A stretch of DNA of 29,701 nucleotides, taken from a virus. Lineage: Duplodnaviria > Caudoviricetes. The notes below the pieces were generated by a model. The model was not told the DNA's origin. It saw only the letters and a list, made by a program, of their open reading frames with translations, and did not search any database. Below, piece by piece: positions 1 to 29,701 of the stretch. Position numbers and translations under genes: made by a program. Within the stretch, counting starts at the first letter, position 1; the number at the start of each line of letters is the position of its first letter. The stretch spans positions 1 to 29,701 of the IMG/VR virus record IMGVR_UViG_3300020043_001641. The stretch is one strand, 5' to 3'.

Positions 1-2
1 AC

Positions 3-119
3 CTTGAAACGTCAAAAAGATTTGCTATAAAATGCTGTCAATTAATAAGAAGTGAAAGCGAAAATGTTTATCAAATACGATATTTTGATGAAGTAATTAA
101 TCAAATCGAAAAACTATGA
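3..119 (+). CDS. 3' end of a small phage hypothetical protein (partial, runs off the window)
   Basis: Open frame LETSKRFAIKCCQLIRSESENVYQIRYFDEVINQIEKL*; its TGA overlaps the ATG at 116 (ATGA coupling). Confidence 0.55.
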   Translation, partial: LETSKRFAIKCCQLIRSESENVYQIRYFDEVINQIEKL

Positions 120-781
120 AAATAAGATGCTCACAATTAGGGAAAATTATGACAAGCTCTCGGAGTAAATCGGAGGTGTTAAGTCAAACAACGAAATCGT
201 ATATTCAAGAACTAGCTTTAGAACATTTGTACGGTATTAAAAAGGATTTTAATTCTAGGTACACGGATAAGGGGAATGAAGTTGAACAAGCTTCAATTGA
301 ATTAACGGAGCGAGTTCTTGAGTTGGGTTTCGTAACAAAAAACGAAGACTATTTTGAAAACGATTACATTAAAGGAACACCAGACATTATAACAGATAAA
401 ATGGTAATCGATGTTAAAAGTTCTTGGAATGCTTTGACGTTCCCGTGGTTCGAAGACGAACTTCCAAATAAAGACTATTATTACCAAGTCCAAGGTTACC
501 TTTGGCTTACTGGGAAACCTTTTGGAATGGTTGCTTATTGTTTAGTTAATACACCTTCAAATATTGTAGACGATGAAATCAGAAGAACGGCGTGGTCAAA
601 GTACGAAATCGAACCTAGTGACGAAACTATTCGAGACGTTATGGCTGCTCACAATTTCGATAATATACAAGAAGACCGAAGAGTAAAGGCTTATTTATTC
701 AACTACGATGAACACGTTATCGAGCAGATAAAAACACGAATAGAAGAATGTCGTAAATATTTTAATACCTTAATAAAATGA
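116..781 (+). CDS. YqaJ/lambda-exonuclease-like PD-(D/E)xK nuclease (copy A)
   Basis: KGNEVE...GTPD...IDVKSS...YYYQVQGY motifs; the minus-strand copy lies close to an ERF annealase. Confidence 0.8.
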   Translation: MKIRCSQLGKIMTSSRSKSEVLSQTTKSYIQELALEHLYGIKKDFNSRYTDKGNEVEQASIELTERVLELGFVTKNEDYFENDYIKGTPDIITDKMVIDVKSSWNALTFPWFEDELPNKDYYYQVQGYLWLTGKPFGMVAYCLVNTPSNIVDDEIRRTAWSKYEIEPSDETIRDVMAAHNFDNIQEDRRVKAYLFNYDEHVIEQIKTRIEECRKYFNTLIK

Positions 782-990
782 ACATAACACACGAAAACGA
801 ACCGATTCAAAACGACGATAGCGTTTTAATGGCGGTAATGGCTAAATACTGGGAGCGTTCCCGAGTAGGCCAAGCGAAATACGGAACTAATTTAGACCGC
901 TTGGACGTTGAATTTAGTCAATGGCTTGAACACCTTCAGGAGGAGTTAATGGATGCAACGCTTTATATTGAAAAACTTAAAAGATACTAA
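778..990 (+). CDS. Small all-alpha NTP pyrophosphohydrolase (MazG-like) family protein (copy A)
   Basis: G..KYG...W..HLQEELMDA..Y motif; protein identical to 7651-7863. Confidence 0.55.
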   Translation: MNITHENEPIQNDDSVLMAVMAKYWERSRVGQAKYGTNLDRLDVEFSQWLEHLQEELMDATLYIEKLKRY

Positions 991-991
991 A

Positions 992-1156
992 ATGAAAACA
1001 CCAGTAATTTTATTAATTATTTTATGGTCAATTGGTCTTTTAATTAGTGCAAAAAAACACGGACAACCTAGAGGTGAGTTTAATCTTTATACTTCAATAT
1101 ATGCGGTTGGAATTGAATTTTTGCTTTTATATTGGGCAGGATTGTTTAACCTTTAA
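992..1156 (+). CDS. Small two-TM membrane protein (copy A)
   Basis: MKTPVILLIILWSIGLLIS...AVGIEFLLLYWAGLFNL; start moved to ATG 992, just after the upstream stop; conserved in copy B. Confidence 0.7.
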   Translation: MKTPVILLIILWSIGLLISAKKHGQPRGEFNLYTSIYAVGIEFLLLYWAGLFNL

Positions 1157-1167
1157 ATTTTAGAAAA

Positions 1168-1377
1168 ATGAAAATAACACTTGAATTTGAATCAATGCAA
1201 GATGCTGAACCGTATTTAAACGGACTTAATTACCACGTTGCTTTGTGGGACTTTAACCAGTGGATGCGTTCGCAATTAAAACACGGAGAACTAACCCAAG
1301 CTAAATGGGAAATTTACCAAGAAATACGAGAAAAATTCTTTAGTATATTAGAAGAAAATAAAGTAAATTTAGATTAA
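1168..1377 (+). CDS. Conserved phage hypothetical protein (copy A)
   Basis: 69 aa; differs from 7264-7473 at two residues. Confidence 0.8.
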   Translation: MKITLEFESMQDAEPYLNGLNYHVALWDFNQWMRSQLKHGELTQAKWEIYQEIREKFFSILEENKVNLD

Positions 1378-1389
1378 AATTAAAAAGTT

Positions 1390-1599
1390 ATGACTTACGA
1401 CAACACAAACACGGGTGCAATATTTAAAAACGACAAAAAAGCGGATAACCACCCTGATTATAAAGGTAAAATAAACGTAAAAGGCGAAGACTTCGATATA
1501 GCCTTATGGGTTAAAGACGGTAAAAATGGCAAATTCTTTAGTGCCAAGATTAGCGAACCTTTCAAGAAAGAAGAAAGCGTGTTCGACGTACCCTTCTGA
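1390..1599 (+). CDS. Small SSB-like / DUF736-like OB-fold protein (copy A)
   Basis: GAIFKN..K....PDYKG.I......IALW....G.FFS motif and an SSB-type acidic tip (FDVPF). Confidence 0.65.
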   Translation: MTYDNTNTGAIFKNDKKADNHPDYKGKINVKGEDFDIALWVKDGKNGKFFSAKISEPFKKEESVFDVPF

Positions 1600-1771
1600 G
1601 CGTCCGTTTAGGGTTTACACTTGGATTGAAAACAAAGTCGATTACTTTATTGTCCAAGCTTACTCGAAAGAAGACGCTGTTAAACGGTTAGACATTCACC
1701 CTAAATTAGTCTTTGAAGTGTGGACGATGGAGGAATGGCGAAAATATTGCGATAGAAAAAAAACACTTTGA
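1526..1771 (+). CDS. Hypothetical protein (start uncertain)
   Basis: C-terminal part (IVQAYSKEDAVKRLDIHPKL) is homologous to the unannotated ORF 6848-7027 (IVQAHSNEDAVKKADIHPKL). Confidence 0.6.
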   Translation: MANSLVPRLANLSRKKKACSTYPSERPFRVYTWIENKVDYFIVQAYSKEDAVKRLDIHPKLVFEVWTMEEWRKYCDRKKTL

Positions 1772-1793
1772 TAAATTTTACTATTATTTAGTA

Positions 1794-1887
1794 GGTTAGA
1801 GTCTCAAAAATAGTTAACCGAACGGTATTATTGCCCGATTATTTGAAAGCGACGTGAGACTCCGCAAGTAAAATGGTCGGGCTTTTT
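1794..1887 (+). ncRNA. Cis-regulatory two-hairpin kissing-loop/terminator RNA (copy A)
   Basis: P1 is GGTTA(1794-98)/TAACC(1815-19) with loop GAGTCTCA. P2 is GCCCGATTATTT(1833-44)/AAATGGTCGGGC(1871-82) followed by TTTTT, and its apical loop has TGAGACTC(1855-62). Same architecture as 6727-6820. Confidence 0.75.
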
Positions 1888-1906
1888 ATTGCTTAAAATT
1901 TAGAAA

Positions 1907-2302
1907 ATGGCAACAGACAAAAACGGAGTAGTAATTTATGCGGATTGGATTACTACATTTGAAAAATTAACAGACGAGGAAGCTGGTAAATTAGTTAAAC
2001 ATTTGTTTCGATACGTCAACGATTTAGAACCGAACTCGGATAGGATTACAGAATTACTTTTTGAGCCTTTCAAACAGACTTTAAAGCGTGATTTATGTAA
2101 ATGGGAAAAGACTAAGTTAGCCCGTTCTGAAGCTGGTAAAAAAGGCGGTATTAAAAGCGGTGAAACAAGACGAAGCAAAACGAAGCAAAATGAAGCAAAC
2201 GAAGCTGTAAGTGTTAGTGTAAGTGATAGTGTAATAAATATAGAAGAACAACCACTTAGACAACCTAAAATCGATATTAACGGATTTGTAATTTTAGACT
2301 AA
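1907..2302 (+). CDS. Putative replication initiator, DUF6291-like N-terminal domain
   Basis: Y.DW...FEKLTDEEAGKL.K.LF.Y pattern, ARSEAGKKGG motif, internal iterons, TAATG coupling to the helicase. Confidence 0.7.
   Translation: MATDKNGVVIYADWITTFEKLTDEEAGKLVKHLFRYVNDLEPNSDRITELLFEPFKQTLKRDLCKWEKTKLARSEAGKKGGIKSGETRRSKTKQNEANEAVSVSVSDSVINIEEQPLRQPKIDINGFVILD
2170..2205 (+). repeat. Iteron-like tandem repeats (candidate origin A)
   Basis: ACGAAGCAAA ACGAAGCAAA ATGAAGCAA ACGAAGC; period ~10 bp, not a codon multiple. Confidence 0.65.
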
Positions 2303-3207
2303 TGTTAATTAACCACAGAAACAACGATGACTTCTTAGAGTTGCTTAGACGGAACGAAGTTCCTATTGGTAAAGGTATAGGTACAGACTTAGATACTTAC
2401 CTAAGATTTAAGGAAGCGTCTTTCAACATCGTTCTTGGACACGCTAATACTGGTAAAACTTATTTCGTTTTGTACTATCTTCTTTGTTTGAGTGTGAAAC
2501 ACTCTCTTAAACACCTAATTTATAGTGCTGAAAACACGGTTACAGGAATGAAACGTAACTTAATAGAGTTGTATTTAGGTAAAAAAATAACCGAAATGGA
2601 TAAGCAAGAACTTGAGACGGCTAAACTCTTCATCGAATTACACTTTGACTTTATAGACACCTCTGAAGCATTGTCAATTGAAAAGTTTATGCAAGAAGTT
2701 CAAAAGTTAGGTAACTATGATGTGTTAATGATTGACCCACACAACTCATTTGTAAGACCTCAAGGCTTTAACGCTCACGATTACGACTATACAATCGCAA
2801 CTAAACTAAGGTTATTTGCCAAAAAGACGAATACAACAATTTATTTATGCGTTCACGCAGCAACTGAGGCACTAAGAAAGACTCACAAAGAAGGCGACTT
2901 TGAAGGACATCCAATGCCTCCAAATATGGCAGACGCTGAAGGCGGCGGTAAGTGGGGAAATAGAGCGGATGATTTTATAGTAATTCATCGTTACGTTGCA
3001 GACCCGTTAAACTGGATGTATACACACGTTCACGTTAAGAAAGTAAAAGAAACTGAGACGGGTGGTAAGCCGACACCGTTAAACGATGCGGTACGTTTTA
3101 AGTACGAATACGGAACGGGGTTCACTTGCGCTGGTGTTAATCCACTCGAACGAAAAGACGAAATATTTGATTTAAAAAGAAATACTAATTTTGATTTGCC
3201 CTTTTAA
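2302..3207 (+). CDS. DnaB/RecA-fold replicative helicase (copy A)
   Basis: Walker A GHANTGKT, YSAEN, Walker B VLMIDP, EGGG...NRADD; follows the initiator. Confidence 0.8.
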   Translation: MLINHRNNDDFLELLRRNEVPIGKGIGTDLDTYLRFKEASFNIVLGHANTGKTYFVLYYLLCLSVKHSLKHLIYSAENTVTGMKRNLIELYLGKKITEMDKQELETAKLFIELHFDFIDTSEALSIEKFMQEVQKLGNYDVLMIDPHNSFVRPQGFNAHDYDYTIATKLRLFAKKTNTTIYLCVHAATEALRKTHKEGDFEGHPMPPNMADAEGGGKWGNRADDFIVIHRYVADPLNWMYTHVHVKKVKETETGGKPTPLNDAVRFKYEYGTGFTCAGVNPLERKDEIFDLKRNTNFDLPF

Positions 3208-3209
3208 CT

Positions 3210-4001
3210 ATGAAAATAGCTTGGTTTTCTTGCGGTGTAACTTCCGCAGTAGCTTGTAAATTAGCACTTGAAATATACGGAACTGAAAACGTAGAACTTT
3301 ACTATATTGTAATAGATTCAGCACACGAAGACAATAAACGTTTTATTGAAGATTGTGAAAAATGGTACGGTAAAAAAATAAACAAAGTTCAATCGGAAAA
3401 ATACAAAGACCAGTTTGACGTAATAGAAAAGATTAAATACATTAACGGAGTTAACGGTGCGCCGTGTACATTACATTTGAAAAAGAATGTAAGGTATAGA
3501 ATAGAAAAAGAAATTGATTTTGACGGTCAAATTTTTGGCTTCGAGTTTGAAAAGAAAGAAATTAATAGAGCAATAAGATTTAGTCAACAATATCCACAAG
3601 CCAAACCGAATTACCCTTTAATAGATAGAAAGATTACAAAAAGTCAATGTGCTGAAATTTTACTAAAAAACGGAATTAAATTACCTAAAATGTACGAATT
3701 AGGATTTCATAACAATAACTGCATCGGTTGTGTAAAAGGTGGGAAGGGTTACTGGAACCACGTAAGAAAACATTTTCCAAACGAATTTAATAAGATGTCA
3801 GAACTTGAAAAGCAAATTGGTGCAACTTGTATAAAAAATAAATACCTTAAAGACTTGAAACCGAATGAAGGAAAACACGAACCTCCAATAGTTCCAGACT
3901 GCGGTACATTTTGCGAGATAGAGTTTGCAGATATTTTAGACCCAAACACGGAAAAAGTTCTTGCTGGTTACACTACAATTAAACAACTTAAACTATTTTA
4001 A
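3210..4001 (+). CDS. PAPS-reductase-like (PP-loop, probable Fe-S) protein
   Basis: N-terminal AWFSCGVTS PP-loop, CTLHLKK, YPLI, NNCIGCVKGG and CGTFC cysteine motifs. Confidence 0.75.
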   Translation: MKIAWFSCGVTSAVACKLALEIYGTENVELYYIVIDSAHEDNKRFIEDCEKWYGKKINKVQSEKYKDQFDVIEKIKYINGVNGAPCTLHLKKNVRYRIEKEIDFDGQIFGFEFEKKEINRAIRFSQQYPQAKPNYPLIDRKITKSQCAEILLKNGIKLPKMYELGFHNNNCIGCVKGGKGYWNHVRKHFPNEFNKMSELEKQIGATCIKNKYLKDLKPNEGKHEPPIVPDCGTFCEIEFADILDPNTEKVLAGYTTIKQLKLF

Positions 4002-4250
4002 ATGGATAAAGAAATATCAATACAGCTTGCTTACATAAATATCAATTCAATTTGGAATAAATTCGAGTTTCGAAAGCGCCTCGAACCAAAACGAGCGGAA
4101 GGCATCGCGCAACAACAAGACGAACTCGAGCAGATTAAAGCTGTTTTAAACACCATAGTAAAGGAAAACAGAGCGTTAAGCAACAAGTTATTGTCAATGC
4201 AAATTGAACTACTTGAAACACAGAAAAAAATACCGTCGATTAAATATTGA
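4002..4250 (+). CDS. Coiled-coil hypothetical protein (copy A; C-terminus probably formed by the junction)
   Basis: Homologous to 4962-5219 (FRKRLEPKRAEGI vs FRKKLEPKKAEGI); last residues IPSIKY are read from the antisense of the other arm. Confidence 0.7.
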   Translation: MDKEISIQLAYININSIWNKFEFRKRLEPKRAEGIAQQQDELEQIKAVLNTIVKENRALSNKLLSMQIELLETQKKIPSIKY

Positions 4251-4306
4251 AGCGGTTCGAATTCGCACCACCACCAAGCGAAAGCTATTAATCCTATTAT
4301 AATCAT
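4222..4306 (-). pseudogene. N-terminal fragment of a small membrane protein, cut at the junction
   Basis: MIIIGLIAFAWWWCEFEPLQYLIDGIF looks like a real gene start (ATGA-coupled to 4303-4431); beyond ~4222 the frame is only the antisense of 4002-4250. Confidence 0.55.
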
Positions 4307-4431
4307 TCTTCAGGGTTTAACTTTACAAACGATTCATAGCTAAATTCCTTTAAAAATTGGTTAGGCGTTCGTCTTTTCATAGCGTATTGACGAAAATTAA
4401 CCCGTAAAAGTTTTGTAAGTATTCTGTTCAT
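4303..4431 (-). CDS. 42-aa hypothetical protein
   Basis: Hand translation MNRILTKLLRVNFRQYAMKRRTPNQFLKEFSYESFVKLNPEE*; fills the gap after ninG and is coupled to the next ATG. Confidence 0.5.
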   Translation of the reverse strand: MNRILTKLLRVNFRQYAMKRRTPNQFLKEFSYESFVKLNPEE

Positions 4432-4435
4432 TGGT

Positions 4436-4972
4436 TCAAATATACAACTTTTTTAATTCTTTTAACTTTTGCTTATAAATCTCGTTGATTTCTCGCAGTT
4501 CTTCAATAGTAAATTTCTTTTCAATATGCGCTTGTTCGTGTAATTCGAGTAATCTTTGTCCTCCAATTCGTTTTTCTATACCGATCTGGTAATTTAAAAG
4601 GTTGCCACTTAAAAATTGGTTACATCGTTCGCATTGTAAATGAACGTTATCCTCATTAAATCTAACGTTTGCGTGTCCCCCTGCGCTGAAATAATGCCCG
4701 CCGTTTTCCTTTTTAGGCTTTTCACCGCACGAAATACACGGAAGCCCAGCGTCACGAAGACGAATGAACTTATTAAACGTGGTTTGTGCTATTTTCAACC
4801 AATCAGAGGCGGTCATTAAGTCCTTTTTTAACTTCGCTTTTTTCTTGTTCCATTGCTTTACTTCGTGTTCTTTTATCATTGCCTTAACACATAGGTCGTG
4901 AAAACAATTTTTTTGTAGTGAGGTGTATGGTGTGAACTCTGAACGGCAGTATTTGCATTTTTTAGTCTTCAT
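4436..4972 (-). CDS. ninG: NinG/Rap-like recombination endonuclease
   Basis: AQ..FNKFIRLRD...PCISCG...GHYFS.G....RFNEDNVHLQC..CN motif set. Confidence 0.85.
   Translation of the reverse strand: MKTKKCKYCRSEFTPYTSLQKNCFHDLCVKAMIKEHEVKQWNKKKAKLKKDLMTASDWLKIAQTTFNKFIRLRDAGLPCISCGEKPKKENGGHYFSAGGHANVRFNEDNVHLQCERCNQFLSGNLLNYQIGIEKRIGGQRLLELHEQAHIEKKFTIEELREINEIYKQKLKELKKLYI
4437..4444 (-). promoter_or_regulatory. Bacteroidota-type -7 promoter box TATATTTG
   Basis: Matches TAnnTTTG; overlaps the ninG stop and lies 5 nt upstream of ATG 4431. Confidence 0.45.
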
Positions 4973-5219
4973 AAATTCTTAAATCATTTATTCGTTGGTT
5001 AGCTTTCATTAATTCCAAATTTAATTGAAATAGTTTAGTCGTTAAAATCTTGTTTTCGTCTTTCAGTTGTTTAAACACCTCATCAACTAACAAAAGGTCT
5101 TTAATAATTACCTCGATACCCTCCGCTTTTTTAGGTTCGAGTTTCTTGCGGAAAATCATTTTGTTAATCGTTAGCGACAAATTAACGGATGCTAGTGTTT
5201 GTTTAAGTGCTTTGTCCAT
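4962..5219 (-). CDS. Coiled-coil hypothetical protein (copy B)
   Basis: Homologue of 4002-4250. Confidence 0.75.
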   Translation of the reverse strand: MDKALKQTLASVNLSLTINKMIFRKKLEPKKAEGIEVIIKDLLLVDEVFKQLKDENKILTTKLFQLNLELMKANQRINDLRIYED

Positions 5220-5224
5220 AGTTT

Positions 5225-6076
5225 TTATTTTAAAGGGTTAATTCCTGCACAAGTAAAACCCGTGCCGTATTCGTATTTAAATAGCACACCTTGGTTTAAT
5301 GGCGTTGGCTTACCTCCCGTTTCCGTTTCTTTTATTTTCCTAACGTGTACGTGTGTATACATCCAATTTAACGGGTCAGCAACGTAACGATGAATTACTA
5401 GAAAATCGTCCGCACGGTTTCCCCACTTACCACCTCCCTCGGCGTCCGCCATATTTGGAGGCATTGGGTGACCTTCATAGTCTCCGTCTTTGTGTGTTTT
5501 TCTTAAGGCTTCGGTTGCAGCGTGAATACATAAATAAATTGTTGTATTCGTCTTTTTGGCAAACAACCTTAACTTAGTAGCCATTTCATAGTCGTATTCG
5601 TGCGAGTTTGAGTGTTTAGGTCTTAAAAACGAATTGTGAGGGTCAATCATTAAAACATCGTAGTTGCCTAATTCCTGAACGCCTTTCATAAAATCCTCGA
5701 TTGTTAAGGCTTTACTTGAATCAATAAAATCAAAATGTAGTTCAATGAAGTTTTTTGCTGTTTCAAGTTCGTTTTCGGTTAGTTCAATTATTTTTTTACC
5801 TAAATACAATTCAATTAAATTACGCTTCATTCCTACAACCGTGTTTTCAGCTGAATAAATTAGGTGTTTAAGGTCGTGTTTCACACTTAGGCAAAGTAAA
5901 TAATACAAAACAAAGTACGTTTTTCCAACGTTAGCGTGTCCTAAAATAATATTGAAACTAGCTTCTTTAAATCTTAAGTATTCGTCTAATTCTATACCTA
6001 TACCCTTACCAATAGGAACTTTATTTAAACGAAGTAATTCTAAAAATTCGTCGTTATGTCGGTGGTTTATTATCAT
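5225..6076 (-). CDS. DnaB/RecA-fold replicative helicase (copy B)
   Basis: Walker A GHANVGKT; colinear with 2302-3207 but lacks its C-terminal tail. Confidence 0.8.
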   Translation of the reverse strand: MIINHRHNDEFLELLRLNKVPIGKGIGIELDEYLRFKEASFNIILGHANVGKTYFVLYYLLCLSVKHDLKHLIYSAENTVVGMKRNLIELYLGKKIIELTENELETAKNFIELHFDFIDSSKALTIEDFMKGVQELGNYDVLMIDPHNSFLRPKHSNSHEYDYEMATKLRLFAKKTNTTIYLCIHAATEALRKTHKDGDYEGHPMPPNMADAEGGGKWGNRADDFLVIHRYVADPLNWMYTHVHVRKIKETETGGKPTPLNQGVLFKYEYGTGFTCAGINPLK

Positions 6077-6546
6077 TATTCAATTATTACGAATCCGTTA
6101 ATATCTAGTTTTGGTTGTCTAAGTGGTTCTATCGAACCTTTTTGCTTTTCTTTTTCTTCTTTATTATTCTTGTTTGTTGTTAGTTGTTTGTTAGTTGTTT
6201 GTTGATTGCTTGTTACTTGCTTGTTAATTGGTTTTTCTTCACTTTGGTAAGTCTCATATTTACAGATAGTTATAAGTGTAAATTTGTTTGTTGTTTGCGT
6301 GTTAATTTCGTTCGTTTTTTCAAACTTTTTTAATAACGTTCTAATCGTTTGAATTGATATTCCCGTATCACTTGAAATCTTACCATATGAAGTTATAAAC
6401 TGACCTTTGTTAATTGTATTACCTTGCCAAGTTCCTTTGGCGTGGTTAGCTTTTAAAAGTAAATACATAAACAAATGAACCGCTTCGCTTTTGTTAAACC
6501 ACTCCCAGTTTAAAAATTGACGATGTATTTTAACCCAACCGCTCAT
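6076..6546 (-). CDS. Putative replication initiator / replisome organizer (winged-helix type)
   Basis: GWVKIHRQ..W.W......LF.YLLLKANH...KGQFITS...IS..TG.S...IRT.LK.F...NEI pattern; internal iterons; TAATG coupling to the helicase. Confidence 0.75.
   Translation of the reverse strand: MSGWVKIHRQFLNWEWFNKSEAVHLFMYLLLKANHAKGTWQGNTINKGQFITSYGKISSDTGISIQTIRTLLKKFEKTNEINTQTTNKFTLITICKYETYQSEEKPINKQVTSNQQTTNKQLTTNKNNKEEKEKQKGSIEPLRQPKLDINGFVIIE
6178..6230. repeat. Iteron-like 11-bp tandem repeats (candidate origin B)
   Basis: TGTTAGTTGTT TGTTAGTTGTT TGTTGATTGCT TGTTACTTGCT TGTTAATTG; exact 11-bp period. Confidence 0.7.
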
Positions 6547-6709
6547 CTGTTAATTTTATATAGTCAACTAAAGCTTTAATTTCGTATTCATTCATAGTGT
6601 AATATGTTTCACCGTGACCGTTTAAAATTGACACCATTAACTCTTTCTCGTCAGTTCGATAAAATTCAATTTCACCATCTGAATTCATTGATTTAATTAA
6701 AAGTTGCAT
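6530..6709 (-). CDS. 59-aa hypothetical protein overlapping the initiator start
   Basis: Hand translation MQLLIKSMNSDGEIEFYRTDEKELMVSILNGHGETYYTMNEYEIKALVDYIKLTDERLG*. Confidence 0.6.
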   Translation of the reverse strand: MQLLIKSMNSDGEIEFYRTDEKELMVSILNGHGETYYTMNEYEIKALVDYIKLTDERLG

Positions 6710-6726
6710 ATAAATTATTTTAAATT

Positions 6727-6820
6727 AAAAACCCTCTGTAAATCCATAGCTTCCAACTTCTACTTCATTACAAAGGGTCTAAAAATTTTAGTTAGGTCAT
6801 ATAACGTTGGAAGTGACCTA
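6727..6820 (-). ncRNA. Cis-regulatory two-hairpin kissing-loop/terminator RNA (copy B)
   Basis: On the minus strand, P1 is UAGGUCA/UGACCUA with loop CUUCCAAC(6813-6806). P2 is ACCCUUUGUAA/UUACAGAGGGU followed by a U tract, and its apical loop has GUUGGAAG(6757-6750). Confidence 0.75.
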
Positions 6821-6847
6821 TTTAATAATATAAAAAAAACGAAAGTG

Positions 6848-7027
6848 TTATTTATAAAAACCTCTACGTTCTTGGTTGAATTTCTCCCAAGCTTCTAATG
6901 TCGAAACGTGGTAAATTAATTTAGGGTGAATGTCCGCTTTTTTAACAGCATCCTCGTTTGAATGCGCTTGGACTATTCGCCAATCTCGAACACCCTCCGA
7001 TTGGTATATTAAATAATATGCTTTCAA
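6848..7027 (-). CDS. 59-aa hypothetical protein (TTG start)
   Basis: Hand translation MKAYYLIYQSEGVRDWRIVQAHSNEDAVKKADIHPKL...; TTGA overlap with the upstream stop; homologous to 1526-1771. Confidence 0.65.
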   Translation of the reverse strand: MKAYYLIYQSEGVRDWRIVQAHSNEDAVKKADIHPKLIYHVSTLEAWEKFNQERRGFYK

Positions 7028-7251
7028 AACGGTAGGTCGGTTTTCGGTTGTTCCAAACCCTCAAAAACGTCTTTCTTGTAAGGTTCGCTAATCTTCGCAC
7101 TGAAAAATTTGCCATTTTTACCGTCTTTAACCCATAAGGCTATCTCGAAGTCTTCGCCTTTTACGTTTATTTTACCTTTATAATCGGGGTGGTTATCCGC
7201 TTTTTTGTCGTTTTTAAATATTGCACCCGTGTTTGTGTTGTCGTAAGTCAT
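7024..7251 (-). CDS. Small SSB-like / DUF736-like protein (copy B)
   Basis: Nearly identical core to 1390-1599, different tail ending TDLPF. Confidence 0.65.
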   Translation of the reverse strand: MTYDNTNTGAIFKNDKKADNHPDYKGKINVKGEDFEIALWVKDGKNGKFFSAKISEPYKKDVFEGLEQPKTDLPF

Positions 7252-7263
7252 AACTTTTTAATT

Positions 7264-7473
7264 TTAATCTAAATTTACTTTATTTTCCTCTAATATACTA
7301 AAGAATTTTTCTCGTATTTCTTGGTAAATTTCCCATTTAGCTTGTGTTAGTTCTCCGTGTTTTAATTGCGAACGCATCCACTGGTTAAAGTCCCACAAAG
7401 CAACGTGGTAATCTAACCCTTTTAAATACGGTTCAGCATCTTGCATTGATTCAAATTCAAGTGTTATTTTCAT
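7264..7473 (-). CDS. Conserved phage hypothetical protein (copy B)
   Basis: Near-identical to 1168-1377. Confidence 0.8.
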   Translation of the reverse strand: MKITLEFESMQDAEPYLKGLDYHVALWDFNQWMRSQLKHGELTQAKWEIYQEIREKFFSILEENKVNLD

Positions 7474-7484
7474 TTTGTTCTAAT

Positions 7485-7649
7485 TTAAAGGTTAAACAAT
7501 CCTGCCCAATATAAAAGTAAAAATTCAATTCCAACCGCATATATTGTAGTATAGAGATTAAACTCACCTCTTGGTTGTCCGTGTTTTTTTGCACTTATTA
7601 AAAGTCCAATTGACCATAAAATAATTAATAAAATTACTGGTGTTTTCAT
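7485..7649 (-). CDS. Small two-TM membrane protein (copy B)
   Basis: One residue different from 992-1156. Confidence 0.7.
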   Translation of the reverse strand: MKTPVILLIILWSIGLLISAKKHGQPRGEFNLYTTIYAVGIEFLLLYWAGLFNL

Positions 7650-7650
7650 A

Positions 7651-7863
7651 CTAATATCGTTTAAGTTTTTCAATATAAAGCGTTGCATCCATTAACTCCT
7701 CTTGTAAGTGTTCAAGCCATTGACTAAATTCAACGTCTAATCGGTCTAAATTAGTCCCGTATTTTGCTTGTCCAACTCGGGAACGCTCCCAGTATTTAGC
7801 CATTACCGCCATTAAAACGCTATCGTCGTTTTGAATCGGTTCGTTTTCGTGTGTTATATTCAT
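7651..7863 (-). CDS. MazG-like NTP pyrophosphohydrolase family protein (copy B)
   Basis: Identical protein to 778-990. Confidence 0.55.
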   Translation of the reverse strand: MNITHENEPIQNDDSVLMAVMAKYWERSRVGQAKYGTNLDRLDVEFSQWLEHLQEELMDATLYIEKLKRY

Positions 7864-8525
7864 TTTATTAAGGTATTAAAGTATTTTCTACATTCTTCTA
7901 TTCGTGTTTTTATTTGCTCGATAACGTGTTCATCGTAGTTGAATAAATAAGCCTTTACTCTTCGGTCTTCTTGTATATTATCGAAATTGTGAGCAGCCAT
8001 AACATCTCGAATAGTTTCGTCACTAGGTTCGATTTCGTATTTTGACCACGCTGTCCGTCTGATTTCATCGTCTACAATATTTAAAGGGGTGTTAACTAAA
8101 CAATAAGCAACCATTCCAAAAGGTTTTCCAGTTAACCAAAGGTAACCCTGAACTTGGTAATAATAGTCTTTATTTGGAAGTTCGTCTTCGAACCACGGGA
8201 ACGTTAAAGCATTCCACGAACTTTTAACATCGATTACCATTTTATCCGTTATTACGTCGGGAGTTCCTTTAATGTAATCGTTTTCAAAATAGTCTTCGTT
8301 TTTTGTTACGAAACCCAACTCAAGAACACGTTCTGTTAATTCAATTGAAGCTTGTTCAACTTCGTTACCCTTGTCGGTGTAACGTGAATTAAAATCTTTT
8401 TTGATTCCGTATAAATGTTCAAGTGCTAATTCCTGAAGATAGCTTTTCGTCGTTTGGCTTAACACCTCGGATTTACTCCGAGGGTTAGTCATTATTTTAC
8501 CGATTGCGCTGCATCTTATTTTCAT
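7860..8525 (-). CDS. YqaJ/lambda-exonuclease-like nuclease (copy B)
   Basis: Near-identical to 116-781; start set at 8525 (MKIRCS, TAATG overlap with the upstream stop). Confidence 0.8.
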   Translation of the reverse strand: MKIRCSAIGKIMTNPRSKSEVLSQTTKSYLQELALEHLYGIKKDFNSRYTDKGNEVEQASIELTERVLELGFVTKNEDYFENDYIKGTPDVITDKMVIDVKSSWNALTFPWFEDELPNKDYYYQVQGYLWLTGKPFGMVAYCLVNTPLNIVDDEIRRTAWSKYEIEPSDETIRDVMAAHNFDNIQEDRRVKAYLFNYDEHVIEQIKTRIEECRKYFNTLIK

Positions 8526-8965
8526 TACCATAACCATTTAATAAATTTTCTAATTACTCCTATTTGAACCGTGTTTGTATTGTCAATTTTAGGTTGTTCT
8601 TGAAATGTTTCAGGTTCAATTTTAACTTTACGATTGTATTGTCTTTTTTGGTCGAATAAAGTAGGTGTTTGGCTTATTTCTTTTAAACGTCTTGTTTGAT
8701 TAAAATCAAATATTTCATCTAAAAAAGAATTTACAATTTTAATATTTGGCTCGTATACGTCATTCCAATAATAAAAGCCATTATTTTTTTTATAAATTAT
8801 TTCTTTTTTTATTAAGAAATAAGGAAAATTATTTGAAGTGTTAAATTGCTTTGATAAAATTCTTAAATCAGAATATTTTCCGCTTTTTTGTTGGTAAGCC
8901 GTTAAACAATTTAAATACTTTGAAATGGTTTCAGGTCTTGAACCTCTTCTTTTTACTGTTTTCAT
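8525..8965 (-). CDS. Hypothetical basic protein, possibly DNA-binding
   Basis: 146-aa ORF coupled to both neighbours; differs from the gene found upstream of the copy A exonuclease. Confidence 0.65.
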   Translation of the reverse strand: MKTVKRRGSRPETISKYLNCLTAYQQKSGKYSDLRILSKQFNTSNNFPYFLIKKEIIYKKNNGFYYWNDVYEPNIKIVNSFLDEIFDFNQTRRLKEISQTPTLFDQKRQYNRKVKIEPETFQEQPKIDNTNTVQIGVIRKFIKWLW

Positions 8966-9495
8966 AGTTGGTTAAGTTGATTAATTTGTGATTGTGTTAA
9001 ACTAAATTTACTCAAGTCTGTCTTTGTGGCAAGTCCGTCTTCAATAGCAGTTAAAGCCTTTTGAAAGCGTTCATCTGAAATAGTCGGCTTTTGCGTTTTA
9101 ATAGCTTCTGTTGCTAAATTCGAATCGTCGTCGATAGCTTGTAAGCTTAACAAACTTTGAAGCGTGTAACGGCGAAAATAAGTAACTGCCGAACCGATTT
9201 TTTGAGGGTCTAAAATCTCGGGTAATTTCATACAACTCTCGCAAATTTCACCCGAATCGATATCGATTATTCGACTAAACACATAACCGTCTTCAATTGG
9301 TTGTAATAATAATAGGTCATTTTCTAGTAGAACTGGTTCAACCTCGTCAAGTATTGCATTAATGTCGGCATAATTGTTCTTAAAGTGTGGATTTTTAGCG
9401 TTCTTTGCTACCTTTTTAATTGATTGCTTTGCTTTGTGAAGCTTTTGCAGGAATGTTAAGGCCGCAACCTCAACGATTTGTTCTTGTTTTTTCAT
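8962..9495 (-). CDS. erf: ERF-family single-strand annealing protein
   Basis: KNAKNPHFKNNYAD and PQKIGSAVTYFRRYTLQSLL motifs. Confidence 0.85.
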   Translation of the reverse strand: MKKQEQIVEVAALTFLQKLHKAKQSIKKVAKNAKNPHFKNNYADINAILDEVEPVLLENDLLLLQPIEDGYVFSRIIDIDSGEICESCMKLPEILDPQKIGSAVTYFRRYTLQSLLSLQAIDDDSNLATEAIKTQKPTISDERFQKALTAIEDGLATKTDLSKFSLTQSQINQLNQL

Positions 9496-9520
9496 TTTTA
9501 TTAGATTTGATTGTTTAAAA

Positions 9521-9922
9521 TTATAACATTTTTCCGATAAGTCCGTCTAATCGAACTAAATTTTTTGCGTAATTAACCCAAATATCATTTTCAGGGTAGT
9601 AATTTAAAGGAAAACACGCTTTAACCTTTTCGATGTTTTGAACAATTTCGGGGTGTCCGTAACCCTCGTAAGCATTAACCACTGCTTTAATAGCGTGAAT
9701 CGTTACGGCGTGGTTTCGGTGAAATTCTTTTCCAGCTTCGGCAAGTGACGCACCGCTTAACCACTTCCAAACCATACCAACAGACCTCCACAATACAACT
9801 TCTCTTTTTCTAGTGTCGATTAAATCACCCTCAAAAACGAACGGACACGCATTATAAAAGTCTATCATTTCGAACTTAGTGCATTCTGTTAATTTAGCTA
9901 TTTTTCCCCTGTTGTATTTCAT
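9521..9922 (-). CDS. DnaA domain-IV-like helix-turn-helix protein
   Basis: TRKREVV..R..GM......SLAEAGKEFHRNHAVTIHAIK resembles the DnaA C-terminal R..AMYL...SL..IG..F.RDHTTV.HA signature. Confidence 0.7.
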   Translation of the reverse strand: MKYNRGKIAKLTECTKFEMIDFYNACPFVFEGDLIDTRKREVVLWRSVGMVWKWLSGASLAEAGKEFHRNHAVTIHAIKAVVNAYEGYGHPEIVQNIEKVKACFPLNYYPENDIWVNYAKNLVRLDGLIGKML

Positions 9923-10040
9923 TGCTTTTGGCTTTTAAAATTTGTAAATAAAGTTGTAAGTTAAATGAACCACCTTTGTCTCCCTCGTGTTTTTTACGTG
10001 TCCAGTATTCAATTATTGTGTTTAAGTCGATGTAATTCAT
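9894..10040 (-). CDS. Small hypothetical protein
   Basis: MNYIDLNTIIEYW...; ATG 10040 directly follows the upstream stop. Confidence 0.55.
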   Translation of the reverse strand: MNYIDLNTIIEYWTRKKHEGDKGGSFNLQLYLQILKAKSNEIQQGKNS

Positions 10041-10041
10041 T

Positions 10042-10251
10042 CTATTCTGATTTAAAGGTTTCGTTGTAGTATTGTTCACTTTTTAATTCGCTTTTAATTT
10101 CTCCGTTTAAATATCCACCGAACCAAGCATTAACAATTTGTTGCTTTTCCATTTCTTTGGCTTGTTCAATTACTCGTTTAATTTCATTTTGTGTTAAATG
10201 ATTTTCGCCATCTAATTGTTCTATCAACCATTCTACTGCTGTCTGTTTCAT
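10042..10251 (-). CDS. Small phage protein of the MKQTAVEWL type
   Basis: MKQTAVEWL...EQAKEMEKQQI..A...EQYYNETF, a pattern recalled from Bacteroidota phages. Confidence 0.75.
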   Translation of the reverse strand: MKQTAVEWLIEQLDGENHLTQNEIKRVIEQAKEMEKQQIVNAWFGGYLNGEIKSELKSEQYYNETFKSE

Positions 10252-10252
10252 T

Positions 10253-10576
10253 TTAAAATCCGTATTTAAGTGAATAATATTTGTCTTTCCAACTATCGTC
10301 GTCTTCTTCTCCGTAATACTCTTCGAAATGGTCTTTTAAGCGTTCGTTAATTTCTTCGTGAACCCATTCGATAAAGTCTAAGTCGAAGCCGTGGCTTTCT
10401 AAAGCGGTTGATGGTATTTCAACTGTATCGTGATTGTCGTTAACATAAGAAAACTTCATTGAATTGTAAATGCAACAAAAGTTTTGGTATTGAAAGTCGA
10501 CACGGTAGTCAGTACCGTTAAGCGTGAACTCAACGCATTCTAAATCTAAATAGATGTATAAGTTTAAATTTTTCAT
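10253..10576 (-). CDS. Acidic hypothetical early protein
   Basis: 107-aa ORF with A-rich leader, in operon orientation. Confidence 0.7.
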   Translation of the reverse strand: MKNLNLYIYLDLECVEFTLNGTDYRVDFQYQNFCCIYNSMKFSYVNDNHDTVEIPSTALESHGFDLDFIEWVHEEINERLKDHFEEYYGEEDDDSWKDKYYSLKYGF

Positions 10577-10587
10577 TTTTCGTGTTT

Positions 10588-10662
10588 TTAAAGTGATTCA
10601 ATAATTCCGATAATTAATCCTAGTAAATAAACTGCTAGTGCAAATTTTAAGAAGTCTTTCAT
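10588..10662 (-). CDS. 24-aa single-TM peptide
   Basis: Hand translation MKDFLKFALAVYLLGLIIGIIESL*; A-rich leader. Confidence 0.55.
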   Translation of the reverse strand: MKDFLKFALAVYLLGLIIGIIESL

Positions 10663-10679
10663 TTTTCTTGTTTTTAATT

Positions 10680-10704
10680 GTGCGTTACGGATGCGCACCC
10701 CCCG
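10680..10704 (-). ncRNA. Compact GC-rich hairpin/pseudoknot candidate
   Basis: CGGGGGGUGCGCAUCCGUAACGCAC: stem GUGCG/CGCAC, and the loop UCCG can pair with the upstream CGGG. Confidence 0.4.
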
Positions 10705-10712
10705 TTTATTAA

Positions 10713-10883
10713 TTATAAAATATTAATTCTATATTCTAAACTTTGAATTTCATTAATTAATAATTGCTTTACTTGCTCAAATTCTTTACGTTCCCAGTTT
10801 TCTAAATTAGAATTTAAAGCGTTATTTGTAGATTCTAATGCTCCTTTTTTTGTTCTTAAATCTTCGATTAATATTGTTTTCAT
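10713..10883 (-). CDS. 56-aa first early gene, hypothetical
   Basis: Hand translation MKTILIEDLRTKKGALESTNNALNSNLENWERKEFEQVKQLLINEIQSLEYRINIL*; starts 30 nt after the promoter box. Confidence 0.6.
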   Translation of the reverse strand: MKTILIEDLRTKKGALESTNNALNSNLENWERKEFEQVKQLLINEIQSLEYRINIL

Positions 10884-10913
10884 ATTTCTGTTTTTTCGTT
10901 GTTGATTACCTTA

Positions 10914-10921
10914 CAAATGTA
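10914..10921 (-). promoter_or_regulatory. Early promoter, Bacteroidota -7 box TACATTTG
   Basis: TAnnTTTG at the head of the early operon, with long upstream A-tracts. Confidence 0.7.
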
Positions 10922-10936
10922 AATAACTTTTTTAAT

Positions 10937-10945
10937 TGTGAATAA
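10937..10945 (-). promoter_or_regulatory. DnaA-box match TTATTCACA within the early promoter
   Basis: Fits TTWTNCACA; single copy, flanked by AAAAGTTATT direct repeats. Confidence 0.35.
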
Positions 10946-11031
10946 CTTTTCTGAACTTTTTTTTAATTTTTTTTCGATTATTTTCTAAAAACCAATAAAA
11001 TCAAGGGTTTCCGAATGAAAATTTTTTTCAT

Positions 11032-11063
11032 AAAAAAAGAGGTGCTAATTAAAGCACCCCTTT
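11032..11063 (-). terminator. Intrinsic terminator ending the late/lysis transcript
   Basis: AGGGGUGCU-uuaauu-AGCACCUCU followed by a U tract. Confidence 0.8.
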
Positions 11064-11105
11064 CTGAATCAAACCTAACCTACTTAAAAACAAGAATAGG
11101 CTAAT

Positions 11106-11882
11106 TTAAGAAATATTTTTTTCTTTTATTTTATGTGTCAATAAGTCTTGGTAGCATTTATGTGAAATGGTGAACTTTTCGGGACAACCGTCTTTGCAAT
11201 ACATTTGGTAGCGTAACGTTCCCATTTTGGTAGTGTATCTTTTATGCAAATTTATATTGTAACCTGAACACGTAGGACACGAATACTTTTCTTCGCCAAA
11301 TAACACTCCGTAATGGGTCGTATTTTGAACGTAAGGTTGTAATTTATTAAATACCTTTTCAAGAATTATCACGTCTTGTTTACAATAGTCAACCATCAAC
11401 CCCAAAGCCTCAGCATCTTTGTCTAAAACTATCTTTTTCCACGTTGAAAAACCGCCGTTATCTTTCTTTTGACCCTCACCAAATAATTTAGCTAAGTAGT
11501 CCAGTTTATTTGAATTGAAATAAAAGCCGTTTTTAGCGTGTTTAAGCGTGTCAATCGATACGTAATAGGGTAACATATCAACGCCCTGCAATAAAGCCCG
11601 TGTACGTAGCCATTTAACGTCAAACCTATCCGAATTGTGTCCGATTATTTCGTGCGCTGAATTCATTACTTTAATGAAGTCTTTTAAAAGCTTCTTGTCG
11701 TCTTGTTTTTTATCCCAAGTTAACGAGTGAATTTCGTCTTTACCCTCCCACTTCCAACAAACACAAATAATTTTCCTTTCTTCGATAATGTTGTCGGGGT
11801 CAATGTTTAATTTGTAACCACTTCGCCAACTAAAAACAATATTTGGACTAACTTCAATGTCAAAGAATAAGCGTTTACGCAT
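11106..11882 (-). CDS. DEDD/RNase H-like 3'-5' exonuclease (YprB/PolB-exo-like) with C-terminal Zn ribbon
   Basis: LFFDIE, GHNSDRFD and YCKQDV motifs; CPTC...CKDGC. Confidence 0.8.
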   Translation of the reverse strand: MRKRLFFDIEVSPNIVFSWRSGYKLNIDPDNIIEERKIICVCWKWEGKDEIHSLTWDKKQDDKKLLKDFIKVMNSAHEIIGHNSDRFDVKWLRTRALLQGVDMLPYYVSIDTLKHAKNGFYFNSNKLDYLAKLFGEGQKKDNGGFSTWKKIVLDKDAEALGLMVDYCKQDVIILEKVFNKLQPYVQNTTHYGVLFGEEKYSCPTCSGYNINLHKRYTTKMGTLRYQMYCKDGCPEKFTISHKCYQDLLTHKIKEKNIS

Positions 11883-11915
11883 AAAAAAGGTTTAGGTAAA
11901 TAAAAAAAGCGGTTG

Positions 11916-12473
11916 TTATGCCGCTTCGAATTCGTCTACAATTACAAAACTCCAAATAAATTGAGGTTTCATTAAGTTTAGAATCTTAACAAAGTCAGGC
12001 GTATTATTAAACACTAAACAACCCTCAGACCAACCGCCGATGTTTTCAACTATTCTAGTTGATTTTAAATCGTGTGTTGCAGCGTGAAAATTAAAACCTC
12101 GAATGTCCGTTTTTATCTCGGTTGTTGGGTTCGTTTTTCCGTCCGTTGTAAAGTCTCGTCGATACGGGAAACCTTTTCTTTGAACTCCAGCTGGTGTTTT
12201 CCCTCGGTGCAATCCTAAATAATAACCGTCGTAGTTCCAAACGTTAGCCTCAACAACTCCCGTCCCTTTGTGACCTTTGTTCGTGGTGCAAGTTGTTACC
12301 ATGACAAATTTCGACCCTTTAAAGATGTAACATTTATCGTCAAACTTGTCGGCAGCATCTTCGTTTGAGCGCACAAATAACGCCCAGTAATTAGACGGTA
12401 TTTTTTCAAAAGTCTCCAAGCTTTTAACCTTGTCTAGTAACTGCGCATCGGTGTATTTTCTCACATTATTCAT
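11916..12473 (-). CDS. Putative endolysin with L,D-transpeptidase (YkuD)-like catalytic motif
   Basis: GFNFH...H-x14-SEGC; follows holin-like and spanin-like genes. Confidence 0.6.
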   Translation of the reverse strand: MNNVRKYTDAQLLDKVKSLETFEKIPSNYWALFVRSNEDAADKFDDKCYIFKGSKFVMVTTCTTNKGHKGTGVVEANVWNYDGYYLGLHRGKTPAGVQRKGFPYRRDFTTDGKTNPTTEIKTDIRGFNFHAATHDLKSTRIVENIGGWSEGCLVFNNTPDFVKILNLMKPQFIWSFVIVDEFEAA

Positions 12474-12946
12474 AACCCTATTTTTTTATTGGTTTTTAAA
12501 AGTATTATAATAAGGGCAACAAGTCCAAGAATAACCGCTAAAAACTTCATTACGCTGGACCAACTGGTCTTTTTTTCCACTTGTATTTCTTTGCGTTCCG
12601 TCTTTGCGTCTTGTTTTAGCTTAACTCTGTCTGTTTTAGCGTCTTGTTGAATCTGTTCCTTTATTATTTTATATTCGGTTTTCGTTTGGTATCTAGTTTT
12701 AGGTACGTAAACCGTGTTATTTTGAACGATAGTGTCACGGTAGTTGTAAAAATATTCTTTGAAGCCGTCTTTTATTATTGAATCTTTGAAATAAATTCTT
12801 ACCGTGTCGATTCGTGTTTCAATCTTTGCACCTTTTTTTATAGCCTTGTTGATGTGATAGGACGCCGAACAACCATAGAATAATAAAAATAAAGCCGTTA
12901 ATAAACAAGCTAAAATAAACCCTAAAAGTTTCTCAAGGTTAATCAT
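12470..12946 (-). CDS. Lipoprotein with C-terminal TM helix, unimolecular-spanin-like
   Basis: Hydrophobic signal ending LFYG|C and a C-terminal hydrophobic helix FLAVILGLVALIIILL. Confidence 0.6.
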   Translation of the reverse strand: MINLEKLLGFILACLLTALFLLFYGCSASYHINKAIKKGAKIETRIDTVRIYFKDSIIKDGFKEYFYNYRDTIVQNNTVYVPKTRYQTKTEYKIIKEQIQQDAKTDRVKLKQDAKTERKEIQVEKKTSWSSVMKFLAVILGLVALIIILLKTNKKIGL

Positions 12947-13374
12947 TCTTGAAGTTCTTTTTTAACGTCCTTAACTTTTCGAACCGTGTTTATTACCTTT
13001 TCTAAAAACGAATAACCTTTAACCGCCTTGAAACTTTCGTCCATTGATTTGACCTCAATTGAAATCAAAACCAACGCTAACAATTTAGTACTTAAGAAAT
13101 CAACTGCAACAACCGTTTGTGTTAGGTCGTTTAAAATATAGAAGTCGGTGCAATAAGTTATAATAACCGCAGCGCAATAAGTTATTAACTTAGGAACAAA
13201 GCCGTGGCGTAGCTTTTTAGATTGAATTGAAACGTTCGTATTATAAGCCCTCCAAAGTCCGAACAAAGTGTCTATAATAGTCGATAAAGCAACCAATAAA
13301 ACGATGTATTTAATCGGACTTAAAAATATTAATAACGCTTTAAATAAGCCTGAAATATAACTTGCTATTTTCAC
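12943..13374 (-). CDS. Holin (phage holin 4-like)
   Basis: Three to four TM segments, IIDTLFGLWRA...SKKLR...KLITY...IEVKSMDESF, charged C-terminus. Confidence 0.75.
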   Translation of the reverse strand: MKIASYISGLFKALLIFLSPIKYIVLLVALSTIIDTLFGLWRAYNTNVSIQSKKLRHGFVPKLITYCAAVIITYCTDFYILNDLTQTVVAVDFLSTKLLALVLISIEVKSMDESFKAVKGYSFLEKVINTVRKVKDVKKELQE

Positions 13375-13880
13375 AAAATTAAAATTTGATTAGTGAATCC
13401 AGTGTCTTCTTTTTTAGCAGGTTTAATGTCGCTATCCTTATTCAAGTCCGAAATGAATTCAGGAAACAAGGCTTTGTTTTCTTTTAAGTATTTAAACAAC
13501 CTAGCTTCGTAAAAACTTGCCTTTTGTGCGTAATGTTCCATTGAAAATACAACTTCGTTTTGTGTCACTTGGCTTGAATAGTCCCCGAATTGTTGTTGAA
13601 TACCTTTATTTTTAAGTTGGTAGCTTAACCCAAAAACGGCGTCTTCAGCACTTCGCCACGCAACGACTGGCTGAATATAGGTAACTAGTGTTTCTTCGTC
13701 GTTGTTTAAGGTTTGCGCGTTGTAACCCGTTAGCATATAATTGTAAAAGTACGTTCCAAGAATTGGTTGAACTCGCATATCGCTTTGAGTTTTAATATAA
13801 GGAACAACGTCATTAACGTCAACATTTGCCGTTATTGGTGTTTGCGTCTTTAAATAGTTTTCAGTTATAAAATAAATCAT
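13371..13880 (-). CDS. Head-tail adaptor/connector (putative)
   Basis: Helical 169-aa protein directly after the portal; IQP.LG..F/Y pattern. Confidence 0.55.
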   Translation of the reverse strand: MIYFITENYLKTQTPITANVDVNDVVPYIKTQSDMRVQPILGTYFYNYMLTGYNAQTLNNDEETLVTYIQPVVAWRSAEDAVFGLSYQLKNKGIQQQFGDYSSQVTQNEVVFSMEHYAQKASFYEARLFKYLKENKALFPEFISDLNKDSDIKPAKKEDTGFTNQILIL

Positions 13881-15190
13881 TGCGCAGGTGTTTGATTATT
13901 AGAATCTCCGTTTTCAATCGGTGGTAAAGAAGCCATTGCACGAATTTCGTTAACGGTCATATTTTCCAAAACTTTAACCGCTAGTTCTGGTCGCATTGTA
14001 CTCAAAGCGTCGTTTATTGCTGAAACGTTTTCGTCTCTCTCGACAATTGTTTCGTTTACTATTTGGAAGTTGTTTATAGTTAAGGTTGCTTTAACTTGGC
14101 AAATTTCCATTAAGTCGTTGAATATTTCTTCAATAATACCTCTTAAAGGAATTATCGTGTTTTTCTCGAATATAATATAAGCCTGTTTAATGTCACTACC
14201 TGAACCTAGTTTTCCGCTAACTCTGATTCCCATTAATATAGGGTCGATAATATGCGCTTGACAAATTTTTGAATCAATGCTTTCGGTAGTGTTTTGAAAT
14301 AAATTGTCGTTTGAATTCGTTGGTATGGATTCGATTTTCGGTAGGCTTTCCGCATTATTCGCAAAGAATGCAATTGCTTTCCCGCCATTTTGCGCACCTT
14401 TAGCCTTGTCAATAGTGTTTTTAATAGCAACCTTTTCTTCTTCGCTTTGTGGTTTCTTAGGAAACATCATCGCAAAGCTTGGGAAAATACTATTTATAAT
14501 ATTAGACTTCTGCAAATAACTCATTTCACCATCCAAAAACGCCCAATTCATAGCACTCGAATACTGTGGTAAAGGGTAAACGTCTTGTCCTACCGAGTGC
14601 AATTCCCAAACATATAAGCATTCTCTTTGATTTGTTCCCCACTTGTAAGGTTTAACCGTCTTAATATCGATTTGTGAGTTCCAGTCGTCACAAATAAAAT
14701 AGTTTTCTCCGTATTTGTCACGTCTTACCTTTTCAGCACCTATATGTTTAATCTTAATAACGTCACCAATTTGGTTAAAGCATAAATAAAAATAAACGCG
14801 GTTATGAATAATAACGTCTTTCGTTACAACTGGAATCATTTTTTTAAGGTTAACACGCTTATCAAATGTATAAACGTCTACCTTTTCCATTGCCGTAGCA
14901 TCCTTTGAAATCGTCAATTCAAAGCCACCACCCACCGCAGCGTTGGTTTTGTAGTCTACTATTGCACCGTGTAACGGCGAAGTAAAGTACATTTGATTTA
15001 AAAGCTGTGGGTAAAGGTTGTCCGAACCGAATCGAATGTAACCATTAACTTGTTGTCTAGGGTTTACGTATGGTAAACTTAGATTACCCTCACCAACCTT
15101 TAAAAAAGGTGTTGAAAACGCTTGGTAATTGTTGCCCTCAACAACTTGAACGCTTTCTTTTTTTCCTATTTCGAATCCGAATATTTTCAT
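13877..15190 (-). CDS. Portal protein
   Basis: FG.DNLYPQ.L...Y..SPLHGAIV..K, YPLPQY, G..NGGK, ICQAH...P.LMGI...GKLG; size fits a portal. Confidence 0.8.
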   Translation of the reverse strand: MKIFGFEIGKKESVQVVEGNNYQAFSTPFLKVGEGNLSLPYVNPRQQVNGYIRFGSDNLYPQLLNQMYFTSPLHGAIVDYKTNAAVGGGFELTISKDATAMEKVDVYTFDKRVNLKKMIPVVTKDVIIHNRVYFYLCFNQIGDVIKIKHIGAEKVRRDKYGENYFICDDWNSQIDIKTVKPYKWGTNQRECLYVWELHSVGQDVYPLPQYSSAMNWAFLDGEMSYLQKSNIINSIFPSFAMMFPKKPQSEEEKVAIKNTIDKAKGAQNGGKAIAFFANNAESLPKIESIPTNSNDNLFQNTTESIDSKICQAHIIDPILMGIRVSGKLGSGSDIKQAYIIFEKNTIIPLRGIIEEIFNDLMEICQVKATLTINNFQIVNETIVERDENVSAINDALSTMRPELAVKVLENMTVNEIRAMASLPPIENGDSNNQTPAQ

Positions 15191-15541
15191 TTAATCGTAT
15201 ATTGATGTTGTTGCCGTTCCACTTACTACCATTCGACCCTCTTCAACTAAGTTTAAACCACTTGCGCTCGTGTTTTGGTCGACTACAATAGGAACTGGAC
15301 TTTCGTAAACTGAATATGTATATTGACCAATAATTAAAGTAAGGTCAACGCCCTCTTCTAAAGTGAATAAATTGTATCTATTTACATAAGGTGAAGTGTC
15401 AACACCCACCCAATAAATAGGTTCTGAAGCTGTATTGAATTCGTTCTCAAACACGAACAACCAAACGGGAGCCGTAATAGTTGAATTCTCCGTAAGTGTT
15501 AACGCGAAAGTGTTTATTTCTCCTTTGTCTAGGTAAATCAT
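15191..15541 (-). CDS. Virion-module protein, beta-rich (function unknown)
   Basis: RYNLF...GQYTYSVYE...VEEGRM; preceded by a late-promoter motif. Confidence 0.65.
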   Translation of the reverse strand: MIYLDKGEINTFALTLTENSTITAPVWLFVFENEFNTASEPIYWVGVDTSPYVNRYNLFTLEEGVDLTLIIGQYTYSVYESPVPIVVDQNTSASGLNLVEEGRMVVSGTATTSIYD

Positions 15542-15544
15542 ATC

Positions 15545-15572
15545 TTATAATAGTAGAAATACGTAATTTGTT
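15545..15572 (-). promoter_or_regulatory. Late promoter motif AACA-N15-CTATTATAA
   Basis: One of four copies, each 3 nt before an ATG. Confidence 0.75.
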
Positions 15573-15574
15573 AT

Positions 15575-15609
15575 AAAACACAAAACCCCCGAATTTCTCC
15601 GAGGGTCTT
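15575..15609 (-). terminator. Intrinsic terminator after the tail tube gene
   Basis: ACCCUCGGA-GAAA-UUCGGGGGU followed by UUUGUGUUUU. Confidence 0.8.
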
Positions 15610-15626
15610 ATTAGATTTTAGTTTGG

Positions 15627-16136
15627 TTAAACTAGTAATCCAGCGATAACTGAATCATCAACTTCGTATGCAAGGTGTTCGCTTTCAGCTGTCAATACAA
15701 GTGAATATTTTGAACCATCCGCTTTTGTAGTTCCTGAACCCTCACCGTATGCAGTAACTTGAACGTTTTCAAAGTACCAATACTTTCCGTTTCCATCCAA
15801 AACAACTACTGAAAGGTCTCTTTGTCCCTCGCCTAGTATTTTAATAGCCAAAGACTTCGCAGCTTCTCTACGGTGAAACATTAAGTTAATTGTTTGTGTA
15901 ACGAAAGACGAACCATTGATTAAATCAATTGCAGCTTCTTCGGTATAGTTTGAAGTGTTTCTTCTAAACTCAAACTCCAAGAAAGGCGAAGTGTGAGTTA
16001 TTGAACCAATTATCCAAGTTGCAGTGTTTGCGTTAACCGCAGTCACTTCGGACATATCGTTTATGTAAATTTTTGTAATTGAACCGATGTTATTGTCGCA
16101 TCCTTTAACAATCGCTTCTAAAGTTGTACAAGCCAT
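15627..16136 (-). CDS. Major tail (tube) protein, putative
   Basis: Follows the capsid gene; beta-rich; C...GC..N.G.I..IY and VVLDGNGKYW...G.G....DGSKY.L.L patterns. Confidence 0.6.
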   Translation of the reverse strand: MACTTLEAIVKGCDNNIGSITKIYINDMSEVTAVNANTATWIIGSITHTSPFLEFEFRRNTSNYTEEAAIDLINGSSFVTQTINLMFHRREAAKSLAIKILGEGQRDLSVVVLDGNGKYWYFENVQVTAYGEGSGTTKADGSKYSLVLTAESEHLAYEVDDSVIAGLLV

Positions 16137-16150
16137 TTTTATAAGTTATT

Positions 16151-16184
16151 AAAAAAGGGGTAAGGGTAAACCCCGACCCCCTCT
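16151..16184 (-). terminator. Intrinsic terminator after the capsid gene
   Basis: G-rich/C-rich stem GGGGUCGGGGU..ACCCUUACCCC followed by U6. Confidence 0.7.
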
Positions 16185-16204
16185 ATTGTTAGTAATTAAA
16201 TTAA

Positions 16205-17140
16205 TTAAGCACCAAAGCACTCGTTATAAGCAACGATTTCTGTTGGGTTGGTATAGTAGAAACCAACTTTCATATTTGCACGAGTTCTCAAATAAGGCTC
16301 TGCAACCGTGTCAGTAAGGTTAACCGCTTTCAACGCTTTAGAATCTCCCTCTCCGTCGAATGCGTAGATAAGGTTTGATTTCAAAGTTAATACCATTGTG
16401 TCATTCGGCATACCGTCAGCAACAACAACTTTAACACCTAGGAAAGTTAAGCCTAAAGGAAGTGTAACGTAAGTTTGAGTGTTACCAGTAGCGGCAGCAA
16501 GTTCGTATGCAGCAGCAACGTTAGCAGAAACGTAAAATCTCAAGTCCGCTTTTTTACGGATAACCGCAGCAGGTAAAGAAGTATAAACTGTAGTCATTTC
16601 AGCGATTACGTTTGTTGAATCAACAGAAACAGAAGGAATTCCGATAACGTCACCATCACCGCAAAGTTTCTTTAAATACCCGTCACAAAGTCCAAGAATA
16701 GGGTCTTCAGTTAAAGCCGTGTCACCTTGCCAACGAATTAACTCAAGGTCTTCTTGAATCTTCAAACTCATTTCGTTCCAATAGTAGTTCATAAAACTAG
16801 CAACCGTAAAGTCACCGTTTGAACCCTGCGCCATTTGTAAAGAAACAAAAGATTGTTCCAAATCAAATTGACAAATTTGCGCCATTGCTGACAAAGGACA
16901 AACATCGATATCGATTGCATCTAGTGAATCAGTTGGAGCGGTAAAGTTACAATTTGATGCTCTCAAGATGTTACCAAAAGCAACATTTGCTAATTTAGTA
17001 GCTGACTTAATGCCTGGCAAAGTTCGGTAATTATCAACTAAATCTTCAGTTAAATAAGCACGTGAGTAAAACTCATCAGGGTTTGCACAAAGTAGTGCGT
17101 TAGTTTCGATGTCTAAATCGAATTTAAGTTTTCTGTTCAT
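16205..17140 (-). CDS. Major capsid protein
   Basis: 311 aa, after the protease/scaffold gene; WQGD, DGY.K and LTFLGVKVVV..GMP HK97-fold-like patterns. Confidence 0.75.
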   Translation of the reverse strand: MNRKLKFDLDIETNALLCANPDEFYSRAYLTEDLVDNYRTLPGIKSATKLANVAFGNILRASNCNFTAPTDSLDAIDIDVCPLSAMAQICQFDLEQSFVSLQMAQGSNGDFTVASFMNYYWNEMSLKIQEDLELIRWQGDTALTEDPILGLCDGYLKKLCGDGDVIGIPSVSVDSTNVIAEMTTVYTSLPAAVIRKKADLRFYVSANVAAAYELAAATGNTQTYVTLPLGLTFLGVKVVVADGMPNDTMVLTLKSNLIYAFDGEGDSKALKAVNLTDTVAEPYLRTRANMKVGFYYTNPTEIVAYNECFGA

Positions 17141-17141
17141 T

Positions 17142-18113
17142 TTAATTTTCTTTAAATAATTGTCTGTATTTTTTTAGTCTGTCAATTGCCGTGAATTTTT
17201 GCTCCGACAATTCAACTTCTTCTTCTTCCACTTCTTCAGAAACTGGAATCAATGCTTTTACTTCTGCGATAGCTTTCATTAATTCGGTAGCTAAAGCGTC
17301 TAAAACAGGTTGAACGATAGCGAGAACCGCTTCCGAATCAGTTTCAACATCAACCGCCATTGCGATTTCTTCTTTAACTTCTTCTTTAACTTCCGCTGCC
17401 GCTACCTCTTCCGCTTCGATTTCTTCTTCCTCAACAACTTCTTCAGCTGCTAATTCCGCTTCCATTTCCGCAGGAACTTCCTCCTTAATCTCGATAACTT
17501 CCCCGTCTTTTACAACGTAGATTTTACCCTCGATAAGGTGTTCTCCGTCTGGTAACTTCATATTATATTTGTTTATTTGGTTGCTTAATTTAAGACCTAA
17601 AAACCCCTCAATACTAAAGCCAACTTGGTCACTTTCTACCAATTTTTGGTAATATTCTTTGTCCGTTATTTGGGCGGTTAGCATCAACGTTCCTTTTGGG
17701 ACTTCAATACCATAACTAGAAAATGCCTTGTCTTCTTTTGGGTTTTCAACAATCCACGCTTCGAGAATATATGCAGGAACTTTCTTATCTGTATGTTCAA
17801 GGTTAAACAAATTTTGGTTGTTTAGGTCCTGCATAAACTTTGAATAAATGTTTTCGATTTCTTGTTCGGTAAATTGAACGTAGTATTCCTCACCCTCGTC
17901 GTTTCTATATATATTCATTGGAATCATTGCAGGTGCTACAATTCGCATTTTAGGTTCGTCTTTGAAATGGAAAATTTGCGCTGAATTAAACGCCATACCT
18001 TTAACCATCACCGCAGGTTTTGACGTGAACGCAATCATATCGATTCCCAAGTCTTCGCCGTCGCTATATTCTTCTTCAATAGTAATTTTATAAAGAGGTA
18101 AATCTTTAGCCAT
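17142..18113 (-). CDS. Prohead protease fused to acidic scaffold
   Basis: IAF..KPA, APAMIP...IYR, NLEH, GT.M and GFSIEG motifs, then an E/A-rich C-terminal half. Confidence 0.8.
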   Translation of the reverse strand: MAKDLPLYKITIEEEYSDGEDLGIDMIAFTSKPAVMVKGMAFNSAQIFHFKDEPKMRIVAPAMIPMNIYRNDEGEEYYVQFTEQEIENIYSKFMQDLNNQNLFNLEHTDKKVPAYILEAWIVENPKEDKAFSSYGIEVPKGTLMLTAQITDKEYYQKLVESDQVGFSIEGFLGLKLSNQINKYNMKLPDGEHLIEGKIYVVKDGEVIEIKEEVPAEMEAELAAEEVVEEEEIEAEEVAAAEVKEEVKEEIAMAVDVETDSEAVLAIVQPVLDALATELMKAIAEVKALIPVSEEVEEEEVELSEQKFTAIDRLKKYRQLFKEN

Positions 18114-18116
18114 ACC

Positions 18117-18143
18117 TTATAATAGGTTAAAAATTTGTTTGTT
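18117..18143 (-). promoter_or_regulatory. Late promoter motif AACA-N14-CTATTATAA
   Basis: 3 nt before ATG 18113. Confidence 0.75.
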
Positions 18144-18151
18144 ATTTTTTT

Positions 18152-18159
18152 TATATTTG
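18152..18159 (+). promoter_or_regulatory. Bacteroidota -7 box TATATTTG driving the two plus-strand genes
   Basis: TAnnTTTG 16 nt upstream of ATG 18176. Confidence 0.6.
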
Positions 18160-18175
18160 TTGAAAACTTAAAGAG

Positions 18176-18745
18176 ATGATTAAACTAGGTAAGCAAGAAA
18201 TTCCAAACGTAATTAACGAACTAACTATTGAACAATTTGAAAAGGTTAGCGAGTTCACAAATAACCAAGAACTAGACGCTTTTGAAAAATGGGTGTCCGT
18301 GTTCACCTACCTTGGAGCGGATGAAAACGAAGTTAACGAAATGGACTTTTCTGAATTCAAAGACAAGGTTAAAGAATTTAACACCGTAACTTATAAAGCA
18401 CCGACTAAGTTTAAAAAGACGGTTGAACTTGAGGGTTATAAATATGTTAGTTATGACAAGAAATTTAAACTTTCAGTTCGTGACATTAAGCACATTGAAA
18501 AGATAATTAAGAAAGACCCGACCCGTTACGTTAGTAAAATGTTGGCGGTAATATTTAAACGTGAAGACCTCGATACGGTTGAACATTATTCGGACGCTCA
18601 CATCAAACACAAAGCAAATTTATTTAAGTCTTTAAATGCTGAAATTGCACTTCCATTTATGGCTTACGTTGCCGAAAAATTAAAAGACACCGCTAAACAG
18701 ATGACCGATGAAGTTGCCGCAGTCGTGGAATCAAATAACGGTTAA
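18176..18745 (+). CDS. Hypothetical protein, tail-assembly-chaperone-like
   Basis: IPN..NELTIEQF motif shared with the downstream gene; located within the virion module. Confidence 0.6.
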   Translation: MIKLGKQEIPNVINELTIEQFEKVSEFTNNQELDAFEKWVSVFTYLGADENEVNEMDFSEFKDKVKEFNTVTYKAPTKFKKTVELEGYKYVSYDKKFKLSVRDIKHIEKIIKKDPTRYVSKMLAVIFKREDLDTVEHYSDAHIKHKANLFKSLNAEIALPFMAYVAEKLKDTAKQMTDEVAAVVESNNG

Positions 18746-19439
18746 TCAATTCATTGAACTTGCCAAACTAGAACAAATTGAATTTGATTCGTTGTTTGAA
18801 ATGCAAGTCGAGATGCTTTCGATTTTAGCGGACGAAGACCCCGATGAATTTTACGACCTAGAAATTGACGAACTTAACGCATTAATCGAACCGCTTAAAT
18901 TCTTACGGCAAGAACCACGGGTTAAGATTACTCAACAAATTGATAAATTCACGTTTAAACCTTTCGAAAAAATTACCCTAGGCGAATTTATTGATACCGA
19001 TTACTTCACGGTTAAAGACAAAATCGGAAATATACCGATTATTTGCGCAATATTTTACAGACAAACCAACTTTGATGAGTGGGGAAATCGTGTTTTTGAA
19101 CCTTATAAATACAACTTATTTGAACGCGCTGAAGTGTTTAAAGAAATACCCGTTACATCAGTGTTCGGAGTAGTTCACGAATACTTAAAATTTAGAGATA
19201 ATTTTACTAAACAATATGAAAACTTATTTGCACCTCAATTCGATGGCGAAGAGGACACAACTGAACTAACTCCCGAAGAAAAAAAGGAAGCTGAAAACGA
19301 AAAGAAGCGTTCAAAGTTCGCTTGGGAGTCTTTACTTTACAATTTAGCAGGTGAAGACATCACGAAAATTGACGCCATCACCGACCTTAATTTAACCTTT
19401 GTGTTTAATATGCTTTCAATGAAGCACGTTTTGAGTTAA
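18708..19439 (+). CDS. Hypothetical protein, tail-assembly-chaperone-like (paralogue)
   Basis: LPQSWNQITVNQF, internal repeat FEKITLGEFID, C-terminal W..LLY.LA..DITKID.IT. Confidence 0.6.
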   Translation: MKLPQSWNQITVNQFIELAKLEQIEFDSLFEMQVEMLSILADEDPDEFYDLEIDELNALIEPLKFLRQEPRVKITQQIDKFTFKPFEKITLGEFIDTDYFTVKDKIGNIPIICAIFYRQTNFDEWGNRVFEPYKYNLFERAEVFKEIPVTSVFGVVHEYLKFRDNFTKQYENLFAPQFDGEEDTTELTPEEKKEAENEKKRSKFAWESLLYNLAGEDITKIDAITDLNLTFVFNMLSMKHVLS

Positions 19440-19876
19440 TAAGAACCTGGAGGTATTTGTAAATTCCATTTTCCGCTAGGGTCACCGTATAAATTAAAGC
19501 CTATTTTTATTTGTGGGTTGTTTAATATTGTAGCCATTTGTAGTAAAGGGTAGTTTTCAAATTGCCACGCAATATACTCGCCTAAAATTTCACCAAAAAT
19601 AGCTTGAACACTTGAACTATTTACCCATTTTTGAGTAATGTCTTGAGGTGTAATTACACCACCGTTCCAAAGGTCTGCACCTTTGTCTTGAAATAAATAA
19701 TAATATAGGGCGTTTATAGTTACGTTTAATTCGTTTAGTTTGTCTCCCGTCATTGCGGAAACCCTTATCGAATCATAAAGCGCACCCGTGTCAATTAATC
19801 CTAATTGCCTAACTTCTTTTTGTAAGGCTTTAGCTAACTTGTTTCGAGTTGCGTATTTTACTTTAAACTTAGCCAT
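19436..19876 (-). CDS. Neck/tail-completion protein (HK97 gp10-like)
   Basis: IDTGALYDSI...YYYLFQDKG motif. Confidence 0.6.
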   Translation of the reverse strand: MAKFKVKYATRNKLAKALQKEVRQLGLIDTGALYDSIRVSAMTGDKLNELNVTINALYYYLFQDKGADLWNGGVITPQDITQKWVNSSSVQAIFGEILGEYIAWQFENYPLLQMATILNNPQIKIGFNLYGDPSGKWNLQIPPGSY

Positions 19877-20102
19877 TTACAACGTATTTTTGTAATTCAA
19901 TACCCACCCAGTTAACAACGTCAGCATCGTCCCAAGTTTCCAAATAAGTAAACCCGTTTAAAGTTACTCCGAATTCAGCTGTGTCCGTAGTTAGTAAAAC
20001 GTCAACGTTGCAAGTTTTCGTGTTTATGTTATCAATTACATTAACCACTTCAACCGTAGGGTTAATTATTTCAACATTGAATTGTTCAAATTTATAAGTC
20101 AT
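19869..20102 (-). CDS. Small virion-associated hypothetical protein
   Basis: 77-aa ORF immediately after the DUF1566-containing gene. Confidence 0.65.
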   Translation of the reverse strand: MTYKFEQFNVEIINPTVEVVNVIDNINTKTCNVDVLLTTDTAEFGVTLNGFTYLETWDDADVVNWVGIELQKYVVNG

Positions 20103-20107
20103 ATTTT

Positions 20108-21736
20108 TTATGTTAAAGTTGTTCCGTTTACCGTGAAAGTTCTAACCGCTATCCAACGACCGCTTAATCCAGATTTTGCTACTAAGTTAACCCAAGATTG
20201 CGAAAGAATGTAAGCTATTGTTGTGGAGGCTAGGTAGGTTGTTGAAGTCCAAACTCCGTTATTTATATTAAAAGGTGCGTAATTTAAAAGCGAAGTTAAT
20301 TGATAGTTGCAAACGTTTTCGATTTCTCTTTTGTTTGGAAGTCGCCACCCCGTTGTAAATCCAACTATTGACAAAGCTAAAGCCGAATCTATTGCCGTGT
20401 TCCAAGTAACATCCGAAGCGTTAACAACTCGGTAATAACCTAACACGTTTGTTCCGTTGTAAGTTGACCAATCAATAACAATATTTTTAGTGTACGTTTG
20501 ACCTCCTAATTCGTCAGTGAATCTATTCGTGTTTCCAAATGGATTGTTTGATGATAAAACAGAAAACGAAGTTGCACGCCCTGCCTCAATGTCGCCATCG
20601 TCTCCCGTTCTGTAACTTGTTGTTTGTCCCGACTTCATTAAGGTTGCACCAACGGGAGCAAAAGACGAAGTGTTAATAACGATGTCAACGTGGTTTTGGT
20701 TGTTGTTATGGGTTACACTAGTAGGGTTTAACGTTGTATTGCTTTGGTCTTTTAAACGAATGTCTAAAGGTTCGGTTGCGTGAATATCAAAAGGAAAAGC
20801 GTTATTAACCGTTAAGTCATTGTTAGCAACGTAGTAAATTGTTTCACCACTTGCAGGAAAAATGTTTGTTATCGTTCCGTCGTTTTCTTTTTTAAGGTGA
20901 ACGTGTCCGTCAGGTGCAATTAAAGTTTGATTTGTTACACTTGGAACAACTGCCGAATTTACAACTAAAGCATTCGTGTTTTCAACCGTAAATGTAACGT
21001 CTGGAAGTTCTAAATTTTGCTCGCTTAAAACATTAACTAAATAAGTGTCGTTTGAATTACTAACAACTGAATCCTGAATAACTTGGTCTAAATTACCACC
21101 GCTTGCAATTGAACCCGAATAAAGTACGTTTAAATCGGTGTCGGTTATTTCGTAGGTTGCATCCTCACAAACAGCAGGGTCAGGAACAACAACCGTTAAA
21201 CTTCCACCGCTTGGAATTGTTCCGCTTTGAATGTCCGTTCCGTTTTCGTATTCCACTAAATAACTAGCAGGTAAGCATTCAACAACAACGGGAGTAATTG
21301 GTTCGAGTGGAATCTCACACTCCGAATACTGATTAACTTCAAACGTAAAAGTTCCAACCCACCCCGCAACGTAATCCAAATCAAAGTTGTTTAAAGGTGT
21401 CATTGTAGGGTTGCCAATTACCTCAACACTTAAATCTGGTCCGTCGGTGTAATAAAGGTAAATGTCATTTAAAATAAGTTGGCAATCGCTTAAAATCGTG
21501 TTTATATTGGCCCTATCCTTTTGAATAATGTCAACGCAATAAATGTCAAGTGTAAATTGGTTCGTGTTTTCTAAACTAGTCTCCGAAGTTGGAACAACAT
21601 AAACTAAAGGGTAACGTTCGTCAAGGGTTGAGAAGTTAGGCATTTGCTCACGAAATTCACCGCCAAATTTTTTAACTTGTATGTGAGCATTAAAGAACGT
21701 TTCAAGTTTATTTAATAGTTGATAGTAGCTTGTCAT
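20108..21736 (-). CDS. Tail-terminator-like N-terminus fused to beta repeats and a C-terminal DUF1566/Lcl (C-type-lectin-fold) domain
   Basis: N-terminus YPLVYVVP...F.LDIYC.D...VAGW; C-terminus W..A...GWRLPN.RE...WTSTT...AVR. Confidence 0.65.
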   Translation of the reverse strand: MTSYYQLLNKLETFFNAHIQVKKFGGEFREQMPNFSTLDERYPLVYVVPTSETSLENTNQFTLDIYCVDIIQKDRANINTILSDCQLILNDIYLYYTDGPDLSVEVIGNPTMTPLNNFDLDYVAGWVGTFTFEVNQYSECEIPLEPITPVVVECLPASYLVEYENGTDIQSGTIPSGGSLTVVVPDPAVCEDATYEITDTDLNVLYSGSIASGGNLDQVIQDSVVSNSNDTYLVNVLSEQNLELPDVTFTVENTNALVVNSAVVPSVTNQTLIAPDGHVHLKKENDGTITNIFPASGETIYYVANNDLTVNNAFPFDIHATEPLDIRLKDQSNTTLNPTSVTHNNNQNHVDIVINTSSFAPVGATLMKSGQTTSYRTGDDGDIEAGRATSFSVLSSNNPFGNTNRFTDELGGQTYTKNIVIDWSTYNGTNVLGYYRVVNASDVTWNTAIDSALALSIVGFTTGWRLPNKREIENVCNYQLTSLLNYAPFNINNGVWTSTTYLASTTIAYILSQSWVNLVAKSGLSGRWIAVRTFTVNGTTLT

Positions 21737-24006
21737 AGTGTTGCGTTTTCTTCCATTCGTTTAATTCTACTTTGTGAGCTTGTTATGTCGCTTTCAACAA
21801 CCACCGCTTTAACAACTTGCGGAGCTTCAACACTTTGCGCACCTTGTAAAGTGTTCATTTCGTTAGCTTGTCCGAAAAGATTCGTTTGAGGTGTTGCAGG
21901 TTGAACACCACCACCACCCGAAGAACCTGCACCGCCTTGCGCACCCGAAGCCGAAGCCCCTTTGAATTGTGTTGCCGCAATCTTTTTAATGTTAGCTTTT
22001 CCTGCAGCCGTAACCATTGCCGCCGCAATTGCACCCCTTATAATCGAAGTCGGGTCACCTGCAACTATTTGCGAAGTGTAAGCTGCAACCGCACCTTTTA
22101 AAGTGTCAATTACTGACATCGCTATATTTGCAGCCTTGTTAATTTTAAAGGCTTTCTCTTGTTGCTTTTCACTTTCACCTGCAAAGGCTTGAATAACGTC
22201 GTTAACGGTGGTTATTCCCGTCTTTGTAGCGTCTGCGACGGCGTTACCCTTTTCAATAGCAAGTTGAACTTCGGCATCACGGTCGGCTTTCAACAACTCC
22301 ATTTTCTTTTGTTGGTAAGCTAACTGAATTTCTTCTTGAACCGCAGCGTCTAATTTTGCAAGTTCCATTTTTTCAGTGTACCAATTTTCTAAAGCTGCCC
22401 TTTCGTTTTGACGTGCGATTTCTTCGTCGCTTAAACCTACTTGGTTAAGTTCGTTTTTTAGTGCCGTGATTTGGTCGTTGTATGTTTTTAGTTTTTCTGC
22501 GTCTTCTTTTGCGTATTTTTCCGTTAACGCTTGTTGGTCTAGTAGTTGTTGTTCTTGAAGTTGTTTAGTTGTTGTTGCATCGTCTTTATATAGCTCCAGT
22601 TTTTCTTTATACCAATCATTTAACGAATCAATTTCTTTTTGCCTATTAGCTTCGTTTTCACTTAGTGTTTTGTAATTAAGTTCACGTTGTAATAAATTAA
22701 GGGCATCCGCTTGTTCTTTTGCTTTCTCCGCTTCTTCTTTGTCGTACTTGTCATTAACAGCTTGTCTTTCTGCGTTGTAATTTGCTAATAAAGTTGTCGT
22801 ACTTTGTCCGTATTTTTTCGCTAACTGAAACGCTTCTTTGTAATTTGCATCAATGTCTTCAAGTTCTTGTTTACGTTCGCTTAGTTGGTTATATCTAAAT
22901 TTTTCTTCTAGTTCTGCAATTTTTTCTAAAGCTTCTTTTCGGTCTTCAATTCGTTTTTTATTATTTTCCGCTGCTTTAGTTGTTGACTCCGTTGACGCCG
23001 TTGCTTCAATTATTTGTAATTGATTATAAGAATCCGCTATTGAATTAAACGCATCGTTCGCACCTTTACGAGCTTCGTCACGTTTTTTAGTGTAATCGTC
23101 AAGAACCTGTCCTTTTATTTCTGCGTCCAAATCTGACATTTCAATTTCGGCTATTAAAGCGTCCATTACCTTGGCACGAAGTTGTAATTCTTTTTGAATA
23201 GATAATTGATAGCGCATTGACGCTAGTAATTTCTTCTTTTCAAGTTCTTCAGTACTTTTACCCTCGGCTTTCGTTAAGTCAATTTTTCTTTGAATCTCCG
23301 CTTGTTCGTTATTGAAATTCATTTCACGTGTTGCCCTTAACTCTTCACGTCTGCGCATTTCGTTTTTATGGCGTTCCTCGGCGTTCGCTTCACCCTCTTC
23401 AGCAGCACCCTCGCCAATACCAAACCACGAAAGGAATTCTTTAATGGCGTCAATTACTATGTTAATAACGTCACCAATAAAACCAAACACCGCACCGATT
23501 ACGTCAAGTATTGGTTGAAGTATTCCGAGTGCATTCATTAAAGCGGCTATTGCTCCAACAATTGCGGTAATAGCAACAACCAATAAAAATATAGGGTTGG
23601 TTAAAAGCATTATTCCAAACTGAACAAACGTTTTACTTAATGTCGAAACCGTGGACGTTAAACCTTTTAAACCGTTTGAAATTGTTTCAGGACTTATTGA
23701 GGTAACTGTTTGTTGAAATATTTTAGCTTTCTCCGAAGCTTCCTCAAAGTCTAGGTTCATTAAAGAATCCTGTAAACTACCGAATGAATTAGTTATTTGT
23801 TCAAACTTCGAACCACTTGCAAAAACGGTGATTTGTTCGTTAGCGTCACCTATCCTATCCTTTAATTCACCCGCCGCTTCCGCAAGTTCCTGCATTCTTT
23901 TCGGGTCGGTAGCGTTTAATAATTCGTCACGAACCGCTTTTAATTCCGCTTTGAGTTCTTTAAGCCCTCCGACTTGAATAGTACCTACGTTTATCGTACC
24001 TGCCAT
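21733..24006 (-). CDS. Tail tape measure protein
   Basis: 757 aa, long coiled coil, hydrophobic TNPIFLLVVAI segment, A/G-rich C-terminus. Confidence 0.8.
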   Translation of the reverse strand: MAGTINVGTIQVGGLKELKAELKAVRDELLNATDPKRMQELAEAAGELKDRIGDANEQITVFASGSKFEQITNSFGSLQDSLMNLDFEEASEKAKIFQQTVTSISPETISNGLKGLTSTVSTLSKTFVQFGIMLLTNPIFLLVVAITAIVGAIAALMNALGILQPILDVIGAVFGFIGDVINIVIDAIKEFLSWFGIGEGAAEEGEANAEERHKNEMRRREELRATREMNFNNEQAEIQRKIDLTKAEGKSTEELEKKKLLASMRYQLSIQKELQLRAKVMDALIAEIEMSDLDAEIKGQVLDDYTKKRDEARKGANDAFNSIADSYNQLQIIEATASTESTTKAAENNKKRIEDRKEALEKIAELEEKFRYNQLSERKQELEDIDANYKEAFQLAKKYGQSTTTLLANYNAERQAVNDKYDKEEAEKAKEQADALNLLQRELNYKTLSENEANRQKEIDSLNDWYKEKLELYKDDATTTKQLQEQQLLDQQALTEKYAKEDAEKLKTYNDQITALKNELNQVGLSDEEIARQNERAALENWYTEKMELAKLDAAVQEEIQLAYQQKKMELLKADRDAEVQLAIEKGNAVADATKTGITTVNDVIQAFAGESEKQQEKAFKINKAANIAMSVIDTLKGAVAAYTSQIVAGDPTSIIRGAIAAAMVTAAGKANIKKIAATQFKGASASGAQGGAGSSGGGGVQPATPQTNLFGQANEMNTLQGAQSVEAPQVVKAVVVESDITSSQSRIKRMEENATL

Positions 24007-24009
24007 ATT

Positions 24010-24036
24010 TTATAATAGAAAAATTTCGTTCGTGTT
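24010..24036 (-). promoter_or_regulatory. Late promoter motif AACA-N14-CTATTATAA
   Basis: 3 nt before ATG 24006. Confidence 0.75.
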
Positions 24037-26760
24037 TTAAATGGTTAACCATTCCGTTCCGTAGTCAACAACCGTAACCGCGTCCCATTGGTTTAAAGTG
24101 TAAGTTAACGCTCCGTCGATTAAGTCTCCACCTGTTCCTTGAACGTCAACTTGAAACGTTGAAATGTTTTTAATAACGTAAACTTTGCCAAAGTTCCCAA
24201 CCGCAGGAAGCGTTGCGTTAACCAAAGCTGCACCGTCCGAAATTATAAGTGTATCGTCTGCGGTTAGTGTGTAGTCTTGGTCTATTAATGTAGGGTTATA
24301 AACTAAAGAATTAGGTTGCCAGTTACTTAAAGATTTTCCGTTTAAGTTGTCCGTCCAAATTCCACTATCACCTGAACTTACCGATTTATTATTACCAATA
24401 ACTACACCTTGAAAACCTTGTTGAATAACGTTACCTTGTCCGAAAACTAAAGCGTTACTTCCTAAACTTATAACGTTCGTGTTTTCATTGTTTGAGTTTA
24501 TTATAGGTCCTGTAATATTACCCACCTCCGAAATAGTTGGAAAAATTGGGTGTCCAGTTTGGAAGTTAGCAAAGTCAATTTCAGTGTCAACACTTAATAG
24601 TTCGACCTTGGTTAACCTTGGGTTGTTGCAATCGTAATCAATAATTTTGTTTATATTCCACCAAGAATTGTCTATTCGAATCTTGTCGTTTAGTTTTAAT
24701 GTAGCAATGTCGGTTTCTCGCAAATCAAATTCAGCGGTTAACATTTTACCCGTGTCAATTTGCCCTATCGTTCGTCTCCAGTAAAGGTTGAATAAGTTGT
24801 TATTGGTTAAGACGTTTTGTTGGTAAAAGTAATAATCACATACCCCGAAATTTAAATCAAAGGTTGGAATATCAGGATTGTCAAAATGAATTATTGACGG
24901 GTATTGTGTTAAACCGATTTGTCCCGTTGTTCCGTAGTCGTAAATATTAAATGGGTTACAACCGAACATTCCACCGTCGAAAAGAATTCTTATATTCGTC
25001 TTTGGTGCAGCTCCTGCAATCAATGGAACAACCGCATTAAATACCGTTTTCGCCATTGGTGTAGGTGAAAAGATAATTTCTTTTTTGTCTACGTTCTTAA
25101 CATATTCGTTTTCGAAGATGTATTCGACCTGCCCGTAAATTTCATTAGTTGCATCAAAGTAACTAACATTGGGTTGGTCTTTGTCTTCTTTGTAAGTTAG
25201 TATTAAACGCTTCGATGTTATTTCAGGTAAAAATTTAAGGTCTTGTTCTCGGTCTTTTGCTAGTTTAAGCGTCCAGTCTTTCTCTTGCCCTGCGTCGTAA
25301 TAGTCGTCACGATGTGAAAGTATTAGTTTATTCGGGTTGTCGGGGTCTATTTCAGTGTATAAATTGTACATTGTAAAAATAGACTTAACGAAATCCGATT
25401 GTTTTATTTTTTTAGGTATCCAGTAAGTCGGGTCAATTACCGCACCCGTTGCAAGGTTGTTATTTGACGGAACTATTTTCATAACTACATCGAAGTTATT
25501 TATTTCAGTTTCAACAAAAGCCGTATTAACCCCTCCGATTGTTTGCCACCTTAAATAACCATTTGAACCCTGCGGGACGTAAGTCTCAACTTGAACACCT
25601 GCGTAAACTTCAACCGTGTCCCCTACGTTTAAGTTCGAAACGGACAAGTTAATTAATCTATTGAACGAACCTAAATTCGTAATTCCGTTTGGTATGTTTG
25701 TTCCGCTTGTTCTGAATGCGTCAATAGTTGCAATAAATGACGCTAAATTTGTCTCCGTGTTTAAAACACCATTTACGTATATTTGAATCCTAAGCGCATA
25801 AAAATAACTCAAAGGGTTACCACCACCACCGATTGCGTTTAAGTAAGCTGTCGCCCCTGAAGTGTTGTTTAAATCAATGTCATAGTAACATTGAAAAGTT
25901 AAGTCGATTGAACTACCTTGAACTACGGTAAGCGTGTTTGTGTAAGTTCCCGTTAATGGGTCGAATAATAAAAACGGGTCTTGGGTTTCATTCCAATTGT
26001 CTAGCTTTTCGGTAAAGCTTACCGATTGCCCCGGCGGTGTCGTATTATAAGTTATATTTCTTTGCTCGTCAGCTTCAACGGCGTAAACCGTAAAATCTAA
26101 AAATTCAACGTCCCCATTATAAGGAATTAACAATTTATCGAAATACGCTGCGCTTAACGTCGACCACGTATATTGAAATCCAGCCGCCTCGAATATCCTA
26201 TCAAAATAAACTTTTGCATAAACCGCAGGCTTCATTTCTTTGAGCGGGTAAAAGTTATCACCCGAATAAGGTAATACGTATTTATAACCATCCGCAACCG
26301 TGTTTGCCCAACTTGCTACAACATTCGCTGAAGTGTACAAATGGGTCATATCACTAAAGTTCAAATCGGTTAACTCTCTCGCGCCAAGTTCGGTAAAGAA
26401 ATCCGATTGACTATCTTTAACTAAAACCTCGTAAGTAACTAACTGCTCGTAAGCGTCGTTAGTTTGTGTTTTCTTAACAGAAATTAATTGAAGACTTGCG
26501 TCTTCCATTACAGGAATCCCGTTTTGAATTACGCTACATTTTGTTATCGTGTTTATGTCGAACGTTCCCGCTTCAATGTTTACGTCGTAATAGTGGTTTA
26601 AAAGGTCGTGGTTGTTCTTTGTGTCTTCAAGAACTATCGTTTTACTAAACGCCCCTTTGCGTGTTGAAACGTCTCGAATGTCACCGACTTGAAAGTTTAA
26701 AGGGAAAGCCGTCCCGTCCTTTACGTCAAGGTAGCCGTTTTCTAATTGTATCCTAACCAT
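24037..26760 (-). CDS. Large tail/baseplate-hub protein
   Basis: 907 aa; DI.D...R.G.FSKTI, P.KIKQSDF.KSI..MYNL, DWT.KL patterns; beta-rich C-terminus. Confidence 0.7.
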   Translation of the reverse strand: MVRIQLENGYLDVKDGTAFPLNFQVGDIRDVSTRKGAFSKTIVLEDTKNNHDLLNHYYDVNIEAGTFDINTITKCSVIQNGIPVMEDASLQLISVKKTQTNDAYEQLVTYEVLVKDSQSDFFTELGARELTDLNFSDMTHLYTSANVVASWANTVADGYKYVLPYSGDNFYPLKEMKPAVYAKVYFDRIFEAAGFQYTWSTLSAAYFDKLLIPYNGDVEFLDFTVYAVEADEQRNITYNTTPPGQSVSFTEKLDNWNETQDPFLLFDPLTGTYTNTLTVVQGSSIDLTFQCYYDIDLNNTSGATAYLNAIGGGGNPLSYFYALRIQIYVNGVLNTETNLASFIATIDAFRTSGTNIPNGITNLGSFNRLINLSVSNLNVGDTVEVYAGVQVETYVPQGSNGYLRWQTIGGVNTAFVETEINNFDVVMKIVPSNNNLATGAVIDPTYWIPKKIKQSDFVKSIFTMYNLYTEIDPDNPNKLILSHRDDYYDAGQEKDWTLKLAKDREQDLKFLPEITSKRLILTYKEDKDQPNVSYFDATNEIYGQVEYIFENEYVKNVDKKEIIFSPTPMAKTVFNAVVPLIAGAAPKTNIRILFDGGMFGCNPFNIYDYGTTGQIGLTQYPSIIHFDNPDIPTFDLNFGVCDYYFYQQNVLTNNNLFNLYWRRTIGQIDTGKMLTAEFDLRETDIATLKLNDKIRIDNSWWNINKIIDYDCNNPRLTKVELLSVDTEIDFANFQTGHPIFPTISEVGNITGPIINSNNENTNVISLGSNALVFGQGNVIQQGFQGVVIGNNKSVSSGDSGIWTDNLNGKSLSNWQPNSLVYNPTLIDQDYTLTADDTLIISDGAALVNATLPAVGNFGKVYVIKNISTFQVDVQGTGGDLIDGALTYTLNQWDAVTVVDYGTEWLTI

Positions 26761-28168
26761 TTATCGAATCTTGGTTTGAAAGCATCACACTAATTGAATG
26801 CTTAATTAAATTCTTATTCTTTTGCCTTGCCACATCGAAACTATTTTCTTGAATTATACAAGCGTAATATTTTGAACCTATTTTAATATAAACTTCGGGT
26901 GATGTCATTAACTCCTGAAAATAATTGTCCATTTCAACGGTTAGCCAATTGGTGTTTAATTGAATCGTCTTTGTAACGGTTGGGTTTATTACACGTGTTC
27001 CCTTTTCGTCCGTTCCGTAAGTCCACATTCCACTATCGGTGTAACCAGTAACGTCTTGTTTATAGGTCGTCTTTTGAACGTTACCTTGTTCGTATGCCCT
27101 CAACTGAAAAGCGAAACTACCGAACGACCCTAACCTATCCAAGAAAGCAATTTCGAACGGTTCAATAACGCAGCGCCTATCAACGTCAATAGTGTAAATT
27201 AAAGAATTGTCGTTGTAACTGGAATCAGTATAAACAAAAGAATAATAAGTAGTTGTTGGTTTAATTAAAGGCAACGTTCCAACCAACGGAGTAAGTGTTC
27301 CAAGGTTATTAGGACCAATCCCGACTTGTGTTATTAAAGCGTTGTCGGTTATTGGCTTTGCGAAAATGTCGCCATCCGAATTACCAAACACCATAAAGCC
27401 AGTAGTGACAAAGTTATTCATTACGTTTATCCAAAGGTCTTGCGTTTCAGTAACTCGAAAGCCCGTTTTAGGTAAATCGGTTAATAGTCTTGCGGTTGCA
27501 TTGTTAGCAATAAAGTTCAATTCGTCGTAAGTTCTAAATCCTGCCCAAGGTAAAGCACCATTAAAAACATATTTATTTAAGGTGGTTACGATGTCACGTG
27601 TTACCGTCTTTCTATTGTCGGCATAACTTACCGACCCGTTTACCGTTGGGTCAACTACGTTTGAGAATAAAGCGTTTATTGTAAAGTTCGTTGTTCCTGA
27701 AACTGCAATAATCGTCCAAAGTCCATTTACAGCTGCATTCGTTACTCCTGCATTTAAAACGATTTGGTCGCCAACTACGAACGTGTGTGCGGTGGTTGGT
27801 GTAATTTGAATATTACCCGCATTGTTAACTAAGTTTGCCGTGTACGAATAAGACGTAACAAACTCTTCACCGACCTTTAAATCGTACTTGTAATAGCTAC
27901 TAGTCGCAGGGTCGCTTTCAGTTAACGCTTGGTCGAAGTCGTAGCTTACTTTATTCTGTAAAAGCTTACTCAAATCTATTTCGCCGTAGCCATCACCAAA
28001 GCGAGGATAAACCCTATATTCAGCTATTTTGTTCGAAGTTCCCGACTGGTAAACGTCAAAAATATATTTAAACCCTAAATTGTTTTTATTCGTTGAATTG
28101 TACAAAAACTTAATAGGGTTGTAAGCGGGTGTCCTATCGTAAGGTTCGTTTATTGTTGTTATTGCCAT
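26753..28168 (-). CDS. Tail (distal/baseplate) structural protein with an inserted beta domain
   Basis: PAYNP, FKYIFDVY, FLDRLG.F..F.F and LNTNWL...EL.TSPEVY patterns; insert TAHTFVVGDQIVL. Confidence 0.65.
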   Translation of the reverse strand: MAITTINEPYDRTPAYNPIKFLYNSTNKNNLGFKYIFDVYQSGTSNKIAEYRVYPRFGDGYGEIDLSKLLQNKVSYDFDQALTESDPATSSYYKYDLKVGEEFVTSYSYTANLVNNAGNIQITPTTAHTFVVGDQIVLNAGVTNAAVNGLWTIIAVSGTTNFTINALFSNVVDPTVNGSVSYADNRKTVTRDIVTTLNKYVFNGALPWAGFRTYDELNFIANNATARLLTDLPKTGFRVTETQDLWINVMNNFVTTGFMVFGNSDGDIFAKPITDNALITQVGIGPNNLGTLTPLVGTLPLIKPTTTYYSFVYTDSSYNDNSLIYTIDVDRRCVIEPFEIAFLDRLGSFGSFAFQLRAYEQGNVQKTTYKQDVTGYTDSGMWTYGTDEKGTRVINPTVTKTIQLNTNWLTVEMDNYFQELMTSPEVYIKIGSKYYACIIQENSFDVARQKNKNLIKHSISVMLSNQDSING

Positions 28169-28171
28169 ATC

Positions 28172-28198
28172 TTATAATAGTAAATTAAGATTCGTGTT
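28172..28198 (-). promoter_or_regulatory. Late promoter motif AACA-N14-CTATTATAA
   Basis: 3 nt before ATG 28168. Confidence 0.75.
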
Positions 28199-29347
28199 TT
28201 ACAAGGTCAAGTAACTATCGTCGGTATAATACATTTCTTTAATAAACATTACCGCATACCTTACCGCGTCCATTGCATCGTCGTAAAGCTTAACGGGTTC
28301 GTCTGTAATATTGTCGCCAACTTTTTTCCACTTATAATTATTATATTCTTTTTTTAGGTTGTCGTCTTCTTGACACCACACCTTAAAAGTCTTGACGGCG
28401 TTTATTCCGCTTTTCACGTTCTTGTTTGCGTTGTTCACGTTAAAGCCAGCGTTTTGCATTTCGGCAATTATTTCGGGTCTTGAGTAATCGGCAAGTATGT
28501 CAACCGTTTGTTCAATGTTTAGTTGTTTAAATCGTTCGATTAACTCGCTTGTTGTTAAATACGATTCATAAATAACTGGCTCGATGTAAATGTCACCGTC
28601 ACACCAATAAACACGCATTAACGCCGTTGGGTGATTGTAACCGAAGTCTAAGCCGTATACAAAGTTCGTGAACCGTTCAGGTCGTTTAGGAATAAAGTCC
28701 CAAGTGTTAAAGATGTTTGTTTTACTTAGCGCCTTTTCACCTAACGCATAGATTTGATAAAGAGCCTCGTCAGTTCGTTTAAGGTCTTCGATTTGTCGTT
28801 TAATACTTTCAGGTAAAAACGGGTTGTCTTTGTAGGTTGATTTGATTAGTACGCTTTCGTCTTTTGGTAGTTCGTAAAGCCATGAACTGGAATCGGACGG
28901 GTTGTAATCAAAAATCAGTTTATACTCGGTTCGCATATTAAGTTGTTGGAAATCCTCGAACCAAAGTTCGTTTGCTTCATTACACCAACCAATATCACGC
29001 TTTCGACCTCTTACCTTTTGTTCGTCGTCAATACTAAAGAACTCAACTAAACTACCATTCGGAAAACGGTAAATGTTTTCACTCATATTGTGGCTACTCT
29101 TCTCGTAAAGGTTCAAGTCTTTAAGCACCTCAAAGAAGTCACGCATTACCGTTGCCCGTAACGCAGGGAAAGTTTTCCTAACTATCGAAACTACTTTGTT
29201 AGGGTTTTGTAAACACCACACAGTTAACAACTGACATAGTGAGTAGGTCTTGCTTGAACGTGAACCGCCTTGGTTTATTATAAACCGTTTTTCAGAAGTG
29301 AGTGCCTCCCAATTCCACTTAAATAGATTTGTCGCGTTCAGTTCCAT
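28199..29347 (-). CDS. terL: Terminase large subunit (PBSX-type)
   Basis: Walker A QGGSRSSKT, Walker B WCNEANE, DYNP, STYKDNPFL, GLDFGYNHP, DDAMDAVRYA. Confidence 0.92.
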   Translation of the reverse strand: MELNATNLFKWNWEALTSEKRFIINQGGSRSSKTYSLCQLLTVWCLQNPNKVVSIVRKTFPALRATVMRDFFEVLKDLNLYEKSSHNMSENIYRFPNGSLVEFFSIDDEQKVRGRKRDIGWCNEANELWFEDFQQLNMRTEYKLIFDYNPSDSSSWLYELPKDESVLIKSTYKDNPFLPESIKRQIEDLKRTDEALYQIYALGEKALSKTNIFNTWDFIPKRPERFTNFVYGLDFGYNHPTALMRVYWCDGDIYIEPVIYESYLTTSELIERFKQLNIEQTVDILADYSRPEIIAEMQNAGFNVNNANKNVKSGINAVKTFKVWCQEDDNLKKEYNNYKWKKVGDNITDEPVKLYDDAMDAVRYAVMFIKEMYYTDDSYLTL

Positions 29348-29641
29348 TTATGATGTTAACCTTTATTTCGTTTATGTTTTCGCCTTTAGTCGTGTGGTCA
29401 ATACTTTCTTTTGGTTTGCCAACCGCACGGTTTAGTAAAGTGTCTAGTGAATATAAACTACCTTTTTCAAGTGAACGCTTTAAAGCATTGGCAACCGTCT
29501 TTTCAAGAATAGTTGCTTTTGGATTTTTATAAACGTCTGCAAGTTCTTCAAGTGTCATTGATAACATTACTAAAATACAATCGTTAACCTCTGAAGATTT
29601 ATAACCGCTTTCTTTAAGTTCGCTTATCCACTTTCTAGGTC
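29319..29641 (-). CDS. terS: Terminase small subunit (5' truncated by the fold-back)
   Basis: The frame extends upstream of the called ATG as (G)RPRKWISELKESGYKSSEVNDCILVMLSMT...; ends LLNRAVGKPKESIDHTTKGE; overlaps terL. Confidence 0.7.
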
Positions 29642-29701
29642 GACCTAGAAAGTGGATAAGCGAACTTAAAGAAAGCGGTTATAAATCTTCAGAGGTTAAC
29701 G
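29582..29701. repeat. Perfect 120-bp terminal palindrome (60-bp arms, no spacer)
   Basis: 29642-29701 is the exact reverse complement of 29582-29641, centred on GTCGAC. Confidence 0.97.

Follow-up and report, generated by a model that had tools for sequence, protein, structure and literature searches.

Copy B, an RNA element on the minus strand at positions 6,727–6,820 of the window (the whole stretch of 29,701 nt that was analyzed, IMG/VR record IMGVR_UViG_3300020043_001641), belongs to a large family of phage RNAs without an Rfam match. Judging from the sequences collected here, the element is common in phages of Flavobacteria-type hosts, where it lies between a predicted promoter and DNA-replication genes. 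It is about 95 nt long; the order of features in the family is a promoter box, a small hairpin, a linker of about 13 nt, a long terminator-like hairpin, a U tail, and a start codon. The two loops carry complementary stretches, a key in loop 1 and a lock in loop 2, whose pairing we call the kiss. The start codon mostly lies 10–25 nt past the U tract and, in nearly all members, at most about 25 nt from it on the same strand.

Two Copies of the Leader in One Window

The elements of copy B that a first-pass annotation had picked out from the letters were all recovered in the sequence and in the ViennaRNA fold (table 1). Small corrections apply to hairpin 2: the apical stem, given as 3 bp, has 4 bp (GUAG/CUAU), and the innermost "pair" of the lower stem is a U.U. 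Key and lock are exact complements over 8 nt, and the internal loop of hairpin 2 is GAA/GGA. The folding z-score is −3.1 for the whole of copy B and −4.3 for its hairpin 2, whose predicted stability without any help is −18 kcal/mol; a free-duplex estimate for the 8-bp kiss gives about −10 kcal/mol. The counterpart architecture claimed for copy A was located on the plus strand, where it folds alike but more weakly (z = −1.8). The same annotation had placed copy B upstream of an initiator. This is correct for the operon, but a 59-aa ORF intervenes before the DnaD-like gene.

Table 1. Coordinates in the window of the two leaders and of neighboring features.
Feature	Position	Strand	Remarks
Predicted promoter, copy A	1761..1787	+	Box type as in copy B
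Copy A, whole	1794..1887	+	Two hairpins and U tract
Hairpin 1, copy A	1794..1819	+	Key at 1799–1806
Hairpin 2, copy A	1833..1882	+	Lock at 1855–1862; internal loop GAAA/AAGUA
U tract, copy A	1883..1887	+	
DUF6291 protein, likely initiator	1907..2302	+	Directly 3' of copy A
Helicase	2302..3207	+	Next after the DUF6291 gene
Probable mis-join of two related phage genomes	4226..4242		Plus arm with copy A, minus arm with copy B
DnaB-like helicase	5225..6076	−	
DnaD-like loader/replication initiator	6076..6546	−	phrog_2514, E 3e-31
59-aa ORF	6530..6709	−	First gene past copy B; no PHROG or Pfam match
U tract, copy B	6727..6731	−	
Hairpin 2, copy B	6731..6778	−	Intrinsic-terminator-like; 11-bp lower stem, 4-bp apical stem, 10-nt loop
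Lock 8-mer, copy B, GUUGGAAG	6750..6757	−	Preceded by two unpaired A
Linker, copy B	6779..6792	−	14 nt
Hairpin 1, copy B	6793..6820	−	7 bp, 14-nt loop; 5' end predicted to coincide with the transcription start or to lie a few bases from it
Key 8-mer, copy B, CUUCCAAC	6806..6813	−	5' edge of loop 1; then a 6-nt unpaired strand ending in AUA
Predicted promoter, copy B	6824..6849	−	AACAC-N14-TATTATT

The Rfam 15 covariance models gave no match over either copy in bases 1–9000 of the window at E ≤ 10. On 20 further loci they gave just three matches, with E values of 2–4 and to miRNA or lncRNA models; one of these lies over the terminator hairpin of L231, far below the gathering score. A standard terminator scan misses both copies because the loops it allows have at most 8 nt.

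The window is a tailed-phage contig encoding a terminase, a portal protein, and a tape measure protein, with an early region that includes Erf, an exonuclease, SSB, a DnaD-like or DUF6291 protein, a DnaB-like helicase, and NinG. Bases 116–1571 are an inverted, 93% alike version of 7070–8525, and bases 2250–3156 an inverted, 79% alike version of 5222–6128. Relatives of the minus arm match down to 4226–4236 and those of the plus arm up to 4232–4242; none of the compared loci spans the junction at about 4230, and loose ends of run X1 contigs fall at 4226 and 4229. Taken together, the inverted arms, the lack of a spanning relative, and the loose ends suggest that the window is most likely a head-to-head join between two related phage genomes at about 4230. 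Bases 1–4242 probably represent a second, diverged early region, and copies A and B probably stem from different genomes. Among the 41 virus records with a model match, 38 carry one match each. Both copies are nevertheless real, since their keys recur in other loci, that of copy B in L003, L026, and L027 and that of copy A in L307, L319, L341, and L343.

Several other features of the window were recorded. At the end of the contig (29582–29701), a perfect 60-bp inverted repeat without spacer probably arose by fold-back during amplification or assembly. Inside the DnaD-like gene, at 6163–6240, an 11-bp direct repeat occurs five or more times, possibly as origin iterons within the initiator gene. 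A PAPS-reductase-family gene (phrog_424) follows the plus-arm helicase at 3210–4001 (+), a slot occupied by methylases or other genes in relatives. Two plus-strand genes without assigned function (18176–19439) are oriented against the structural block. They are preceded by a host-type −7 box overlapping the late-type box of the divergent gene, and their layout is kept in G018 and G020–G022.

A Large Family of Phage Leaders

A descriptor free of sequence constraints was run on both strands of the window and 99 loci (612 kb); helicase and SSB searches had supplied 96 of these loci and the record of the window itself the other 3. It gave 28 hits in 27 of the 100 sequences, all sense to the replication operon, with the key at, or adjoining, the 5' edge of loop 1. 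A looser descriptor applied to 167 loci gave 70 sense and 2 antisense hits; one of the sense hits (L432) looks like a tRNA gene by eye and was left out of the later loop-class counts. Using a pattern that describes only the lock and the terminator, we retrieved 120 viral loci of about 400 estimated. Among these 120, 96 form a stem of at least eight pairs, and a complementary upstream key of at least 7 nt is present in 92 of them, one of 6 nt in three, and none in one. The 24 other loci, which do not form such a stem, have a key in two cases, and mismatched (non-cognate) locks found an upstream match in 1 of 410 trials.

A longer pattern, searched in bacterial and archaeal genomes, retrieved 19 loci, nine with a key, all in metagenome-assembled genomes and most on short contigs with phage-like genes. 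The element was found in 2 of 151 host-family genomes by a weak search in which 25 candidates were scored per genome. One leader-like match with an 8-nt key and lock lies on a large host contig (L458; G117:C3, about 1,432,900, minus strand), where it precedes a 404-aa ORF. It is possibly a decayed mobile element. Searching the DNA of annotated phages with a single member was uninformative, and the cultured carriers were reached through their initiator proteins.

Covariation of the Kiss and the Stems

We aligned 62 of the 95 distinct cores together with copy B. Over these 63 members, 92.8% of all cells are paired, against 67.5% in shuffles, and every one of the 12 highest-ranking MI-APC column pairs is a pair of the model. 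The kiss helix is 99.0% paired with both sides changed in six of its eight pairs, in agreement with the full key and lock covariation noted in the first-pass annotation. Its covariation score is 0.67 against 0.20 in shuffles, none of 500 being as high in this control, which ignores relatedness; in slid controls pairing drops to 32–46%. The kiss is nearly strictly Watson–Crick (497 Watson–Crick pairs, 1 G.U, and 5 others). In the lower stem, 91 G.U pairs were counted against 17 A.C pairs. As G.U is far commoner than A.C there, the sense strand is the folded strand. Some lock bases are preset in the lock pattern, and conservation was therefore assessed from the sets found without sequence constraints. 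In the main loop class, a conserved patch is present at one end of the kiss, consisting of A-U and C-G pairs and the loop sequence AUA. Few nucleotides are kept across loop classes.

Two trivial explanations were rejected on these data. A chance origin conflicts with the keys found in 92 of 96 loci against 1 of 410 mismatched trials, the sense-only hits, and the covariation above shuffles. A DNA operator or cruciform conflicts with the excess of G.U over A.C in the sense strand, the strand-specific hits, and the sequence turnover.

Promoter Boxes, Spacing, and Loop Classes

A host-type TAnnTTTG box was found 80–120 nt upstream of the U tract 77 times in 95 elements, and in 80 of the 92 parsed cases with a box it lies 4–6 nt from hairpin 1. 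In Flavobacterium johnsoniae, transcription is described as starting 4–5 nt after the −7 box (PMC6847099). As the two spacings match, hairpin 1 is predicted to form the 5' end of the RNA. The window's clade has an AACA(C/A)-N13-14-TATTAT(A/T) box instead of the host box. This box also precedes structural genes in 5/5 genomes, the ATG mostly following 4–7 nt later. On the minus strand of the window, the ORFs ending at 28168, 24006, 18113, and 15541 have it 4 nt upstream of their ATG, and in the relatives G018 and G020–G022 it lies 4–7 nt before structural-gene ATGs. From its positions, it is likely a late promoter giving near-leaderless mRNAs. In G014, the leader and the structural genes share another box type, as judged by eye. 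Since the ATG lies within about 25 nt of the U tract, there would be little room for a second promoter behind the leader.

Of the 122 parsed members, 56 have a 13-nt linker. Loop 1 of the main class consists of eight paired followed by six unpaired bases (35/62), and loop 2 of two unpaired followed by eight paired bases (30/62). Pseudoknots cross the deep groove with a short strand and the shallow groove with a long one, a rule that this layout fits. A second class (11/62) has nearly fully paired loops of 6–9 nt and no conserved patch. The distance from lock to U tract is 16–20 nt in both classes. Spare 5' length is greater for fully paired 6- to 7-nt loops (median 20 vs. 17, P = 7e-5, kinship uncorrected). 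The internal loop of the family is GAA/GGA or GAA/AGUA, which we take to be triple sheared G.A and bulged-G motifs, respectively. A UNR rule in the lock, presumably a U-turn motif, is frequently followed but was rejected, being broken by locks that start with GUCC or GUCU.

No conserved alternative antiterminator helix was found in the alignment. The candidate suggested by the fold of copy B, pairing the 3' strand of loop 1 with the upper terminator arm, was rejected: it is 60.6% paired against 60.7% in shuffles (282/500), and just one of its pairs, an A-U, is constant.

Downstream Genes and Carriers

The genes behind the leader were counted for 55 distinct pattern-found elements with 1.5 kb of downstream sequence. 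One of six likely initiator clusters was present among the first four ORFs in 40 of the 55, and a helicase in 34. Clusters were labeled as initiators from PHROG, Pfam, record names, and their location upstream of the helicase. Two clusters correspond to DUF6291, one is DnaD-like by PHROG, and one matches Lin1244_N; the two remaining clusters have no Pfam match and owe their label to position only. Other elements precede primase-polymerases, a DUF1376 protein, methylases, NUMOD4/HNH nucleases, or genes without known function. The leader often stands directly before NUMOD4/HNH-type nuclease genes (L280 at 3948, G003 near 44,054, L010 at 3000, and L112), which suggests that it can move with such nuclease cassettes. 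Some genomes contain additional copies with different keys heading other operons.

The descriptor hit 67 of 160 initiator loci, and the model 36 of 80 DUF6291 loci; the near-complete relative G019 has no model match. The element is thus dispensable or replaced, since many close relatives lack it.

Cellulophaga phage phi18:3 carries a clear member before its DnaD-like gene (E = 1e-10). An annotated 33-codon ORF (gp058) overlapping the second phi18:3 leader (L456, 2040–2141) may be a false gene call. By eye and folding, we recognized the box, key, terminator, and lock before the initiator operon in phi13:2 and phi19:3, hairpin 1 being absent from their predicted folds. By the same means, the element was found before the initiator operon of Flavobacterium phage 11b, with a 6-nt kiss, and before those of elemoA, B, and D, lillamy, tooticki, filifjonk, and hemulen. 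The two loop modules have traded places in elemo- and lillamy-type phages, each sitting on the other hairpin (L440 at about 2630–2740, L444 at 2128–2245). The contact is therefore kept, and not its polarity. No such element was seen, by eye or with the model, before the initiators of Riemerella phage GDF21 and Vibrio phage 1.165.O. The Mumin-group carriers are described as lytic only (PMC7077304), and 2 of the 41 virus records are classed as provirus.

Relation to Known RNA Systems

The closest parallel is the guanidine-IV riboswitch (GGAM-1/mepA) and its Gd4v relative, which likewise combine two hairpins with a loop–loop pseudoknot, the 3' hairpin being a Rho-independent terminator (PMC7736828, PMC11611296, PMC9788692). 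As in the phage leader, no alternative-pairing antiterminator is described for guanidine-IV. In that class, the kiss was proposed to pull the linker taut, which would keep the outer pairs of the terminator from forming (PMC7736828), and single-molecule work supports a kiss that competes with the growing stem (PMC11611296); kissing-loop antitermination has been called a new regulatory mechanism there. The phage leader differs by a variable Watson–Crick kiss of 6–9 bp, by swappable loops, and by having no known ligand. Guanidine-IV elements are described before sugE, MATE, GNAT, or transaminase genes (PMC7736828, PMC9788692), whereas the phage leader precedes genes for initiators, primases, methylases, and HNH nucleases. 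The leader is not a guanidine-IV member, as it has neither the conserved nucleotides nor the genes of that class, judged by the published description rather than the consensus figure (PMC9788692).

Like the phage leader, the pT181 and IncI/IncB systems place an RNA loop–loop contact upstream of a replication initiator gene. In IncI plasmids the cis pseudoknot is the activating state. The pT181 attenuator and the IncI/IncB repZ pseudoknot with Inc RNA are described as antisense control of plasmid rep genes (PMC10724649). In the phage leader, by contrast, a scan for host-type boxes found no counter-promoter, the contact is on the terminator's own loop, and the predicted action is on transcription, not on translation.

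The C4 RNA of P1/P7 and the CI RNA of P4 are comparable phage immunity RNAs. P4 CI RNA, with seqA and seqC, resembles the leader as a short phage RNA from the leader of the operon that it controls, with premature termination before replication genes (PMC4825925). Unlike these RNAs of temperate phages, which have separate targets up- and downstream, the leader holds key and lock within one 95-nt unit, shows no second-site excess, and has several carriers described as virulent.

Among cataloged motifs, DNAVirus_187 is described as 49 nt long, with 122 mostly freshwater sequences, upstream of DUF1376/DUF4373 genes (Fremin et al. 2023, PMC10690425). Its length equals that of hairpin 2, and it is listed as not a terminator and without function; compared by description and not by alignment, it may be hairpin 2 of a related family. 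We found no such phage leader described in the catalogs and papers searched, subscription journals being mostly outside this search.

A Proposed Attenuation Mechanism

We consider it probable, by analogy, that the leader is a transcription attenuator in which the kiss keeps the terminator-like hairpin 2 from closing. Essential genes lie behind a U-tailed hairpin of −18 kcal/mol, so that read-through appears to be required. Among conserved contacts, we found none but the kiss that touches the terminator; together with the lack of a conserved antiterminator and the guanidine-IV build, this suggests that the kiss acts as proposed for guanidine-IV.

Transcription would start at hairpin 1, and the genes behind the leader would be reached only through read-through of the terminator. 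RNA polymerase has a footprint of about 14 nt, so that a 17-nt arm would free the lock just before the U tract. As in guanidine-IV, the lock would emerge from the polymerase some 17 nt ahead of the U tract, and the ready-folded key would catch it. The tethered short linker would then stop the bottom of the terminator helix, of about 20 steps, from winding, and the polymerase would read on. The kiss would close a ring of linker, hairpin 1, and 5' arm, so that winding about the held strand may be topologically hindered. When the key is late or occupied, the terminator would close and an RNA of about 95 nt would be released.

Four inputs can be considered. If kiss antitermination holds, feedback by released leaders is the one that we tentatively favor: as genome copies accumulate, the unbound loops of these leaders would engage the key or lock of newly made transcripts. 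Such feedback would fail if released leaders kiss themselves or dimerize. A simple kinetic race governed by elongation speed, Mg2+, or temperature is a somewhat unlikely input, a protein binding the kissed form an unlikely one, and a small molecule a decidedly unlikely one. By a rough length estimate, the 13-nt linker may span a fully formed hairpin 2, so that kiss and terminator may coexist; an 8-bp kiss may also be always on, and the off signal would then be unexplained.

A doubtful extension of the feedback idea is an attenuator free of ligand and antisense RNA that counts its own transcripts. The cis kiss would turn the replication genes on, freed leaders with the same 8-mer would shut them down, and phages with the same key would inhibit each other. 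If so, the late-type promoter before the leader, found in two lineages, would flood the cell with inhibitor late in infection.

Alternative Explanations

The element could instead be a stand-alone small RNA of about 95 nt, compacted or stabilized by the kiss, for instance as a protein decoy, with the genes behind it served by leak through the terminator. Its own promoter box and terminator suit this reading, as do the retained structured internal loops and the structural-gene-type box in the window's clade (5/5 genomes) and, by eye, in G014. We find it unlikely all the same, given that a same-strand ATG nearly always lies within about 25 nt downstream, that replication functions of several unrelated families mostly follow, that additional copies head operons too, and that few nucleotides are kept across loop classes.

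The first-pass annotation had proposed that the 8-mer could serve as a phage-specific address through which incompatibility or superinfection is controlled, tied to each initiator type; it would be read by an antisense or second RNA in the style of pT181, IncI, or P4/P1. There are at least 29 keys among 90 canonical members, and a few near-twin leaders differ almost only in the key (L138/L141, L100/L106, and L004/L005), though similar cases occur in other helices. An almost strictly Watson–Crick kiss would also suit an address. So would the different keys of multi-copy genomes (8/8 cases), though sharing by chance is expected in only about 6% per case.

The correlation that the annotation had suggested looking for, between loop 8-mers and initiator family, is absent, and 14 of 17 repeated keys occur with several families. 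Same-key pairs sharing a family number 36/107 against 28.8 in shuffles for the 68 unmerged rows (P = 0.079); once near-identical leaders are merged, they number 21/79 against 20.8 (61 rows, P = 0.49) or 17/69 against 17.9 (57 rows, P = 0.62). Identical keys are also found in phages that are only distantly related.

Keys evolve no faster than the other helices. On trees built without the helix tested (79 of 169 entries omitted as duplicates or non-canonical), the 90 members require 10.4 parsimony steps per pair for the kiss, 14.6 for hairpin 1, 20.0 for the apical stem, and 19.1 for the lower stem. For the 31 sequence-free members, the values are 5.5 for the kiss against 4.8, 9.0, and 7.1, respectively.

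A scan of the antisense strand for host-type promoter boxes showed no enrichment (12/94, background 0.146). Across 20 genomes or arms, additional key or lock sites number about as many as expected (8-mers, 6 vs. 4.0; 7-mers, 41 vs. 32.7; 6-mers, 147 vs. 124); the mild excess includes two near-identical genomes counted twice, and these two are also the only ones in which such sites share a position. Superinfection control, for its part, found no positive support, the Mumin-group carriers being described as lytic only. We therefore regard an address function as improbable.

Equally improbable is a true guanidine-IV-like riboswitch sensing a small molecule, such as the nucleotide pool, before replication. 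The architecture shared with guanidine-IV and Gd4v, the conserved patch at one kiss end in the main class, and the non-homologous replication proteins downstream would all fit a sensor. Yet six of eight kiss pairs vary, the second class (fully paired 6- to 9-nt loops) has no patch, the swapped forms carry the patch along with the loop module as a structural motif would, and the element is rare in hosts (2 of 151 genomes in a weak search).

Finally, the kiss might help termination by nucleating or stabilizing hairpin 2, with read-through provided by a separate phage antiterminator protein as a delayed-early gate; copies with different keys heading different operons would suit one shape-reading factor, but the only tested precedent of such a build is an ON switch and hairpin 2 is stable unaided at −18 kcal/mol, which makes this reading extremely unlikely.

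Significance

If the attenuation mechanism holds, these leaders would represent a second case of kissing-loop antitermination, widespread and sequence-flexible, by which lytic phages gate DNA replication. The mechanism can be tested on the natural variation of the family, with its dozens of keys, its two loop classes, and its reversed loop polarity, and on carriers in culture, namely Cellulophaga phages phi18:3, phi13:2, and phi19:3 and the Flavobacterium phages 11b, elemo, lillamy, and mumin. Variants of the leader could also supply orthogonal transcription switches for Bacteroidota.
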